From contig CAMUBZ010000003.1 in NCBI GenBank assembly GCA_947087275.1, positions 9,132 to 73,131 on the forward strand: 64,000 nt of DNA, given 5' to 3'. This DNA comes from an uncultured Candidatus Saccharibacteria bacterium (GTDB lineage: Bacteria; Patescibacteriota; Saccharimonadia; Saccharimonadales; Saccharimonadaceae). The notes under the pieces are model-generated. The model saw nothing but the letters and a program-made list of their open reading frames with translations, did not search any database and was not told where the DNA came from. The position numbers and the translations under genes were made by a program. Shown here piece by piece: positions 1 to 64,000 of the stretch; the stretch's first letter is position 1, and each line of letters begins with the position of its first letter.

Positions 1-249
1 TATGGCTTTTTGTTGAACCAAGACATCTGCCGGCAGTGCTACCAAATTTTTAGTGAGGCAAATGACGCTAAGAAGCGCACCGCTGAGGAGCTAAAAACCA
101 GTATCAACTTCTTCGTGGATGGTTTTACCGGGCTGTTAATTAAATATTATCGTCAAGAACTTGATTTAACCTTGGAACAGATAGTGAACTATAGCATGGA
201 GGCGGCAAAAACTCTATTGCCACAAGTGATTGCGCGAGAAAGCGCCTAG
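1..249 (+). CDS. hypothetical protein, C-terminal fragment (gene starts upstream of the window)
   Basis: Frame is open from base 1 to TAG at 247-249. No family recognised. Confidence 0.3.
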   Translation, partial: YGFLLNQDICRQCYQIFSEANDAKKRTAEELKTSINFFVDGFTGLLIKYYRQELDLTLEQIVNYSMEAAKTLLPQVIARESA

Positions 250-1421
250 CGCGAAAGTATCATTAAGTTTTCGATGTGTGGCGTGCGAGGGAAGAAATTG
301 AACGGCATGACGTTAGTAACGTGATACTGCGCAGATAAAATTTTGACGTCACGGGCTTGCGTGGCAGGATTACAGGAGAGATAAATAATAGTAGGTGGGC
401 AAACAGTCAGTAGTTTATCTAATAACTCTGGACGACAGCCAGCGCGCGGTGGATCGAGAATCACGGTTTGGTCGGGCTGGATATATTCTAGGGCTTCTTC
501 GGATTTTGCCCACACAGGAGTAGCGGTGGTCACCCCTTGGCAATTACGTTCCATCTCGCGGTAGGCGGATTTATCACACTCAACTAGGGTTAATTCTTTA
601 TCACGTGCTACAGATAATCCAATAGTGCCAACGCCAGCATAGAGATCAAGGACGTTGGTAGTACTGATATGCTTCTGGATTTCAAGAAGCGCCATCTCGT
701 AGACTGGTAAATTGATTTGAAAGAAGCCATTGGGTGAATAGCTATATTTGTGGCCTAGCAAGTAATCTTCAAGTGGCGTAAACTCGGGATGTGGTTGATG
801 ATTTTCGTAGAGCCCGCCGCTGACTTTGCCACCTTTATCACAACGTAACAGTAGAGACTGATACTTGCGGGCATCAGCCTTCTCCGCATTGAGCTTACCT
901 ACAATGCGCTCCGCTTGGTCCCAAATTTCTTGACGTTCTAGGCTAGACTGAGTAATTGGGATCTTGCGATGCGAACCCCGGCCATGGAATGCAAGATGAA
1001 TCTGCTCGTCCTCGTGGCTGTAGTAGAGTGAATACTCCATTTTGTTACGGTAAAACAGGTCGTGGCCATTAGTCTGCACGAGCGGAACTTCTGGCACTAC
1101 CAAATCATGCTGGCGGAAGATTTCGAGCAGAATTTCGCGCTTCTGCTCAAGCTCATAATCATAGTCCATCATTTGCCAAGGTGAAGTAGCAAGATAGCAT
1201 ACGTCTTGTGGTTGGACACGACGTTCAGAGGTTTGTTCAATCTTAGTAGCAACACCTTCAAGATAGTGACTCTTGTTTTTGGTGAGCTGAAACTCAGTTA
1301 TAACTTCGCCCGGCAAGGCATTCCAGAGCATGGCCTTTTTACCGTCAGCCAATGTGCCGATGGCTTGTCCGCCGGGGATAAGTTTGTCGATTATAACCCG
1401 TTCCGTGATATATTTATTCAT
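246..1421 (-). CDS. class I SAM-dependent RNA (uracil-5-)-methyltransferase, TrmA/RumA (RlmD-like) family
   Basis: Motifs VLDLYAGVGTIGLSVA, ILDPPRAGC and IIYLSCNPATQARD. Start moved to ATG at 1421 (MNKYITERV), which overlaps the upstream stop by 8 nt. Confidence 0.85.
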   Translation of the reverse strand: MNKYITERVIIDKLIPGGQAIGTLADGKKAMLWNALPGEVITEFQLTKNKSHYLEGVATKIEQTSERRVQPQDVCYLATSPWQMMDYDYELEQKREILLEIFRQHDLVVPEVPLVQTNGHDLFYRNKMEYSLYYSHEDEQIHLAFHGRGSHRKIPITQSSLERQEIWDQAERIVGKLNAEKADARKYQSLLLRCDKGGKVSGGLYENHQPHPEFTPLEDYLLGHKYSYSPNGFFQINLPVYEMALLEIQKHISTTNVLDLYAGVGTIGLSVARDKELTLVECDKSAYREMERNCQGVTTATPVWAKSEEALEYIQPDQTVILDPPRAGCRPELLDKLLTVCPPTIIYLSCNPATQARDVKILSAQYHVTNVMPFNFFPRTPHIENLMILSR

Positions 1422-2727
1422 ACCGTAAGGCTTCGATTGGGTTCTTGCGGGCGGCTTTGATAGCCGGTGCAGTACCAGCAATTAGGGCAATAATCATAAT
1501 GATAATCACAATAGGTAAGACATTGCCAACGGTAAACTTGAATAATTCAAAGGTCGGGAAGACTTCGAGGAAGGCGCCAGGTTGGTGTACGGCAAAATTG
1601 ACTGCATTACCAATCAGCATAGCAACGATTACGCCAAAGACTGACCCCCAGAAGCCCAACAGAATGGCCTCGGTGGCAAATTCGGTGAATACGCGGCCAG
1701 AGGACATGCCAAGGGCCTTATCAAGACCGATTTCGCGGGTACGTTCTTCTACGGACATGAGGAGAGTGTTGACGATACCGATGGCTGCCGCTAGGAGCGC
1801 AATCCCGCCAAAGATGCTGAAGACGATCATAATAACGTCAAAGAAAGTCCGAATAACGCCCATCATATCGTTGATGGTCCAAGCGTAGTAGCCAGCATCG
1901 CTGATGGCTTGTTTGATTTCATCTTCAGTGAAGCGTGTATTGTCGAATGTCGCCATGACATAATAAGTAGGTGCCTCGTAATTGGCTGGATAATATTTAG
2001 TAGCGAAAGTATACATTTCATCATAAAGCGCTCGCGAAAGCAACATGCCGAACTGTGATGAGACAATGCCGTTGGCCTCGACACCGACGACTTCAGCCTT
2101 AAATTCCTTGAAAGAGCCGTCAAACTCATCTTTGAGCGCAAAAGTAATGGTTTGGCCAATGATATCTTCGTCTTTTTCGTAACCGAGGGCTTGAGGATAT
2201 TCTGGCGGAAGGACAATTTGGTTCTTTTGCTTGGCTTCCTCGGTCTGATCGACGAGAGTACCAGCGGCAAGTGGGATGTTGAAGTTCCCTGGTGGCAAAA
2301 TCATAGCGCTACCAACATTATATTTTTTATCGGTCTTGCTACTAGTGATATAGCCAGTGCCATTCAGAGGAGTGGGTGAATAAAAGCTATCAGCATCAAT
2401 ACCGTCGATATTTTTGAGAGTTTCGAGATCGGTGTCACTCAAAACGCCAATGGTATTAGTCTTCTCGGTGAATTCCTGAGGGCCAGTGGAGGCGGACATC
2501 TGCTCGCTCATCATAGCCGCAGAGTCTTTGGACATCAACATAATGAAATTGTCACCACCAAGCGCCGCGGTCTGCTCGTCAATGAAGGCGTTGACACCGC
2601 TATTGATGGCAACATTAAGGATAATTGTGAAACTACCGACAAAAATCGCAAGAATGGTGAGGAAAGTGCGCACCTTATTGCGAAATAGGTTGTGATTGGC
2701 AGTACGTAAAGTCTCAAAAAAGCGCAT
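1414..2727 (-). CDS. ABC transporter permease, FtsX/MacB-like
   Basis: N-terminal TM helix, large periplasmic insert and C-terminal FtsX-type 3-TM bundle. Translationally coupled to the ATPase gene. Confidence 0.8.
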   Translation of the reverse strand: MRFFETLRTANHNLFRNKVRTFLTILAIFVGSFTIILNVAINSGVNAFIDEQTAALGGDNFIMLMSKDSAAMMSEQMSASTGPQEFTEKTNTIGVLSDTDLETLKNIDGIDADSFYSPTPLNGTGYITSSKTDKKYNVGSAMILPPGNFNIPLAAGTLVDQTEEAKQKNQIVLPPEYPQALGYEKDEDIIGQTITFALKDEFDGSFKEFKAEVVGVEANGIVSSQFGMLLSRALYDEMYTFATKYYPANYEAPTYYVMATFDNTRFTEDEIKQAISDAGYYAWTINDMMGVIRTFFDVIMIVFSIFGGIALLAAAIGIVNTLLMSVEERTREIGLDKALGMSSGRVFTEFATEAILLGFWGSVFGVIVAMLIGNAVNFAVHQPGAFLEVFPTFELFKFTVGNVLPIVIIIMIIALIAGTAPAIKAARKNPIEALRYE

Positions 2728-3476
2728 TATTTGGTTCCTTTCTTGGTTTTGGTCTCTTTGGCTATTTTAGTAGTTTTAGCTTTGACGGCTTTGGTGCCGG
2801 TATCTTCTACAATCTTGCCGTCAGAAATACGGATTTGCCGGTCACAAAGTTTGGCCAAATCTTCGTCATGAGTAACAATGATGAGCGTAACGTGCTTCTT
2901 GCGATTGAGGTCAAAGAGTAATTTGATAACTTTATCACCAGTAGCAGAATCTAGGTTACCTGTGGGCTCATCGGCAAAGAGGATTTTGGGATTATTGACA
3001 ATAGCACGGGCAATACAAACGCGTTGCTTTTGCCCGCCGGAGAGGTCGTTGGCCTTAAACTTGACGCGCTCAGAAAGACCAACAGTCTTGAGGGCTTTCT
3101 CGGCCAACTCATGGCGTTCTTTGCGGCGAGTACCAGCGATCTTGAGTGGCAGAGTGACGTTCTGCAAGACGCTGTCATTAGGGTTCATAAAGAACTGCTG
3201 AAAAACAAAACCAAAACTACGATTGCGCAACTGGTTAAGTTTGCGTGCTTTGAGCTTGGTAGATTCTACGCCATCAACTTCAATGGTACCCTTAGTAGGC
3301 TTATCGAGGAGCGCCAGCAAGTGCATAAGAGTCGACTTGCCTGAGCCGGATTTACCCACGATAGCGACCGATTCGCCAGCGTTGATGGTAAGGTTGATAT
3401 TTTTGAGTGCAGTAAACGCATTGGAACGCTTGCCGTAGACTTTTGTAAGATTTTTGACTTCAATAACTGGGTTCAT
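2727..3476 (-). CDS. ABC transporter ATP-binding protein (MacB/LolD-like)
   Basis: Walker A GKSGSGKST, signature LSGGQKQR, Walker B LFADEPTGNLD. Start set to ATG at 3476, preceded by TGGTATAAT-N6. Confidence 0.9.
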   Translation of the reverse strand: MNPVIEVKNLTKVYGKRSNAFTALKNINLTINAGESVAIVGKSGSGKSTLMHLLALLDKPTKGTIEVDGVESTKLKARKLNQLRNRSFGFVFQQFFMNPNDSVLQNVTLPLKIAGTRRKERHELAEKALKTVGLSERVKFKANDLSGGQKQRVCIARAIVNNPKILFADEPTGNLDSATGDKVIKLLFDLNRKKHVTLIIVTHDEDLAKLCDRQIRISDGKIVEDTGTKAVKAKTTKIAKETKTKKGTK

Positions 3477-3482
3477 CTTACT

Positions 3483-3491
3483 ATTATACCA
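3483..3491 (-). promoter_or_regulatory. extended -10 box (TGGTATAAT) 6 nt upstream of the ATG at 3476; candidate leaderless promoter
   Basis: Minus strand reads TGGTATAATAGTAAGATG. Confidence 0.45.
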
Positions 3492-3504
3492 TGGTTCAGC
3501 GAGG

Positions 3505-4866
3505 CTATTTGGCATATTGCCAAACTTGACCTTCAGGCGTATCCAGAACTTTGATATTTTGCATGATCAGTTGGTCACGCAATTCATCGGACCGAGCAAA
3601 ATCTTTGGCGGCACGGGCTTGAGCACGCTCTTCTAGAAGTGATATCTGCTCAGCGGTGATATTAGGAGAATCCTGAATTAAATTGAGGCCAAAGACTTCA
3701 TCAACTTGCTTCCAGAAATCCAGGCTACATTTTTCGGCTTGGTCGATGATTGCAAAGGCTTGAGAAGAATTAAGATTGTCATTTAGGGCAGCCTTGATAT
3801 TTGCTAGGACTTCTGCGCTGTCAATGGAATCGTGTTTTTGATAAGCGCGGGCAACTTGATTACGCCAACTGAGCCGCCGGCTACGTGCGGCATCTAGATC
3901 TTGCAAAGTAAAGTTGCGCTCGGATTGGTAATTCCCTTGCAGCACCCACATCTTGAAGTCCATCGGACTATAGCCTTTATCAACCAAATCTTGAATCGTA
4001 TAGCCGTTACCAAGCGACTTGGATATTTTTTCGCCATCGCTAGTAAGATGATTACAGTGCAGCCAATATCTAGACAATTGTTTGTCAAAGGCAGCCAAGG
4101 TCTGAGCGATTTCGTTAGTATGATGTACTGGAATATGGTCAATGCCGCCGGTGTGAATATCGATTGGCTCGCCAAGTTCGGTATGAATAATGGTAGAGCA
4201 TTCGAGATGCCAGCCAGGATAGCCAGGGCGATTAAGATAATCCCAGCGCATGGCATGTTTCTCGCCGGGTTGAATAAATTTCCAGACAGCAAAGTCGCTG
4301 ATGTTACGCTTCTCAGAAGAAAACTCCACGCGGGCGCCCGCTTGCAACTGGTCTAAATCTAGGCGAGCAAAATCAGCATAAGTCGGCAACTTACTGGTAT
4401 CAAAATAAATGCCATCGGAAGTCTCATAGGTATAACCATTCTCAATAAGTTTATTAACTAGCGCCTTATCCTCCTCAATATAATCGGTAGCCTTCGCGGT
4501 GACGTCAGGCGGAGTGAGGTTGAGAGCCTTATAATCCTGCACGAAAAGATTAGTGTAATATTCGGCGACTTCCCACACAGTTTTGCCACTTTGGCGGGCA
4601 CCCTTTTCTAATTTATCTTCGCCCTCATCACCATCAGACGTGAGATGGCCGACATCAGTCAAGTTGAGCACGCGATAAGGCGTATAGCCATTCAGCTTGA
4701 GTGTGCGGATCAGCAAGTCCCAGTAGATATAAGCAGCAAAATTGCCAATGTGTGGCGTACTATAGACGGTAGGCCCGCAAGTGTAAATCTTGACCTTGTT
4801 GGGGTCTTGTGGTCGGAATTCTTCAACTTTGCGCGTGAGCGTGTTGTAGAGTTTGATTTTGTTCAT
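3505..4866 (-). CDS. cysS: cysteine--tRNA ligase
   Basis: HIGH-type motif PHIGNFAAY and KMSKS-type motif KISKSLGN. Length is typical of class I CysRS. Confidence 0.93.
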   Translation of the reverse strand: MNKIKLYNTLTRKVEEFRPQDPNKVKIYTCGPTVYSTPHIGNFAAYIYWDLLIRTLKLNGYTPYRVLNLTDVGHLTSDGDEGEDKLEKGARQSGKTVWEVAEYYTNLFVQDYKALNLTPPDVTAKATDYIEEDKALVNKLIENGYTYETSDGIYFDTSKLPTYADFARLDLDQLQAGARVEFSSEKRNISDFAVWKFIQPGEKHAMRWDYLNRPGYPGWHLECSTIIHTELGEPIDIHTGGIDHIPVHHTNEIAQTLAAFDKQLSRYWLHCNHLTSDGEKISKSLGNGYTIQDLVDKGYSPMDFKMWVLQGNYQSERNFTLQDLDAARSRRLSWRNQVARAYQKHDSIDSAEVLANIKAALNDNLNSSQAFAIIDQAEKCSLDFWKQVDEVFGLNLIQDSPNITAEQISLLEERAQARAAKDFARSDELRDQLIMQNIKVLDTPEGQVWQYAK

Positions 4867-4867
4867 C

Positions 4868-5722
4868 TTAGAGTCCCTTTTCCCGTATAATACGCTTGAG
4901 TTCGATTAACATTTTGTTACGTTTTTGTGCAGAAACGTCATGATGCCCGATAACGCTCACAAAACGGACGTGAGGGTTATTTGTGGCAATCTTTTTGAGG
5001 TTAGAACGCATCACGAGCGGGTCAAAATGCCCATGAATAATCAACGTAGGGAGTTTAATTTTGGTGTAAGTTTTGTAATTATGTGAGTTGAGAATAATGT
5101 TATCCATTGAACGGTCAAAAGCCGGGGTTTTGATATATTGACTACTAAAACTGCTGAAGCGCTGCACAAAATTCGCTACTACCTCGATAGCGGGCTCATC
5201 CTTAGCCAGTTTATAAAGTGAGCCGTAGGATTTGGTGTAGACTTTGTCGGGGAGTTTAGCTAGTTCCTCAGACATCAAAACGGGAGGCGATACAAGAATT
5301 AGACCAGCAATGTCAAAGGCTGACTGAAAATTCACGGTAAAATCTGCTGCAATGAGTGAACCCATAGAATGTCCAACTAAGACTACTGGGCTCGTAATTT
5401 TGAGTTTTTTGAGAGAGTTCTCGAGGGCTTTTTCGTAATCAAGATAGTCATAATCTAGCCAATTAGATTGTAGTGACTTACCGAATCCTAACAAATCTAG
5501 TGCCACCATGCGCACGCCCTTGAGATCGGGGTTTGCCGAAAACTGGCGAATCGTGGTGCGCCAAGTCTCTGATGTCGCCGAAATGCCATGCAAAAAAACT
5601 ACCGTGAGACGAGGATGTTTGACTTTATTGTCGAGAGCAACTTTGAGGCGAATAGGGCGGCGCAACCAGCGGTGCCAGATACGCGTGCGCCAGTTGTAGA
5701 ACTTACTTAGCGCTCGTGGCAT
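4868..5722 (-). CDS. alpha/beta hydrolase fold protein
   Basis: Nucleophile elbow GHSMGS. Overall layout matches the alpha/beta hydrolase fold. Confidence 0.7.
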   Translation of the reverse strand: MPRALSKFYNWRTRIWHRWLRRPIRLKVALDNKVKHPRLTVVFLHGISATSETWRTTIRQFSANPDLKGVRMVALDLLGFGKSLQSNWLDYDYLDYEKALENSLKKLKITSPVVLVGHSMGSLIAADFTVNFQSAFDIAGLILVSPPVLMSEELAKLPDKVYTKSYGSLYKLAKDEPAIEVVANFVQRFSSFSSQYIKTPAFDRSMDNIILNSHNYKTYTKIKLPTLIIHGHFDPLVMRSNLKKIATNNPHVRFVSVIGHHDVSAQKRNKMLIELKRIIREKGL

Positions 5723-6726
5723 CAGGCTTGCTCCGTTTCGGCCTGTGCGATCGCGGCTTGCTCGAGTAACTGTGGCAAAATCTTGATGACGTCCGCCACC
5801 ACATCGGTATATTCAATGTCATAAGTACGGAAGCCAGCGGCAAAAGGGTGCCCGCCACCACCAAAATAACCCGCGATTTGATCAGCAATCGGCTCGCTGG
5901 TGCGCACTTTGCCAGTAACTTTGCCATCAGGATAGGTTTTGACGGCGATTGCAGCAACTACACCTTCCACCAAACGCATTTCTTCAAGAATGAGGACGTT
6001 GGGGTTGTATTCATCAGAATACTGCTGGATTTCTTCAAACGGGATGTGAATGGTGGCTAGCTGATTGTCCAAAGAATATTCAATACGTTTGATAAGGTCA
6101 GCTTTGTAATCCAAAATTCGAGGAGATTTTTTCATGAAATCACGCCGACGTTCTTCTAGCTCGGCTGGGCTCACGCCCAAGTCAATCAAACCAGCCATAG
6201 TGCGCATGGTGTCTGCCGTGACAGAGGCGCTAACGAGGCCAAGAGTATCAGAAGAAATCCCAGCATAAATCGCTTCGGCGGCGGGGCGTGGAATGTCTAA
6301 CTTTTGGTCGATGGCAATTTTGTAGATGAGTTCGGTGCATGCTGGCAAAGTCTCGATGATGGACTCGTGTGGAAACTCCAAATCATCCTCGGTTTCGTGA
6401 TGATCAAGGACTAATACGGGCTTGCCGTAGAGCGAATTACGGATGGCAGCATCATCTAACAATTTGGATAGCAAAATGCTAGCGGCTGTATCAACAATAA
6501 TATAAGCGTCGGCTTTGTAATCAAATTCATTAGTGACGCGCGACCAATCCGGAAAATAGCGCAAATATTTGGGAATGTCGACTGGGCAATATAGATGGTC
6601 CTCAGTGTCCTGCAAGATATAATCTAGAGCAATTGCAGAGCCTAAAGAATCGCCGTCAGGGTTTTCGGCCTGAATAATGCAGATGCGATTTTTGCCATTC
6701 AAAAAAGTCGTAAACTTGTCGTACAT
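5722..6726 (-). CDS. DHH/DHHA1 family phosphoesterase (NrnA-like oligoribonuclease / pAp phosphatase)
   Basis: Motifs DGDSLGS, DHHE and GGGHPFAAG. Start set to ATG at 6726, preceded by TGGTATAAT-N6. Confidence 0.8.
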   Translation of the reverse strand: MYDKFTTFLNGKNRICIIQAENPDGDSLGSAIALDYILQDTEDHLYCPVDIPKYLRYFPDWSRVTNEFDYKADAYIIVDTAASILLSKLLDDAAIRNSLYGKPVLVLDHHETEDDLEFPHESIIETLPACTELIYKIAIDQKLDIPRPAAEAIYAGISSDTLGLVSASVTADTMRTMAGLIDLGVSPAELEERRRDFMKKSPRILDYKADLIKRIEYSLDNQLATIHIPFEEIQQYSDEYNPNVLILEEMRLVEGVVAAIAVKTYPDGKVTGKVRTSEPIADQIAGYFGGGGHPFAAGFRTYDIEYTDVVADVIKILPQLLEQAAIAQAETEQA

Positions 6727-6732
6727 AGTACT

Positions 6733-6741
6733 ATTATACCA
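6733..6741 (-). promoter_or_regulatory. extended -10 box (TGGTATAAT) 6 nt upstream of the ATG at 6726; candidate leaderless promoter
   Basis: Minus strand reads TGGTATAATAGTACTATG, nearly identical to the element at 3483-3491. Confidence 0.45.
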
Positions 6742-6742
6742 C

Positions 6743-6884
6743 AGAAGTCTAAATAGTTTCCCAGACACGGAGTTCTTCCGGCCTGTCGTTACAGGCGGAC
6801 GCCTCCTCTTCCTCGGCACGTGTCGACAAATCTTCGAGTTTGTCGACTGCCTGCGGAATGGTCTGAAAAACTATTTAGACTTCT
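6743..6884 (-). ncRNA. structured GC-rich intergenic RNA candidate E1 (unknown family)
   Basis: A perfect 17-bp closing stem (6743-6759 with 6868-6884) and CAGAC/GTCTG enclose hairpins at 6781-6796 and 6822-6847. It shares a core hairpin with E2 at 13991-14107. Confidence 0.45.
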
Positions 6885-7563
6885 CTTGCATATTAGTATG
6901 ATGTCGTTGACTGGGCTGTTTATTGGGGAAAGCCTTTTCCAAACGGTTGTTTAACTTCTTTTTAACTTTGTTATTATTGCCAGCCAGAACTTTTTGGACG
7001 CGTCGAGAAATCTCCTCAGTGGCATCAGGCTGGGTAGCGCCAACCGTAACGCGCACACCTAAAATCAGCCATAGAGAAAGTAAGATATCACAAACCAGCC
7101 AAGCAAATAAAATACCTGCCGCCAAAAGTAAGAGTGGCGAGTAAAGGCTATCAAACAGGTTGTAGAAGAAAGGTGTAGTAACTTCAACAATTAAAATACC
7201 AGCCAAACCGAAGGACAAGACCGAGCTCATACAAATACGTCCGTTGATGTTGACGGACTTCTCGGAATAGTCCCACCAACGGACGCGAAATAGCTTTTCC
7301 ATAATGAAACTAGCACTGTATTCCAAAACGGCTCCTCCAACCAACGCTACGCAAAAAATGGCAAGAGGACTCTCGGCTTGATTGAGCAAAAGCGAGATAA
7401 GCACGGCGCCAGTACCATAAATCGGACAAATTGGCCCAACTAGAAAACCCCGATTAACAAACTTTTTGTGGTTGATAAGACTAATACAAACTTCCATCAA
7501 CCAGCCAGCAAAAGAATAAAGCATAAATAATAAGAACCAAATTGCAATTTTTTCAAGCATCAT
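6871..7563 (-). CDS. multi-pass membrane protein, PF06541-like (putative ABC-transporter type IV / CmpB-like)
   Basis: N-terminal YSFAGWLMEV and RGFLVGPICPIYGTG motifs; about 6 TM helices. Confidence 0.55.
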   Translation of the reverse strand: MMLEKIAIWFLLFMLYSFAGWLMEVCISLINHKKFVNRGFLVGPICPIYGTGAVLISLLLNQAESPLAIFCVALVGGAVLEYSASFIMEKLFRVRWWDYSEKSVNINGRICMSSVLSFGLAGILIVEVTTPFFYNLFDSLYSPLLLLAAGILFAWLVCDILLSLWLILGVRVTVGATQPDATEEISRRVQKVLAGNNNKVKKKLNNRLEKAFPNKQPSQRHHTNMQEKSK

Positions 7564-8713
7564 CTACCTCTATCTTTCCGATTAAATTTGTGCTTTCTGC
7601 TTCGGGTAAAGTTTCGACATTCTTGAGTTTGCGTTCAATCTGGCGTGAGGCAGTCTCGGCATCGCTAATCTTGTTGGCGGTTTCTTGAAGTTTTTTCTTG
7701 GTGGCGGCAAGCAAATCGCCAAACTTAGAGAATTGGGATTTGACAGCGCCAAGGGTTTGCCAAACTTCGGCCGAACGTTTTTCGATGGCGACGCTGCGGA
7801 ATCCCATGGTGAGGCCAGACAAAATCATCGGGAGCGTGGACGGCGAGGCAAGAGCAACATTGTACTTTTGGCGAATCTCGTCGGACAGACCAGGTATACG
7901 CAGAATCTCTGCATAAAGACTTTCGGTGGGGACAAACATCACGCCAAAATCCGTGGTAGCAGGTGGGTCAAGATATTTAGTAGAGATTTTCTTGGCCTGT
8001 TCTTTGACGTCCACAGTCAAAGCCTTGCGAAATTGCTCGATTTCGGCTTTCTCGCCATGATCATAGGCATTAAGCAAACGAGCATAATTTTCGACCGGAA
8101 ACTTGGAATCGATCGGTAGAAAAACCAGCTTTTCTTCTCTGCCTGGCATTTTGATGGCAAATTCTACCCGGTCGCTGCTGCCAGACTTAGTAATAACATT
8201 CTCTTGATATTGATCCGGCGAAAGACAATCGGAAATAATATTGCCAAGCTGAACCTCACCGTAAATCCCGCGAGTTTTGACGCCCTCCATGACCTTTTTG
8301 AGGTCGCCAACGCCATGGGCGAGGTTGCGCATCTCGCCCAGACCCTGATAAACCTGCGTTAATTGCCCAGAAATAGTTTTGAAACTCTCATTAAAACGTT
8401 GTTCAACCGATTTCTGCAGTTTTTCATCAACGGTCTGGCGCATTTCCTCCAACTTCTTGGAGTTGTCGTCTTGCAGGCTCTTGACACGACTATCTACGGT
8501 GCGCTGAATGCCTTGGAGGTTATCCGAGATTTCCTTACGATTCTCGCGGAATTCACCTTCGATTTTGGGAGCCAGTTTGTCGAGTTCGCCCTCGACGCGG
8601 ATGAGGCGCTCTTCGAGACGTGAAGTATCAACTCGTGCCACAGGCTTGCGTATAAGAAGCATCAGAAGCAGGACGACGATAACAATACCCAGTATGACCA
8701 GAATGATATCCAT
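7553..8713 (-). CDS. rmuC: DNA recombination protein RmuC
   Basis: N-terminal TM helix, long coiled coil and a C-terminal RmuC nuclease-like domain (FVPTESLYAE). Start set to ATG at 8713; the upstream MCYNTL codons are the promoter TGCTATAAT. Confidence 0.8.
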   Translation of the reverse strand: MDIILVILGIVIVVLLLMLLIRKPVARVDTSRLEERLIRVEGELDKLAPKIEGEFRENRKEISDNLQGIQRTVDSRVKSLQDDNSKKLEEMRQTVDEKLQKSVEQRFNESFKTISGQLTQVYQGLGEMRNLAHGVGDLKKVMEGVKTRGIYGEVQLGNIISDCLSPDQYQENVITKSGSSDRVEFAIKMPGREEKLVFLPIDSKFPVENYARLLNAYDHGEKAEIEQFRKALTVDVKEQAKKISTKYLDPPATTDFGVMFVPTESLYAEILRIPGLSDEIRQKYNVALASPSTLPMILSGLTMGFRSVAIEKRSAEVWQTLGAVKSQFSKFGDLLAATKKKLQETANKISDAETASRQIERKLKNVETLPEAESTNLIGKIEVDDA

Positions 8714-8719
8714 AAGAGT

Positions 8720-8728
8720 ATTATAGCA
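8720..8728 (-). promoter_or_regulatory. extended -10 box (TGCTATAAT) 6 nt upstream of the ATG at 8713; candidate leaderless promoter
   Basis: Minus strand reads TGCTATAATACTCTTATG. Confidence 0.45.
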
Positions 8729-8732
8729 CACT

Positions 8733-9152
8733 CTAATATACTACAAACTCTTCGCTTTTTAGATCACAATAGTATCTACCTCTTTCCGCCGTAAACCTCA
8801 ATACGCAATAATCGGGGTCGGTTTTGCCACCTTTGTAAAACAAAGTGTCACCCTTCCGCCAGAGTTTATTTTTTGTTGCTTGGTCAGTCAGAACTTCCAT
8901 TTTTCCAACTAACATTACGCCCTCGTATTTTATTAAGCCCTTGCGATAAAAATAAATACTGGCACTCGGATTTTGAAGATATTGCTGGGTGCGCATCGCA
9001 GAAGTATTAGTAGAAAAGTAAAATTCCCTCAAACCATTGTGCTGGCGCGGTTTTAACATCGCTTTGATATTCGGAAAGCCGTTTTCGTCCACTGAGCCAA
9101 TAAGGCTTACCTTGCGTTTTTCTATAAATCTTTCTAGCCGTTTTAAGTCCAT
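8733..9152 (-). CDS. pyridoxamine 5'-phosphate oxidase family protein (general stress protein 26-like)
   Basis: Size and sequence pattern of the split-barrel FMN-binding family (SLIGSVDENGFPNIKAM ... DPDYCVLRF). Confidence 0.6.
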   Translation of the reverse strand: MDLKRLERFIEKRKVSLIGSVDENGFPNIKAMLKPRQHNGLREFYFSTNTSAMRTQQYLQNPSASIYFYRKGLIKYEGVMLVGKMEVLTDQATKNKLWRKGDTLFYKGGKTDPDYCVLRFTAERGRYYCDLKSEEFVVY

Positions 9153-9153
9153 A

Positions 9154-9696
9154 TTATTTCTCGCAATTCTTCTTGTGGGCTTTGAGTTTTTTCATTGCCC
9201 AGTCGTAATGACTTGGCATTACGGAAATAAAATAACTACCGAGATTAGTCGTGCCAGTCCAGTCGTAAAAACCTTTTTCAAAAAGTTCTTGGTCGGTAAA
9301 ATTGTCAACCAATTCTAATACATCAGCGTGTGACTGCTCAAACATTTTGCGCGCATCGGCTTCGCTGGTATCTTGATGCTTTTCCCAAAGCATCATATTC
9401 ATATCACCGTAAGTTTTCCAAGTGTAGGGTTTTAGCAGGAACTGTTTGTCCAATTTCTTCTCTACATTATTTTTCGCAAAATCTAGCATCATCTGATGCC
9501 ACTCATACAAATGGATATAAATATCTCGCACATTCTTATCACGACCCCAGTGGCGCTCGGTTTTCTTGGGGTCGCCCCGGAAATCAAACTTAGTGGATTT
9601 CTCCGCTTCACTCATATTATCTATCATATCAAGTAATTTTTGGTAGTTTTCGGTGGCGGCTTTTTGTAATTCGGCTTTGCTTTTGGCTCGGGGCAT
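9154..9696 (-). CDS. ClbS/DfsB family four-helix bundle protein
   Basis: N-terminal KAELQKA..NYQKLL and RDKNVRDIYIHLYEWH motifs typical of DUF1706/ClbS. Confidence 0.7.
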   Translation of the reverse strand: MPRAKSKAELQKAATENYQKLLDMIDNMSEAEKSTKFDFRGDPKKTERHWGRDKNVRDIYIHLYEWHQMMLDFAKNNVEKKLDKQFLLKPYTWKTYGDMNMMLWEKHQDTSEADARKMFEQSHADVLELVDNFTDQELFEKGFYDWTGTTNLGSYFISVMPSHYDWAMKKLKAHKKNCEK

Positions 9697-9756
9697 AAGA
9701 ATCTTTCTATAATTATGATTTGTCCTGATTTTATTATATCATCTACCGACTTTCCC

Positions 9757-9987
9757 GTGCGCAGCGGGTATACCTATTTGCCTAATACTGCTGGTACATT
9801 TAGACTTGCGGCTAGTGTTGCAGAATACTGGTCATCGCGCGCATCCAGCACACGATTTGATGGAGTAAATGTATCTAGTGCTTACAAATTTGAGTTTAGT
9901 AGTATTATCAATCCTTCTAGTGGCCCAGATGCTAGAGCATATGCTTTCCCCCTCCGCTGCCTTAGTACTGTATTAGGTATGTAGGAG
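9757..9987 (+). repeat. orphan FISUMP/DUF1566-like C-terminal cassette, copy A
   Basis: Runs from GTGCGCAGCGG to CCTCCGCTGCCTTAGTACTGTATTAGGTATGTAGGAG. Open frame VRSGY...YWSSRA...AY...PLRCLSTVLGM*; no SD. Confidence 0.9.
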
Positions 9988-10075
9988 TATGAGAGAACAA
10001 CATGTAAGCATGTTTACATGTTGTTCCGAATCGACGCTCATACCAGACGACGTTAGTCGCCTGGCTATGTAGGAG
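9988..10075 (+). repeat. 3' add-on module (two hairpins) ending in a second TATGTAGGAG
   Basis: Hairpins at 9995-10026 and 10043-10064; direct repeat TATGTAGGAG at 9978-9987 and 10066-10075. Homologous modules follow copies C, F and H. Confidence 0.75.
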
Positions 10076-10105
10076 TGAGAGGGGAGCAGGCACCAATATA
10101 GCGCC

Positions 10106-10133
10106 AAAAAGAGGCTCACGTGGAGCCTCTTTT
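10106..10133. terminator. bidirectional intrinsic terminator (downstream of fusA)
   Basis: AAAAA-GAGGCTC-ACGTG-GAGCCTC-TTTT. Confidence 0.7.
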
Positions 10134-10148
10134 ACAAGCACTGCGATT

Positions 10149-12248
10149 TTATTTAGTATTGCGCTTCTCAATAATATCGGCAGCAACGTTTGGTGGTACT
10201 TCCTCATAAGCCGAAAGTTCCATCGAGCTAGCAGCGCGGCCTTGGCTCATGGAGCGCAAGTCGCTGGTGTAGCCGAAGAGGTTGGCTAGTGGGCAGAATG
10301 CCTTGATGAGTTTGGCACCACCGCTGAGGTCTTCCATACTGTCGATACGGCCACGGCGAGAGTTGATATCGCCAATTACGTCACCCATGAATTCCTCTGG
10401 AGTGGTGATTTCAAGTTTCATGATAGGCTCAAGCAGGACTGGATTGGCTTTCTTGATACCTTCGCGAGTAGCAAGACTACCAGCAAGTTTGAAGGCAAGT
10501 TCGTTAGAGTCGACATCGTGGTAGCTACCGTCATAAAGAGTAGCTTTCACATCGACAACTGGATATCCAGCAATTACGCCACCAGCAAGAGTTTCTTCGA
10601 TACCCTTTTGGACTGGCTTGCGGAATTCTTGAGGCACCACGCCACCCTTGATCTGGTCGATAAATTCAAAACCTTTGCCAGGTTCGTTTGGCTCAAATTT
10701 AACCCAAACATCACCGTACTGACCGCTACCACCGGACTGCTTGACGTGCTTACCTTGGGCTTCAGCAGTACCACGAATAGTCTCGCGGTAGGCAACCTGA
10801 GGAGCACCAGTGTTGGCTTCGACGCCGTGCTCTTTGTTGAGACGGTCGATAGCAATTTCGAGGTGAAGTTCACCCATACCAGAGATGATGGTCTGGCCGG
10901 TTTCTTCGTCGGTATGCACGCGCAAGGTTGGGTCTTCTTCGACAAGTTTTTGCAAGCCAAGACCCATTTTTTCTTGGTCGGATTTAGTCTTTGGTTCGAC
11001 CGCCACAGATACTGGAGGATCTGGGAAAGTAATGTCTTCGAGATGGATTGGGTGAGCTGGGTCACAAATAGTGGTACCGGTAGTGACATTCTTCATGCCG
11101 ACTACGGCGGCGATATCACCAGCACAAATCTCGGTGATTTCTTCACGTTTGTCAGCAAACATCCGGACAATACGACCGATGCGCTCCTTGTCACCAGTGG
11201 TGGCGTTGAGCACGGTGTCGCCAGATTTGAGTTTGCCGGCATACACGCGGATGAAAATCAGTTTACCGACGAATGGGTCGGTAGCAATTTTGAAAGCAAG
11301 AGCAGTCAATGGTTCCTTGTCGTCAGCTTTGCGGATAACTTCGTTACCAGTCTTAGGATCAATACCAACGGTTTGGCCTTGATCACGATCGAGTGGGCTT
11401 GGTAAGTAATCTGTCACGAGGTCGAGGACCTTCTCCACAATCACACCACGGCCGTCACCACCAGTGACGAGGAAGAAGTCGCCATCAAGCACGCGCTTAC
11501 GCAAAGCAGCCTTGAGTTCAACTTCGGTGATAGCCTCTTCGCCTTGGTTGAAGAATTTTTCCATTAGGGCTTCATCGGCCTGAACGGCTTCTTCAACTAA
11601 GAGTGAACGAGCATTCTTGGCTTTCTCGAGCATATCAGCTGGGATTTCACCAACTGTGAGTTCGTGATCAGCGTAATCTTTGTAGGTGTAAGCCTTCATG
11701 TCGATAAGGTCGACCACACCGCAAATGTCTTTTTCAAAACCAATTGGCAAGTGAATAGCGACAGCATTCTTGGACAAACGCTTGTGGATACTATCGAGGG
11801 ATTTGTAAAAATCGCCACCGATCTGGTTGATTTTGTTGATGAAACAGATGCGAGGCACGCCATATTTGGTGGCTTGGCGCCAAACCGTCTCGGACTGAGC
11901 CTCAACGCCCATCTTACCATCAAACACTACCACGGCGCCGTCAAGCACGCGAAGTGAGCGTTCCACTTCGGCAGTAAAGTCGATGTGGCCTGGGGTGTCG
12001 ATAATGTTGATTTTGTGATTTTTCCAGTAGACTGTGACAGCAGCAGAAGTAATGGTAATACCACGCTCTTTTTCCTGTTCCATCCAGTCGGTAGTAGCGC
12101 CACCGGTGCCGCCCTTCACTAGGTCGATTTTGTGCTTGAGACCAGTACGATAGAGGATGGCCTCGGACGTAGTAGTCTTACCCGCGTCGATATGGGCAAT
12201 AATCCCAATATTGCGGAATTTTGATAGGTCTTTGACTTCACTTGCCAT
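10149..12248 (-). CDS. fusA: elongation factor G
   Basis: G1 AHIDAGKTT and G3 DTPGH motifs, full five-domain length (699 aa). Confidence 0.95.
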   Translation of the reverse strand: MASEVKDLSKFRNIGIIAHIDAGKTTTSEAILYRTGLKHKIDLVKGGTGGATTDWMEQEKERGITITSAAVTVYWKNHKINIIDTPGHIDFTAEVERSLRVLDGAVVVFDGKMGVEAQSETVWRQATKYGVPRICFINKINQIGGDFYKSLDSIHKRLSKNAVAIHLPIGFEKDICGVVDLIDMKAYTYKDYADHELTVGEIPADMLEKAKNARSLLVEEAVQADEALMEKFFNQGEEAITEVELKAALRKRVLDGDFFLVTGGDGRGVIVEKVLDLVTDYLPSPLDRDQGQTVGIDPKTGNEVIRKADDKEPLTALAFKIATDPFVGKLIFIRVYAGKLKSGDTVLNATTGDKERIGRIVRMFADKREEITEICAGDIAAVVGMKNVTTGTTICDPAHPIHLEDITFPDPPVSVAVEPKTKSDQEKMGLGLQKLVEEDPTLRVHTDEETGQTIISGMGELHLEIAIDRLNKEHGVEANTGAPQVAYRETIRGTAEAQGKHVKQSGGSGQYGDVWVKFEPNEPGKGFEFIDQIKGGVVPQEFRKPVQKGIEETLAGGVIAGYPVVDVKATLYDGSYHDVDSNELAFKLAGSLATREGIKKANPVLLEPIMKLEITTPEEFMGDVIGDINSRRGRIDSMEDLSGGAKLIKAFCPLANLFGYTSDLRSMSQGRAASSMELSAYEEVPPNVAADIIEKRNTK

Positions 12249-12339
12249 AAGTTCGTGTTCCTTTTTATCCTTTTTCTAGACATTAAAAATAGACTTTTCT
12301 ACATTTTAACATAAAATTTAGGGATTTGGTAGGGGTATT

Positions 12340-13996
12340 TTATAGAATTGGCGGCTGGTCGGTAGAGAGGAGGTATAACTTATGTTTGGCACGGGTCAAG
12401 GCGACATAAATCAAACGTTGTTGGTCGGCAATCTCTGCTTCCCTAGTATCGCCAAAAAGTTGAAAAATCGTAGCATGCGGATGTTGACTCTGGATAATAT
12501 CGCGGTTCATTTCTAGCAAGATGACAATATCCGATTCAAGCCCCTTGGATTTATGCATGGTCATGCAACGTACCTGCTGATTAAATGCAGTTGCGGACAT
12601 AATTCCCTGAGCGGACACGAGATGATGCAGGGCTTGCAGGAATACCTCAAGCGTAATGCCGTCAAACGAAGTAAAATTATGGCGATGCAGAAGCATAATA
12701 TCGTTATGAGGATGGCGCTGGATAATGCGCAAGACTGATTTGAGCAATTTGGCCGCACCGATGGGGATTTTCTCGGGTGGGATCTTCCCGGCGGTGGCTT
12801 GGCTGAGCGCTAGCAAAATCTGTCCGTCACCCAAACAGTCTTCGGCTAAGTCGCTTCGGTCAAAACGCACTTTGTTGGGATTATAATGGTAAATTTTGCC
12901 ATGCTTACGGCTGAAGGCCCGAGCAGGAGTGGCTTCTGGGTTGTAATTAGTGAGCATATACCGATTTGCGCGTTCCACAATACGCCGATCGCTACGGTAG
13001 TTGGTGGCAAGCGGAATATTGACTGGGTTTTCAGGGAAGAATTGGGCGAAGTTAATAAAATAGTTCACATCGGAACCGGCAAAACGGTTGATAGCCTGCC
13101 AGTCATCGCCCACACAAAACAGGTGTGCCTCCGGCGTAATCCTACGCATGGCCTGCACTAGAGCAAAGAAAAGATAGGAAAAATCTTGATATTCGTCGAT
13201 CAGGATGTATTTGAGCGGGCGAATGCGTCTACGCAACACATCAGGGCAATTTGAAGACAATAGAAGTTCAGTGGCGGTTGCCATAAGGAGATTAAAGTCG
13301 ATTTTGGGTGCGTGGAGCGCCGCTAGATACCTGCGATAGACATCCAGCGAAACTTGATGAAACCGAATATTTTTGGCAAAATCTGGCTTGTTATGATGCT
13401 CAGCACAATATTGTGATGCCTGAGACTCTAAGTTTTGCAGACCCTGATAGCCAGGGTAATATTGACCGGCGCGCGTAATGAAGTTGTTAGTGATACTAAG
13501 GAGTTCTAGTTGATCTTTGGGAGAAAGTTTAAGGTGAAGTTCTTCTAAGGTTTGTTGTAGGAGTTGAGCGATAAGCGCGTCATGTTCCTCGGTACTAATG
13601 ATTTCCGGACGTTCGCCGGCAAGTTTTACGAGGTCGAGGGCGAATTTGTGGAAGGTGGAAGCGGGAGAGATATTGCGAGCACTGGCCGAAGAAATGCTGG
13701 CGAGAGGAATATTATCCACTTTAACTTCTGCAATCCGCTGGTTGACCTCGGCCGCGGCGGTGCGGTTGAACATAAAAATGGCGATTTCGTCGAGGTTAGC
13801 CAGGCCGTGAGCCACCAGATAGGCAACTTTAGCTACGATGACGCGAGTTTTGCCCGAACCCGCTCGTGCTGTGACCAAAGTATTCTTATGATGATCAATC
13901 GCAGCGCGTACTTGATCATCGTCTAGGGTGTAAGGCTGACCAAAAAGTGTAACGTGGTCGCGAAACCAGTTACTGGCATCCAATACGCTATTCAAG
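12340..13996 (-). CDS. UvrD/REP/PcrA-family ATP-dependent DNA helicase (start uncertain)
   Basis: Walker A ARAGSGKT, DEYQD, TMHKSKGLE and YVALTRAK motifs. The long-ORF N-terminus (13997-14118) runs through RNA candidate E2 and is probably not translated; likely TTG/GTG start near 13996. Confidence 0.8.
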
Positions 13997-14107
13997 CACA
14001 AAGTCCTTCCTGGGTGACGTGTCGCTCGGGCCTGTCGTGGCAGGCCTCGCGCACTGCATGCTCGCCCGTGGGCTCCGCACCCACCCAGAAAGTTCTTTGC
14101 ACTTGAA
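13991..14107 (-). ncRNA. structured GC-rich intergenic RNA candidate E2 (related to E1)
   Basis: 13-bp closing stem (13991-14003 with 14095-14107) has two G-U pairs only on the minus strand. Second stem 14010-14016 with 14082-14088; core hairpin GGCCTG-TCGTGG-CAGGCC at 14029-14046 is shared with E1. Confidence 0.45.
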
Positions 14108-14118
14108 CTGCATATCAA

Positions 14119-15537
14119 CTATTGCAATTTCTTTCGCAGGATTTCTTGTACTGAGCTCGGGTTGGCCTTGCCCTTGGATTCTTTCATCACCTGTCCAACA
14201 AGGAAGCCCAAGACTTTTTCTTGGCCAGCCTTATAATCCGCTTGCGCTTGCTGAGTTTCGGGCTTGGCGAGCACGGCATCAACAATCGCTTCAAGTGCGC
14301 CCAAATCGTTCTCTTGTACTACGCCCAGTTCCTTCGCAATCGTGTGCGTATCTTTGTAATGCATTTCGGGATCAAAGAATTTGAGAAAAACTTCCTTGGT
14401 GCCAGTACTGGATAGCTCATTCTTGGTGTTCATCGCTACCAAGTCAAGTAGTTGGGTTTTGCTCGGCAACTCATCGTTGAGCAAACTAGTGTTTTCTTCG
14501 GCCAACAAGACCGACGAAAAGAGGTTAGCGACTTTTTTGATGGCTGAACTGTCTTCAAGTTCGGCCAACTTCCGCATCAACTGTGGATAATCTAACAAAA
14601 CTTCAATCAAATCTGTTGGCAAAATTTCGGCAAACTGCTGGCGATACCACATTGGCATCTTGGGCAAATTCTGGCGTGCTTGTTCGACGTCGTCAGCGGA
14701 TAACCTGAGTGGCGGGATATCAGGCTCGGGCATATAGCGGTAGTCGGCCGCACCCTCTTTGCTACGTTGGCCAGTGGTCTCACCAGTGGCGTCGTTCCAA
14801 CCGCGGGTTTCTTGAATGACTGTCTCGCCTTTTTCCAGTAACTTGGTTTGGCGTTTGATTTCGTATTCCACCACACGCTCCACACTGCGGAAGGAGTTGA
14901 GGTTCTTGATTTCGGTCTTAGTACCAAGTTCACTGCTACCTTCTGGAGCAATGCTAATATTCACATCAAAGCGCATATTACCATTATAGAGGTCGCCAAA
15001 AGTCACTCCGGCATAAGTCATCACGCGCCAGAGTTCCTTGGTATAATCGCGGGCATGCGCCGCACTATGAATGTCGGGCATGGAAACGATCTCGATGAGT
15101 GGAGTACCAGCGCGATTGAGGTCAATCAAACTATAAGCACTCTCGTGAGTGGACTTGCCGGCATCCTCCTCGAGGTGAGCATGCTCTACCCGGACTTTGG
15201 TGCCGTCGGGTAGTTCTACGTAGCCCTCGCCAATAATTGGATGGAAGAGTTGTGTAATCTGATAGCCCTTGGGCAAGTCAGGATAATAATAGTGTTTGCG
15301 GTCAAAACGACTTTCAAGATTAATCTGGGAATTCAGTGCTAAACCAGCCCGAATCGCAAACGGAATTGCTTCCTGATTAAGTCGCGGCAACATACCAGGC
15401 AAACCATAATCCACGGGCGAAACACAAGAGTTAGGCTCTTTGCCGCGCGCATCATTATCGACTTCGGAAAAAAGTTTGGTCTTAGTACAGAGCTGTACAT
15501 GGCATTCAATACCAATTGTAGGAATGTATTTTGTCAT
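14119..15537 (-). CDS. gatB: Asp-tRNA(Asn)/Glu-tRNA(Gln) amidotransferase subunit B
   Basis: Full-length GatB pattern (IGIECHVQL, RFDVNIS, C-terminal YqeY-like tail). Confidence 0.93.
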   Translation of the reverse strand: MTKYIPTIGIECHVQLCTKTKLFSEVDNDARGKEPNSCVSPVDYGLPGMLPRLNQEAIPFAIRAGLALNSQINLESRFDRKHYYYPDLPKGYQITQLFHPIIGEGYVELPDGTKVRVEHAHLEEDAGKSTHESAYSLIDLNRAGTPLIEIVSMPDIHSAAHARDYTKELWRVMTYAGVTFGDLYNGNMRFDVNISIAPEGSSELGTKTEIKNLNSFRSVERVVEYEIKRQTKLLEKGETVIQETRGWNDATGETTGQRSKEGAADYRYMPEPDIPPLRLSADDVEQARQNLPKMPMWYRQQFAEILPTDLIEVLLDYPQLMRKLAELEDSSAIKKVANLFSSVLLAEENTSLLNDELPSKTQLLDLVAMNTKNELSSTGTKEVFLKFFDPEMHYKDTHTIAKELGVVQENDLGALEAIVDAVLAKPETQQAQADYKAGQEKVLGFLVGQVMKESKGKANPSSVQEILRKKLQ

Positions 15538-15956
15538 TAGATAGCCCCCAAATCTTTGAGCGCTTGGCGGAAGGCGGCAAGGGCGCGACTGACTTGACCA
15601 TAATCAACTTCAAAATCGTCGTCATGTGCGATTTGGTTGCGCATCTTGTGCGCTGCCCACACTGCATTAGGTTTTTCAAATCTGTCCGTTACACGCTTGA
15701 GGCGTTCACCCATGGTCTTGCCTGGGAGGCCGAGTTCGTTCAAAGCACGATCAAGCAATTTATCCGCAGCGATTACTGACATTTCGTATGTCCGGGGGTC
15801 GTCGCGCACGAGGCCATTTTCGATCTTGAGCCACCGCGTCTGATATTCTTCAACATCAAAAGCATGGCTGTGGCGACCAGTCAAGGTCATGGCCAAAAGC
15901 GCCAAAATCCCTACCGCGACAATCGCAATTACCAAAAAGATTACCGGTGAACTCAT
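15537..15956 (-). CDS. hypothetical membrane-anchored protein inserted between gatA and gatB
   Basis: N-terminal TM helix (VIFLVIAIVAVGILALLAM); ATGA overlap with gatB. Confidence 0.55.
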   Translation of the reverse strand: MSSPVIFLVIAIVAVGILALLAMTLTGRHSHAFDVEEYQTRWLKIENGLVRDDPRTYEMSVIAADKLLDRALNELGLPGKTMGERLKRVTDRFEKPNAVWAAHKMRNQIAHDDDFEVDYGQVSRALAAFRQALKDLGAI

Positions 15957-15957
15957 A

Positions 15958-17337
15958 TTATGCCTCCTCTAGTTCTTTTGCAAATTTAATTAAACTTTGG
16001 TCGCTACGGCGTGGACCCACCAACTGCAAGCCCAAATCTAGGCCACCCTCAGTCTTGCCAGCCGGAACCGTGAGACCAGGCACGCCAGCCAAGTTGAGCG
16101 AGACCGACATTACATCTTCGAGATACATCGCCACTGGGTCATTGACCTTTTCGCCGAGCCTAAAGGCTGGGCTGGGGCTAACTGGGGTGAGGATAAAATC
16201 ACACTGTTCAAATGCATGTTTATACTCGTTAATAATCAGTGTGCGCGCCTTGGCGGCTTTGAGATAGTAGGCATCATAAAACCCAGAGCTAAGCACAAAA
16301 TTGCCAATCATAATCCGGCGCTTATTCTCGGGCATAAAGCCTTCGTCTCTAGTATTGCCATAAAGTTCACCGAGGTGAGCTGAGTTTTCGCTACGGTAGC
16401 CATAGCGGATACCGTCGTGCCGCGAAAGATTACTCGAAACCTCAGCTGGAGTGATAATATAATACACTGCCAAAGCATATTTGAGCGCAGGCATTTCTAA
16501 CTCTACAATTTCATGCCCCTTAGACTGAAGCAACTCGACTTTACGTTGCAAAGCCTGGCGGATTTCTGGCGCCACAGCGTCATTGTCAAAATCTTTGATA
16601 ATACCAATTTTCTTGGGGCCGTCTGTTGCTGGCTCTTGGCCATAATAATCAGGCAAGGTGGTCATATCATACGGATCTTGCCCGGCGCACACTCGCATGA
16701 GCAAGTCCAAATCCTCGGCGTCTCGCGCAAAGAAACCAACGCAATCCAGCGAAGAGGCCATTGCCACCACACCATAGCGGCTAATTGTGCCATAAGTGGG
16801 TTTGATGCCATAGACGCCGTTAAAACTAGCCGGTTGACGAATCGAACCACCAGTATCTGTGCCGGTGGCAAAGGGCACAATCCCGAGTGCGACTGCCACG
16901 GCCGACCCGCCAGAACTACCACCAGCCACGCGCTCCAAATCTTTGGAGTTCTTGGTAGGACCATAATAAGAGTTCTCGGTACTTGACCCATGAGCAAAGG
17001 CATCCAAGTTGGTGCGGCCAATTACAATCGCGCCCTCGGCTTCTAGTTTCTTGACTGCCGTAGCGGTGACTGGGCTAGCAAAGCCATTCAGAATCAAGGC
17101 TGAGGCCGTAGTCTCGCCATCCGGGCTGAGGAAGTTATCTTTGATGGCATAAGGCACGCCAGCAAGGCGCCCTACATCTTCGCCCCTCGCAATGCGCGCA
17201 TCTATTTCTTTGGCGCGTTCGATTGCTGCATCGTTAATCCAGGTGAAAATCTGGTAATCGTCTTGATACCGGTGTGCCTTGTTGAGCGCTTCCTGCACCA
17301 AGCTGACCGCACTAATCTCTTTACTCGCAGTTTTCAT
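15958..17337 (-). CDS. gatA: Asp-tRNA(Asn)/Glu-tRNA(Gln) amidotransferase subunit A
   Basis: Amidase signature GGSSGGSA and catalytic-region pattern. Confidence 0.93.
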   Translation of the reverse strand: MKTASKEISAVSLVQEALNKAHRYQDDYQIFTWINDAAIERAKEIDARIARGEDVGRLAGVPYAIKDNFLSPDGETTASALILNGFASPVTATAVKKLEAEGAIVIGRTNLDAFAHGSSTENSYYGPTKNSKDLERVAGGSSGGSAVAVALGIVPFATGTDTGGSIRQPASFNGVYGIKPTYGTISRYGVVAMASSLDCVGFFARDAEDLDLLMRVCAGQDPYDMTTLPDYYGQEPATDGPKKIGIIKDFDNDAVAPEIRQALQRKVELLQSKGHEIVELEMPALKYALAVYYIITPAEVSSNLSRHDGIRYGYRSENSAHLGELYGNTRDEGFMPENKRRIMIGNFVLSSGFYDAYYLKAAKARTLIINEYKHAFEQCDFILTPVSPSPAFRLGEKVNDPVAMYLEDVMSVSLNLAGVPGLTVPAGKTEGGLDLGLQLVGPRRSDQSLIKFAKELEEA

Positions 17338-17340
17338 ATT

Positions 17341-17628
17341 CTATAATACCTTTGGAACTTTGATTTGATAGTCGCGTACTTCCCTAGTGAGAGCCAGAAG
17401 CTGCTCGCGGTCCGCCTCTTGAGGCCGAATTTCATCTGGACGCCAGATATTTTCCATTTCGAAGACTTGATAAGTTGGCTCGATACCATCCGTGTCAAGT
17501 TCATCAAGTTGCGAAATATAGCCAATAATCGACCTGAGATCCCCCTCCAGAGCAAGGCTTTGTTCTTTACTAAGTGCAAAATTGGACAACTTAGCCAAAT
17601 GCCCAATAGTTTCCTGATTAACTTCCAT
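17341..17628 (-). CDS. gatC: Asp-tRNA(Asn)/Glu-tRNA(Gln) amidotransferase subunit C
   Basis: 95-aa protein directly upstream of gatA with the GatC pattern (LAKLSNFALS...DELDTDGIEPT). Confidence 0.85.
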   Translation of the reverse strand: MEVNQETIGHLAKLSNFALSKEQSLALEGDLRSIIGYISQLDELDTDGIEPTYQVFEMENIWRPDEIRPQEADREQLLALTREVRDYQIKVPKVL

Positions 17629-17658
17629 GTATATATTATACTACAGGCGGCGCGCTAC

Positions 17659-18291
17659 TTAGAGATTTTCTCGGATTTCGGGGAACAAATCATAGACATT
17701 ATGACCCAAAAGACCGTCAATCTCGGATTTGAGCCTAAGTACAGCCAGGATACAATTTTGCGTCCCTGCCCAAGTACCATGGCGGCTCAAGACATCCACA
17801 ATCCGTTTGTCGATTGTCATGACGCTATATTTACACATCAAATCACACAGGATCACAACCTTTTCGCTAAGCGAATAGGTGTACTGTGGGAGAAAATCAA
17901 AGATTAGTTTGTCGCGCACCGGGTCGGGCGGAGTGCTAAGGATACAAGCCGGGTCATTCTCAGGATAAGAGTGCACGAGGCAGATGTTGCAGTAGTCTTC
18001 CGGAAAACCTTGCGCTTTCAAAAATTCGTAACCATTTATGATATGGTCGCTACCTGGACCGATGAGCCGGCCGATATCGTGCAGGTAGCCTAAGGTGCGC
18101 ACCTTATCAACGTCGAGGTCAAAGCCCTTAGCCTGGAGAGCGGTAGCAATCGTAGCGGCAGCATCACCCACACAGATTGTATGCCGGAGCGAGCTGAATT
18201 CAGGATCAGGCGAGAGTTGTTTGAGGAGCGTTAGGACAGATTGGCTGGTTGGTAGTACGTCTTGAGGTTGGCTAGGACTATTCGGCTGCAT
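17659..18291 (-). CDS. HD domain-containing phosphohydrolase
   Basis: HD motif LGYLHDIGR. Start taken as ATG at 18291, overlapping the MerR-family stop. Confidence 0.65.
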   Translation of the reverse strand: MQPNSPSQPQDVLPTSQSVLTLLKQLSPDPEFSSLRHTICVGDAAATIATALQAKGFDLDVDKVRTLGYLHDIGRLIGPGSDHIINGYEFLKAQGFPEDYCNICLVHSYPENDPACILSTPPDPVRDKLIFDFLPQYTYSLSEKVVILCDLMCKYSVMTIDKRIVDVLSRHGTWAGTQNCILAVLRLKSEIDGLLGHNVYDLFPEIRENL

Positions 18292-18643
18292 GTGTAACTT
18301 CCTCTTGTCGTTCAATAAAATCGATTGCCTTTTGGCGAGTCTCAATCTCGTGCCAAAGTTGGCGTTTGCGGGTAGTAAGCATAGCCAAGCGCTCAGCCTC
18401 AGTACTAGGACCTTGACGATAAAGGCGTGAATATTGACGAATTTCCTTAGGACGGAAACCAGCTTGCTTCATACCTAGTAAAACTCGGGCTAAGTCCACC
18501 TGCCAAGGTTCCAAAATCCGACGATGACGCTGATCGCGACGCACGTGGGGGATAAGGCCTTGGTTGCACAAATTGGTGATTGAATATTTTGGCACGCCAA
18601 GAGATTCGCTAGCATCCTTAATAGTAAGTTGGATTTGACTCAT
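18278..18643 (-). CDS. MerR family transcriptional regulator
   Basis: N-terminal winged HTH (LTIKDASESLGVPKYSITNLCNQGLIP) followed by a coiled-coil dimerisation helix. Confidence 0.8.
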   Translation of the reverse strand: MSQIQLTIKDASESLGVPKYSITNLCNQGLIPHVRRDQRHRRILEPWQVDLARVLLGMKQAGFRPKEIRQYSRLYRQGPSTEAERLAMLTTRKRQLWHEIETRQKAIDFIERQEEVTHAAE

Positions 18644-18649
18644 GTTTAT

Positions 18650-18655
18650 ATTATA
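18650..18655 (-). promoter_or_regulatory. -10 box TATAAT 6 nt upstream of the MerR-family ATG; candidate leaderless promoter
   Basis: Minus strand reads TATAATATAAACATG. Confidence 0.4.
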
Positions 18656-18670
18656 GTTGATTACGTCTAA

Positions 18671-18767
18671 AACTGAATAATTTTAATATTTTTATTCAGT
18701 TTATCTTTTATGCCACCCCTGTTATTACGGAGGATTAACTGAATTATTTTGCCTTTTTTATTCAGTA
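18671..18767. promoter_or_regulatory. two 31-bp palindromic operator candidates (AACTGAATAA-N11-TTATTCAGTT)
   Basis: IR1 at 18671-18701 is perfect; IR2 at 18737-18767 has one mismatch. Centres are 66 bp apart, and IR1 overlaps the -35 region of the MerR-family promoter. Confidence 0.55.
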
Positions 18768-18787
18768 GTGTTATCGTTATGCGCCAC

Positions 18788-19000
18788 TTCCTACATACCT
18801 AATACAGTACTAAGGCAGCGGAGGGGGAGACTATTCCAACGATCATAAGCACTCTCAGGGTATGTTCCATTAGGGCTAAAACCCAGATTATAAGCGTGTG
18901 TGGTAGATGGATAAGCAGTTGATGCCCAGTATACTCCATAACCGCCTATATTCCTTAATCCACCATTATCGTTGTCTATGCCTATAAACCCGCTGCGCAC
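18788..19000 (-). repeat. orphan FISUMP/DUF1566-like C-terminal cassette, copy B
   Basis: Same conserved borders. Frame MRSGFIGIDN...YWASTAYPSTTHAYNL...PLRCLSTVLGM*. Confidence 0.9.
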
Positions 19001-19030
19001 GAAGTAAAGAGGGTATGCTATAATAAAATT

Positions 19031-19369
19031 ATGAGAATTTTACGAGGGTCAATTTCGAAAGATAGTTTAGCGAATGCAGCAGTGGTTTTTGATGACTCAA
19101 TGGTCAAAGGCGTAGTAGATGTAAAACGCGGACTGCTCGCGCTAGACGCTGAACTACATGCAGATTTGGAAAAGATACTTCTAGAGGATGGCTCGGCGCA
19201 AGATGATGTCTGGGGGATTAACCTCTGGTTTGAGGATGAGGGTGAGGATTTTGTGGAATTTGATTCGATGATTAACGTACGTCCGCGTCAAAACAACCGT
19301 AGTCGTAGCGTAGAGAACCCTGAATTACGGCAGCAAATTACGAAAGTCGTGCAAAAATGGATACAATAA
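19031..19369 (+). CDS. hypothetical protein
   Basis: 112-aa acidic ORF with protein-like composition. Family not recognised with confidence. Confidence 0.5.
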   Translation: MRILRGSISKDSLANAAVVFDDSMVKGVVDVKRGLLALDAELHADLEKILLEDGSAQDDVWGINLWFEDEGEDFVEFDSMINVRPRQNNRSRSVENPELRQQITKVVQKWIQ

Positions 19370-19698
19370 ATTGCCAACACCAGCGTCTTGCCGGTGGCGA
19401 CTGGGCCAAGTTGCCATTCTGTTTGCAAATGGGAAACGTGGGAAGCGAAGTTTCACGCTCACTAAAGTGGTTTGGTAAGAACGAAAAGCGTTTCAATTCG
19501 GCCTTTGACCGCGCCCTAGAACTCTTTGATTTAACAATAGAAGGTGCGCTTGGCTATGATGGACGGCTAAAAGAAGTTTGTCGAGCACGCGAGGAATTCT
19601 GCGACTATTTCTTAGGTAATAGTTGGGGTACCGACCCAGAAAAAATGATGCGTTACTACGATCAGTTTGCAATTTTAGGGCATAGTACCCAAACCTAG
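19357..19698 (+). CDS. hypothetical protein
   Basis: 113-aa ORF overlapping the previous gene by 13 nt (operon-like). Confidence 0.5.
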   Translation: MDTINCQHQRLAGGDWAKLPFCLQMGNVGSEVSRSLKWFGKNEKRFNSAFDRALELFDLTIEGALGYDGRLKEVCRAREEFCDYFLGNSWGTDPEKMMRYYDQFAILGHSTQT

Positions 19699-19710
19699 CA
19701 TTTTTTCAGA

Positions 19711-19739
19711 AATGTGCTACAATATTTGTAGAGCACATT
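19711..19739 (+). promoter_or_regulatory. TGCTACAAT extended -10 embedded in a 12-bp-arm palindrome
   Basis: AATGTGCTACAA-TAT-TTGTAGAGCACATT. It lies upstream of the SD and GTG start at 19778. Confidence 0.4.
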
Positions 19740-19777
19740 ACAATCAGTGCTTAATTTTGGGGTCAGGAGGGGTAAAC

Positions 19778-20335
19778 GTGGAAATTAGGCAACAAAAAAC
19801 GTCAAAAACTGTTAAAATCACCGAGTCGGAGCAAATTTTTCTGAATGTCATTTCCTATGGTGTAGGAATTATCACCGCTATCATTGCTTTGTTAGCATAT
19901 ACCATAGTCGATTTGATGGGCGGGGAATATTTCGAAGGTCGTTGTCATATGAAGGTCGCACTGATTATAGTCGTAATCCTTGTCTTCTATGGCATTCTTC
20001 AATACCCTGTCAAGATGATATTACGTCATTTGTTTCACATTGAAGAAATTGGAGACATAGACGTAGACGAATTCTCGCTTTGTTTTAATATTGTCTTGCC
20101 GCTGCTAGAGTATGCAGACCCATTTATTAGTTTTCCGCATTGGCTGGGCGTATTAATTCTTTGCAGCGACAGTGCTATTTGCATAGTAGTATCCATTTAC
20201 ATCGCCCAAATTGCAGCCTTTATTGGTCCAATTCTGTATACTATTATGACAATAATATTCTTGTGTAATTTTTTGGTTTTGCTCTACCTCGGGTTTGCAG
20301 GCGGCTTCCGTACTAATGTCGTAGTTAAAAAATAA
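19778..20335 (+). CDS. multi-pass membrane protein, hypothetical
   Basis: GTG start 8 nt after AGGAGG; 4-5 predicted TM helices. Confidence 0.55.
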   Translation: MEIRQQKTSKTVKITESEQIFLNVISYGVGIITAIIALLAYTIVDLMGGEYFEGRCHMKVALIIVVILVFYGILQYPVKMILRHLFHIEEIGDIDVDEFSLCFNIVLPLLEYADPFISFPHWLGVLILCSDSAICIVVSIYIAQIAAFIGPILYTIMTIIFLCNFLVLLYLGFAGGFRTNVVVKK

Positions 20336-20396
20336 TTCTCCTCGCGGGCATTTGTAAAAATGGAAAAGTGTGCGTGATTCTCGGTAATTTGACGTC

Positions 20397-20426
20397 AAAA
20401 GGAGTCAAGAAATTGACTCCTTTTTT
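20397..20426 (+). terminator. intrinsic terminator
   Basis: GGAGTCAA-GAAA-TTGACTCC followed by TTTTTT. Confidence 0.7.
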
Positions 20427-20449
20427 CACTAATCTACCATACAAGATTC

Positions 20450-20674
20450 GTGCGCAGCGGGCTCTTCACGCTTGCTACTACTGACGTCCTGAGATACGTT
20501 GCTACTGGTGGTTATGCATGGTCATCACGCAGCTCATCGACAAATCATTTTGGCACGGTTGTTCCAAGTGCTTACTATTTTGTTGTCAGCACGAGCAACA
20601 TGTCGTCGTATAGCGATCATCACTACTACGGCCTCCCCCTCCGCTGCCTTAGTACTGTATTAGGTATGTAGGAG
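20450..20674 (+). repeat. orphan FISUMP/DUF1566-like C-terminal cassette, copy C
   Basis: Conserved borders. Frame MRSGLFTLATT...YAWSSRSS...AYYF...PLRCLSTVLGM*. Confidence 0.9.
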
Positions 20675-20758
20675 GCGAATGAAGTAAAAAGTGCAAGCCC
20701 TTTTTACTTCTGAGCCGACGTCTATACCAGTCAACGTCAGTTGGCTGGTATGTAAGAG
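20675..20758 (+). repeat. 3' add-on module (two hairpins) ending in TATGTAAGAG
   Basis: Hairpins at 20681-20710 and 20727-20748. Near-identical to the module after copy H, except for an inverted hairpin core. Confidence 0.75.
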
Positions 20759-20770
20759 AGTATGAGTAGG

Positions 20771-21490
20771 CTATAGATTGACCACTGCTTCTAAGTTTTC
20801 CCACTCACCCGTAAAATTGTTCAGCACTTGCCATCGATCATCCATCTGGCGCACCTCGCGTAACCCGCCCTGAGCCCCAGTAATCGCATAAGTTTCTGGC
20901 TTACCATAATAAGAGTCTTCTGGCACGAGATAGACAAGATAACTCTTTCCTACCTCTGGCTCAACATCCCCCTGGGCTAAATCATGAATATATTTACCCT
21001 CATCGGATTCACCAGCTGCGGCTTGCATTTCTTGTCGTTTAGCATTCCCCTCTGGCGAGAGACTGCCGGTATAATATTGTTCTGCGGGTAACGTTCCGCC
21101 CAGGCGATAAAATACATAACTTTGACCTTCTTCGAGTTCACCTTTATAGCCAGCAATGATCGTCATACGGCCATAAGTATACGGTTTAACATATCCTTGA
21201 GCGATTTCGCTATAGTTATTCGCGCCGTCAATGGAATCAATTTTCACCAAAGCAATATAGTCGCTATGCTCGGCCATCACGGACGGGTTAGAGATATCAA
21301 TGATGTAATCTATCACACTCCCGACGTTTTCTCTTTGATCAGGTTTAGTTGTAGCATCCTCCTGCGTATCTTCATTCTCTTGCGTAAGGACATCGCCATC
21401 GTCGCGCTTTGTTTGTAAAATCATAATCGCTGCCGTAGCACTAATAATACTCGCTAGCACCACTAAAACTAAAATAATTTTCTTCTTCAT
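20771..21490 (-). CDS. hypothetical secreted or membrane-anchored protein
   Basis: N-terminal signal/TM segment MKKKIILVLVVLASIISATAA. ATG at 21490 is preceded by TATAAT-N6. Confidence 0.55.
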   Translation of the reverse strand: MKKKIILVLVVLASIISATAAIMILQTKRDDGDVLTQENEDTQEDATTKPDQRENVGSVIDYIIDISNPSVMAEHSDYIALVKIDSIDGANNYSEIAQGYVKPYTYGRMTIIAGYKGELEEGQSYVFYRLGGTLPAEQYYTGSLSPEGNAKRQEMQAAAGESDEGKYIHDLAQGDVEPEVGKSYLVYLVPEDSYYGKPETYAITGAQGGLREVRQMDDRWQVLNNFTGEWENLEAVVNL

Positions 21491-21496
21491 AACTAT

Positions 21497-21502
21497 ATTA
21501 TA
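21497..21502 (-). promoter_or_regulatory. -10 box TATAAT 6 nt upstream of the ATG at 21490; candidate leaderless promoter
   Basis: Minus strand reads TATAATATAGTTATG. Confidence 0.4.
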
Positions 21503-21535
21503 TATCAAAAGCTCTTTTCTTACTGATTGTACCGC

Positions 21536-24500
21536 TTACATCTCGGCGACGTCTTCGGCAGATGGCCCACTAGCCATATCGGCAGTTTCGGCCATTTCCT
21601 CAGCGTCCTCAGCCAAGGTGATTGCGAGTGGCTTCACTCCTGTACCTACCGGAATCTTGCGACCAATGATTACGTTCTCTTTCAGGCCCTTCAAGTGATC
21701 AACACGGCCGTTAATCGCAGCGTTAATCAAGACACGGGTTGTATCCTGGAAGGATGCAGCCGAGAGGAACGAATCGGACCAGATACTGACCTTGGTGATA
21801 CCTAGGAGCAAGTTCTCATAGGTGGCAGGCTCTTTACCAGCCGCCTCAAGGCGCTGGTTCTCGGCAATAATTGCTGCCTTGGAGACAATATCGCCTGAGA
21901 CAAAGGTTGAATCACCGGCTTCGTCAATCATCACACGGCTAAACATCTGGCGGACGATAATCTCAAGGTGCTTCGCTGAGATTTCGTGGCCTTGCGCCGC
22001 GTAAACCGAAATCACGTCGTTCATAATGTAACGTGCAGTTTCTTCGGCACCCTTGTATTTGAGCAAGTCTTGCAAGTTCAAGGAACCTGTAGTCAACCGG
22101 TCACCAGCTTCAAGGCGATCACCAGACTTCACGAGCATCTCGGCATCGCCTGGGACTTCCACGCGCACAGCACCACCAGCATTCGCCACCACAATAATGG
22201 CATCTTTGGTGAGTTGTGCATTACCGTCAACTGGTGAGATCAGTGGTTCTTTGCCCTTACCCTTGTCAGCCAAGACATCGCCGGCTTGTACGCTAGCACC
22301 GTCTTTCACGGTAGCCTTGCGACCATCGAGGTCAAAGCGAATCGTCTCGCCCGCTTCTGGAGTAATCTGAGCAATGTATTTGTTGTTATCTTCCCAAACT
22401 TCCACCACGCCAGCAATCGGTGTTGTATAGGCCTGACCTTTTGGTGCGCGCGCTTCAAGCAACTCTTCCACACGAGGAAGACCGCGAGCGATAGCACCAG
22501 AACCAGCCACACCCGAGCCGTGTTTGGTATCGAGGGTCAACTGCGTACCTGGCTCACCGAGAGACTGAGCAGCAATCACACCAACTGGCTGATGCGCTTC
22601 CACGAGCTCACGGGTAGACATGTCCACACCATAAGCCTTGCGCGGTACACCACTGATAGCGGTTGTCGTCAGTACCGACTGAATCTTGACGCTGTCAATA
22701 TTCTCGTCGTCTTCAATCTGCTGAGCAATTTCTGGGCTGATCAGTTGATCAGCATCCACATAGCCTGGCACCGGTTCCGCAGTATAGCGGCCGGTGATTC
22801 GAGCAGCAAAGCCGATACCAGTGTATTCGCTTTCGCTCTTGTAAACCGCAAAGCCTGGGTCAGCCACTTCTTCGTCAGTTGTAAAGACATCCTGGGCCAC
22901 GTCAACCAAACGACGGGTAAGATAACCAGAGTCGGCAGTACGGAGAGCCGTAGACACCTGACCCTGACGCGCACCTCGGGTGGCGATAAAGGATTCTAGG
23001 GTGTTCAAGCCCTTCTTATAGCTAGACTTCACTGGCAACTCGATTTCGTTGTTGTTGATATCCACCATGATACCAATCTCAGCCGAAGCGAGTTTGATGT
23101 TGGAGATACTACCACGAGCGCCCGAGTTCACCATCACGGCAATGTCGGTATCCATTTCGGCGAGTTTGCTCTTCAAGAAGTCAGAAATCTTCTTGTCGAT
23201 GTCGCGCCAGTTGGCTACGGTCAAGTTATAGCGTTCGTCTTCAGTCACCAAACCTTGGTCAAACTGTTCCTGAATCAACGCCGTCTTAGCATCGCCTTCA
23301 GCAATAAAGTCATCAATTTCTGGATAGGTTGGATAGTCATCTTTCGAAGTCGAAACCGAAGCGATGGTTTCATACTCAAAGGCGAGGTTCTTGACTGCGT
23401 CAGCCGTCTTCACCATAGCCTCAGCACCAAAGTCATCAAAGATGTTAGCCATCACGCGCTTGAGTTGTTTACTGGTCTGGACAGAGTTGTCGTAAGGATA
23501 TTCCTTTGGCAAAACTTCGTTAAAAATCACACGTCCAAGCGTAGTATTGCGGATTTCACCCTTAGCAAACACGCGGATTGGCGTTTGCAAAGCGATCAAA
23601 CCTTGGTCGTAGGCCATTTCCGCCTCATAGACAGAACTAAACGGCTTGACTTCTTTGGACTCGGTACCTGGCTTGTCGTAAGTCAAGTAGTAAATACCCA
23701 AGACTACGTCCTGATAAATCGCTAGCACTGGAGCACCATCGGCTGGTTTGAGCAAGTTCTTACCAGCGGACATCAACTCAGCGGCTTCAGCTTGAGCGGC
23801 GTCAGAGAGTGGCAAGTGGACTGCCATTTGGTCACCGTCGTAGTCAGCGTTAAAACCGCTCGCCACGAGTGGGTGCAACTGAATCGCTTTACCATCAATC
23901 AACTTAGGTTGGAAAGCCTGCACAGACAAACGGTGCAAAGATGGAGCACGGTTGAGCAAGACATACTTACCTTTGATACATTCGTCCAAACCGTCCCAGA
24001 CCACCGCTTCGCCGGCGTCAATCATGCGCGTAGCGGAGCGAATGTTGGCCGCATGCTCGTTAGCAATCAACCAAGAAATCACGAATGGTTTAAAGAGTTC
24101 AAGCGCCATCTGTTTTGGCAAACCACATTCATTCAGTTTCAATTCTGGACCAACCACAATCACGGAGCGGCCAGAGTAGTCTACGCGCTTACCCAGCAAG
24201 TTCTGACGGAAGCGACCTTGTTTACCTTTGAGCAAGTCGGAGATACTCTTGAGTTTGCGACGGCCATTTTGGGCGCTAGCGCTACGGCTACCGTGTACGG
24301 CCGAGTTATCAATCAAAGCATCCACCGCTTCTTGTAACATGCGCATTTCGTTATGGCAAATCACGGCCGGAGCATTCAGCTCGAGCAACTTGCGCAAACG
24401 GTTATTACGGTTAATCACGCGGCGATAGAGGTCGTTCAGGTCAGAGGTAGCAAAGCGACCGCCAGGCAAGGCCAACATTGGGCGTAGATCTGGTGGGATC

Positions 24501-25399
24501 ACTGGCACTACGGTCATCACGAGGTCAACTGGTTTGATGCCAGCAGCTTCCATACCCTCAAGCACCTTGAGGCGTTTCATCACGCGCTTTTGCTTTTGAC
24601 CTTTCGAGGCTTCGGCTTCTTCACGCAGCTCAGAAATCATGGTTTTGAGGTCAATCTCATCCAACAATTTCTTAATTGCAGTGGCACCCATCTCAACTTC
24701 GATCAAATCTTCGTAATCTTCAGGTAGGTTGCGATATTCTTGTTCGCTAATGACGGCACCCTTTTGCATCTTCTCGAGAGCGCTCTTCTTGGCTAGGTAT
24801 TCGGTCTCTAGGGCCTCAGATTCTTTGGCCTGTTCGTCGGCCAAAGCGGTGATGTTGGCATTGGCATCCTTGGCCATTTCTTCGTAGCGCAAGCGAATAG
24901 CTTCGCGAGCGGCAGTAGTCTCAGCTTCAAGATCGGCCAAGGTCTGGGCAATCTTCTCATCCTGAGCATCGACAATCAGATACGAGGCAAAGTAAACCAC
25001 TTTCTCAATGTTCTTCACGGTCAGGTTAAGCAAGACGCTGAGTGCAGACGGCGTACCGCGCATAAACCAGATGTGTGCTACTGGTGCTGCTAAGGTGATA
25101 TGGCCCATGCGCTCACGACGAGCGATTGACTTAGTCACCAAGTTTCCTTCTTTGTCGACGGCAGCTTCGCGGGAGCGAACGCCCTTCAACTTAGAATCAT
25201 GCGGATTAATGTCTTTGACTGGTCCAAAAATCCGTTCACAGAACAAACCATCGCGTTCTGGCTTTTGAGTACGATAGTTAATCGTCTCTGGCTTCAAGAC
25301 TTCACCATAACTCCAACCGAGAATGTCTTCCTTACTGGCAACACTCAGTCGAATTGAGTCAAAGTCGCTGGCGCTGATAAAATTATCCATCCAAGCCAT
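21536..25399 (-). CDS. rpoC: DNA-directed RNA polymerase subunit beta'
   Basis: NADYDGDQMAVH catalytic motif and full-length beta' architecture. Start at ATG 25399, directly after the rpoB stop. Confidence 0.95.
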   Translation of the reverse strand: MAWMDNFISASDFDSIRLSVASKEDILGWSYGEVLKPETINYRTQKPERDGLFCERIFGPVKDINPHDSKLKGVRSREAAVDKEGNLVTKSIARRERMGHITLAAPVAHIWFMRGTPSALSVLLNLTVKNIEKVVYFASYLIVDAQDEKIAQTLADLEAETTAAREAIRLRYEEMAKDANANITALADEQAKESEALETEYLAKKSALEKMQKGAVISEQEYRNLPEDYEDLIEVEMGATAIKKLLDEIDLKTMISELREEAEASKGQKQKRVMKRLKVLEGMEAAGIKPVDLVMTVVPVIPPDLRPMLALPGGRFATSDLNDLYRRVINRNNRLRKLLELNAPAVICHNEMRMLQEAVDALIDNSAVHGSRSASAQNGRRKLKSISDLLKGKQGRFRQNLLGKRVDYSGRSVIVVGPELKLNECGLPKQMALELFKPFVISWLIANEHAANIRSATRMIDAGEAVVWDGLDECIKGKYVLLNRAPSLHRLSVQAFQPKLIDGKAIQLHPLVASGFNADYDGDQMAVHLPLSDAAQAEAAELMSAGKNLLKPADGAPVLAIYQDVVLGIYYLTYDKPGTESKEVKPFSSVYEAEMAYDQGLIALQTPIRVFAKGEIRNTTLGRVIFNEVLPKEYPYDNSVQTSKQLKRVMANIFDDFGAEAMVKTADAVKNLAFEYETIASVSTSKDDYPTYPEIDDFIAEGDAKTALIQEQFDQGLVTEDERYNLTVANWRDIDKKISDFLKSKLAEMDTDIAVMVNSGARGSISNIKLASAEIGIMVDINNNEIELPVKSSYKKGLNTLESFIATRGARQGQVSTALRTADSGYLTRRLVDVAQDVFTTDEEVADPGFAVYKSESEYTGIGFAARITGRYTAEPVPGYVDADQLISPEIAQQIEDDENIDSVKIQSVLTTTAISGVPRKAYGVDMSTRELVEAHQPVGVIAAQSLGEPGTQLTLDTKHGSGVAGSGAIARGLPRVEELLEARAPKGQAYTTPIAGVVEVWEDNNKYIAQITPEAGETIRFDLDGRKATVKDGASVQAGDVLADKGKGKEPLISPVDGNAQLTKDAIIVVANAGGAVRVEVPGDAEMLVKSGDRLEAGDRLTTGSLNLQDLLKYKGAEETARYIMNDVISVYAAQGHEISAKHLEIIVRQMFSRVMIDEAGDSTFVSGDIVSKAAIIAENQRLEAAGKEPATYENLLLGITKVSIWSDSFLSAASFQDTTRVLINAAINGRVDHLKGLKENVIIGRKIPVGTGVKPLAITLAEDAEEMAETADMASGPSAEDVAEM

Positions 25400-25400
25400 T

Positions 25401-28400
25401 TTACAACTCCTCTCCGAGGTCAAGATCCGCGTCGTCTTCTGCTGAGCCGGCGTCCAAATCTTCAGCCTCCGTTATTTCTATCCCCTCATCATCCAGCATT
25501 TCTTGGGCTTCCTCGTCATCCAAGTCCACCACTGTATCTTCAAAGTTTTGATTGCCGTGCTGGGCGTAAATCAAACGATCATCATGTTGTTTCTCAATTT
25601 CGCGGGAAGTTTTTTCAATCACTTCGCCGGCATCAGTCGATTCACCATGGTCAAGCAAGTCAACCTTAAGTCCAAGTCCCTGGAACTCTTTCACCAAGAC
25701 GTTGAAACCTTCTGGGAGTTTTGGTCCCTCAATTGGTTCGCGCTTAATGATAGATTCATAAGCCTTGGCACGTCCGTAAACGTCATCCGACTTAATAGTC
25801 AACATTTCTTGCAAAGTAGTTGCGGCACCGTACGCTTCGAGGGCCCACACCTCCATTTCTCCAAAGCGCTGACCACCGTTCTGAGCCTTACCACCAAGTG
25901 GCTGCTGGGTGACTGTAGTATAAGGACCAGTCGAGCGAGCGTGAATCTTGTCTTCCACCATGTGGTGTAATTTGAGCATATGCATCACACCCACAGAAGT
26001 TCGTTCGTTAAACGGTTCACCAGTCAGACCATCATAAAGTTGGACGCGACCATCACGGCTAAATCCAGCCTTCTCTAGTTGCTCGGAAATCGTCTCATCA
26101 GAGACACCGTTGAATGGCGGGGTGGCTACCTTATAACCAAGAGCCCGTGCCGCCATGCCAAGGTGAATCTCAAAGAGCTGACCGAGGTTCATACGGCTTG
26201 GCACACCCATTGGAGAGAGCAGGACGTCGATTGGCGTACCGTCTTCCATAAATGGCATATCCTCAACTGGGAGGATGCGGCTCACCACACCCTTGTTACC
26301 GTGGCGACCAGCAATTTTATCACCGACGCTAATCTTGCGCATCTCAGCAACGTAGATCTTAATTTGCATCAAGACGCCAGCTTTGAGTTCGTGGCCTTGT
26401 TCACGAGTATACACACGTACGCCCACCACTTTACCCATAGATGAACCATTCATGCGCACTGAGGTATCACGCACATCTTTGGCTTTTTCACCGAAGATGG
26501 CACGTAGCAAACGCTCTTCGGAACTGAGTTCCTGTTCACCCTTTGGCGTAATTTTACCAACCAAGATGTCGCCTGGCATCACTTCAGAGCCAACTACCAC
26601 GATACCGTCTTCACCAAGGTGACGGAGACTCTTTTCTGGTACGTTCGGGATGTCCCGAGTGACTTGTTCTGGCCCAAGTTTGGTTTCGCGGACTTCTACG
26701 TCAAAATCTTTGATGTTGATTGAGGTGAGCTTATCATCCTCGACCAAGCGTGAAGAAATCACGATAGCGTCATCCATGTTGTAACCACGCCATGGCATGA
26801 AGGCTACGAGCAAGTCTTTACCTAATGCCAATTCGCCGTCGGTGACAGAAGCGCCTTCGATCAAGATGTCATCTTTCTTCACTTTTTGACCACGAACCAC
26901 CTTAACGCGTTGGTTATAACAACGGTCGTCATTAGTCTTCTCAAAGTGCTCGACTTTGTATTCCTTTTCACCGTCTTTGTATTTGACGATGACGCTCACG
27001 CCGTCGGCTTTCACCACTTCACCGGCTGCTTCAGCCACAGCGACTTGAGAAGTGTTCATCGCGACCACGTGCTCGATGCCAGTACCAACAGTTGGAGCAT
27101 CATTCTTCAGCAAAGGCACAGCTTGTTTCTGCATGGCGCAGGCCATCAAAGAGCGGTCGACACGGTTCTTCTCCACAAATGGAATCAGACTAGCGGATGT
27201 ACCCAAAATTTCTTTGTGAGCCGCATCAATGTGAGTCACGAGGTTAGAAGCCACTTGGGTTGGGCGACCCTTCACGCGAGCGGATACCCAATCCTCGGCA
27301 AATTCGCCTTTATCATTCAACTTCACGGAAGCGTCGGCAATAATCATGTCATTCTCGGTGTCAGCGTCCACATAGACTACTTCGTCGGTGACTTTGCCGT
27401 TCTTCACCACGCGATATGGGGCTTCAATAAAGCCATATTCGTTGATGCGAGCATAGGTTGCCAAGTTGAGCACCAAACCCACGTTACCACCTTCTGGGGT
27501 TTCCACAGTACAGATACGGCCATAATGTGTCGGGTGCGCGTCACGCACGTCAAATCCAGCACGCTCACGGGTCAAGCCACCAGGACCCATAGATGACAAA
27601 CGCCGCTTATGAGCCAATTCAGAATAGCCATTGACCTCATCCATCAGCTGCGAAAGTTGTGAACTCGAGAAGAATTCTTTCACGGCGGCCACCACTGGGC
27701 GCGAGTTCAAGAGTTGCGATGGAGTAACTTCTTCAGGCGAGACCATCGACATGCGGTCAAGAATGTTGCGTTGCAAGCGAAGCATACCCAAGCGGAACTG
27801 GCGTTGCACCAATTCGCCCACCAATTTGACACGACGGTTACTCAAAGAGTCGATGTCGTCCGGTGCTTCTTGGGTGTTGTTGAGGCGGATAATCTCGCTG
27901 ATAATCGCGATCAAATCTTTCATCTGCAAAGTGCGGTGGGCAGCATCGTTAGGCGTGTCATAGCCAAGACGGCGGTTCAACTTAAACCGACCTACGCGAG
28001 AACAGTCATAACGACGGTAATCAAAGAAAGCCCGCTCAATCATAGATTTAGCGTTTTCCACGGTTGCCAAGTCACCTGGGCGCAAACGACGGTAGACTTC
28101 TAGCAAAGCAGCGGATTGGCCAGTAGCAGTGTCTTTCTCGAGAGTGGCATTAATATAGCTGATTGAGCCATTGTCGACTTCAGCAAATTTATCCCGGATT
28201 TCTTCGTCTTTAGCAATACCAAGAGCCTTCAAGAAAGTGGTTACCGGAATCTTGCGGCGGCGATCGATTTTGACGTTGATACAACCACTAGCGGTGGTCT
28301 CAAATTCAAGCCAAGCACCGCGGCCCGGAATCACTTTGGCACCATAGTAACGCTTGCCGTTCATTTCGTCAGCGGTAAAGAAGACACCGGCGCTACGAAT

Positions 28401-28811
28401 CAGCTGGCTGACCACCACGCGTTCAGTACCGTTGATAATGAAGGTGGCGCGGTCAGTCATCCAAGGGTAGTCACCGAAGTAGATATCCTGCTCCTTGACT
28501 TCACCGGTCACTTTGTTGGTGAGCTCTACCTGCACGTGCAAGGGCGCAGCGTAGGTAGAAAGGTTATATTTGGCAGTTTTTTCGTCCTCTGCCGGGGCCT
28601 TAAAGTAATAGTCTTTAAAGCGAAGGGACAATTTTTGCCCAGTATAGTCGTCGATTGGGTTCAATTCGTTGAACACCTCACGCAGACCAGATTTTACAAA
28701 ATCTTCCCAGCTATCCTTCTGATGAGCAATCAGATCTGGGATTGGGAGTGCTTGGTCGCCTTCGGTGAAAAACACCCGACCATCAGCAGCTTTGCTAGTT
28801 GCTTTACTCAC
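25401..28811 (-). CDS. rpoB: DNA-directed RNA polymerase subunit beta
   Basis: Conserved beta-subunit blocks (e.g. GRHGNKGVVS, PSRMNLGQ). GTG start at 28811 after AGAGAGGAAAC. Confidence 0.95.
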   Translation of the reverse strand: MSKATSKAADGRVFFTEGDQALPIPDLIAHQKDSWEDFVKSGLREVFNELNPIDDYTGQKLSLRFKDYYFKAPAEDEKTAKYNLSTYAAPLHVQVELTNKVTGEVKEQDIYFGDYPWMTDRATFIINGTERVVVSQLIRSAGVFFTADEMNGKRYYGAKVIPGRGAWLEFETTASGCINVKIDRRRKIPVTTFLKALGIAKDEEIRDKFAEVDNGSISYINATLEKDTATGQSAALLEVYRRLRPGDLATVENAKSMIERAFFDYRRYDCSRVGRFKLNRRLGYDTPNDAAHRTLQMKDLIAIISEIIRLNNTQEAPDDIDSLSNRRVKLVGELVQRQFRLGMLRLQRNILDRMSMVSPEEVTPSQLLNSRPVVAAVKEFFSSSQLSQLMDEVNGYSELAHKRRLSSMGPGGLTRERAGFDVRDAHPTHYGRICTVETPEGGNVGLVLNLATYARINEYGFIEAPYRVVKNGKVTDEVVYVDADTENDMIIADASVKLNDKGEFAEDWVSARVKGRPTQVASNLVTHIDAAHKEILGTSASLIPFVEKNRVDRSLMACAMQKQAVPLLKNDAPTVGTGIEHVVAMNTSQVAVAEAAGEVVKADGVSVIVKYKDGEKEYKVEHFEKTNDDRCYNQRVKVVRGQKVKKDDILIEGASVTDGELALGKDLLVAFMPWRGYNMDDAIVISSRLVEDDKLTSINIKDFDVEVRETKLGPEQVTRDIPNVPEKSLRHLGEDGIVVVGSEVMPGDILVGKITPKGEQELSSEERLLRAIFGEKAKDVRDTSVRMNGSSMGKVVGVRVYTREQGHELKAGVLMQIKIYVAEMRKISVGDKIAGRHGNKGVVSRILPVEDMPFMEDGTPIDVLLSPMGVPSRMNLGQLFEIHLGMAARALGYKVATPPFNGVSDETISEQLEKAGFSRDGRVQLYDGLTGEPFNERTSVGVMHMLKLHHMVEDKIHARSTGPYTTVTQQPLGGKAQNGGQRFGEMEVWALEAYGAATTLQEMLTIKSDDVYGRAKAYESIIKREPIEGPKLPEGFNVLVKEFQGLGLKVDLLDHGESTDAGEVIEKTSREIEKQHDDRLIYAQHGNQNFEDTVVDLDDEEAQEMLDDEGIEITEAEDLDAGSAEDDADLDLGEEL

Positions 28812-28930
28812 AGTTTCCTCTCTTTTTAGTGGTTTATAATCTTTTGCGCCGAAGATTACTGTGAAATTTTGTGCACACGGCCCGCAATTCCAGTGCATAC
28901 CAAAAAATCACTCACTACTTCTTGTGGTCT

Positions 28931-28959
28931 ATTTTAGCGCAGATTCAGAAAAAATGCAA
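28931..28959 (-). promoter_or_regulatory. candidate rpoB promoter (TTGCAT-17-TAAAAT)
   Basis: -35 at 28954-28959 and -10 at 28931-28936 on the minus strand. Confidence 0.45.
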
Positions 28960-28971
28960 TAAATAAATGCT

Positions 28972-29005
28972 AAAAAATGACGGGAAGATATAGATATCCC
29001 GTCAT
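28972..29005 (-). terminator. intrinsic terminator after the membrane-protein gene 29018-29518
   Basis: ATGACGGGA ... TCCCGTCAT followed by a T-tract on the minus strand. Confidence 0.65.
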
Positions 29006-29017
29006 TTAAGACATGTC

Positions 29018-29518
29018 TTAACGTTTGGCAGACCGGGGCATATTGCAGTACTCTAAAAAGCTGATGGACTTAGTCGGATACTTTAATTTGTACGGAAGCC
29101 AACATAGATAGCAAGAGAGAGCAATGAAGACGCCCACGATGACGAACGTAATGCGCATATAGCGTAACGTTTCAATTATCGGGCTATCTATCGCCATGGT
29201 TGGCCATAGCAAAGACGTAACCATGGTTAATAAGGCCCCTCTTTTGTCATCACGCCATGATATGTCTTTAGTGCAAAGTAACCTTCGCGCATAGTCAAAG
29301 TGCCAAATTTTCGCCCACCATGCAACCACGATTGTGAGGCCCCACGTAAGCACCAAAGCTGTCGCGCTAAGCGCACTTTTGTCCGAACTAACAACTCTAA
29401 CCGTAATTATGACTGCTGCTATGGTTGTATAGACCCATGCAAAAATAGTCAGCTCATAGATACAAAGTGCGGCCTGCCCGGGAAAATTGTATTCCGTTTT
29501 TTCGGGTTTTTCGTTCAT
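29018..29518 (-). CDS. multi-pass membrane protein, paralog of 52293-52796
   Basis: ATG at 29518 follows AGGAGG. Shares the N-terminus M-x-EK-x-EKT and C-terminus YP..I.FL.YCN with the 52293 gene; 4 TM helices. Confidence 0.6.
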   Translation of the reverse strand: MNEKPEKTEYNFPGQAALCIYELTIFAWVYTTIAAVIITVRVVSSDKSALSATALVLTWGLTIVVAWWAKIWHFDYARRLLCTKDISWRDDKRGALLTMVTSLLWPTMAIDSPIIETLRYMRITFVIVGVFIALSCYLCWLPYKLKYPTKSISFLEYCNMPRSAKR

Positions 29519-29601
29519 ATTCTTCCTCCTTGTTGAGGAATGCCTGTCCAAGAAAAAGACACATTATCAAAGATTTAATGTACGGCACCCCCATTTCTTC
29601 C

Positions 29602-29630
29602 ATTATAGCACACTTTACCATAAAAGTCAA
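29602..29630 (-). promoter_or_regulatory. consensus promoter TTGACT-17-TATAAT with TGn
   Basis: -35 at 29625-29630 and -10 at 29602-29607 on the minus strand; drives 29018-29518. Confidence 0.6.
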
Positions 29631-29648
29631 TACGAATTATGTTTTCCC

Positions 29649-29876
29649 GTGCGCAGCGGGATGATACCTCCAGACGCTGGTAGACTATGGCGTATTGGTC
29701 AGAATGGCTATAACTGGGCATTACGAGCAATGTCTATTCATACCGATGGTACAGGATATCTTAGCGCTTATGACCTAAAGATTGACGCTAATATAGTTTA
29801 TCCGTCAGAGGGGCCAAGTTATCGTTTCTACGGTCTCTCCCTCCGCTGCCTTAGTACTGTATTAGGTATGTAGGAG
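29649..29876 (+). repeat. orphan FISUMP/DUF1566-like C-terminal cassette, copy D
   Basis: Conserved borders. Frame VRSGMIPPDAG...YNWALRA...AYDL...LSLRCLSTVLGM*. Confidence 0.9.
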
Positions 29877-29959
29877 ATGAGTAAAGCAAAAAAGAAGTCT
29901 CTGCGGTAGGTGACTAACGCACCGTGCAGAAACTTCATTACTTTTATTATATCAAAAGA

Positions 29960-30361
29960 TTATTGAATGTCAATAATTTGACCACGACGATTTATAAACT
30001 TAATTTGTTTGATTTCCTTGATTGCAGTAAAACACACTCTTAGCTTTTTCTCAATTGCTTTGTCTGGGATATGTTTCATGCGCCGTGAGTCAAAGATAAT
30101 AGAATCCGATTGCCACTTACCTCGTTTGAGATTCCTTTCTACCGTTTTTAAGTTGCTCGCTCTTGGTGACTTCATTTCCCAAACGACACCATCAACTAAA
30201 CAATCCGCCGTTTGTCTTCCCTTTTTATCTATTGTTTTTAAGAACTCCACTACATGGCCGTACTTGATTAGAACTTTAGCTGTTTCCTGTTCATGAGGCC
30301 AAACGTCGACTCCGACAGGAATGATGATTTTGCCCTGTTTTTCAGTTTTAGGTTTCCTCAT
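29960..30361 (-). CDS. PD-(D/E)xK nuclease-like small protein (restriction-endonuclease fold)
   Basis: Motif E...AD-x10-WEMK, 133 aa. Paralogs at 33726-34127 and 44263-44649, with a conserved leader TTATGCTAGGCTCAGGAG-ATG. Confidence 0.55.
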   Translation of the reverse strand: MRKPKTEKQGKIIIPVGVDVWPHEQETAKVLIKYGHVVEFLKTIDKKGRQTADCLVDGVVWEMKSPRASNLKTVERNLKRGKWQSDSIIFDSRRMKHIPDKAIEKKLRVCFTAIKEIKQIKFINRRGQIIDIQ

Positions 30362-30440
30362 CTCCTGAGCCTAGCATAAAATCAGAAAAATTAGCAAGCA
30401 TAGGCATGATGTTTTTGTATATTTTCCCATAAGCCATACA

Positions 30441-30653
30441 CTCCTACATACCTAATACAGTACTAAGGCAGCGGAGGGGGAAAGCGCCCCAACGATGATC
30501 TGGAATATCTGACGGGTTGACTGTTATATTAAAATAGAGGTCATACGCATCACTAACGGATGCAGCTGTGCGTGATGACCACCAGAGACTACCATAGCCG
30601 GCATTCCGGAAAGTGCCAGTAGTATTCGCCGGATTAACATTCCCGCTGCGCAC
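30441..30653 (-). repeat. orphan FISUMP/DUF1566-like C-terminal cassette, copy E
   Basis: Conserved borders. Frame VRSGNVNPANTTGTFRNAGYGSLWWSSR...AYDL...FPLRCLSTVLGM*. Confidence 0.9.
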
Positions 30654-30674
30654 GAAAGACAATGTTCAGCATCT

Positions 30675-31730
30675 TCATTGCATATGCAAAAATTCTAAGC
30701 AATGTGGCATCTTATCTCGAATTGTATCTACAACAGCTTGTTGCTCTGCATACGGTAGCGGGTTAGCAAATAGCTCATTAATGTGTTCAACCATAGCCTT
30801 TAAGCTAACACCCCAGCGTATAGGTGGAGCAAACTGGCCTTCTGTGGATGAAAAAATGTATAATCTCGAGTATCGCAAAATAATTTCCGCAAATGCATCT
30901 AAGATTTCGTGCAGCTCGTATGGATGAATATTATATTTATGTTTTTTATGATAAATAGTCTTCTTCACAAAGGCGTCATCCGGTTCAATGATAGTCTCTA
31001 TTTCAAATTTTTTACCATCTATCCATTCTTCTCTATGGAAATTGTCGCGTTGATACTCCCTAAGTAACTTATAATTATTAGCATAATAGTCGCCACAACG
31101 ATAAAGCTTATCGTATAAGTCTAATAGTTTCTTTTTAAACTCCTTGACTGCTTTGAAATTATAAATCATTACTTTACGATTATTTACAATCAAAGATTGT
31201 GTGACTTGATCAGATTCGAATTTCTCGATATTAATCATCAAATTGTCGCTTAAAGTTGCTTGTCTAGTCTTATAGTCTTTCGAACGTATAGCAACAAATT
31301 CCCAGCCAGTATCTTTTGCAATCTCACGCCATCGCTCTTGAGTTGAGTTCTCTAAATCGGGAAAATTACGCATTCTTCTTAAGAACGCGCCGCCGCTCGT
31401 ATGATCAGCCCCGGAGTTCGCAAACAGACTACGCATACTCAGCATCAGGGCGTCAAAACAACTTTTTTGCAAGAGATTTACCGCTCGCATATTCTCGGGG
31501 TCCAAGATGCCTACGCTGGTCACTTCGTACTTCTCGCCGTCTTTTTCAACAATCTCAGAAGGAAAGTGGTGCGCCTCCTCATATTTATCACATGCGTGCA
31601 TTAAAATATGATCAATGATCTGCTGCTGGATAATTCTTTCTATGCAGAGCGCCAGATCATCTACCACATACTCTTTCGCTTTATCTTTACCAAAGAATAC
31701 TGTATTTACATCTTCAATACTATCGATCAT
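30675..31730 (-). CDS. hypothetical protein (351 aa), accessory
   Basis: Long ORF with protein-like composition and no recognisable motif. AT-rich compared with neighbouring core genes. Confidence 0.55.
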   Translation of the reverse strand: MIDSIEDVNTVFFGKDKAKEYVVDDLALCIERIIQQQIIDHILMHACDKYEEAHHFPSEIVEKDGEKYEVTSVGILDPENMRAVNLLQKSCFDALMLSMRSLFANSGADHTSGGAFLRRMRNFPDLENSTQERWREIAKDTGWEFVAIRSKDYKTRQATLSDNLMINIEKFESDQVTQSLIVNNRKVMIYNFKAVKEFKKKLLDLYDKLYRCGDYYANNYKLLREYQRDNFHREEWIDGKKFEIETIIEPDDAFVKKTIYHKKHKYNIHPYELHEILDAFAEIILRYSRLYIFSSTEGQFAPPIRWGVSLKAMVEHINELFANPLPYAEQQAVVDTIRDKMPHCLEFLHMQ

Positions 31731-31802
31731 ACTGATATTGTAACACAGATATTACAATGGAAAAGCGGCACGATAATACATGTGCCGCTTGAAGTTCTAA
31801 TA

Positions 31803-32462
31803 TTAGAACTTTCCCTCCACGCCAGCAATATGCCAGCTTAATTTTGCTTTCCATTCACTCGAAGAAACTTTGGGTCCGTCATCCGGTGTGGAAGAGGTAA
31901 ACAACGTAAATTCGGCACAAGTAGGCGTCAGTCTCAAAGCCGTTTCGGTGGATGCATCGTTGCCAAGAATAGGCGTCGCACCAATATCATGCTTCAGGCA
32001 TAAGTCGTCAACTGCCTCAAAACTGCTTTCGCCGATGTACATCTTCTGCGTTTCCAAGCTATAAATCTTAATCCGCATATAGCCATTGTCGCCCGCTGCC
32101 ACCTGAAAAGAATACTGCACATCAATTTCGTAGTTACTGCGCCCGTTCTCTAATTCGGCGCGCAAAGCGTCCGGAAACTCAAAGCGGATGCGATAATCAG
32201 TGCCAGCATTGAATTTACCCTCGCCTTCAGCAGTCAATTCTGTACATAACGGTAAGGCTTCACCGCCGTTAGTTTGGTCGCTATAGGTCAGCTCACCCCA
32301 ACAAGTTTCTTTGGGATTCTCTGAGCCATAACGTGGATACTTTTGGTCCATTTCATGAACCCAGTTTAACCGGTCTACATAAAATGCCACCGCGGCCACA
32401 GCTGCCACCACCAAAATAAACTCGCCCCAATGTTCCCGCAAAAAATTCTTTACTTTTTCCAT
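31803..32462 (-). CDS. hypothetical membrane-anchored or secreted protein
   Basis: N-terminal TM helix (WGEFILVVAAVAAVAFYV) and a consensus promoter upstream. Confidence 0.55.
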   Translation of the reverse strand: MEKVKNFLREHWGEFILVVAAVAAVAFYVDRLNWVHEMDQKYPRYGSENPKETCWGELTYSDQTNGGEALPLCTELTAEGEGKFNAGTDYRIRFEFPDALRAELENGRSNYEIDVQYSFQVAAGDNGYMRIKIYSLETQKMYIGESSFEAVDDLCLKHDIGATPILGNDASTETALRLTPTCAEFTLFTSSTPDDGPKVSSSEWKAKLSWHIAGVEGKF

Positions 32463-32553
32463 ATTTTCCCTCCAAAAAGTGTATTTGTGGGCCAGGATAG
32501 TTCTAAATCAAACTCAAAAACTACCAGAGTGCCCGCCCACGCTCCATACCTCC

Positions 32554-32582
32554 ATTGTAGCACAGATTTATATTTTTGTCAA
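32554..32582 (-). promoter_or_regulatory. consensus promoter TTGACA-17-TACAAT with TGn
   Basis: -35 at 32577-32582 and -10 at 32554-32559 on the minus strand. Confidence 0.6.
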
Positions 32583-32612
32583 GCATTTTACTGGATTTTG
32601 GTAAGTTCTGTC

Positions 32613-32641
32613 AAAAATCTCCCTCGAGAAGGGAGATTTTT
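32613..32641. terminator. bidirectional intrinsic terminator (after the KH-domain gene)
   Basis: AAAAATCTCCC-TCGAGAA-GGGAGATTTTT. Confidence 0.7.
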
Positions 32642-32659
32642 GTGATCTTATCAGCAAGA

Positions 32660-33094
32660 TTAAATGTCGAGATCGTCCAAATCTGCGAGTTCGGCACGGG
32701 TTTTCTCGGCCAACTCGTTCTCGGCTTCCCCACCATCCATCGGGGCTTCGCCCTCGAGTTCTTGGTCGGCAAGTTCACCAACACCTTCGGCTTCGGCTTT
32801 TGTCTCAACTGCTGGCTTGGCTACTGGAGCCTCACCACCCTCAACACCATCAGTGTTCACAACTTTAAGATTGTAGCGAGCGCCATTCTTGGTGCCAAGC
32901 ACACGTAACAACGTACGGATGCTCTGGGCAGTCGCACCACGTTTGCCAATCACTCGACCAACGTCTTCTGGGTCTACGGACAAACTGAGCAAGACGCCAC
33001 GCTCGTCAATTTCGCGTTCCACAGTTACCTTGTCTGGATTATTCACCAGGGTTTTAACGATATATTCTACAAATTGTTGGTCGATGGTTGACAT
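32660..33094 (-). CDS. KH domain RNA-binding protein (YlqC/UPF0109-like) with an acidic C-terminal tail
   Basis: VGRVIGKRGATAQSIRTLL KH motif. Located directly after rpsP, as in many bacteria. Confidence 0.75.
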   Translation of the reverse strand: MSTIDQQFVEYIVKTLVNNPDKVTVEREIDERGVLLSLSVDPEDVGRVIGKRGATAQSIRTLLRVLGTKNGARYNLKVVNTDGVEGGEAPVAKPAVETKAEAEGVGELADQELEGEAPMDGGEAENELAEKTRAELADLDDLDI

Positions 33095-33204
33095 ATGGTC
33101 TCCAGTTATTATTTATGTATTTGTATTAAATTATATCACAAGCGCAAAAAAAGTGACAAAAATGACAGCAAAAAAGCACCCAAGTGGATGCCTTTTTGCG
33201 AAGA

Positions 33205-33576
33205 TTATTCGGCGCTCTCAGCACCCGCTTCGGCGGCTGGCTCTTCGGCTGGAGCCTCCTCTTTGGGCTGATTTTTGCGCAACTTGTCGGCATGCTTAGC
33301 CTTGGCTTGTTTCTGTGGGGCTTCTTTGTACCATTTTGGTAGTTTGATTCCCTCTTTCTTCAAAACAAAGGCGACACGGCTAGATGGCTGAGCGCCGTGC
33401 TCAAGGTAGAACTCCACCTTTTCTTTGTCCAAGACGACTTTCTTGGTCTCGGGGTTGTAATTGCCGACCTCGGCTACAACACGACCCGAAAGTGGGTGGC
33501 GCTGCGCTTCTTGGACGACTATCCGGTACACTGGGGCGTGCACACGGCCATTACGCTGCATACGAATCGCTAGCAT
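33205..33576 (-). CDS. rpsP: 30S ribosomal protein S16 with a low-complexity C-terminal extension
   Basis: MLAIRMQRNGRVHAPVYRIVV N-terminus is typical of S16. Confidence 0.9.
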   Translation of the reverse strand: MLAIRMQRNGRVHAPVYRIVVQEAQRHPLSGRVVAEVGNYNPETKKVVLDKEKVEFYLEHGAQPSSRVAFVLKKEGIKLPKWYKEAPQKQAKAKHADKLRKNQPKEEAPAEEPAAEAGAESAE

Positions 33577-33603
33577 GATTTCTCCTTATTAGTTAACAAC
33601 CTG

Positions 33604-33631
33604 ATTATAACAAACTTTTTCCACCCTGTAA
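33604..33631 (-). promoter_or_regulatory. candidate rpsP promoter (TTACAG-16-TATAAT)
   Basis: -10 at 33604-33609 and -35 at 33626-33631 on the minus strand. Confidence 0.4.
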
Positions 33632-33725
33632 AGCGTTTCTTGCCCATGAAAAAGAGGGCTGACCTAATGTTATACAACACTAGGACGCCCTCAATAATTT
33701 GATTATATCATAGACGCTAATACTG

Positions 33726-34127
33726 TCAATTATTTTTAAATTTCTGCAGCTTTCCAGTTTTGCTTATAATATGTAAATTACGTACTTTGCGAGTACTCCA
33801 AAAACAGGTTGAAAGCTGTTTAATTGCTAGAATATCTGAGCCCTTGAGCCGGCGCAAATCCATGATAACGTTACTAGATTGGCTAGCTGCACGATAAAAC
33901 AGGCGCTCAATTGCTTTTCTAGTATTTACTGTTGGGCTTTTGGCCTCCCATTCTAGTCCATCCATCACAAAGCCTGGTCGTTTATCTTTTGGCGTATGAG
34001 ATGCGGGAATCAGCTCCAGTCTTTTAGATAAGTTAGTATAAAACAGAATTGTGTCCATTTCTTGAGGCTCAGGTTTGGCTCCGTTAGGAATTATCTTCCC
34101 TCGTTCAGCGTGTTGAATTTGTTTCAT
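33726..34127 (-). CDS. PD-(D/E)xK nuclease-like small protein, paralog of 29960-30361
   Basis: Same length (133 aa), WEAKSP motif and a conserved leader TTTATGCTGGGCTCAGAGA-ATG. The first acidic PD position is PG here. Confidence 0.5.
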   Translation of the reverse strand: MKQIQHAERGKIIPNGAKPEPQEMDTILFYTNLSKRLELIPASHTPKDKRPGFVMDGLEWEAKSPTVNTRKAIERLFYRAASQSSNVIMDLRRLKGSDILAIKQLSTCFWSTRKVRNLHIISKTGKLQKFKNN

Positions 34128-34228
34128 TCTCTGAGCCCAGCATAAACCAGCAAAATTTACCAAGCACAAGCACGATATTTTAGAAAAATTGCATGCTTGC
34201 ACGTACTAGCCAAAAAGCGTTAAAACTA

Positions 34229-34257
34229 TTGACAAAAGTGCAAAACTGTGCTACTAT
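34229..34257 (+). promoter_or_regulatory. consensus promoter TTGACA-17-TACTAT with TGn
   Basis: -35 at 34229-34234 and -10 at 34252-34257. Confidence 0.6.
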
Positions 34258-34347
34258 GAAGGGATAGGGGGTGATGAGGTGAAAAATCGCGCAAAAATGA
34301 CCGCAATTTCACTAAATTGTACATTGACATCACCCGTAGGAGGTTAT

Positions 34348-34869
34348 ATGAATAGAGAATTATTTCATGTTCGCAACATTGGCAACAAAAAGGCATCACC
34401 GCGCCTTGCAGCTCAAGCGCACGCGATTGAGCTAAATATCATTACGCCAGCGACGGATGAGGATTTGCAAAAGTATTTTTTAATTGAAAAGGCAAATCTT
34501 CCTAGCTACGCCAACACTAAGGCGGCTACGAAGGAGATTCGCGCGAATCTCCGGACAATATTGTCCGGGCGGAATGAACGTTGGCACCTCTGGGAGATTT
34601 TCGTATACGATGATCATATTTCTCTGCATTTTGTTGATATGCAAAACAGAGGGCGAACGGTCACAGCGTTGTCAATACACGTGTCTTGGGCACCACTGAC
34701 AAAGCTGAGTTTTAATGTTCCTGAAGAGGATATCCCCCAGAATGATTTCCAGATTGAATGCAGCCTTGAAAAGCATAAGCGGCGTACACTTTATGTCGAA
34801 TACACTGACACAGAAGAAGATGCGCGCAAATCAGAAATCTACGACTGTCGGCCTCTGAAGATAGTGTGA
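34348..34869 (+). CDS. hypothetical protein (173 aa), accessory
   Basis: ATG follows AGGAGG and the gene is followed by a terminator. No family recognised. Confidence 0.5.
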   Translation: MNRELFHVRNIGNKKASPRLAAQAHAIELNIITPATDEDLQKYFLIEKANLPSYANTKAATKEIRANLRTILSGRNERWHLWEIFVYDDHISLHFVDMQNRGRTVTALSIHVSWAPLTKLSFNVPEEDIPQNDFQIECSLEKHKRRTLYVEYTDTEEDARKSEIYDCRPLKIV

Positions 34870-34880
34870 TGCAAGCGAGA

Positions 34881-34913
34881 ACTGCGGATCCAGATTGGAA
34901 CCGCAGTCTTTTT
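34881..34913 (+). terminator. intrinsic terminator
   Basis: ACTGCGG ... CCGCAGT followed by CTTTTT. Confidence 0.65.
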
Positions 34914-34927
34914 GTGCTTGGAATAAA

Positions 34928-35653
34928 TTATCTTTGCGCTTTTTCTTGTGCCTTGAGGTAAACTTTGACCCCTTCAGACGCGGCGGCGCCTTCGGCCTCT
35001 TGCTTAGAGTGGCCAGTACCTTGACCTTTCAGTTGCTTACCTACATAAACACCGACAGTAAAGGTCTTGTCGTGATCGGGGCCTTCTTCGCCTAGAACGC
35101 GATATTGTGGCGTGGAACCATCATAATGTTGGGCTAATTCCTGCAAATAGGACTTGGGGTCGCGCCAACTACCGTCGCGCAAGATTTGGTCAAGTTTAAT
35201 CAGGATGTGCTTGGCAATAAAGTCACGTGCCGTGTCATAGCCTTGGTCAAGATAAATTGCACCAATCACTGCCTCAAAACAGTCGGCCAAAATCACGGCA
35301 TGCGCCCGGCTAGACCCGTGTTTTTCACCCTTAGAGAGGCGCACGAGCGGTTCGTAGCCTAGTTCTTCGCCTGCCGCACCGATACTTTCGGTACGGACCA
35401 GAGCAGACCGCCAAGCCGTCATGATACCTTCTGGCTCGTCGTAATTACGATACAAAAAGTCAGAAGACACCAGCTCAAGCACAGCATCACCCAAGAATTC
35501 AAGCCGCTCGTTGTGAGCCTTGGCGCTGGCTTTGTGCTCGTTGACGTAGCTACGGTGCGTAAGCGCAGTAATCAGCAGGTCGATGTCGTTAAATTCAAAC
35601 CCCAACTTCTCGCGAGCAAACTTTTGATATTCTTCAATTTGTGTTGGATTCAT
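34928..35653 (-). CDS. rnc: ribonuclease III
   Basis: Signature ERLEFLGDAVL plus a C-terminal dsRBD. Confidence 0.92.
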   Translation of the reverse strand: MNPTQIEEYQKFAREKLGFEFNDIDLLITALTHRSYVNEHKASAKAHNERLEFLGDAVLELVSSDFLYRNYDEPEGIMTAWRSALVRTESIGAAGEELGYEPLVRLSKGEKHGSSRAHAVILADCFEAVIGAIYLDQGYDTARDFIAKHILIKLDQILRDGSWRDPKSYLQELAQHYDGSTPQYRVLGEEGPDHDKTFTVGVYVGKQLKGQGTGHSKQEAEGAAASEGVKVYLKAQEKAQR

Positions 35654-35672
35654 TTTTGGTAAAACCTCCCTT

Positions 35673-36365
35673 TTATAATCCTTGGCGAATTTTGTTTTTG
35701 GCCAGCAGCATCAACTTTTCGATATCCTCGTATTCGATGGCGTCGATAGCGTCATTAAACTTAAACCATTTGATGCCCTTCATCCACTGTTCTTTGGTGG
35801 GAGTTTCGGCGTCATCAAGGGCGCGCACCAGATAGATCTGCGTAGTCATCAAGACTAATTTGTCGACGCGACGATACTGAAACTGAATTTTGCCGAGCCA
35901 CGTGAGGACTTGGATGTGGAACAGCCCAGATTCTTCACCAATCTCGCGGATTGCGGTCTGTTTGGCGGTTTCACCGGGCTCAATGTGACCTTTGGGAATC
36001 GTCCAGCGACCTTTGGAATCCTGAATCAGGAGGATTTCAATATCTTTTTGGTCATGCGTAATGCGAAAAACGATGCCGCCGGCAGTCGGCTCACGCACAA
36101 TCTCTTGAATAGCGGGTTTCTTAAAGACGCGTGTCGTGAGTCGCGAAAAGGCGTTGGTCTTCTCGCGCTCCGACTTGAGCGGCAAAGCCTCGGGAACTTT
36201 GCGTTGAGCAGGCAACTTGCTAGACTGCGGTGCTGAAGCCTGAGCCGCAGATGATGCTGGTTGTTTGGCCTTATGCGGCGTTGGCTGCTTCCCCTCCGGC
36301 TTCGCCTTCAGCTGCGGGTGCTGCAGCGCTTGGGTCTGCGGCTTCCGGCTGTGCTTTTTCTTCAT
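35673..36365 (-). CDS. NUDIX hydrolase with a basic low-complexity N-terminus (start uncertain)
   Basis: Nudix box [23 protein letters not shown]. Any ATG start overlaps the nusB 3' end. Confidence 0.7.
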
Positions 36366-36831
36366 CTTGATTCTCCTTCTCTTTCGGAGATGAATTTTCA
36401 TCATTATAAATTTGGCGGTAGGCTGTACCAAGCACGCCGTTGATAAACTTGGACGAATTGTCCGAGCCGAACGCCTTGGCCAGTTCTACCGCCTCGTTGA
36501 TTGCTACCTTGGGCGGCACAGTTTCGGCTGAGCGCTCAAGTTCATGCAAGCCAATTCTGAGGACATTGCGGTCGATGGCTGCAATCGTGGAAATTGGCCA
36601 CTCTGGGGCCATAGGCTGCAATTCGGCGTCTAATTCCTCGAAACGCCCGGAGACGTCGCGCGCCAAAGTGTAGACAAACTCAGTGTCGCCTAGGGCTTTG
36701 GCATAAGGCTCAATATTTTTTGCGACGATAGTATCGATTTCTGCCGACGGGTCTCCCGCCTTGCTACGAAATTCGTACTCGTACAAACTCTGTAAAACAA
36801 TGATTCTGCCTAGATGCCGATTGCTGGCCAT
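36271..36831 (-). CDS. nusB: transcription antitermination factor NusB with an acidic/Ala-rich tail
   Basis: [17 protein letters not shown] and the NusB helical-core pattern. Confidence 0.85.
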
Positions 36832-36842
36832 TTTATTTCCTT

Positions 36843-37103
36843 TTATTTAGATTTTTTAGTGTTGGTAACTTTGGTTGTCGTGGTCTTTTTTGCTGTAGAC
36901 TTTTTGGCTGCGGCCTTGCGTGCTTTGACGGACTGCGTCGCAGCTGGTTTGACAGTCTTGACCTTGACATTGGGGGTTTGCTTAGCGGTTTCGAACGCTT
37001 TCACTGGAGAAGTGCGGTTCACGCTACGCGCCAACTTGAGGCGAAGATGGCTCCGACGGAGGCCAGTCTTGCGTGGGCTACTCTGTTTTTTAGGTTCAGG
37101 CAT
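36843..37103 (-). CDS. rpmF: 50S ribosomal protein L32-like with a Lys-rich C-terminal extension
   Basis: N-terminus [19 protein letters not shown] resembles L32 (PKRKTSKSRR..RRSH). No Cys zinc ribbon. Confidence 0.45.
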
Positions 37104-37208
37104 AATGCTCCTTTTTAATATCAAATTCTGTAGTTGATTTTATCACATTTTGTAGAGGCCTGCAAGAGGTTTTGCAAGAAAAGTGGTCAAATTTGACCCT
37201 ATAATTCC

Positions 37209-37237
37209 ATTATAGCACACATTATAGAAAAAGTCAA
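37209..37237 (-). promoter_or_regulatory. consensus promoter TTGACT-17-TATAAT with TGn; duplicate of the promoter at 55886-55914
   Basis: The 38 nt at 37205-37242 are identical, as reverse complement, to 55881-55918. Confidence 0.6.
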
Positions 37238-37290
37238 TAGTTTCACCAAAAATGGCGCCCTCTGAGCGCCATAAATGGGGTGAAAATTGA

Positions 37291-38274
37291 TTATTCCTTG
37301 CCTTGCCAGTAGTCAACCGGGTCGGATTTGGCTTTGCGCCGGTCAATGATGATTAAAATCGTCGCGATAATAACGACACAAGCGATAATAACCAGAGCAA
37401 TGACGAGAGCGACATTAACAAAACGGTCAGTATAACTGGAATCGCTCTCGCTTTCCTGTAAGGTCACTGTGCCATTTTCTTCCAACACGGCTGTGCGATA
37501 AAAGGCTTCTGGAGCGGAGGTGGTCGTGATGGCATACATCAGTTCCTGACCAGCCCAATAATTCAGCGCCACATCGTCGTAATAAAGCGAGCCCTCGTGT
37601 GGAGCGGCATAAAGCGTGAACTCAATTTGGAAGAACATAATTTGATAACCATCCATATCCATCACATGCTCCATATTGTTCTCAAATATCTGCGCTATGG
37701 GTGCACCCTCAGCAGACGTAAACAAGAGAGCAGCCACATCCGGTGCAAACTGACCGCCGTCGCCCAAACCGCTAACTTCTCCTGAACCTTCCAGATAATA
37801 CAGATCAAGGGTTTCTTCACTACTAATACCAAATGTGTCACACCATGTGTCAATTGCGCTACCGTTTACCGAATAGCCAATTGCATTGGGGCTATTCTTG
37901 AGCAAAGTGTTCGGGAAACGCACCTGCAAGTTAATGTCTTCGTATTTCTCTAAATGGGATTGATCAATACTGCACATGAAGTCTAATGTAATCTGATAAA
38001 AATGGCCTGCTTCCAGTGGCGCCGACAGGATATGCATGTTGTCCAACATCTGATCAAACGTATCGGTGTCCCTAGTGAGGCCATCGTAGACCGACATCAC
38101 AATCATCATATCGTTCGCAAAACCATAGTCAGACATGCTACTCCATGTATCGTCCAACGAGACATCAGGCGGAATGACTTCCAGTGAGCCTGATGTCTCT
38201 GCGCTAACGGTTAGCGGCCGCCCCACCATGCACAGCGCACACAACAACATTACTACCAACATTTTCTGTTTCAT
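37291..38274 (-). CDS. hypothetical cell-surface protein (signal peptide plus C-terminal TM anchor)
   Basis: Signal peptide MKQKMLVVMLLCALCMVG...VSA and C-terminal TM helix with RRKAK stop-transfer. ATG at 38274 is 9 nt after GGAGG. Confidence 0.6.
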   Translation of the reverse strand: MKQKMLVVMLLCALCMVGRPLTVSAETSGSLEVIPPDVSLDDTWSSMSDYGFANDMMIVMSVYDGLTRDTDTFDQMLDNMHILSAPLEAGHFYQITLDFMCSIDQSHLEKYEDINLQVRFPNTLLKNSPNAIGYSVNGSAIDTWCDTFGISSEETLDLYYLEGSGEVSGLGDGGQFAPDVAALLFTSAEGAPIAQIFENNMEHVMDMDGYQIMFFQIEFTLYAAPHEGSLYYDDVALNYWAGQELMYAITTTSAPEAFYRTAVLEENGTVTLQESESDSSYTDRFVNVALVIALVIIACVVIIATILIIIDRRKAKSDPVDYWQGKE

Positions 38275-38456
38275 ACATTTCATCCTCCGTTTTTCTGTTT
38301 TTGGCTGAAGGTTGGCAACTCAGAATCAAAAATCAATTTTCTAAGTTACCAAAACATTCAGTTGTTTTATACAATGATTTTAACATAAAACAGAATTTAT
38401 AGCAATCACAAAGCGCCCAGTAATACTGGGCGCTCGAGACAAACTTAGTTTTTTGG

Positions 38457-39338
38457 CTAGTGGCGCCTAGACCGCCAGTCCAGAATCGCACAAGCAATGA
38501 TACTAATCAGCACTGATGCGCTAAAGATAACTCCCAAAATTCCGGCAAATGTCCAGTCGTCCGCAACGGAGGCTGCAGATTGACTGGATGCCGAGGATGA
38601 CGTCGGCGGAGTAATGATTTCGGCATCATCAATGGACTGCCCGGTTGTACTGGTGGCAGCCTGCGTGATAGGTATAGTACGGAAACTAAAGACCACACTC
38701 CCGGCATGTTCAGAGCCATAGAGTACAATTCCAATCATGGAATTGCTGCCAAGGCTGACACCACGATGAAATAACTCATCATCGGAAATTGAAGTTCCGT
38801 TGGTGGGGTCCTGATTGACAACCTTTGCAGAGCCTTGCACAAACTCCAGCGCCATAGGCTCGCTGGCTAATAAGGTCAAGGAAGTGCTCACAGCAGCCGG
38901 CTGACTATTCGCGGCGGTAATTGTGGCCGTCAATGTACGCTCGTCGGTCAGTGTCGACGGCATGTCTACCAGCAAAGTAGTATCGCTCGCAATCGCGTGC
39001 GTCCTAACACCGGTCGGCAAGCCGTTATTGTCATAACTAACAATAACATCGTACTGCTGACCCATCTGCAACTCCAGCACACTGCCACTGGTTGTGACCG
39101 TACCGTCCGGGCTGGTGACGTGAAGAAAATTTTCTTCACCTACCAACGAGTTAAAAACCGGAAAGTCCGGCCGAGTTTCTTCCGTGTAGAGCGGTCGACC
39201 GTCGCTGGCGGTGGGGCCTTCAGACGAAGGCTCGTTGGCAATCTCTGCCGCAAATGCCGTTGAACTCGATAACAGCAAGCAAATTGCAACCATACAGGCT
39301 GCGGGCGTCGCAAAATACGACCTCACATGTTTCATCAT
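38457..39338 (-). CDS. hypothetical cell-surface protein (signal peptide plus C-terminal TM anchor)
   Basis: Signal peptide ...SSTAFA, Ser/Thr-rich stalk and C-terminal TM helix with RSRRH tail. Confidence 0.6.
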   Translation of the reverse strand: MMKHVRSYFATPAACMVAICLLLSSSTAFAAEIANEPSSEGPTASDGRPLYTEETRPDFPVFNSLVGEENFLHVTSPDGTVTTSGSVLELQMGQQYDVIVSYDNNGLPTGVRTHAIASDTTLLVDMPSTLTDERTLTATITAANSQPAAVSTSLTLLASEPMALEFVQGSAKVVNQDPTNGTSISDDELFHRGVSLGSNSMIGIVLYGSEHAGSVVFSFRTIPITQAATSTTGQSIDDAEIITPPTSSSASSQSAASVADDWTFAGILGVIFSASVLISIIACAILDWRSRRH

Positions 39339-39432
39339 ATATCCCTCCTAAAACGATGAAAGACGTACCTTTGCATGAAAAACTAAATTTACAAAGGTAC
39401 ATGCGGCAGCAAGATTTGCCGACACCCCGCAA

Positions 39433-42069
39433 TTATATCACAATATTGAGGAGTTTTGCACCTCTTGGGATAATCACCTTACGAATTTCGTGGCCAGCGA
39501 TGAATTTTTGCACGTTAGCATCAGCCAACGCTAATTCACGCAACTTGTCTTCGTTGCCCAAATCATCAGGTGAAACTTGAATCTTGCCACGTAGTTTGCC
39601 GTTTACCTGTACCACGACCTCAACTGTATCGGCTACGAGGTATTTCTCGTCCCAGGTGGGCCAAATGTCATCTTCGTCTAACTTTTTGAGCATTTCGGAA
39701 GCCAAATGCGGAGCAAAAGGCTTAAGTAATTTGGCCAAAACCGTTAAATCTTCGTGTGTGGCGCCGGATTTGTAGAGTTCGTTGACGTATTCCATCAAGG
39801 CGGCTACGGCCGTGTTGAAACTATTGCGATGGATATCTTCGGTAACTTTCTTAATCGTAGCATGGCGCAATGCTAGTTGGCGAGCAGTTTGGCTGCGAGG
39901 GTTGCTATTTGTCGTCGCGGTGGCGCTCTCAGAATCGAGCCCTTGCGGGCCGTGATTCTGGCCCGCGCCAGCCTGATAGTTATGCTCCGGCAAATTAGCA
40001 ACACCTTCGCGCGCCGACTGCTCGCCACCAAAGCACAGCGTCCAGCAACGGTTGAGGAAGCGGTAGACACCGCCAATGGCCTCGGTGTTCCAGGCGGCAT
40101 CTTGGTCGTATGGCCCAATAAACATCTCGTAGGTACGCAGAGTGTCGGCACCATAGCCACTGTCGATCACCTCCAGCGGGTCAATCACGTTACCCTTGGA
40201 TTTACTCATCTTCTTGCCGTCAGGGGCGTTAATATAGCCGTTGTAAAGCAACTTCTTGATGGGTTCGCGGAACGGCAAATAGCCTTGATCGGCAAAGAAT
40301 TTGCACCAAAAACGGATGTAAAGCAAGTGCGCTACAGCATGGTCACCACCCACGTAGATGTCGGTAGGTGCCCAATACTTGATTGCCTCTGGATCCCAAG
40401 CCGCCTCAGTATCATGCGGACTCACATAACGCCAAAGATACCATGAGGAACAAGCGTAACCATCCAAAGTGTCGGTTTCGCGCGTACATTCAATATCGTT
40501 GCCATTTTCATCTTTCAGCGTAACCTTGAGCCAGTCAGTCGCCTTGGCAAGTGGTGAGCGACCAGTATCATCAGGCTGATAATCAGTAATCTCAGGATGC
40601 ATCACTGGTAGTTGGTCTTCAGGAATTGGATGCACGTTGCCGTCTTTATCGTAGGCTACAGGAATAGGACAACCCCAATAACGTTGGCGGGAAATTAGCC
40701 AATCGCGCATCTTGTAGGTAACCTTTTTATGACCAATTCCCTGTTCTTCCAACCAGCTCACAATCTGCTCGCGCGCATCTTCGCTGCGGGTGTCGTTGAA
40801 CTGCCCAGAGTTGACCAAGATTCCCTCACCATGATAGCAACGGCTATCGTCATCACTATTCTCAGGCTTTTCGACGACTTCAATTACTGGAAGGTCGAAT
40901 TTTTCGGCAAACTCAAAATCGCGCTCATCATGCGCTGGTACGGCCATAATAGCACCAGTGCCATAGCCCATTAAAACGTAATCGGCAACCCAAATTGGCA
41001 TTTTGGCACCAGTAGCCGGGTTCAAAGCATAACTCCCCGTGAAGACACCGGTTTTCTCTTTGTTCTCTTGACGCTCAATTTCTGATTTCTTCAGAGCATC
41101 AGCACAATACTGCTCAACTTTGGCGCGAGTATCGTCGTTGACCAAAGTCTTGAGCAAAGGATGCTCGGGTGCCAAGACCAAGAAGGTGGCGCCGAAAATG
41201 GTATCGGGACGTGTAGTGAAGACCGTAATGCCCAAGCGCGAACTTGCTTCTGCGAGCACGGGCGCGCTCTCGTCATCTAAAGAATCCGACCCGCGCGCGC
41301 CGAGAGATTGCTCGCTACCAGCAAGTTCGCTCTTATGCTTCGCGCCTGGCGTCAAACCTTCCACCTCAAACGTAATCTCGGCACCTTCGGAACGGCCAAT
41401 CCAGTTCTTTTGCGCAGTTTTGATGCGCTCGGGCCATTCCACGTGATCAATATCTTCCAACAGCTCATCCGCATAATCTGTGATTTTGAAGAACCACTGT
41501 TTCATCTTCTTCTTTTCAACTTCACTGCCGCAGCGCCAACAATGGCCGTTTTCAACCTGTTCGTTGGCGAGTACGGTCTTGTCTACTGGGCACCACCACT
41601 GATATGACTCTTTTTGATAAGCGAGACCTGCCTTGTAGAGTTGCAAGAAGCACCACTGGGTCCAACGGTAATATTCGGGATCAGAAGTGTTGATTTCCCG
41701 ACTCCAGTCGATAGCATAGCCCAACTTTTTGGCCTGTTTGCGGAAGTTGGCAATATTGGTCTCGGTAGCCGACTGAGGTGAAATTCCAGTCTTGATAGCA
41801 TAATTTTCGGCCGGCAGACCAAAGGTATCGTAGCCAAAAGGCCGCAGAACGTTCAATTCTTGCTGATTATAGAACCGCGTCAAAACATCGACAATAGTAA
41901 AGTTGCGCACATGCCCCACGTGGAGACCAGCGCCAGAAGGGTACGGGAACATCTCGGCAAGATATTTCTTCGGCTTGCTCTCGTCGATTGGTCCTGCTTT
42001 GAAGGCTTCGGTTTCATCCCAAATTTTTTGCCATTTTTGTTCGATTTTCAACGGGTCATATCTATCCAT
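39433..42069 (-). CDS. leuS: leucine--tRNA ligase
   Basis: HIGH-type GLHVGH and KMSKS motifs plus a CP1 editing domain. Contains two low-complexity inserts. Confidence 0.95.
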   Translation of the reverse strand: MDRYDPLKIEQKWQKIWDETEAFKAGPIDESKPKKYLAEMFPYPSGAGLHVGHVRNFTIVDVLTRFYNQQELNVLRPFGYDTFGLPAENYAIKTGISPQSATETNIANFRKQAKKLGYAIDWSREINTSDPEYYRWTQWCFLQLYKAGLAYQKESYQWWCPVDKTVLANEQVENGHCWRCGSEVEKKKMKQWFFKITDYADELLEDIDHVEWPERIKTAQKNWIGRSEGAEITFEVEGLTPGAKHKSELAGSEQSLGARGSDSLDDESAPVLAEASSRLGITVFTTRPDTIFGATFLVLAPEHPLLKTLVNDDTRAKVEQYCADALKKSEIERQENKEKTGVFTGSYALNPATGAKMPIWVADYVLMGYGTGAIMAVPAHDERDFEFAEKFDLPVIEVVEKPENSDDDSRCYHGEGILVNSGQFNDTRSEDAREQIVSWLEEQGIGHKKVTYKMRDWLISRQRYWGCPIPVAYDKDGNVHPIPEDQLPVMHPEITDYQPDDTGRSPLAKATDWLKVTLKDENGNDIECTRETDTLDGYACSSWYLWRYVSPHDTEAAWDPEAIKYWAPTDIYVGGDHAVAHLLYIRFWCKFFADQGYLPFREPIKKLLYNGYINAPDGKKMSKSKGNVIDPLEVIDSGYGADTLRTYEMFIGPYDQDAAWNTEAIGGVYRFLNRCWTLCFGGEQSAREGVANLPEHNYQAGAGQNHGPQGLDSESATATTNSNPRSQTARQLALRHATIKKVTEDIHRNSFNTAVAALMEYVNELYKSGATHEDLTVLAKLLKPFAPHLASEMLKKLDEDDIWPTWDEKYLVADTVEVVVQVNGKLRGKIQVSPDDLGNEDKLRELALADANVQKFIAGHEIRKVIIPRGAKLLNIVI

Positions 42070-42132
42070 AGAGATAATTATACCATATTCTGAGTTGATT
42101 TATGATATAATAACAGTAACAAAGAGAGGTTT

Positions 42133-42960
42133 ATGGAAAAGATAATAGCGCCAACGGACGGTAATACTGAATGGGATATGTCGGATGCCCCGGAGTTTAG
42201 GGCTGAAGCGCCTAGCGCGGTGGAGGAAGTCAAATTCTGGAGTAATGAGTATAATACCGCTGAGGCTCAGTTTGCCAAGTATGCTAAAACTATGAGCTCA
42301 AGCGCTCGTGATGAAGAGGGCTATCGGGCAACCGTTGCTAAATACGAGAATGATATTGCCTATGACTGGCAAAGATTGGACAAGGCCACCAATAAAGCAA
42401 TGACAGATCGGCTAATTCGCTCTGCTTATGAATTAGCCGATACCCAAGGCTTGGGTATCGTTGCGCCGGCCGAAACAATCGAGGCAGCAACGGGTATATT
42501 TTATGATGAGCGCATGTCCGCCTTGAATCAAAAAATCCTTGCCGAGGAGCAGAACGACACCACAACTGCCGACCAGTCCGTTCTCCGGCAAACCTGGCGC
42601 AAGGTGATGGACTATATTGAGGCTTCAACGGATTATGATTTTTTGCATCGTGACTATAATTCTTACCAAAACGCGCGTCGCGCTTGCCACAACAACATGA
42701 TTCGGCAACTCAATGATTTGAACCATCTGGCCGAAAAATATGACACCACGCGCTTTACACCACGTGATTTTATGACGAATGATTTTGATTACGACCAACG
42801 ACGCGACCGTGGCAGTAAATTAAATAATCGTGCTAATTATGACCGGGAAAGCGTTTTGGCGTATTTTCGCACAGTTTTTGAGAAAGATTTTAACAAAATG
42901 GAGCAAAAAGCTGCCTATACGAGCCGTGATTTGCAGGCAGGCATGACGTATTACGACTAA
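42133..42960 (+). CDS. hypothetical protein (275 aa)
   Basis: ORF with helical, acidic protein-like composition. No family recognised. Confidence 0.5.
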   Translation: MEKIIAPTDGNTEWDMSDAPEFRAEAPSAVEEVKFWSNEYNTAEAQFAKYAKTMSSSARDEEGYRATVAKYENDIAYDWQRLDKATNKAMTDRLIRSAYELADTQGLGIVAPAETIEAATGIFYDERMSALNQKILAEEQNDTTTADQSVLRQTWRKVMDYIEASTDYDFLHRDYNSYQNARRACHNNMIRQLNDLNHLAEKYDTTRFTPRDFMTNDFDYDQRRDRGSKLNNRANYDRESVLAYFRTVFEKDFNKMEQKAAYTSRDLQAGMTYYD

Positions 42961-42976
42961 TTTTGTGATAAAAGCA

Positions 42977-43005
42977 TTGACTTTTTGCGCAATCTGTGCT
43001 ACAAT
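42977..43005 (+). promoter_or_regulatory. consensus promoter TTGACT-17-TACAAT with TGn
   Basis: -35 at 42977-42982 and -10 at 43000-43005. Confidence 0.6.
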
Positions 43006-43091
43006 AAGGAGTGAGACTAATGTTAGTCTCTAGTTTTTGGCGGTTATAGCCAAAAACTATCAACAGTCCTTTACAGAATGGGGGAAAGATT

Positions 43092-43346
43092 ATGAAAAAA
43101 CAAAGCATTTACGAGTATTTTGCACAAATGTCACAGGAGGATTTTGAGAGCAAATTCTCGGAATTGGCTCACTCTGACGCCTTCTCCGCGATAGCCTCTA
43201 AGGCATTTACTCCGGATGATGTGGCTAAGGTAAAAAGTGCACTGATTACAGCCGGTGTTCGTGAAGATTGGCTCACCAATGATTTGCGCATCCTCACGGT
43301 TGTCAACCATATCACATCCAAAATCGTGAAAAAGAAAACTACATAA
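43092..43346 (+). CDS. hypothetical small protein (84 aa)
   Basis: ATG follows GGGGGAAAG. The leader carries two hairpins. Confidence 0.45.
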   Translation: MKKQSIYEYFAQMSQEDFESKFSELAHSDAFSAIASKAFTPDDVAKVKSALITAGVREDWLTNDLRILTVVNHITSKIVKKKTT

Positions 43347-43396
43347 TCTATCTGGGGCCACATGCGTTGGTCCCTTTTTTCTGTTATAATAACTTC

Positions 43397-43900
43397 ATGA
43401 AACTTCAACTCGTCTTGTATAATATTCGCTCGGTATATAACGTGGGGGCGATTTTGCGCACGGCGGAGGGATTGGGTGTGGAACAGGTGGTGTTTTCTGG
43501 CTATACGCCGCGTTATGACGATGCGACCTTGTTGCCGCACCTGCGCGAAAAGCTGAACCATCAGATTGCGAAGGCGGCCTTGGGGGCGGAAAGAATGGTG
43601 CCACAAGTAGCAGTAGCAGATTTGCCGAGTTGGCTGACAGAGCAAAAAGATCAGGAGTGGACGGTGATTGGGCTAGAGAATAATCTGGCGCCAGAGGAAG
43701 AAGCACGGAAGTTGGTTTTGGGTGCACCAGTTGAAGCCGAAAAAGTAGTGCTGGTTTTGGGTGAAGAAGTGAATGGCATTCCGGCCGATATTCGCGAATG
43801 CTGCGACTACTTCCTAGAGATTCCGATGGTGGGGCGAAAGGAATCGTTCAATGTGTCGGTGGCGACTGGTATTGCGGTGTGGGGGCTGCAGAATTCTTAG
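43397..43900 (+). CDS. TrmH/SpoU family RNA 2'-O-methyltransferase
   Basis: Motifs NVGAILRTAEGLG, LVLGEEVNGI and IPMVGRKESFNVSVA. Confidence 0.8.
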   Translation: MKLQLVLYNIRSVYNVGAILRTAEGLGVEQVVFSGYTPRYDDATLLPHLREKLNHQIAKAALGAERMVPQVAVADLPSWLTEQKDQEWTVIGLENNLAPEEEARKLVLGAPVEAEKVVLVLGEEVNGIPADIRECCDYFLEIPMVGRKESFNVSVATGIAVWGLQNS

Positions 43901-43914
43901 TGCCATATATGCAC

Positions 43915-44004
43915 TTCCTACATAGCCACATCACTACGTTCTGTGGTATGAGCGTCGTCTCGAAAGCAAAAGAACAAGTTCACTTGTTCTTTTGCTTTAC
44001 TCAA
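43915..44004 (-). repeat. 3' add-on module (two hairpins) following copy F
   Basis: Hairpins at 43963-43998 and 43926-43946. Ends in TATGTAGGAA (43915-43924 on the plus strand). Confidence 0.7.
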
Positions 44005-44214
44005 CTCCTACATACCTAATACAGTACTAAGGCAGCGGAGGGAGTAACCGTAAGAGAGGAATCGCGGGCTATTGGATGGCTGCACAGTAAGATTTCCTAT
44101 TACAAGATTATATGCATTCTGCGCGCTTTCTAGCCATGAAGACCACCAACATCCGCTAAAAACTGTGCCCTTTAAAGTGCTAGCAGTTCTTAAATCAATA
44201 TACCCGCTGCGCAC
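44005..44214 (-). repeat. orphan FISUMP/DUF1566-like C-terminal cassette, copy F
   Basis: Conserved borders. Frame MRSGYIDLRTAS...CWWSSW...AYNL...YSLRCLSTVLGM*. Confidence 0.9.
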
Positions 44215-44262
44215 GAAGTAAAAATGTTGTACATTTTACAACATATATGCTAAAGTAGGGTA

Positions 44263-44649
44263 GTGAAGTTTAATCTCATCATTCCTACTGGCCTCAAGCC
44301 AAAGCCGACGAAGGACGAAATGGCTGTTGCTGAGGTGCTATCGAACTATTTTCATAGCGACATCAAATTTGTTGCTCGCGGCATTTCGCATACTCCAGAT
44401 ATTTTTATTATACGGCTTAATCAATACTGGGAAATCAAAAATATACGTGGCAATGGGCGACGTACTATTGCAAATGTACTACGAGAAGCCTAATATCAAG
44501 CAGAGAATCTTGTTATCTCACTAACGCGTACATCAATGAGTGCGCAACAGGCCTCAGGTAGAATTCGACAGTACATCAGAGAAGGACGCACGCGTATCAA
44601 ACGAATAGTGATTATTACAAAAGCCAAAAAAGTGCTTGTCATAAAATAG
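44263..44649 (+). pseudogene. PD-(D/E)xK nuclease-like paralog interrupted by one in-frame TAA (44491-44493)
   Basis: Motif TPD-x11-WEIK. The same frame stays open after the TAA and still aligns to the paralogs (QAENLVISLTR versus QSDSIIFDSRR). Confidence 0.6.
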
Positions 44650-44735
44650 AACTTGTGATATTATAAGGACAATAAGAGACGGATGCGATACTGAACTGAA
44701 TCAATAGACCGTCTCTTTTTATATAAAACTTTTTC

Positions 44736-44960
44736 GTGCGCAGCGGGTATATCTTCCCAACTGTTGAGAGTGGTCACAATGCGGGTTCGCGAGCTATGGG
44801 CGCCACTGGAGACTATTGGACATCGCGAGCATCTTCTACATCACCTTCTAATGCCTATTGGCTTGAAATTACTACAACAGTGCTTCCGTCACGCACTCCG
44901 CTCAATCGCTACAATAGTTTCCCCCTCCGCTGCCTTAGTACTGTATTAGGTATGTAGGAG
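44736..44960 (+). repeat. orphan FISUMP/DUF1566-like C-terminal cassette, copy G
   Basis: Conserved borders. Frame MRSGYIFPTVES...YWTSRASS...AYWL...FPLRCLSTVLGM*. Confidence 0.9.
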
Positions 44961-44995
44961 ATGAGAGGGGGAATAAAAATTGTGAGAAAAAGTCC

Positions 44996-45121
44996 TTGCT
45001 ATTTTAAAAAGCATAAGTTATACTAAGGACAGTTCGGAAGAACATAAGGCTAACTGCGAGCCAACGATAAGTTGAGAGCTTATATGTTCAAAAAGTCGCC
45101 CTGCGTTGAAGGCGATTTTTT
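44996..45121 (+). ncRNA. orphan promoter-hairpin-terminator unit; candidate small RNA
   Basis: TTGCTA-17-TATACT (44996-45024), an imperfect hairpin at 45040-45090, and a terminator stem 45095-45115 with TTTTTT. No ORF of 60 aa or more. Confidence 0.35.
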
Positions 45122-45141
45122 GGTTTTATGCTTAATTTTTC

Positions 45142-45351
45142 GTGCGCAGCGGGTACGTCTACTTGCCTAATACTAGGACTCATGATGGCGCTGGCCAATA
45201 TGGATATTGGCGAACATCTCGTGCCTATTCATCAACTACACAGGCTTACCGCTTAGGGTTTCATGCTAGCATCGTATCACCATCTTTGAGTGATCCACGC
45301 TCCAACGCTTTCCCCCTCCGCTGCCTTAGTACTGTATTAGGTATGTAGGAG
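45142..45351 (+). repeat. orphan FISUMP/DUF1566-like C-terminal cassette, copy H
   Basis: Conserved borders. Frame MRSGYVYLPNT...YWRTSRAYSSTTQAYRL...FPLRCLSTVLGM*. Confidence 0.9.
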
Positions 45352-45436
45352 GCGAATGAAGTAAAAAGGGCTTGCACTTTTTACTTCTGAGCCGACGTCC
45401 ATACCAGTCAACGTTAGTTGACTGGCTATGTAGGAG
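45352..45436 (+). repeat. 3' add-on module (two hairpins) ending in a second TATGTAGGAG
   Basis: Hairpins at 45358-45387 and 45404-45425. Direct repeat TATGTAGGAG at 45342-45351 and 45427-45436. Confidence 0.75.
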
Positions 45437-45444
45437 TGGAGTAA

Positions 45445-45477
45445 AGTAAAAGAAACGGGCAGCCTATGGCTACCCGT
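45445..45477 (-). terminator. intrinsic terminator after 45491-46060
   Basis: ACGGGTAGCC-ATA-GGCTGCCCGT followed by a T-rich run on the minus strand. Confidence 0.55.
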
Positions 45478-45490
45478 CCCACTGAAAAAA

Positions 45491-46060
45491 CTATGGCCCC
45501 TTCGAAATCCCAAGCAGACTGATCTTCGGCGCATCCCGGTAGTCAGTATCCCATTCGGTGAAGTATTCTGCGATTTGCTCGTAGTAATGCATCGACGCCA
45601 AGCGCAATAACACATACGCCAGAAGGTTCTCGGCAAGATGAGAACCTTCGTCATCCGATGACGACTTGCGCGGCTTCAGAAAATACATAAATACCCGAAT
45701 GACCAGCTTACCCATGTAATTCTGATCAGGGTCGTCCCGGTTTCTAGCAGCATAATACTGCGTTGCGTCCAGACAAAATACCGGTTTTTTCTTGGTGCCA
45801 ACGACCGCATCGTGCCCCTTATCGTCAAGCAATGCAATCCTCGCATAAGAATGCGGCTCATCTTCACCGCATTTGAACTCGCGGATTTCCAGCGTAAAAG
45901 GGTCCTTGCAAAGCGGCGTAAATTCGTTCAATAGACTATTGGCTAATTCTGTAAACATGGCGTTACTTCGGTCGTCTTCCTTCTCCTCACCGTTTTCGCA
46001 AATGGGAGGAAGGTCGGTAAACAAGCCAAAACTTGCGTTTTCCAGTGTAATTCTCTTCAT
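45491..46060 (-). CDS. hypothetical protein (189 aa), accessory
   Basis: Consensus promoter and SD upstream. No family recognised. Confidence 0.5.
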   Translation of the reverse strand: MKRITLENASFGLFTDLPPICENGEEKEDDRSNAMFTELANSLLNEFTPLCKDPFTLEIREFKCGEDEPHSYARIALLDDKGHDAVVGTKKKPVFCLDATQYYAARNRDDPDQNYMGKLVIRVFMYFLKPRKSSSDDEGSHLAENLLAYVLLRLASMHYYEQIAEYFTEWDTDYRDAPKISLLGISKGP

Positions 46061-46113
46061 AACGTACACCATCCTTTTTAATATTTGGGAAGATAGAGAA
46101 GTCCCATGCCTCC

Positions 46114-46142
46114 ATTATATCACACCTTATCAAAAAAGTCAA
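46114..46142 (-). promoter_or_regulatory. consensus promoter TTGACT-17-TATAAT
   Basis: -35 at 46137-46142 and -10 at 46114-46119 on the minus strand. Confidence 0.6.
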
Positions 46143-46183
46143 GTGCTTGAGGCGCTGAACTTGACTTTGATGAATAATATTGG

Positions 46184-46915
46184 CTATTTGATAAGGATTT
46201 CGTCTTCGGGCAGTTGCTGAAAACCGGCCGCAGAGGTAAAACCGTCATAGTAATTAGTTTTGACGGGCGGGTGACCAATCTTGTTGGCGGCTTTGACAAT
46301 TTCGTGCACGTCGTCAGTCAACTTATAGATGCGCATGTCACCCTTAGAAATCATGCCGAGAGGCAACATTTTGCTCTGGAAAAACTTGTCTAGTGGTTTC
46401 CAATAGTTCTTGCCGAAGAAGAATACGGGCATGTGTGGCATTTTGCCTTCTTGCATCAAGATGATGATTTCGGCAAGTTCGTCCAGCGTGCCGAGGCCAC
46501 CTGGGAACATCACATAGACCTTGGCGGACATCGCCAACATCACTTTGCGCGCGAAGAAATATTGGAATTGCATCGTGTCGGTAAGATAAGGATTGGGAAA
46601 TTGCTCGTGTTTGAGGGTAATATTGAGGCCAATACTACGACCGCCGTACTCAAAAGCGCCTTGGTTGGCGGCTTCCATAATCCCGGGGCCACCACCAGTA
46701 ATCACAGCGTGACCATTCTGCGCCAACAGTTGACCAAGTTCGCGAGCCTTTTTGCAATACTTATTATCTTGTGGCACTCGAGCGGAACCAAAAATTGTGA
46801 CGCCTTGCGGATAAGTGCGAACGATTTTGAGACCACGTTCAAGGTCGTTGGCGTAGGCCTTGGCGCGCTCCACGTCGGCGGCTTCGAGTTCGGCTAAAAT
46901 CTTTTCGTCTAACAT
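46184..46915 (-). CDS. LOG family protein (TIGR00730 Rossmann fold; nucleotide 5'-monophosphate nucleosidase-like)
   Basis: GGGPGIMEAAN and PGGLGTLDEL motifs. Confidence 0.8.
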   Translation of the reverse strand: MLDEKILAELEAADVERAKAYANDLERGLKIVRTYPQGVTIFGSARVPQDNKYCKKARELGQLLAQNGHAVITGGGPGIMEAANQGAFEYGGRSIGLNITLKHEQFPNPYLTDTMQFQYFFARKVMLAMSAKVYVMFPGGLGTLDELAEIIILMQEGKMPHMPVFFFGKNYWKPLDKFFQSKMLPLGMISKGDMRIYKLTDDVHEIVKAANKIGHPPVKTNYYDGFTSAAGFQQLPEDEILIK

Positions 46916-46926
46916 AGTTCCCTTTC

Positions 46927-47922
46927 TTATAGAGTTAAATCAGTAATTTTTTGAATTGGCATGGGGTGCAGATCTTCATCCCCAGACAATATGCCTGCCT
47001 TGGCACCGTATTTTTGCACGACACTGGCGGCGTTGGCCGCGGCGAATTGCAGTGCACGGGCGAAATGGCTATCTTTGGATTTGCCTGGCGGTTCACTCGT
47101 ATAAGCCGCCAAGAACCCGGCACCAAAGGCATCGCCGGCACCAGTGGCATCGCGCATTTTGACTTGCTCATAAACGCCTAGTCGGTAAACCTCATGATGG
47201 TCGGTAGCAATTGAACCCATTTCACCGTCGGTAATGATGACGGTCTCGCAATAGGCAGCCAAATGTACTAATAGTTCCGTTAGGACGACGCCCGGAACGA
47301 TTTTGGCGGCTTCACGCTTGTTGACCAGCAAAACATCAACATCGCTCAACAAGCCAATGAGTTTGGGCAGTTGTTTGATTTCCAGCTCACCGGGATTAAA
47401 CATAATCTTGGCACCCAGCGCATGTGCAGTTTCGAAAAAGGCCAATAGCGTATCCATATCACCACGCAGGCTCGTGACATAGAGCCAATCGGGAGCGATT
47501 AACTCTAGATCGCTAGCGGAAAGATTATGGAAGCGACCCGAAACCCCACGGTGAGTGAGGATCGTGCGCTCGCCACTTTTGGCATCGAGCATCACTACAG
47601 AACAGCCAGTTTTGCCGCGCAAGAATTCGACATAACTACTGTCGACATTTTCTTCGTCGAGGCAAGCCAACACGGCTTCGCCAGCTGCATCGTGAGCCAA
47701 GTTGCCCATATAAATCGTCTCATGGCCATGTCTAGCAAAACTCACGGCGGCATTAGTTCCCCCTCCACCAACTTCAAAGGCAACCTTATCGATGTCGACC
47801 TTGGTGCCAATCACCAACTGGCCAAAAATCGACTGCCCAGCGACTTCGGAGCCAACAAAATCATCCCGGTCAATCAGGTAGATATCTTGCAGAGCCGAAC
47901 CAAGCGAGACAATCCGCGCCAT
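46927..47922 (-). CDS. PfkB-family carbohydrate kinase (ribokinase-like)
   Basis: GGGGTNAA and DATGAGDAFGAGFLAA motifs. Confidence 0.8.
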   Translation of the reverse strand: MARIVSLGSALQDIYLIDRDDFVGSEVAGQSIFGQLVIGTKVDIDKVAFEVGGGGTNAAVSFARHGHETIYMGNLAHDAAGEAVLACLDEENVDSSYVEFLRGKTGCSVVMLDAKSGERTILTHRGVSGRFHNLSASDLELIAPDWLYVTSLRGDMDTLLAFFETAHALGAKIMFNPGELEIKQLPKLIGLLSDVDVLLVNKREAAKIVPGVVLTELLVHLAAYCETVIITDGEMGSIATDHHEVYRLGVYEQVKMRDATGAGDAFGAGFLAAYTSEPPGKSKDSHFARALQFAAANAASVVQKYGAKAGILSGDEDLHPMPIQKITDLTL

Positions 47923-48570
47923 CTAAATCAAAACGCCTTTCTTTTCACATTCGGCTAGCAATGACTGATACATAGCGGCGGCATCGGCGGCCTGAGTAAT
48001 AGCGCTGCCAACATTAATAACGTCAATTCCGGCATGTGCCAAGGCACGCACGTTGCTGAGGTTGGCGCCGCCATCCCAACCGATCTCGACATCGGCTTTG
48101 ATATTGCGAATCAGTGGCACCTTTTCGGTTTGCATCATGTCAATAACGCCACCTTGGCTACCCAACTCACCCGCAAAAATCATGACGTGGTCGGCAACTT
48201 GAATCAGATTAGCGACTCGGCCCGGAAAAGTTGTCTTGATCATGGCAAGACCCACCTTGATGCCAGCATCTTTGAGCTGCGTGAATAAACTATTTAAATC
48301 ATCGTCCACCTCGGCGTGCAAAATACAGAGGCGTGGCTTAAGGTTGAGAATATCGGACAAATGTTCGGATGGCCGCGCAGACATCACATGCAGGTCGATC
48401 GCCACACCCTCAGGAATCTTCATACTAGCAAGCGGGACCAAAGTTGTTGGCGCAAAACTACCGTCTGAGGCGTCAATTTGAATACGTTTGGAAAACTGGC
48501 TAAATTTGGTCAAACTTTCATCAAAAAACGCTTGGTTGTCGGTAGTAATGGTAGGAACGATGGCCGCCAT
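47923..48570 (-). CDS. rpe: ribulose-phosphate 3-epimerase family protein
   Basis: Collinear with Rpe blocks: IVPTITTDN, QIDASDGSFAPT, IDLHVM, WDGGA, VGSAI. Confidence 0.65.
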   Translation of the reverse strand: MAAIVPTITTDNQAFFDESLTKFSQFSKRIQIDASDGSFAPTTLVPLASMKIPEGVAIDLHVMSARPSEHLSDILNLKPRLCILHAEVDDDLNSLFTQLKDAGIKVGLAMIKTTFPGRVANLIQVADHVMIFAGELGSQGGVIDMMQTEKVPLIRNIKADVEIGWDGGANLSNVRALAHAGIDVINVGSAITQAADAAAMYQSLLAECEKKGVLI

Positions 48571-48575
48571 AATTT

Positions 48576-49100
48576 CTATTCCTCCTCGTCGTCTTCGTCG
48601 TCGCCACCAAACTTGAGGCTAAATTCGATGCCACCACTAACTTTGGCGTGGTCCTCATCGAGACGTTTGACGCGGCGCACATAGCGTTCCTCAAGTTTGG
48701 GATGCGTGTGGCACATGGTCTTGATGAGTTTTTCCATGGTATCAACATCAAGTTTGTCGCCAGAAAGGCAAAGAATGTTGGCGTGGTCGTCTTCGCGGCC
48801 GGCTTTGACGCTCTCGAGCGTGCTAGCGTTGATCGCACGCGCACCTTTGATGCGGTTGGCTTGCATACAGACACCATGCGCTGAACCACAAATCAGCACA
48901 CCGAAGCTGTATTTATCTTTGGCGACGGCCCGAGCCACAGCCAGCGCCGGATCGTTAAAATCGTCATCTTCGACTAGACTGTCGGCTCCCAAATCTTCGA
49001 CAATAACGTTTTCGTGGCAATCGCGGATAAGAGGCAGAAGGTCTTCCTTTTTCTGAAAACCACGATGGTCTGCTCCGACATAGATATGATATTCTGGCAT
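48576..49100 (-). CDS. rpiB: ribose 5-phosphate isomerase B (RpiB/LacA/LacB family)
   Basis: ADHRG and GVLICGSAHGVCMQANR motifs. ATG at 49100 follows AGGAGG. Confidence 0.85.
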   Translation of the reverse strand: MPEYHIYVGADHRGFQKKEDLLPLIRDCHENVIVEDLGADSLVEDDDFNDPALAVARAVAKDKYSFGVLICGSAHGVCMQANRIKGARAINASTLESVKAGREDDHANILCLSGDKLDVDTMEKLIKTMCHTHPKLEERYVRRVKRLDEDHAKVSGGIEFSLKFGGDDEDDEEE

Positions 49101-49128
49101 ATTTCCTCCTTTATTCCTCTTTAGTCTA

Positions 49129-50133
49129 TTATACTTCGCGGCCAAAATCAACCGAGAGTTCGACGAGGCGGTTAGAATAGCCCCACTCGTTGTCGTACCA
49201 AGCCACAACTTTGACCAAATTGCCACCCACGACATCAGTCAAAGGCAAATCAACCACAGCTGAATGCGAATTACCCCGGAAATCCGACGAGACCAATTCG
49301 TCGTGCGTAACGTCCAAAATTCCCTCGTAATATGGCTCTTCGGCGGCCTTTTCAAAGACAGCATTGAGCTCTTCGACAGTAACGTCGCGTTTGAGTACAG
49401 CAGTAATATCAGCAAGGCTCACCACAAGACTAGGTACACGGACGCTTAGTCCATTGAAGCGGTTCTCAAGACTCGGAATTGTGAGTGCGGCGGCCTTGGA
49501 AGCACCAGTCGTAGTTGGCACAATATTGACGGCGGCGGCTCGCGCTTCGCGGATATCTTTGGCAGAATCGTCGACTAATTTCTGCGAGGCGGTGTAGGAA
49601 TGAACGGTGGTCATCATGGCCTTTTCGATGCCGAAATTATCTTCGATAACTTTCATCACTGGGGCGATGCAGTTCGTAGTACATGACGCGCAGCTCAAAA
49701 TATCATCATCAGCGGTAACGACTTCTTCGTTGACGCCGAGGACGACAGTCTTGGCACCGGGGCCTTTGGCCGGGGCAGAAATCACGACTTTGCGCGCGCC
49801 AGCCTTGATATGTAGACGGGCGTCGGCCGGATTGCAAAAACGTCCAGTGCACTCGAGGACGGTGTCAATTTCTAACTTGTCCCAAGGTAATTTGATGGGA
49901 TCGGGCTCAGACATAAAGAGGATTTTGGTGCCGTCAACGATAATATGCTTGTCATCAAAGCCAACTTCGTGGTCATACACACCATAAGCAGAATCATACT
50001 TGAGCAAATGGGCGAAGGTGGCGGGGTCGCCAAGGGTATTGATGGCGACGATTTCGGCATCACGGCGCTCAAAAGCAATCTTGAACGCACAACGCCCAAT
50101 CCGTCCAAATCCGTTGATTGCTAGTCTCACCAT
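49129..50133 (-). CDS. gap: type I glyceraldehyde-3-phosphate dehydrogenase
   Basis: NGFGRIGR and active site SCTTNC. Confidence 0.93.
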   Translation of the reverse strand: MVRLAINGFGRIGRCAFKIAFERRDAEIVAINTLGDPATFAHLLKYDSAYGVYDHEVGFDDKHIIVDGTKILFMSEPDPIKLPWDKLEIDTVLECTGRFCNPADARLHIKAGARKVVISAPAKGPGAKTVVLGVNEEVVTADDDILSCASCTTNCIAPVMKVIEDNFGIEKAMMTTVHSYTASQKLVDDSAKDIREARAAAVNIVPTTTGASKAAALTIPSLENRFNGLSVRVPSLVVSLADITAVLKRDVTVEELNAVFEKAAEEPYYEGILDVTHDELVSSDFRGNSHSAVVDLPLTDVVGGNLVKVVAWYDNEWGYSNRLVELSVDFGREV

Positions 50134-50220
50134 TTGTTTTTGCCTCCTAGTTCTAGATTTATGTTTATTATAGCATAAGTTGAATCAAGATAATGTTGTG
50201 AAAATTACAATACTTACTTC

Positions 50221-50445
50221 GTGCGCAGCGGAGGCTTTGCCTTAACGGTTGCGAATGGCATCCTCAGACGTGCTGGCCAAGGTGGTATTTATTGGTCAAA
50301 TCAGGCTGGAATATACATATCTGATATATCGGCTCCTGCATATTATCTCGATTTAAATGCTACCAGTGTGGCTTCATCCGGGCTAAATAGTCGTTACCAT
50401 GGTTTCCCCCTCCGCTGCCTTAGTACTGTATTAGGTATGTAGGAG
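50221..50445 (+). repeat. orphan FISUMP/DUF1566-like C-terminal cassette, copy I
   Basis: Conserved borders. Frame MRSGGFALTVAN...IYWSNQ...AYYL...FPLRCLSTVLGM*. Confidence 0.9.
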
Positions 50446-50453
50446 TGGGAGAT

Positions 50454-50482
50454 AAAAAATGACCCCTTGCGGGGCCATTTTT
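50454..50482. terminator. bidirectional intrinsic terminator (after rpsG)
   Basis: AAAAAATGACCCC-TTGC-GGGGCCATTTTT. Confidence 0.7.
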
Positions 50483-50495
50483 ACTAACTCTATAA

Positions 50496-50975
50496 TTACG
50501 CGCGAGCGAAGTGAGCAAAGGCGCGGTTGGCCTCGGCCATGCGGTGACAGTCTTCTTTCTTCTTGAAGGCAGTACCGGTTTCGTTGTAAGCGTCGATAAT
50601 CTCAAGTTCGAGGCGCTTGGCGTATGGCATTCCCTGACGGGCACGAGCAGCTTGCACCAGCCAAGAAAAGGCAAAGTGCTGCTGACGGTGGCCGGAAATT
50701 GGGAATGGAATTTGATAGTTAGCACCACCAACACGGCGAGACTTAACTTCAAAATCTGGGCTGATATTAGCCAGAGCCTTTTCGAACACAGCCACTGGAT
50801 CTTCGGAATTCAACTTCTTGGCGGCACCCTCGAGGGCGGCATAGACTGCACGCTCAGCGGCCTGCTTCTTGCCGTCAAGCATGGACTTATTAATCAAACG
50901 CTGCACCAAGACCGACTGATATTTGCGATCCGGGTTAGTTTTGCGCTGAAGAGACTTTGTAACTTTGCGTGACAT
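50496..50975 (-). CDS. rpsG: 30S ribosomal protein S7
   Basis: Typical S7 sequence (DRKYQSVLVQRLINKSMLDGKK). Confidence 0.95.
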   Translation of the reverse strand: MSRKVTKSLQRKTNPDRKYQSVLVQRLINKSMLDGKKQAAERAVYAALEGAAKKLNSEDPVAVFEKALANISPDFEVKSRRVGGANYQIPFPISGHRQQHFAFSWLVQAARARQGMPYAKRLELEIIDAYNETGTAFKKKEDCHRMAEANRAFAHFARA

Positions 50976-50978
50976 AGA

Positions 50979-51389
50979 TTATTCTCCCTTCTTCGCACCG
51001 TATTTAGAACGGCCTTGCTTACGATTTTGTACACCTTGAAGGTCAAGCGTACCACGCACAATGTGATACCGCACACCTGGAAGATCTGGCACACGACCGC
51101 CACGAACAAGCACTACGGCGTGCTCCTGGAGGTTGTGACCTTCACCACCGATATAGGCCCAAACTTCTTGACCGTTGGTCAAGCGCACACGAGCGACTTT
51201 GCGCAAAGCGGAGTTTGGTTTCTTTGGAGTCTTGGTAGTGACCTTGAGACAGACGCCACGCTTGAGTGGAGCAGCCTGCTCATAACGCTTGGTCTTGAGC
51301 GTGTTAACAATGGAACCGAGCGCCGGAGCCTTGGATTTCTTGGCGGCTTTCTGGCGTGGTTTACGAATCAACTGGTTGATAGTTGGCAC
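50979..51389 (-). CDS. rpsL: 30S ribosomal protein S12
   Basis: [24 protein letters not shown] and [13 protein letters not shown] motifs. GTG start. Confidence 0.95.
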
Positions 51390-51465
51390 GATAAAATTCC
51401 CTAATTAAACTTAATATTTTGGCATTTTGTTTACAGCAATGCAAAATGCCCGAAACTCTTTCTTG

Positions 51466-51494
51466 ATTATAGCGCAAATTGCGAAAAAAGGCAA
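51466..51494 (-). promoter_or_regulatory. candidate rpsL promoter (TTGCCT-17-TATAAT) with a leader hairpin at 51421-51451
   Basis: -10 at 51466-51471 and -35 at 51489-51494 on the minus strand. Confidence 0.5.
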
Positions 51495-51535
51495 GAACTT
51501 TATTGCTTGCGTATCGCTCCTGCGCACCTAATACA

Positions 51536-51751
51536 GTGCGCAGCGGGTACTTCAGTTTGGCTACTACTGCTGGCGTCCTCAGTCACACTAGTGCAGCTGG
51601 CGACTGGTGGTCATCGCGAGCGTCTTCGTCGGCTGCTTATGGGTACCACTCGAACTTCGGTGCTTCAAGCGTGGCTCCGTCGGCCGACTCTGGTAATCGT
51701 TACGTCGGTCGTCCCCTCCGCTGCCTTAGTACTGTATTAGGTATGTAGGAG
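51536..51751 (+). repeat. orphan FISUMP/DUF1566-like C-terminal cassette, copy J
   Basis: Conserved borders. Frame VRSGYFSLATTAG...DWWSSRASS...RPLRCLSTVLGM*. Confidence 0.9.
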
Positions 51752-51981
51752 TACGAAATGATAAAATCAAGTTGTGGATACACCTCCATGGGTACCAAAA
51801 GCAGCCCGAGCTCACTCCTCCGCTAGCTGGCGGTCCTCGAGAAAAGATCGTGAAGTTCCCTTCTGAGTTCTAAGAGAAACATTGAGGCTTGATGATTTTT
51901 GGCTACGGCCAGAAAGACAATATATGAACTTCTAACCATTCCGGTCACTGACTGCGATTTTTTCGTTGTTTGAGTAGAGGC

Positions 51982-52168
51982 GTGCGCAGCGGGTATGTCA
52001 ATCCGGCTAACTCGGCTGGTACCTTTAGGAACGCTGGCAACAACGGCAACTGGTGGGCGTCGCGAGCCTACTCGTCCACTACCCACGCGTACAACCTCAA
52101 CGTTTATACGACGGTGAATCCGTCAAACAACAGCAATCGTTACGCCGGTTTCTCCCTCCGCTGCCTTA
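51982..52168 (+). repeat. FISUMP/DUF1566-like cassette, copy K, 3'-truncated after CCGCTGCCTTA
   Basis: Frame VRSGYVNPANSAGTFRNAGNNGNWWASRAYSSTTHAYNL...FSLRCL. Homology ends at 52168 and unrelated sequence with a promoter follows. Confidence 0.85.
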
Positions 52169-52198
52169 TTTTTGCCGCGGGGGTGCCGATCTTTGCCA

Positions 52199-52227
52199 TT
52201 GACAAATTACATTATCCGTGGTACAAT
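52199..52227 (+). promoter_or_regulatory. consensus promoter TTGACA-17-TACAAT with TGn
   Basis: -35 at 52199-52204 and -10 at 52222-52227. It begins 31 nt after the copy K breakpoint. Confidence 0.6.
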
Positions 52228-52292
52228 AGAGAGATGAGGGGTGCACATTTCGGTTTTGACTATGCTTGGTGTGCTCCCAGAAGGAGGAAAAA

Positions 52293-52796
52293 ATGACAGA
52301 AAAATCTGAAAAAACCGTACAATATCGTTTCTCGTCCACTAAAATTCTGAAAGTTTTTACATTTCTCTCAGCCTTGATACTTATCAACCTGGTAGCTGCG
52401 ATTGTCGTTTTGATTCGTGCCTGGCCATGTGGCATTACCAAAGAGACCTGCGCCGTGGTAGGCATTACTTGGTTGCCCGCAATCATCGCATTGATTGGTG
52501 GAAAGATGTGGTGGAATTTTGCGCGTTCTCTGGAAGGAACAAAAGGATTATGTAATATCAGGTCGATTGGGTCCACTCTTCTGATGACCGGAGCACTAGC
52601 CTTTGTTAATGCAGTAATATACTGGCAAACAGATGACCTTAGGATAATCTTAAATAATATTTTGTTTGTTTATCTACTGTTTGGGTCGAACGTGGTATTC
52701 ACGATTCTTGAAGTCTATTCAAATTATCGCCATGAATATCCGCAACGCACAATCGATTTCCTGACATATTGCAATCTGACGAGAATTATTAAGTAA
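52293..52796 (+). CDS. multi-pass membrane protein, paralog of 29018-29518
   Basis: ATG follows AGGAGG. Shares N- and C-terminal motifs with the 29018 gene; 4 TM helices. Confidence 0.6.
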   Translation: MTEKSEKTVQYRFSSTKILKVFTFLSALILINLVAAIVVLIRAWPCGITKETCAVVGITWLPAIIALIGGKMWWNFARSLEGTKGLCNIRSIGSTLLMTGALAFVNAVIYWQTDDLRIILNNILFVYLLFGSNVVFTILEVYSNYRHEYPQRTIDFLTYCNLTRIIK

Positions 52797-52810
52797 CAGG
52801 CATAGTACTA

Positions 52811-52845
52811 TGCCGGAACCGTAAAAGGTTCCGGCATTTTGCTTT
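52811..52845 (+). terminator. intrinsic terminator
   Basis: TGCCGGAACC-GTAAAA-GGTTCCGGCA followed by a T-rich run. Confidence 0.7.
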
Positions 52846-52866
52846 TCTGATCATCTACGGTCAAGA

Positions 52867-54204
52867 CTACTTCTTGGCAGTTTTCTTGGCTGGTTTCTTT
52901 TCTGTCTTTTCGGCTTTGGCAGTCTTCGGCTGATTAGCATCAACCAAGAAGTCGAGGGTCTTGTCAATCGTCATGCGATTCTTGATATCTTGGCGCACTT
53001 CTGGCTTTTTGAGATTCGCCAAAGCCTCTTTGGACTTCTGGTAGACATCTTTCAGCTCAGCAATCTTGGCGTCGACTTCTTCTTCGCTAGCGGTAATTTT
53101 CTCATCACGAGCCAAGATTTGTAGCACTAAGGATGCTTTGACGCGGGCTTCGGCGAGTTCGCGAGCCTGTTTCTCCCATTCCTCTTCGCTCTGGCCCACA
53201 CGCTCCAAGTATTGCTCAAAAGTCATACCATGACTCATGGCATTGCGATTCATATCATCTTTAATAAAACGCAATTGGTCGTTAATCAAAATCTCGGGAG
53301 CGGCAACCTTGGAAACCTTAACCAGTTCATTCACCAAGTCATCGCGATATTTCTCAGCAGCCTTATGCGCGTTTTGTGCTTCGAGATTCTTCTTGATGTC
53401 GGCGCGCAGTTCATCCATATTCTTAAAATTGCCGCATTTCTTGGCTAAATCGTCGCCCTCAGTAGGCTTGACGACCTCATTGACTTGTTTGACCAGAGTC
53501 TCAAACACAGCCTTTTGACCAGCAAGCGACTTCTCAGGATAATCTTTGGGGAAAGTGACCTCGAGATCAAACTTATCGCCCGCTTCGTGCCCGATAATTC
53601 CCTCTTCAAAGCCGGGGATAAACTGGCCAGAACCAAGCACCAGATGATGATCTTTGGCACTACCACCGGCGAATTCGACGCCATCTTTTTTGCCGACAAA
53701 GTCGATGATGACCTCATCACCATTCGCAGCGGCCTTCTTGACGACCTTTTTCTCGGCATAAGCGTCAATAATATTATCTATAATCTCTTGGACATCTGCC
53801 GCCGAGGCTTCAACTTTGTCCATTTTGGCTTTGAGTTTCTTGTAATCGCCGAGTTTGACTTCTGGCAGAATGTCAGCATTGGCGGTATATTCGGCGCTCT
53901 CGTCAGGAACGTACTTAGTAACGTTGACTTTCTCGATAGCAATTGGAGCTAACTTGGCCTGGTCAAAAGCAGCCGGCATAGTGGTGCGCACGGCAACGTC
54001 AATCGTCTCGCTGGCAATATCATTGGGAGAGAGGCTTTTCTCAACCATGGAGGCAGGAGCCTTACCCTTGCGGAAACCCTGAAGTTTAACGTCTTTGGCA
54101 AGATTTGCAATCGCCTTTGCGCGGGCAGTCTTGAGGTCGTCGCTGTCGAGTACGACCTTGACTTCCACCTTAGTATCAGATAAGTTCTTTGTTGTAGTCT
54201 TCAT
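52867..54204 (-). CDS. tig: trigger factor
   Basis: N-terminal ribosome-binding motif GFRKGKAP, an FKBP-like middle domain and a C-terminal arm. Confidence 0.92.
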   Translation of the reverse strand: MKTTTKNLSDTKVEVKVVLDSDDLKTARAKAIANLAKDVKLQGFRKGKAPASMVEKSLSPNDIASETIDVAVRTTMPAAFDQAKLAPIAIEKVNVTKYVPDESAEYTANADILPEVKLGDYKKLKAKMDKVEASAADVQEIIDNIIDAYAEKKVVKKAAANGDEVIIDFVGKKDGVEFAGGSAKDHHLVLGSGQFIPGFEEGIIGHEAGDKFDLEVTFPKDYPEKSLAGQKAVFETLVKQVNEVVKPTEGDDLAKKCGNFKNMDELRADIKKNLEAQNAHKAAEKYRDDLVNELVKVSKVAAPEILINDQLRFIKDDMNRNAMSHGMTFEQYLERVGQSEEEWEKQARELAEARVKASLVLQILARDEKITASEEEVDAKIAELKDVYQKSKEALANLKKPEVRQDIKNRMTIDKTLDFLVDANQPKTAKAEKTEKKPAKKTAKK

Positions 54205-54210
54205 ACAGAC

Positions 54211-54219
54211 AGTATAGCA
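54211..54219 (-). promoter_or_regulatory. extended -10 (TGCTATACT) 6 nt upstream of the tig ATG; candidate leaderless promoter
   Basis: Minus strand reads TGCTATACTGTCTGTATG. Confidence 0.4.
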
Positions 54220-54236
54220 CAGAAAACAGAGATGCG

Positions 54237-55826
54237 CTATGGGGTAATCAGGCCGGTGCGGGTAGTGGTGCGTAGATGGCGCAAAACATCTTTGGTGTCG
54301 ACGTCAATCTTGACGCCAGGGTTGAGGATATTGTGGGGGTCAAATAGGGCTTTGACGTCGTGATAGAGTTGCTGCTCGTTCTCTGGCAAAGGTTGAGCGG
54401 CAGGCAAAGATTTGACGCGTCCTTCTGGCGTGCCACCAGTGATTGAACCGCCATGCTTGACGATGAGGCGCGAATATTGGCGCAAGAAACTCATCAAAAG
54501 TTGACGTCCAGAAAGCGAAGTGCAGTCGATGGTGGGGCGTACGGAGTAGTTGGCGGTAGCAAACGAACCAAATAGAGGGAGCGGAATACCTAGAGTTTCT
54601 TCTAGGACTTGCGCATCTTGCACGAACTCGGCGAATTTATAACTCGGAATATAAACATCGTCAAGAGCAGCAAGACGTTCGCCGTCATTACCGGAATTCA
54701 GGAAGCTGAGCAAAGCGTTCCGGAATTCCAAAAAGTCTACGGCGTTATCTTTGGTTTCGGTAACAGCAAAAGTCCCCGGTGGCAAAACATTCACGCATTG
54801 TTGCAACTTGCGTTCAGTTTTGCCTTTACGAAAGTCAAAACCAACCTCCAACAACCAGCCATCGTCCGGGCTTTGTTCCAATAAATCTGGCCGACTGCCC
54901 TCAGTAGCAGCAATCTCAAAAATGCGCATATCATAAATCCGGATAAAGGCTGGTTCAAGGTCTTTGATAAAATCTAGTGCGCGAAGCAGCGCTTTGGTGT
55001 CACGCAAAACCGCCACCATACTACGCCGATCGGGAGCCGCTAGGTTGACCCGCAAAATCACATCCGTAATAATCCCGAGCGTACCCTGTGAAGCAAACAT
55101 TAACGGGAGTAAGTTGGTGACGTGGCCTTGGCGCACGCGAGTGATATTGGCGTAACCCGCGGTGTCAAAGGGGCGCATAGTGCGTTCGGTAACGGTTTCG
55201 GCGTGGTCGTCAAGTAGCTGTTCAATACGCCGGTAGAGTGTGCCCTCGGCAGAAGTAGTTTGCATTTTGGCGTCGATCGCACGGGTGGTGTAGGGCAGCA
55301 TCTGTACAATGTCGCCACTCGCTAGGACAACCTCGGTTTGCTCGACAAAGTGGAAAATCCCACCATGACGCGCTCCAAAATCATCACTTTGGCAGTTAGC
55401 AATGAGACCGCCAATCGTTGCGCGTGGGTCAGCGTCGATCGGCAAAGTGAGGCCGTGCAGGTTGAGGGCGGTATTGAGGCTGCCCAAAGTAATCCCGGGT
55501 TGCACCCGCACCAAACGACCACGCACGTCGATTTCTTCAATATGATTGAGGCGCTCAGTGGAAATCAGCATGCCGTCGCCGATAGCAGCGCCAGTTTTGT
55601 CGAGGCCAGTGCCGCGCACAGTGATTGGCAAGCGAAAGTTGCGCATCGCCAACTGATTCGCAAAGCGCACCAGTCGACGCACGTCATCGGCAGTTTCGGG
55701 CAGAGCAATGAAACGGGGCGTGTATTGCAAAACTGAACGATCAGAGGTATAAGTCTGGATAATCGACGGACGCTCAAAAACATTGCCAACAATATGCCGA
55801 TTCAGATATTTAGCAAGTTTACTCAC
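54237..55826 (-). CDS. FAD-binding oxidoreductase (FAD-linked oxidase, GlcD-like)
   Basis: FAD_binding_4-type N-terminal domain (VRGTGLDKTGAAIG) and a C-terminal oxidase domain. GTG start after GGTGGGAGA. Confidence 0.7.
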   Translation of the reverse strand: MSKLAKYLNRHIVGNVFERPSIIQTYTSDRSVLQYTPRFIALPETADDVRRLVRFANQLAMRNFRLPITVRGTGLDKTGAAIGDGMLISTERLNHIEEIDVRGRLVRVQPGITLGSLNTALNLHGLTLPIDADPRATIGGLIANCQSDDFGARHGGIFHFVEQTEVVLASGDIVQMLPYTTRAIDAKMQTTSAEGTLYRRIEQLLDDHAETVTERTMRPFDTAGYANITRVRQGHVTNLLPLMFASQGTLGIITDVILRVNLAAPDRRSMVAVLRDTKALLRALDFIKDLEPAFIRIYDMRIFEIAATEGSRPDLLEQSPDDGWLLEVGFDFRKGKTERKLQQCVNVLPPGTFAVTETKDNAVDFLEFRNALLSFLNSGNDGERLAALDDVYIPSYKFAEFVQDAQVLEETLGIPLPLFGSFATANYSVRPTIDCTSLSGRQLLMSFLRQYSRLIVKHGGSITGGTPEGRVKSLPAAQPLPENEQQLYHDVKALFDPHNILNPGVKIDVDTKDVLRHLRTTTRTGLITP

Positions 55827-55885
55827 TCTCCCACCTAATTAACACTTATGTTTAGTATAACATAGAAGATTTAGCACGAGAACTA

Positions 55886-55914
55886 TTGACTTTTTCTATA
55901 ATGTGTGCTATAAT
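55886..55914 (+). promoter_or_regulatory. consensus promoter TTGACT-17-TATAAT with TGn, 6 nt upstream of the ATG at 55921
   Basis: The 38 nt at 55881-55918 are identical to the minus-strand promoter at 37205-37242. Confidence 0.6.
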
Positions 55915-55920
55915 GGAAGG

Positions 55921-56106
55921 ATGAGAGCATTTTCTTCTAAAATTCCGGAAAAATGCTGGGTGGGCGAGCAGCAAAAGGTATGCTATGCCACCCGCGAAGA
56001 GGCAGAAGCGGCGGCGCTGGTGGCCGAGCATGATTATGGTGCACCGAAATTAGCCGTATATAAGTGTGAATATGGCGACCATTGGCACCTCAGCTCGCAT
56101 AATTAG
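55921..56106 (+). CDS. hypothetical small Cys/His protein (61 aa)
   Basis: C-x8-C ... C-x5-H-x-H pattern (KCWVGEQQKVC ... YKCEYGDHWHL). Probably leaderless. Stop overlaps the convergent gene by 4 nt. Confidence 0.45.
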   Translation: MRAFSSKIPEKCWVGEQQKVCYATREEAEAAALVAEHDYGAPKLAVYKCEYGDHWHLSSHN

Positions 56107-57959
56107 CGTGGCCGCACACCAGTGTTGGGGGCTTTGGGGATAAAAGTACCGGTATCATCTGGCACGATCAGAGAGTCAGGCGTTGCGGGTTGTGTTGGAT
56201 CTGGGGTTGGTATAACGGGCAATGCTGGCTGCGTAGGCGCCGTGGAGGAAGGCGGCGGAGTGGTTTCTGAGTTGGGACCTAGAGTGACGCTAGCAGCAGT
56301 GCCACGGCCGGTTTGGTTGGAATAGGGTATGAGCCGGACGGTGGTTCCCTTGGTGACATCGCCAATCGTCAGATATTTTTGAGTGGCAGGAAGTTGACCA
56401 ATCGGGGTGTCATTGATAGCAACAAGGATTTGGTCGGCATCAGTTTCAAAATCCAAACGATATTCCGTGGCTGAGAGTTGTGTGACATTAAGGCCAGAAA
56501 TACTGGCGGGGATGAAATTTTGATTGTCGTAAATGTCGAGGATCTGGACGTCTTGGGCGGTGCGCTGAGTAATTTCGGTAATTCCTGTTTCGTAGGCGTC
56601 AATGTCGTAGACTTTGCCGTTGGTGGCTTGGGCGAGTGGGGCCATAGTGGCTATGTAGTTCTTTGGCGTAAAGCCATAAATGTTTACCGGATCGATACTG
56701 ATGCTAAGCCGGGCAATTTCGGCCAACTGGGGCTGGTGTGGGTTACTTTGCGGATTGTATTGGCTCGTCAATAGAACGAGGGACTTGTTGGCGCCCGCCT
56801 GCCAACTGAGCTCGGACATTGCCTGATGCGCAACGGCAAGGCTTTGGTCGCTATATTCTCCAGAAAATCGATAATAATTCAATTTGCCCAGCATTTGGCG
56901 AAACTCGTCAGCGCTACACGTGAAGTCACAGAAGATATCGGGCTCAGCGTTGGCGGTATCATGATAGACATAAAGCGCCACGCGGCCACCTAGACTATAG
57001 ATTTGGTTGGCCAGATTTTGTGCAATCAACTTAGTCTTAAAGAAATACGCCGTCTGGTAATGTCGTTCGAGTTGGATAATAATTGCAAGGTCATGCGGCG
57101 AAGATGTGCTCGGAGCAATATCTTCACCTTGCGTAGTAAAACTCGTAGGAAAGTGCTGCCGCAATTTGGATACGATTGTGTTTGCGGCGTTGTGGTAGAG
57201 ACCGAGGCTAGAGTAAGCCGTATGGTCGCTGATGCTTAGACCAGAACTACACATCATATCTTGGCCATTACACCAGGTGCCAAGTTTGTTGAGATATTCT
57301 GAGGGCTGGTATGGTTGATAACTGCCCAAAATTCCTTCATAAGTGTGGCAATCCGGCACATAGGCGCGGTAGTTAGATAGATTTTGACCACGACAAGCGT
57401 CGGGACGATTGCCGGCACCCTCGGGCAAATAAATTTTGGGGTCACCAAAGGTGGCTGCATAGATAATCTTGGACGCGTCGAGTTCGTTGAGCGTACCAGA
57501 AATTACCATTGCGCCCTGAGAATAACCGCCCAAAACGAAACGCGTACTGGGGCAAACTGACGTAACTTGTTGTAGATAAGATTTGAGCTCATTACGCCCG
57601 AGCAGGACTGACTGGCCAAAGTCGAAACTCTGGCCTGCACTGACAAAGGCGCCGAGCAAGTTGCCAAATCCGTCTAACGACCCGGCAACTGCTACCGCCG
57701 GATACTGGGCGCCACCTTGAGACTGGCTGCCGAGTTCATAAAAACTGTATTTGAGTGTGCTGGCGGTGAGCCGATCTGAGATAGCATTTTGCCAACTTTG
57801 ATAACTGGTGTCGCCTAAATCTTCACCAGAGCCGCGAGCGAAAATGAATTGCACATTATCGCAACCGGTAGCAGCTATGGCTGGTTGAACTGGGATATTG
57901 GCTAGACAACAACCAACGCTAATAAAACTTGTTAATATAATTCGCAGAAATTTTTGCAT
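56103..57959 (-). CDS. secreted cutinase-like serine esterase with a large C-terminal extension and Pro/Thr-rich tail
   Basis: Signal peptide, then C-x-NVQFIFARGSGE and the GGYSQGA nucleophile motif typical of the cutinase family. Confidence 0.65.
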   Translation of the reverse strand: MQKFLRIILTSFISVGCCLANIPVQPAIAATGCDNVQFIFARGSGEDLGDTSYQSWQNAISDRLTASTLKYSFYELGSQSQGGAQYPAVAVAGSLDGFGNLLGAFVSAGQSFDFGQSVLLGRNELKSYLQQVTSVCPSTRFVLGGYSQGAMVISGTLNELDASKIIYAATFGDPKIYLPEGAGNRPDACRGQNLSNYRAYVPDCHTYEGILGSYQPYQPSEYLNKLGTWCNGQDMMCSSGLSISDHTAYSSLGLYHNAANTIVSKLRQHFPTSFTTQGEDIAPSTSSPHDLAIIIQLERHYQTAYFFKTKLIAQNLANQIYSLGGRVALYVYHDTANAEPDIFCDFTCSADEFRQMLGKLNYYRFSGEYSDQSLAVAHQAMSELSWQAGANKSLVLLTSQYNPQSNPHQPQLAEIARLSISIDPVNIYGFTPKNYIATMAPLAQATNGKVYDIDAYETGITEITQRTAQDVQILDIYDNQNFIPASISGLNVTQLSATEYRLDFETDADQILVAINDTPIGQLPATQKYLTIGDVTKGTTVRLIPYSNQTGRGTAASVTLGPNSETTPPPSSTAPTQPALPVIPTPDPTQPATPDSLIVPDDTGTFIPKAPNTGVRPR

Positions 57960-58139
57960 TTTCCTCCAATTTCTTGTGATAATTTTAGTATTGGCGCGAG
58001 TATAACAAAAAATTTTTGAATTTTACAAGCACAAGTTCGATAAAATGCCAAATTTGATGTTTTTAGAGCACAAAAATTCCACCAACGGCAAGCGCTAGTG
58101 GAATTTAGTGAAGCCTAGATGTTGTAAAAATTACAACAC

Positions 58140-58787
58140 TTACCAAGTGATTTCTGTGAGGCCGTGAGACTTGAGGAACTCGTTGGCCTTTCGGAAGTGC
58201 CCGTTACCAAAGAAACCATTGTGGGCAGAAAGTGGCGACGGGTGCGCAGACTCCAGCACGAGGTGCTTATTTGTGTCGATTAATGGTTTCTTACTACGTG
58301 CATCCCGACCCCACAAGATAAAGACGAGATGGTTGCATTGCTCGTTAAGGTAACGCACGGTGGCCTCGGTGAAAATCTCCCAGCCCTTGCCCCGATGCGA
58401 GCCAGCCTTGTGCGCCTCAACTGTGAGAACATTGTTGAGCAGAAGCACACCTTGACTCTGCCATGGCGCCAAGTTACCCGTAGGATTAGCATGCTGACCA
58501 TATTCGCTGTCGATTTCTTTATAGATATTCACTAGCGAAGGTGGCACAGGCTGGGAATTTGGTACCGAAAAGGCCAAACCGTGAGCAGCACCAGGCGTAT
58601 GATAGGGGTCTTGCCCTAGAATGACGACTTTGACTTGACCAAGATCGGTGGTAAAAGCACGGAAAACTTGGGGCTTAGCTGGAAAAACCTTCCCCGTTTC
58701 GTAAGCCAAATGCAGGAATTTGCTGAGTTCGACAAAATACGGCTTGGCGAACTCAGATTCGAGAAAAGGCTTCCAACTTTCGTGCAT
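58140..58787 (-). CDS. ung: uracil-DNA glycosylase (family 1)
   Basis: GQDPYH, GVLLLN and HPSPLS motifs. Confidence 0.93.
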   Translation of the reverse strand: MHESWKPFLESEFAKPYFVELSKFLHLAYETGKVFPAKPQVFRAFTTDLGQVKVVILGQDPYHTPGAAHGLAFSVPNSQPVPPSLVNIYKEIDSEYGQHANPTGNLAPWQSQGVLLLNNVLTVEAHKAGSHRGKGWEIFTEATVRYLNEQCNHLVFILWGRDARSKKPLIDTNKHLVLESAHPSPLSAHNGFFGNGHFRKANEFLKSHGLTEITW

Positions 58788-58796
58788 CTTGCGCTC

Positions 58797-60071
58797 CTAG
58801 GCCTTAACCTGCTTAGCCTCTTTAATTTTGGCAATTTTCTTGGCAGGCTTGATACTGCTAAAAATGAGACCGAGGCCAAGCAAGAGGCCAAGGAAGCCGG
58901 TAATTGTGCCGAGATACGGCACTAGGCTAAGCAAACCCATAATCACGATACCAATGAGAGCCTCGACAAAGATGTTGCCCTTGGCTTTGCAAAGTTTTTC
59001 GACAATCACGTGGCCAAGCCAAGCGCCAGTAAAACCTTGTGCGAGGTAAATAGCAATAAGATAGAGAGCGATGGCGATGATCCCAAGTGGCGCGGCAACC
59101 AAAGTGAAGAAGGTAAAGAGCGCTATGATTGGCACAGCAATCAAGAGCCCTAAGCCAATCGCGAGGTTGGTGCCAAAACGCCCAACAGTAGTCTCAGCAG
59201 CCAATTTATCATGCAAGCGTGGAAAGAGCGCACAAATAATCACCATAGCCAGGAAAAGTGCCACAATGCTCATGATTTGGCTGTAAACTCGCGCAATAAG
59301 GATAGCCGTGGCGTCAGGTTCGTCAAGATGATAAGGGCTAGTATTGGCGGCTTTGATGCGCTCGAGTCCAGAGATATCAGCATCATCGTTGTAGACAAAA
59401 GCACCAGCAACTTCAACTTGGCCGACAATCTTGAGATGTGCCACTTCTAGTTCAAGATTACCGGAAATTTTGACATCTTGCAGCGTGAGCGTATCGCTTG
59501 TGACAGCGAGATTGCCCGCAACGTCTGTATCGACGGTCAGAATATTAGCAGCCGCAAACACGTCGCGACCAATTTTGGCTTCCGATGACAAGGTGACCGT
59601 ATTACCTACGATATACAAGTCGCGCACGGTTTCTCCGGAGAAGTTAATCGTGTTACCAAACAGTACGCCATACTCTGTGACGGGGCGCAGTGAAAGGTTA
59701 TTGCCAAAAAAGAATGACAGGCCAGTACGATTTTCGAGATTGCTCGTGAGATTGTTCCCCATCAAGAACCGACTGTGCCCAGCCGTAAAATCAACTACCC
59801 GCTGGTCCTGCTCCAAATCAACAGCAAAAGTTGGCGCAATCTCCGTCTTGTTATCTTCGTCCTTGGTAGTTTCTAAGTCTCTAAGAATCGCGTCGAGAGA
59901 TTCACCTTTGTCCCAACGGCGCACAATTTCGGCTTGCCGTGCCTCGCAGGCAGCTTTGTTCTCATCGTCTGGGCATGGCGCAAGACTCAACGCCGAGGCG
60001 GGAGCACTACTAACGCCAGCAACGCCAAGGGCGACCGCGCCGCAGATTAGGCTAATAATTAACTTTTTCAT
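58797..60071 (-). CDS. hypothetical membrane protein: signal peptide, beta-helix-like repeat region, C-terminal multi-TM domain
   Basis: Repeats of the G-N-[LIV]-x-[LIV] type (bactofilin/polymer-forming-like) followed by about 4 TM helices. Confidence 0.5.
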   Translation of the reverse strand: MKKLIISLICGAVALGVAGVSSAPASALSLAPCPDDENKAACEARQAEIVRRWDKGESLDAILRDLETTKDEDNKTEIAPTFAVDLEQDQRVVDFTAGHSRFLMGNNLTSNLENRTGLSFFFGNNLSLRPVTEYGVLFGNTINFSGETVRDLYIVGNTVTLSSEAKIGRDVFAAANILTVDTDVAGNLAVTSDTLTLQDVKISGNLELEVAHLKIVGQVEVAGAFVYNDDADISGLERIKAANTSPYHLDEPDATAILIARVYSQIMSIVALFLAMVIICALFPRLHDKLAAETTVGRFGTNLAIGLGLLIAVPIIALFTFFTLVAAPLGIIAIALYLIAIYLAQGFTGAWLGHVIVEKLCKAKGNIFVEALIGIVIMGLLSLVPYLGTITGFLGLLLGLGLIFSSIKPAKKIAKIKEAKQVKA

Positions 60072-60079
60072 TCTCCTCC

Positions 60080-61261
60080 TTATTTGATATTAGTGTCGAT
60101 ATCGACATCGGAAATTTCGTATTTGCGCTTTTCGGCAACTCGAGTGAGTAACTTGGTAGCCAACCAACCAACAAAGGCTAGAATAAAGAAGTAAACGAAG
60201 CCAAAGGTGGTGAAACTGGGCTCAGACTCGGTAAATAGGTCGAGGATTGCCGCGCCAGCTGACATCGAGGTGACGATGGTCAAACTGTTGATTGAACTCG
60301 ATGTCACGTCTTGTTTGATACCATCAAACAGTTTTTGGGCAGACTGGACATAGTTCTTGGTCATATCCCACAAATCTTTAATATATTCTAGAGTATTGCG
60401 CAAAGTTTCGTATCTAAATCCAGAAATTGCAAGGAACTCCTCAAGTTCTTTGTCTTGTTTAGCAATCCGCTCACGGGTAGAAATATAAGTAGACATTTGA
60501 CGGATGCGTCCATCAATCAAGGTAACCGTTTTGGCATAGGATTCAAGTTTGGTGGAGAACTTAATTACGTCGCTACCACGCACCTTGGCACGATCTTTAA
60601 CGTGGTCGATTTTTTCCCAAATAATGCGGTGCAAATTGAGATAGCGATGCAACTGACCTTTGAACTCACGGATAAAGATTTGTTCTTCGATATAGCGTTC
60701 AATCTTGGGGCGAGAAGTTTTCTTGTTGTTGATGAAATAATATTTGTCGCCGCGCAAAACGCTGTAACTCTTGTTGTCAAATTCAAAGTATTTTTGACGT
60801 TCGGTCTTGGATAATAACTCCGCAATTTCTTCACGCGAGGCGTTATCACAGACTACAAAGTACGGATAGATGTTTTCGATATGAGCTAGTTCTTTCGGAA
60901 CCGGTGCACCCAAGCTAAAGATATAGTTGAAAGCAGGAGATAATTTTTGCTCGTAGTAATCCTTGAGCCGTTCGACATCGGCAAACAGAGTTTCTTCGCT
61001 AACGTCTTCGCTACCAATTGCAATTAAGCCGTCTTCAAAAATTTTGACCCGCAAATGTTCGCTCGTAACGAACATCACAAATTCTTCGCCGGCAACACCA
61101 TATTCAACGCTACCAAGGTCGAGATTCTTGCGTAGTTCCGCGAGTTTTTTCTTATTGAGTTTGAGCTGAGATTCGCCGTTACGCAGAAAGTCGTAGACTT
61201 CCGACAACTGCAACATGGTGCGCTGAAACCACCCACCGATGTAGATACTATTGATCTTCAT
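60080..61261 (-). CDS. hypothetical protein with C-terminal TM helices
   Basis: 393-aa ORF, coiled-coil rich with 2 C-terminal TM segments. No motif recognised. Confidence 0.5.
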   Translation of the reverse strand: MKINSIYIGGWFQRTMLQLSEVYDFLRNGESQLKLNKKKLAELRKNLDLGSVEYGVAGEEFVMFVTSEHLRVKIFEDGLIAIGSEDVSEETLFADVERLKDYYEQKLSPAFNYIFSLGAPVPKELAHIENIYPYFVVCDNASREEIAELLSKTERQKYFEFDNKSYSVLRGDKYYFINNKKTSRPKIERYIEEQIFIREFKGQLHRYLNLHRIIWEKIDHVKDRAKVRGSDVIKFSTKLESYAKTVTLIDGRIRQMSTYISTRERIAKQDKELEEFLAISGFRYETLRNTLEYIKDLWDMTKNYVQSAQKLFDGIKQDVTSSSINSLTIVTSMSAGAAILDLFTESEPSFTTFGFVYFFILAFVGWLATKLLTRVAEKRKYEISDVDIDTNIK

Positions 61262-61282
61262 GTGCCTCCCTTTTACCTTTCC

Positions 61283-61720
61283 TTAAACATCTTTGGAGAA
61301 AAACTTCGCGTCGACTACTTCGAAGCCATAATGCTGATACATTGCGTGAGCCGGCTGACGGAAATTTTTGGACCAGAGTTCAACCGTCTTGACGCCGCAT
61401 TTCTTGCAAATGCGGAAGGTCTCGTCGAGCAATTTGGTGCCCAAGTGGTGCCGACGCATATCTGGTTTGACGCAGACGTGATTGAGAATGGCATAAGTGT
61501 TCATGTCCTCATAAATCGTGGGGATAATAGTGATTTTGGTGTGGGCCACGATCTCGCCATTCAAATAGCCATTGAGATAAATTTGGTTGGGGTCATGCTC
61601 GTACTTTTTCCAAATTTTCTCGGCGTAAGCCAAGGGGGTCTGTTCGTCAAAACATTCATTAGTTAGACGAATGATGTCTTCTAAGTCATTGCGCCCAGCA
61701 ATGCGAAATTTTACCTCCAT
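61283..61720 (-). CDS. GNAT family N-acetyltransferase
   Basis: Acetyl-CoA binding block VKPDMRRHHLGTKLL. Confidence 0.75.
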   Translation of the reverse strand: MEVKFRIAGRNDLEDIIRLTNECFDEQTPLAYAEKIWKKYEHDPNQIYLNGYLNGEIVAHTKITIIPTIYEDMNTYAILNHVCVKPDMRRHHLGTKLLDETFRICKKCGVKTVELWSKNFRQPAHAMYQHYGFEVVDAKFFSKDV

Positions 61721-61737
61721 ATTGTGTACCTCTAAAA

Positions 61738-62199
61738 TTATTTGGTGTAGTTGCCGTTTTCGTCGAACGTGAAGTTCTCTTCGTTGCCGTAGGCACCGCC
61801 GTAAGCCTTGATCAGGCCATTAATCCAGTCAACCAAAGTCCAAATCCAGCCAGCAAAACCGCCAACGATAGTAATCCACCCAATAGTGCAAAGCAAAAGT
61901 TTGAGCACACCAAGGCCAACTTGACCGCGCATAAAACGATCAACACCGAAACCGCCAAACATGAAAGTTCCAATCCAGACAAAGATATGTTTGTTGATGG
62001 AACGTTCGCCGTCAACAGTAGCACAAGAAGAACTTTCGGTGCGCTTGACGATGAAGTTTTTGCCGTCGCGGTAGACATCGACTTTATCGCCAACTTTAGG
62101 GTTGGAGAATTGCAGAGATGCGATCGGAGTGGTGACGACTTTGCCGTCGTCTTCGCCGATCTTGACTTCTGCGCCGTTGATACTTAGAATTTCTGCCAT
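61738..62199 (-). CDS. TM2 domain-containing protein
   Basis: NKHIFVWIGTFMFGGFGVDRFMRGQ and a second TM helix typical of TM2 (PF05154). Confidence 0.7.
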   Translation of the reverse strand: MAEILSINGAEVKIGEDDGKVVTTPIASLQFSNPKVGDKVDVYRDGKNFIVKRTESSSCATVDGERSINKHIFVWIGTFMFGGFGVDRFMRGQVGLGVLKLLLCTIGWITIVGGFAGWIWTLVDWINGLIKAYGGAYGNEENFTFDENGNYTK

Positions 62200-62236
62200 A
62201 TTTTCACCTCTCTATGACTATTTTTACCAATTAATT

Positions 62237-62458
62237 TTATTGTACTACATCAACTAACTTTTGTCGACTAGACATACCAGTTTTGATTACAATGCAAGAC
62301 TTGGCAACGTCAAAATGTTGGCTTAATAATTTGACGAGTGCTGTATTGGCCGCGCCGTCAATCGGTTTTTCGCGCAAATAAACTGTCAGTTGTTTGTCGT
62401 TTTGTAGTACGAGTGGGCCCTTTTTGGAGCCAGGTTTGACGATGACGGAATAAATCAT
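62237..62458 (-). CDS. DUF167 (YggU-like) family protein
   Basis: VKPGSKKG ... DGAANTALVKLLS pattern. Start set to ATG at 62458. Confidence 0.65.
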   Translation of the reverse strand: MIYSVIVKPGSKKGPLVLQNDKQLTVYLREKPIDGAANTALVKLLSQHFDVAKSCIVIKTGMSSRQKLVDVVQ

Positions 62459-62472
62459 ACTATATATTATAG

Positions 62473-63174
62473 TTACTTTTGGCGCAAAATCCACTGAATC
62501 ACTTTGGATTTAAGCTGAAAATAGGTTTTCTCGTCAAATTGCATGTTGGCGATGCAATATTTTTGGTTGGTAAGGTGGCTACAAAAGATACATTCGTATA
62601 AGTCGCTAGCATCTTGAATGAAGAAAGAATTGCTAATCTTGGCAGAACAGATGACGTGGTAAGAGTTGGAGCAAGTGTTAGAGTCATCGACGCGCATGGA
62701 AAAGTTGATGCCGGTGCTACGCTGGCAAGCGATAGCAAATTCAGAATCATAAGTACCGTCACAGAAGATGATATTTTTGCAGCCGCCACAGTTGGTGGAA
62801 TTATAAACGTTCCGAGAATGATAAATCGGATCGCTGGCACTGACATTCTCGCTGTCATAAACGCGCTCGGTGGTGATATAGTTGATATCCTGCCAAGCCT
62901 GGAGTAAGTCTTTCATACCCTTGATGGGGCGTAGAGGCTGGAGCCACCCCTCAGTTTCGCTGCGTTTACCAGAATTAGCGTCGGTGATATATTTCTCAGC
63001 ATTAGGCATGGCAGAATAAGTAGCCTCACCAGTAGTAGAATCTTTGACCATAGTTGGAAGCTGAATATCGGGCGCAAACTTGGCTTTGAGCTGCTCCAGA
63101 GTATAGGGATTATCCTGGCCAAAAATTGCCTGAAAAATTTGGTTGGCTGTGGTTAAAGTTGTGGTTTCAGTCAT
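62473..63174 (-). CDS. hypothetical Cys-rich protein
   Basis: C-terminal half has regularly spaced Cys residues (CGGCKNIIFC, ACQRS, CSNSYHVIC, CIFCSHL, YCIANM). No family recognised. Confidence 0.45.
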   Translation of the reverse strand: MTETTTLTTANQIFQAIFGQDNPYTLEQLKAKFAPDIQLPTMVKDSTTGEATYSAMPNAEKYITDANSGKRSETEGWLQPLRPIKGMKDLLQAWQDINYITTERVYDSENVSASDPIYHSRNVYNSTNCGGCKNIIFCDGTYDSEFAIACQRSTGINFSMRVDDSNTCSNSYHVICSAKISNSFFIQDASDLYECIFCSHLTNQKYCIANMQFDEKTYFQLKSKVIQWILRQK

Positions 63175-63192
63175 AAATTACCTCCAAAAAAA

Positions 63193-64000
63193 TTAATGAT
63201 TAAGTGCCTGCCGGCTTGTACTAATACTAGCCATGAAGTCACCGATGTCAGCATCATCAAAAGCAAAATCGAAATCAGAATCGCCAGAAGTTGATGAAGG
63301 CGCAGCGGGACGGATTTGCGGAATTGGTTTAGCCGGAACCGGATCCCCCGGCGAGTAATCGGTGGTGCTGGCCTTAAAAATTGGCAGGTTTTTGCCTGCA
63401 TGACTAATTTGCACCAAACACTCGCGACATTTGAGGCCAGATAATAACTTGGCTTGGTCATCATCTGTGTCACTGCCCACCAATTTAATCTCTAAGTTCT
63501 GTGCCAGCATATTAGCGTCCGTACGCGACACCCGAAATAGATAATAATTAGAGACATTGGCAAAAATCGAATCGCGCAAACTCGGGCTAATCTGGGCGAA
63601 GTATTGCCCAGCTAGAAACACCGAAACTCCGTACTTGCGTAGTTCAGAAAGAAAACGTGGCAAAATGGGATTTTCAACTACCGCGACTTCGTCAATAATA
63701 ATCAAGAGTTGTTTGGATGACGAGCGACTTTGGGCTAAGAGAAAAATTTGTTGCATGAGTAGACCAGCCAAAGTCCGAACGACTTGGTCGCCAAACTGGA
63801 GACGATTGAGCGAAAAAATCGTAAGAAATGTATCCTGCAAAACCCCTGCTAGGCCTACCGATTGGCAGGCTTGGTTGAAGGCTGGGACCATCTGCATCTC
63901 ATCGACAAAAGCGATAATTGGAGCAATGGCCTCGCTATAGGATTTGGTTTTGAGTTCTTGAAAATCCGTGAGAAAAAATTGCGCAACGCTATCCGGCAAC
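63193..64000 (-). CDS. P-loop NTPase C-terminal portion, TraG/VirD4/HerA-FtsK-like; N-terminus lies beyond the window
   Basis: Walker B-like LIIIDEVAVV followed by RKYGVSVFLAGQYFAQI, as in type IV secretion coupling or DUF87-type ATPases. ORF is open to the window edge. Confidence 0.5.
   Translation of the reverse strand, partial: LPDSVAQFFLTDFQELKTKSYSEAIAPIIAFVDEMQMVPAFNQACQSVGLAGVLQDTFLTIFSLNRLQFGDQVVRTLAGLLMQQIFLLAQSRSSSKQLLIIIDEVAVVENPILPRFLSELRKYGVSVFLAGQYFAQISPSLRDSIFANVSNYYLFRVSRTDANMLAQNLEIKLVGSDTDDDQAKLLSGLKCRECLVQISHAGKNLPIFKASTTDYSPGDPVPAKPIPQIRPAAPSSTSGDSDFDFAFDDADIGDFMASISTSRQALNH

Follow-up and report, generated by a model that had tools for sequence, protein, structure and literature searches.

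A palindromic junction of cassette borders, possibly a deletion scar, in the DGR system of a rodent-gut Saccharibacterium

The 64-kb stretch of DNA analyzed here (the window), from an uncultured Saccharibacterium of the rodent gut, contains part of an unusually large system of the diversity-generating retroelement (DGR) kind, and within it a short palindromic junction at positions 51517 to 51547, where an inverted cassette border abuts the cassette that we call J. We estimate the probability at about one half that this junction is the scar of a deletion that removed a head-to-head partner cassette, and that it became a perfect palindrome afterwards. The conserved borders that it joins are very probably the limits of DGR template/variable homology and not recombinase sites. 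The palindrome alone is probably a neutral scar of little import by itself, and the multi-template, orphan-cassette architecture in which it lies is more interesting than the junction.

An inverted border fused to cassette J

Between 51517 and 51547 the window reads CTCCTGCGCAC-CTAATACA-GTGCGCAGCGGG (uninterrupted, CTCCTGCGCACCTAATACAGTGCGCAGCGGG). The initial annotation had described a 12-nt inverted copy of the conserved 3' border fused at a shared GT to the 5' border of J, and had allowed that so short a match might be coincidence. The sequence is as described, and the match is not due to chance: the 12-mer ACTGTATTAGGT is found in 11 exact copies in the window versus 0.16 expected from shuffles, and the only match at one mismatch falls within a gene. 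Ten of these copies are the ends of cassettes A, C, D, E, F, G, H, I, I2 and J, while the eleventh, on the minus strand at 51526 to 51537, is unique among the copies of the 3'-border core in not closing a cassette, and it overlaps the 5' border of J (51536 to 51547) by the GT. The 8-mer GTGCGCAG has 13 copies in the window against 2.6 expected, among them the inverted one at 51520 to 51527. The 8-8-8 palindrome reported 5' of J is likewise present exactly (51520 to 51543), as CTGCGCAC / CTAATACA / GTGCGCAG, with arms at 51520 to 51527 and 51536 to 51543 and an 8-nt loop at 51528 to 51535. Folded as single-stranded DNA, this hairpin has a predicted dG of -10.3 kcal/mol (z = -3.1). Perfect 8-bp hairpins are not rare in the window, with about 27 sites, mostly terminators (55 overlapping hits observed versus about 10 in a Markov simulation), and the peculiarity of the palindrome is the identity of its arm sequences, not the hairpin as such.

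The inverted similarity extends over 21 nt, CTCCT-nnnn-ACCTAATACAGT matching the reverse complement of ACTGTATTAGGT-ATGT-AGGAG at 17 of 21 positions, and past this point it is not significant (p about 0.10 to 0.15). We interpret the segment from 51517 to 51537, which on the minus strand reads ACTGTATTAGGT-GCGC-AGGAG in place of the standard ACTGTATTAGGT-ATGT-AGGAG, as the putative remnant of the 3' flank of a lost, minus-oriented cassette, here called X. Only 22 nt separate it from the rpsL (S12) promoter, TTGCCT-17-TATAAT (minus strand, 51466 to 51494), which is conserved in five related loci (L002, L014, L015, L016 and L017). J and the remnant lie between two divergent promoters, that of rpsL and that of the template module K described below.

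No other junction of this type was found, either at cassette borders or in two public collections. The tetramer preceding 62 cassette 5' borders was most often CTTC (33) or TTTC (12), and TACA occurred once, at J; J aside, an inverted core was absent beside all 62 fetched-locus borders. None of 65 unique cassettes from metagenome loci has a J-type junction, nor do the approximately 170 other cassettes seen overall. The 19-mer CTAATACAGTGCGCAGCGG had no match in the public genome_contigs or metagenome_contigs collections, and a control pattern from the 3' border retrieved 69 stretches from metagenome_contigs. The junction is the same, and in single copy, in the Logan contigs of the eight runs compared, and its k-mers are present at 1.00 in 19 rat and mouse gut runs. 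Neither alternative joints nor variant strains were seen in these runs at the level of contigs, which hide rare variants.

Such constancy might suggest that the hairpin is functional, whether as a cruciform, as a DGR target-recognition element comparable to the hairpin 3' of the Bordetella phage VR, or as an insulator between the rpsL and K promoters, a reading to which we give little credence. Besides the invariance of the site in the 19 runs and its position between two promoters, this reading can point to a perfect, GC-rich stem with a z score of -3.1 and to the fact that all three departures from the standard flank improve the pairing. However, the entire locus is clonal in these runs, so its invariance is uninformative. 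The hairpin is also lacking in all other cassettes, and in L002, L014, L016 and L017 the orthologous intergenic region functions with no such structure; a function is unlikely for that reason. Moreover, it sits at the 5' end of a variable repeat (VR) and not at the 3' end, and normal VR flanks do without one: a search of normal VR 3' flanks and borders, made by analogy with the Bordetella target hairpin, gave no significant hairpin.

Cassettes, borders and template modules

The ten cassettes of the window share a 5' end (GTGCGCAGCGGG) and a 3' end (CTCCGCTGCCTTAGTACTGTATTAGGTATGTAGGAG) and are about 200 bp long. They are found on the plus strand at 9757 to 9987 (A), 20450 to 20674 (D), 29649 to 29876 (E), 44736 to 44960 (H), 45142 to 45351 (I), 50221 to 50445 (I2, between GAPDH and rpsG) and 51536 to 51728 (J), and on the minus strand at 18788 to 19000 (C), 30441 to 30653 (F) and 44005 to 44214 (G, head-to-head with H at a distance of 522 nt). 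Their interiors are approximately 45 to 50% divergent and no two of them share an interior. J starts with GTGCGCAGCGGG and ends with CTCCGCTGCCTTA, and its A content (0.13) is below that of every other window cassette. J is followed at 51729 to 51751 by the VR-specific 3' flank GTACTGTATTAGGTATGTAGGAG, analogous to the IMH (initiation of mutagenic homing) element of known DGRs. Nine of the ten VR-type cassettes in the window have this flank unchanged, cassette C ending in AGGAAG, and K lacks it; in relatives the VR flank retains (T/G)AGTACTGTATTAG.

In-frame translation of the cassettes gives the pattern VRSG...WWSS...AY...PS...R..G.PLRCLSTVLGM, and Pfam returned only sub-threshold matches of these peptides to the C-terminal part of Fib_succ_major or Lcl_C. 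The cassettes are thus predicted to be the C-terminal 64 to 65 codons, approximately, of a lectin-type target like Fib_succ_major or Lcl_C, together with the VR-specific flank. None of the ten is contained in a long ORF or forms the C-terminal end of an intact target gene, and for this reason we regard them, J included, as orphan VRs. In relatives, cassettes also appear as 5'-truncated gene fragments of varying length.

The initial annotation had placed exchange points at the borders themselves. Interiors are indeed exchanged exactly between the borders, as described below for two strains, but the borders appear to be homology limits of a DGR, GTGCGCAGCGGG being the 5' limit of template/variable homology and CCTTA| the 3' limit. 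After the shared GC-rich end CTCCGCTGCCT(T), variable cassettes continue with AGTACTGTATTAG... and template modules with ...GCCGCGGnGGGTGCCGATC, in at least seven genomes or assemblies. This is the DGR arrangement of a common GC-rich 3' end followed by IMH-like sequence in the target and IMH*-like sequence in the template. A canonical case is found in a Saccharibacteria contig (L007), where a 451-aa target is accompanied by a template differing from the end of the target only at template adenines and by an adjacent RVT_1 gene. In one genome (CAYXCA) the template repeat (TR) of L085 and the VR at L017:13220 are 91% identical without gaps, and their mismatches affect 10 of 34 A, 3 of 57 C, 2 of 55 G and 2 of 45 T positions (10/34 for A versus 7/157 for the others). 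In aggregate, the best TR/VR pairs from metagenomes mismatch at 35 of 108 A versus 42 of 486 other bases.

Two strains (L048 and L049) are 100% identical over 554 nt upstream and about 60 nt downstream of a cassette, and carry interiors of different families that switch exactly at GTGCGCAGCGGG and CCCCCTCCGCTGCC. Similarly, cassettes at the I2 position, in the rpsG/GAPDH interval of five species including L014 to L017, have identical borders and unalignable interiors, in relatives whose S7 and GAPDH are more than 94% identical. Taken together, these comparisons suggest that homing occurs in this clade.

A reverse transcriptase (RT) was sought in the 64-kb window, which has no YxDD ORF of at least 200 aa, and a search of related loci with the L007 RT as the query confirmed no locus. 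By tblastn, a 424-aa RT ORF with IGNLTSQ and YVDD motifs and an RVT_1 match was found in a cassette-rich assembly (L221). It is 49% identical to the L007 RT and adjoins an accessory ORF and a cassette. The accessory ORFs beside the RT in L007 and L221 (315 to 331 aa) are 29% identical to each other and gave no Pfam or NCBIfam match, including Avd. Contigs about 85% identical to the RT/accessory region of L221 (L221:1262-3458) are present in four of the runs that contain the window, at a similarly low, near-single-copy depth as the window genome. Since no RT was found in the 64-kb window, we infer DGR activity in this genome from its relatives and from these co-occurring contigs.

The template side of the system is represented in the window by copy K (plus strand, 51982 to 52168), a DGR template repeat with nine AAC codons and 12 Asn residues. 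K has the same 5' border as the cassettes and departs from the family straight after CCTTA, where a template-type 3' flank, TTTTTGCCGCGGGGGTGCCGATCTTT (plus strand, 52169 to 52194), takes the place of the VR-type one; GCCGCGGnGGGTGCCGATCTTTT is conserved 3' of template-type repeats in at least seven genomes or assemblies. K and its orthologue in L002 are 88% identical, with differences mainly at third positions. Its homologues in databases are short Asn-rich template-repeat ORFs, one of which adjoins an RVT_1 gene and belongs to a classic A-to-N TR/VR pair. K was considered as the sole template of the ten window cassettes and rejected, given mismatches at all four bases. Cassette F has the interior nearest to K within the window (68% identical to the L002 orthologue of K), and here too the mismatches with K are not A-specific. 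The window cassettes thus have interiors that K leaves unexplained.

Upstream of K, a putative extended -10 element, TGATAAAAT (plus strand, 51759 to 51767), can be read from the sequence 7 nt past the 3' flank of J. It is followed by a predicted structured leader RNA (plus strand, 51771 to 51981) with the motifs GTGGAT..ATCCATGGG, GAGCTCACTCCTCCGC and AAGATCGTGAA, a hairpin of the cUACGg type and AACTTCT. In most of 16 aligned modules, a TGnTAnAAT or TAnAAT box is found 5 to 8 nt 5' of the first leader hairpin, and the alignment of these leaders gives 39 predicted pairs, 16 of them with compensatory changes, the cUACGg-type hairpin included. The motifs in the approximately 210 nt 5' of K (GTGGAT..CCATGGG, GAGCTCACTCC and AAGATCGTGAA) are also found in L007, 5' of the TR that belongs to its canonical DGR. 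Rfam had no matching family for the leader and an Rfam scan of the window gave no match, nor did a tRNA scan of the window. In two possibly-RNA runs, contigs cover the leader and K and do not cover J, one contig spanning 51794 to 51945 (weak evidence). Additional contigs matching the K-type flank and leader were present in the same runs as the window.

When representative genomes were searched with GAGCTCACTCCTCCGC, four related Saccharibacteria metagenome-assembled genomes each proved to have several sites. Downstream of every such leader site come a repeat that carries the 5' border and, after it, the flank GGGTGCCGATC. The repeats after the leaders are mostly Asn-rich and belong to several sequence families, with several modules per genome. 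K therefore seems to be one of several stand-alone template RNA genes, given that leader, promoter and template-specific flank recur across modules; that is, it would be a template repeat within a self-contained RNA gene made up of promoter, structured leader, template and template-specific flank.

The number of cassettes is high. There are 10 in the 64 kb of the window, while metagenome loci from several related assemblies, about 450 kb in all, contain at least 65 unique ones. The k-mer depth of the 3' border is from tens to more than 100 times single copy. In the large surveys consulted, a DGR has at most eight targets, and usually one in CPR bacteria (PMC5758913), and standard pipelines miss remote DGR targets (PMC8144416). 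Our literature search found no account of Saccharibacteria with variable repeats and an RT, or of orphan VRs.

Origin of the junction

The initial annotation had likened the 8-8-8 geometry to a tyrosine-recombinase or Xer-type core site, which would make the cassette borders the substrate of a site-specific recombinase. In favor of this, cassettes lie in either orientation and exchange their interiors exactly from border to border. Nevertheless, we find this reading hardly credible. The borders are accounted for by template/variable homology, adenine bias and an RT; the palindrome exists once, no core is shared by the recombining loci, and normal 3' borders are not palindromic. Furthermore, the two sites joined at J have only GT(A/G)C in common and are therefore not two copies of one core site. 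The contigs of the 19 runs contain no alternative joints, and a search for recombinases gave no Phage_integrase domain in 20 mid-size ORFs of the window.

The same annotation saw in the junction a footprint of recombination between a 3' and a 5' border in inverted orientation. The non-random fusion of the two borders stands. Inversion between a 3' and a 5' border was derived on paper and rejected: it predicts two junctions, both unlike the one observed, so that only a deletion between directly oriented sites fits. A MITE or foldback mobile element was also considered and rejected, there being no clear target-site duplication with respect to the empty L002 site and no second copy of the structure.

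A deletion finds its model in L015, the closest relative by trigger factor (90%). Here an intact cassette lies with its 3' flank against the rpsL promoter, matching the window remnant in position and orientation, and stands head-to-head with a partner, the two 5' borders being 16 nt apart. Its flank reads ACTGTATTAGAC-ATGC-AGGAAG, alone in having ATGC where other cassettes have ATGT, and the GCGC of the remnant shares this C. When the L015 stretch from GT|ACTAAGG... to ...CTTC GT| is removed, the product is ACCTAATACA-GT-GCGCAGCGGG, the junction found at J, and a deletion between the two GTs yields ACCTAATACAGTGCGCAGCGGG exactly. Completion of the palindrome needs two changes from L015 or three from the window consensus, all of them transitions. 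Head-to-head VR pairs, often 5' of a template module, are found in L015 (twice), L103, L182, L196, L014, L016 and L017 as well as in G and H of the window, and cassette remnants consisting of a flank only were seen elsewhere in 2 of 111 cases.

In the ancestor, J would thus have had an oppositely oriented head-to-head neighbor, X, with the 3' flank of X facing the rpsL promoter, as in L015. A deletion of approximately 215 bp between two GT dinucleotides, on the plus strand from ...ACCTAATACA-GT|ACTAAGG... in X to ...CTTC-GT|GCGCAG in J, would have taken away the GC-rich end, the body and the 5' border of X together with the spacer, and left only its 21-nt flank, abutting J. This would have brought GT-ATG(T/C)-AG, inverted, beside GT-GCGC-AG, a quasi-palindrome matching at 5 or 6 of 8 positions. 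Hairpin-templated mutation is a known process at quasi-palindromes, and two or three transitions, probably templated by the hairpin itself, may then have perfected the arms. The outcome would be a scar without demonstrated function.

Several observations speak against the deletion. No genome was found with X intact beside J, and what marks the remnant as an orthologue of the L015 cassette is its position, its orientation and a single base in common. L002 and L016 are without both J and the remnant and do not fix the order of gain and loss. The right end of the deletion falls exactly at the first bases of the 5' anchor of J, a coincidence of about 1 in 20 for a random end point, to which ascertainment bias applies. 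Finally, the rival scenarios could equally yield the GCGC block.

One such scenario, which we regard as unlikely, is that fold-back or a template switch duplicated the 3' flank of J itself in inverted form. This would lead to an identical local sequence, with a short inverted repeat around J. The nascent minus strand (...GCGCAC-3') at the 5' border of J would switch, through AC/GT microhomology, to the minus strand of the J 3' flank, where about 20 to 45 nt would be copied during replication, in break repair or by a reverse transcriptase. It would account for the 21-nt inverted repeat around J (17/21) and for a looser collinear similarity of about 70% over some 46 nt that, in a hand alignment, continues into J-specific downstream sequence. 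It would also suit L002, L003 and L016, in which the entire unit of about 255 nt, J with both its flanks, is missing from the interval that separates the rpsL promoter from the K module. However, similarity past the generic 21 nt is not significant (p again 0.10 to 0.15), and the flanks of cassettes D and I outscore J's own. Fold-back would, besides, leave unused the real cassette that L015 has at the same place and in the same orientation, and there is no second example among some 170 cassettes. A presence/absence polymorphism at L002 5099 to 5320 was set aside as an ordinary small gene, present in the window too.

It is also conceivable, if quite improbable, that the junction is a by-product of DGR retrohoming between head-to-head targets, in which either a cDNA with the complement of the 5' anchor at its 3' end or a break at the IMH-like flank of X was mis-joined. 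The end points are suggestive in this respect, one being the first base of the template-homologous anchor and the other lying 7 to 9 nt into the VR-specific flank, right after the template/variable boundary, and the low A content of J (0.13) resembles that of freshly rewritten VRs. Inverted partners 16 nt apart could mis-pair because of the palindromic TGCGCA core in the 5' anchor. On the other hand, this is a single case and the interior of J is invariant in the 19 runs. Since the template RNA extends upstream into the leader, a cDNA would have no obvious reason to stop at the anchor. If retrohoming were nonetheless the true origin, the junction would mark where a trans-acting DGR breaks and joins DNA, in a system of several promoter-leader-template RNA genes, one RT and on the order of 100 orphan VR cassettes, for an assumed genome size of perhaps 1 Mb.

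Implications and comparison with known systems

As a scar, the junction would show a route by which cassettes are lost. The wider interest lies in the layout of the DGR, which is unusual in its dispersed and, as predicted, independently transcribed template RNA genes, with a covarying leader outside Rfam, and in its targets, mostly gene fragments without an N-terminus that reach very high copy in the reduced genome of an epibiont. If the system is active, two questions follow. What keeps the orphan VRs and their 23-nt flank invariant while the interiors turn over? And can any template rewrite any cassette, as the family switch between L048 and L049 suggests?

The processes proposed for the deletion and its aftermath have precedents. 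Quasi-palindrome (template-switch) mutagenesis and microhomology-mediated deletion at inverted repeats have reportedly been described in bacteria by Ripley and Lovett. The likeness lies in a deletion between 2-nt repeats by a large inverted repeat and in clustered changes that all perfect a hairpin, although here the process is deduced from one natural allele without its ancestral sequence.

The window resembles Xer/dif and the R64 shufflon (sfx/Rci) in its short inverted arms, set apart by a spacer of about 8 nt, and in having alternative C-terminal segments in both orientations. Unlike in those systems, we found no repeated core site, no recombinase among 20 window ORFs and no structural heterogeneity at the contig level, and the exchange appears to be unidirectional and adenine-biased, from template modules. 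The silent cassettes of Neisseria pilS/pilE and Borrelia vls offer another parallel, being promoter-less and N-terminally truncated, with conserved ends and variable interiors. Here, in contrast, no expression locus was found and no interiors are shared within the window, the 5' homology is only 12 to 16 nt, and templates are present together with, in relatives, an RT and adenine bias.

The nearest comparisons are with other DGRs. One is that of Bordetella phage BPP-1, whose components are the VR of mtd, a TR, IMH and IMH*, Avd and bRT (compare PMC3240598, PMC5703328). Its template is likewise rich in AAC, its variable copy closes a lectin-fold domain at the C-terminus, TR and VR have the same GC-rich end and diverge after it, and a short 5' homology suffices; like L221, it has an RT with the motif (I/V)GxxxSQ. 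It differs in that here several templates would each be an RNA gene of their own, remote from the RT and headed by a conserved structured 5' leader, that the targets are mostly ORF-less fragments with no hairpin after the VR, and that the accessory ORF (about 315 to 330 aa) has no Avd match. Multi-target DGRs, such as those of Treponema denticola, with seven remote targets, and Stenotrophomonas, with eight targets (PMC5758913), resemble the system proposed here in having one RT that acts in trans on dispersed targets, while the cassettes here are far more numerous and the templates are several and different.

Leader RNA and the gene beside the template repeat

Directly 5' of every template-type repeat, we observed a conserved and covarying RNA leader of ~170 to 210 nt, which in the window spans positions 51771 to 51981, immediately upstream of the DGR template repeat K (51982 to 52168). 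Besides the window, the leader was present in comparison loci L002, L004, L008, L016, L053, L069, L085, L094, L103, L106, L107, L118, L120, L182, L183, and L196. It has a -10 box of its own, includes a cUACGg-like hairpin, and had no corresponding Rfam family, and we consider it a candidate DGR template-RNA scaffold. On the other side of K, a near-consensus promoter (TTGACA-17-TACAAT with TG, positions 52199 to 52227) is located directly 3' of the template flank and, as read from the sequence, drives a 176-aa ORF with no Pfam match. This gene is kept beside the template repeat in L002 and L003 and is missing from L016.

Composition and replacement of cassette interiors

The A content of variable-repeat cassette J (0.13) was far below that of the other window cassettes (0.19 to 0.26) and close to the composition of cassettes in relatives (median A content of 0.16). 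The window cassettes other than J look compositionally relaxed, though their borders are perfect. Two strains sharing the same locus downstream of gyrA (L048:10142-10330 versus L049:10142-10336) have identical flanks, whereas their cassette interiors come from two different repeat families, a swap that includes a 6-nt length difference. This combination suggests that any template can overwrite any cassette.

Shared flanks, minimal remnants, and close-set cassettes

Cassettes D and I have a nearly identical 3' flank of ~115 nt (window positions 20666 to 20790 and 45343 to 45470, respectively), despite different interiors and upstream sequences. The shared segment, delimited by a TATGTA(G/A)GAG repeat, contains a terminator-like hairpin whose 10-nt center is inverted between the copies (GTGCAAGCCC versus GGGCTTGCAC), and it looks like a small insertion in the cassette flank. 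Two minimal cassette remnants (L188:~8049-8090 and L213:~330-370 [minus strand]) consist of nothing more than CTCCCC(C)TCCGCTGCC and the VR-type flank that follows the 3' border in cassettes. They have a common start point, with AT-rich, non-coding DNA upstream, and may be either what deletions left behind or seeds from which new cassettes would form. Close-set cassettes were found at L015:13432-13469, L015:14275-14312, and L017:5246-5279, comprising head-to-head pairs, with 5' borders just 16 nt apart that produce 12-nt inverted repeats, and a head-to-tail tandem in which a linker of ~25 nt, made up of the 3' flank and ...GAGCAAACTTC, precedes the next GTGCGCAG.

Neighboring genes and elements

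In the cassette-rich relative L221, a GC-rich, hairpin-rich stretch (L221:261-720) separates the cassette flank from the DGR-type reverse transcriptase gene; part of it (L221:261-477) is conserved in Logan contigs, assembled from public sequencing runs, where it is also joined to the reverse transcriptase. Both the window (63193 to 63999) and relatives (L008:9412-12108 and L048:338-3031) have genes for TraG/VirD4-like coupling proteins (TraG-D_C, T4SS-DNA_transf, and DUF8128) near the cassette clusters.
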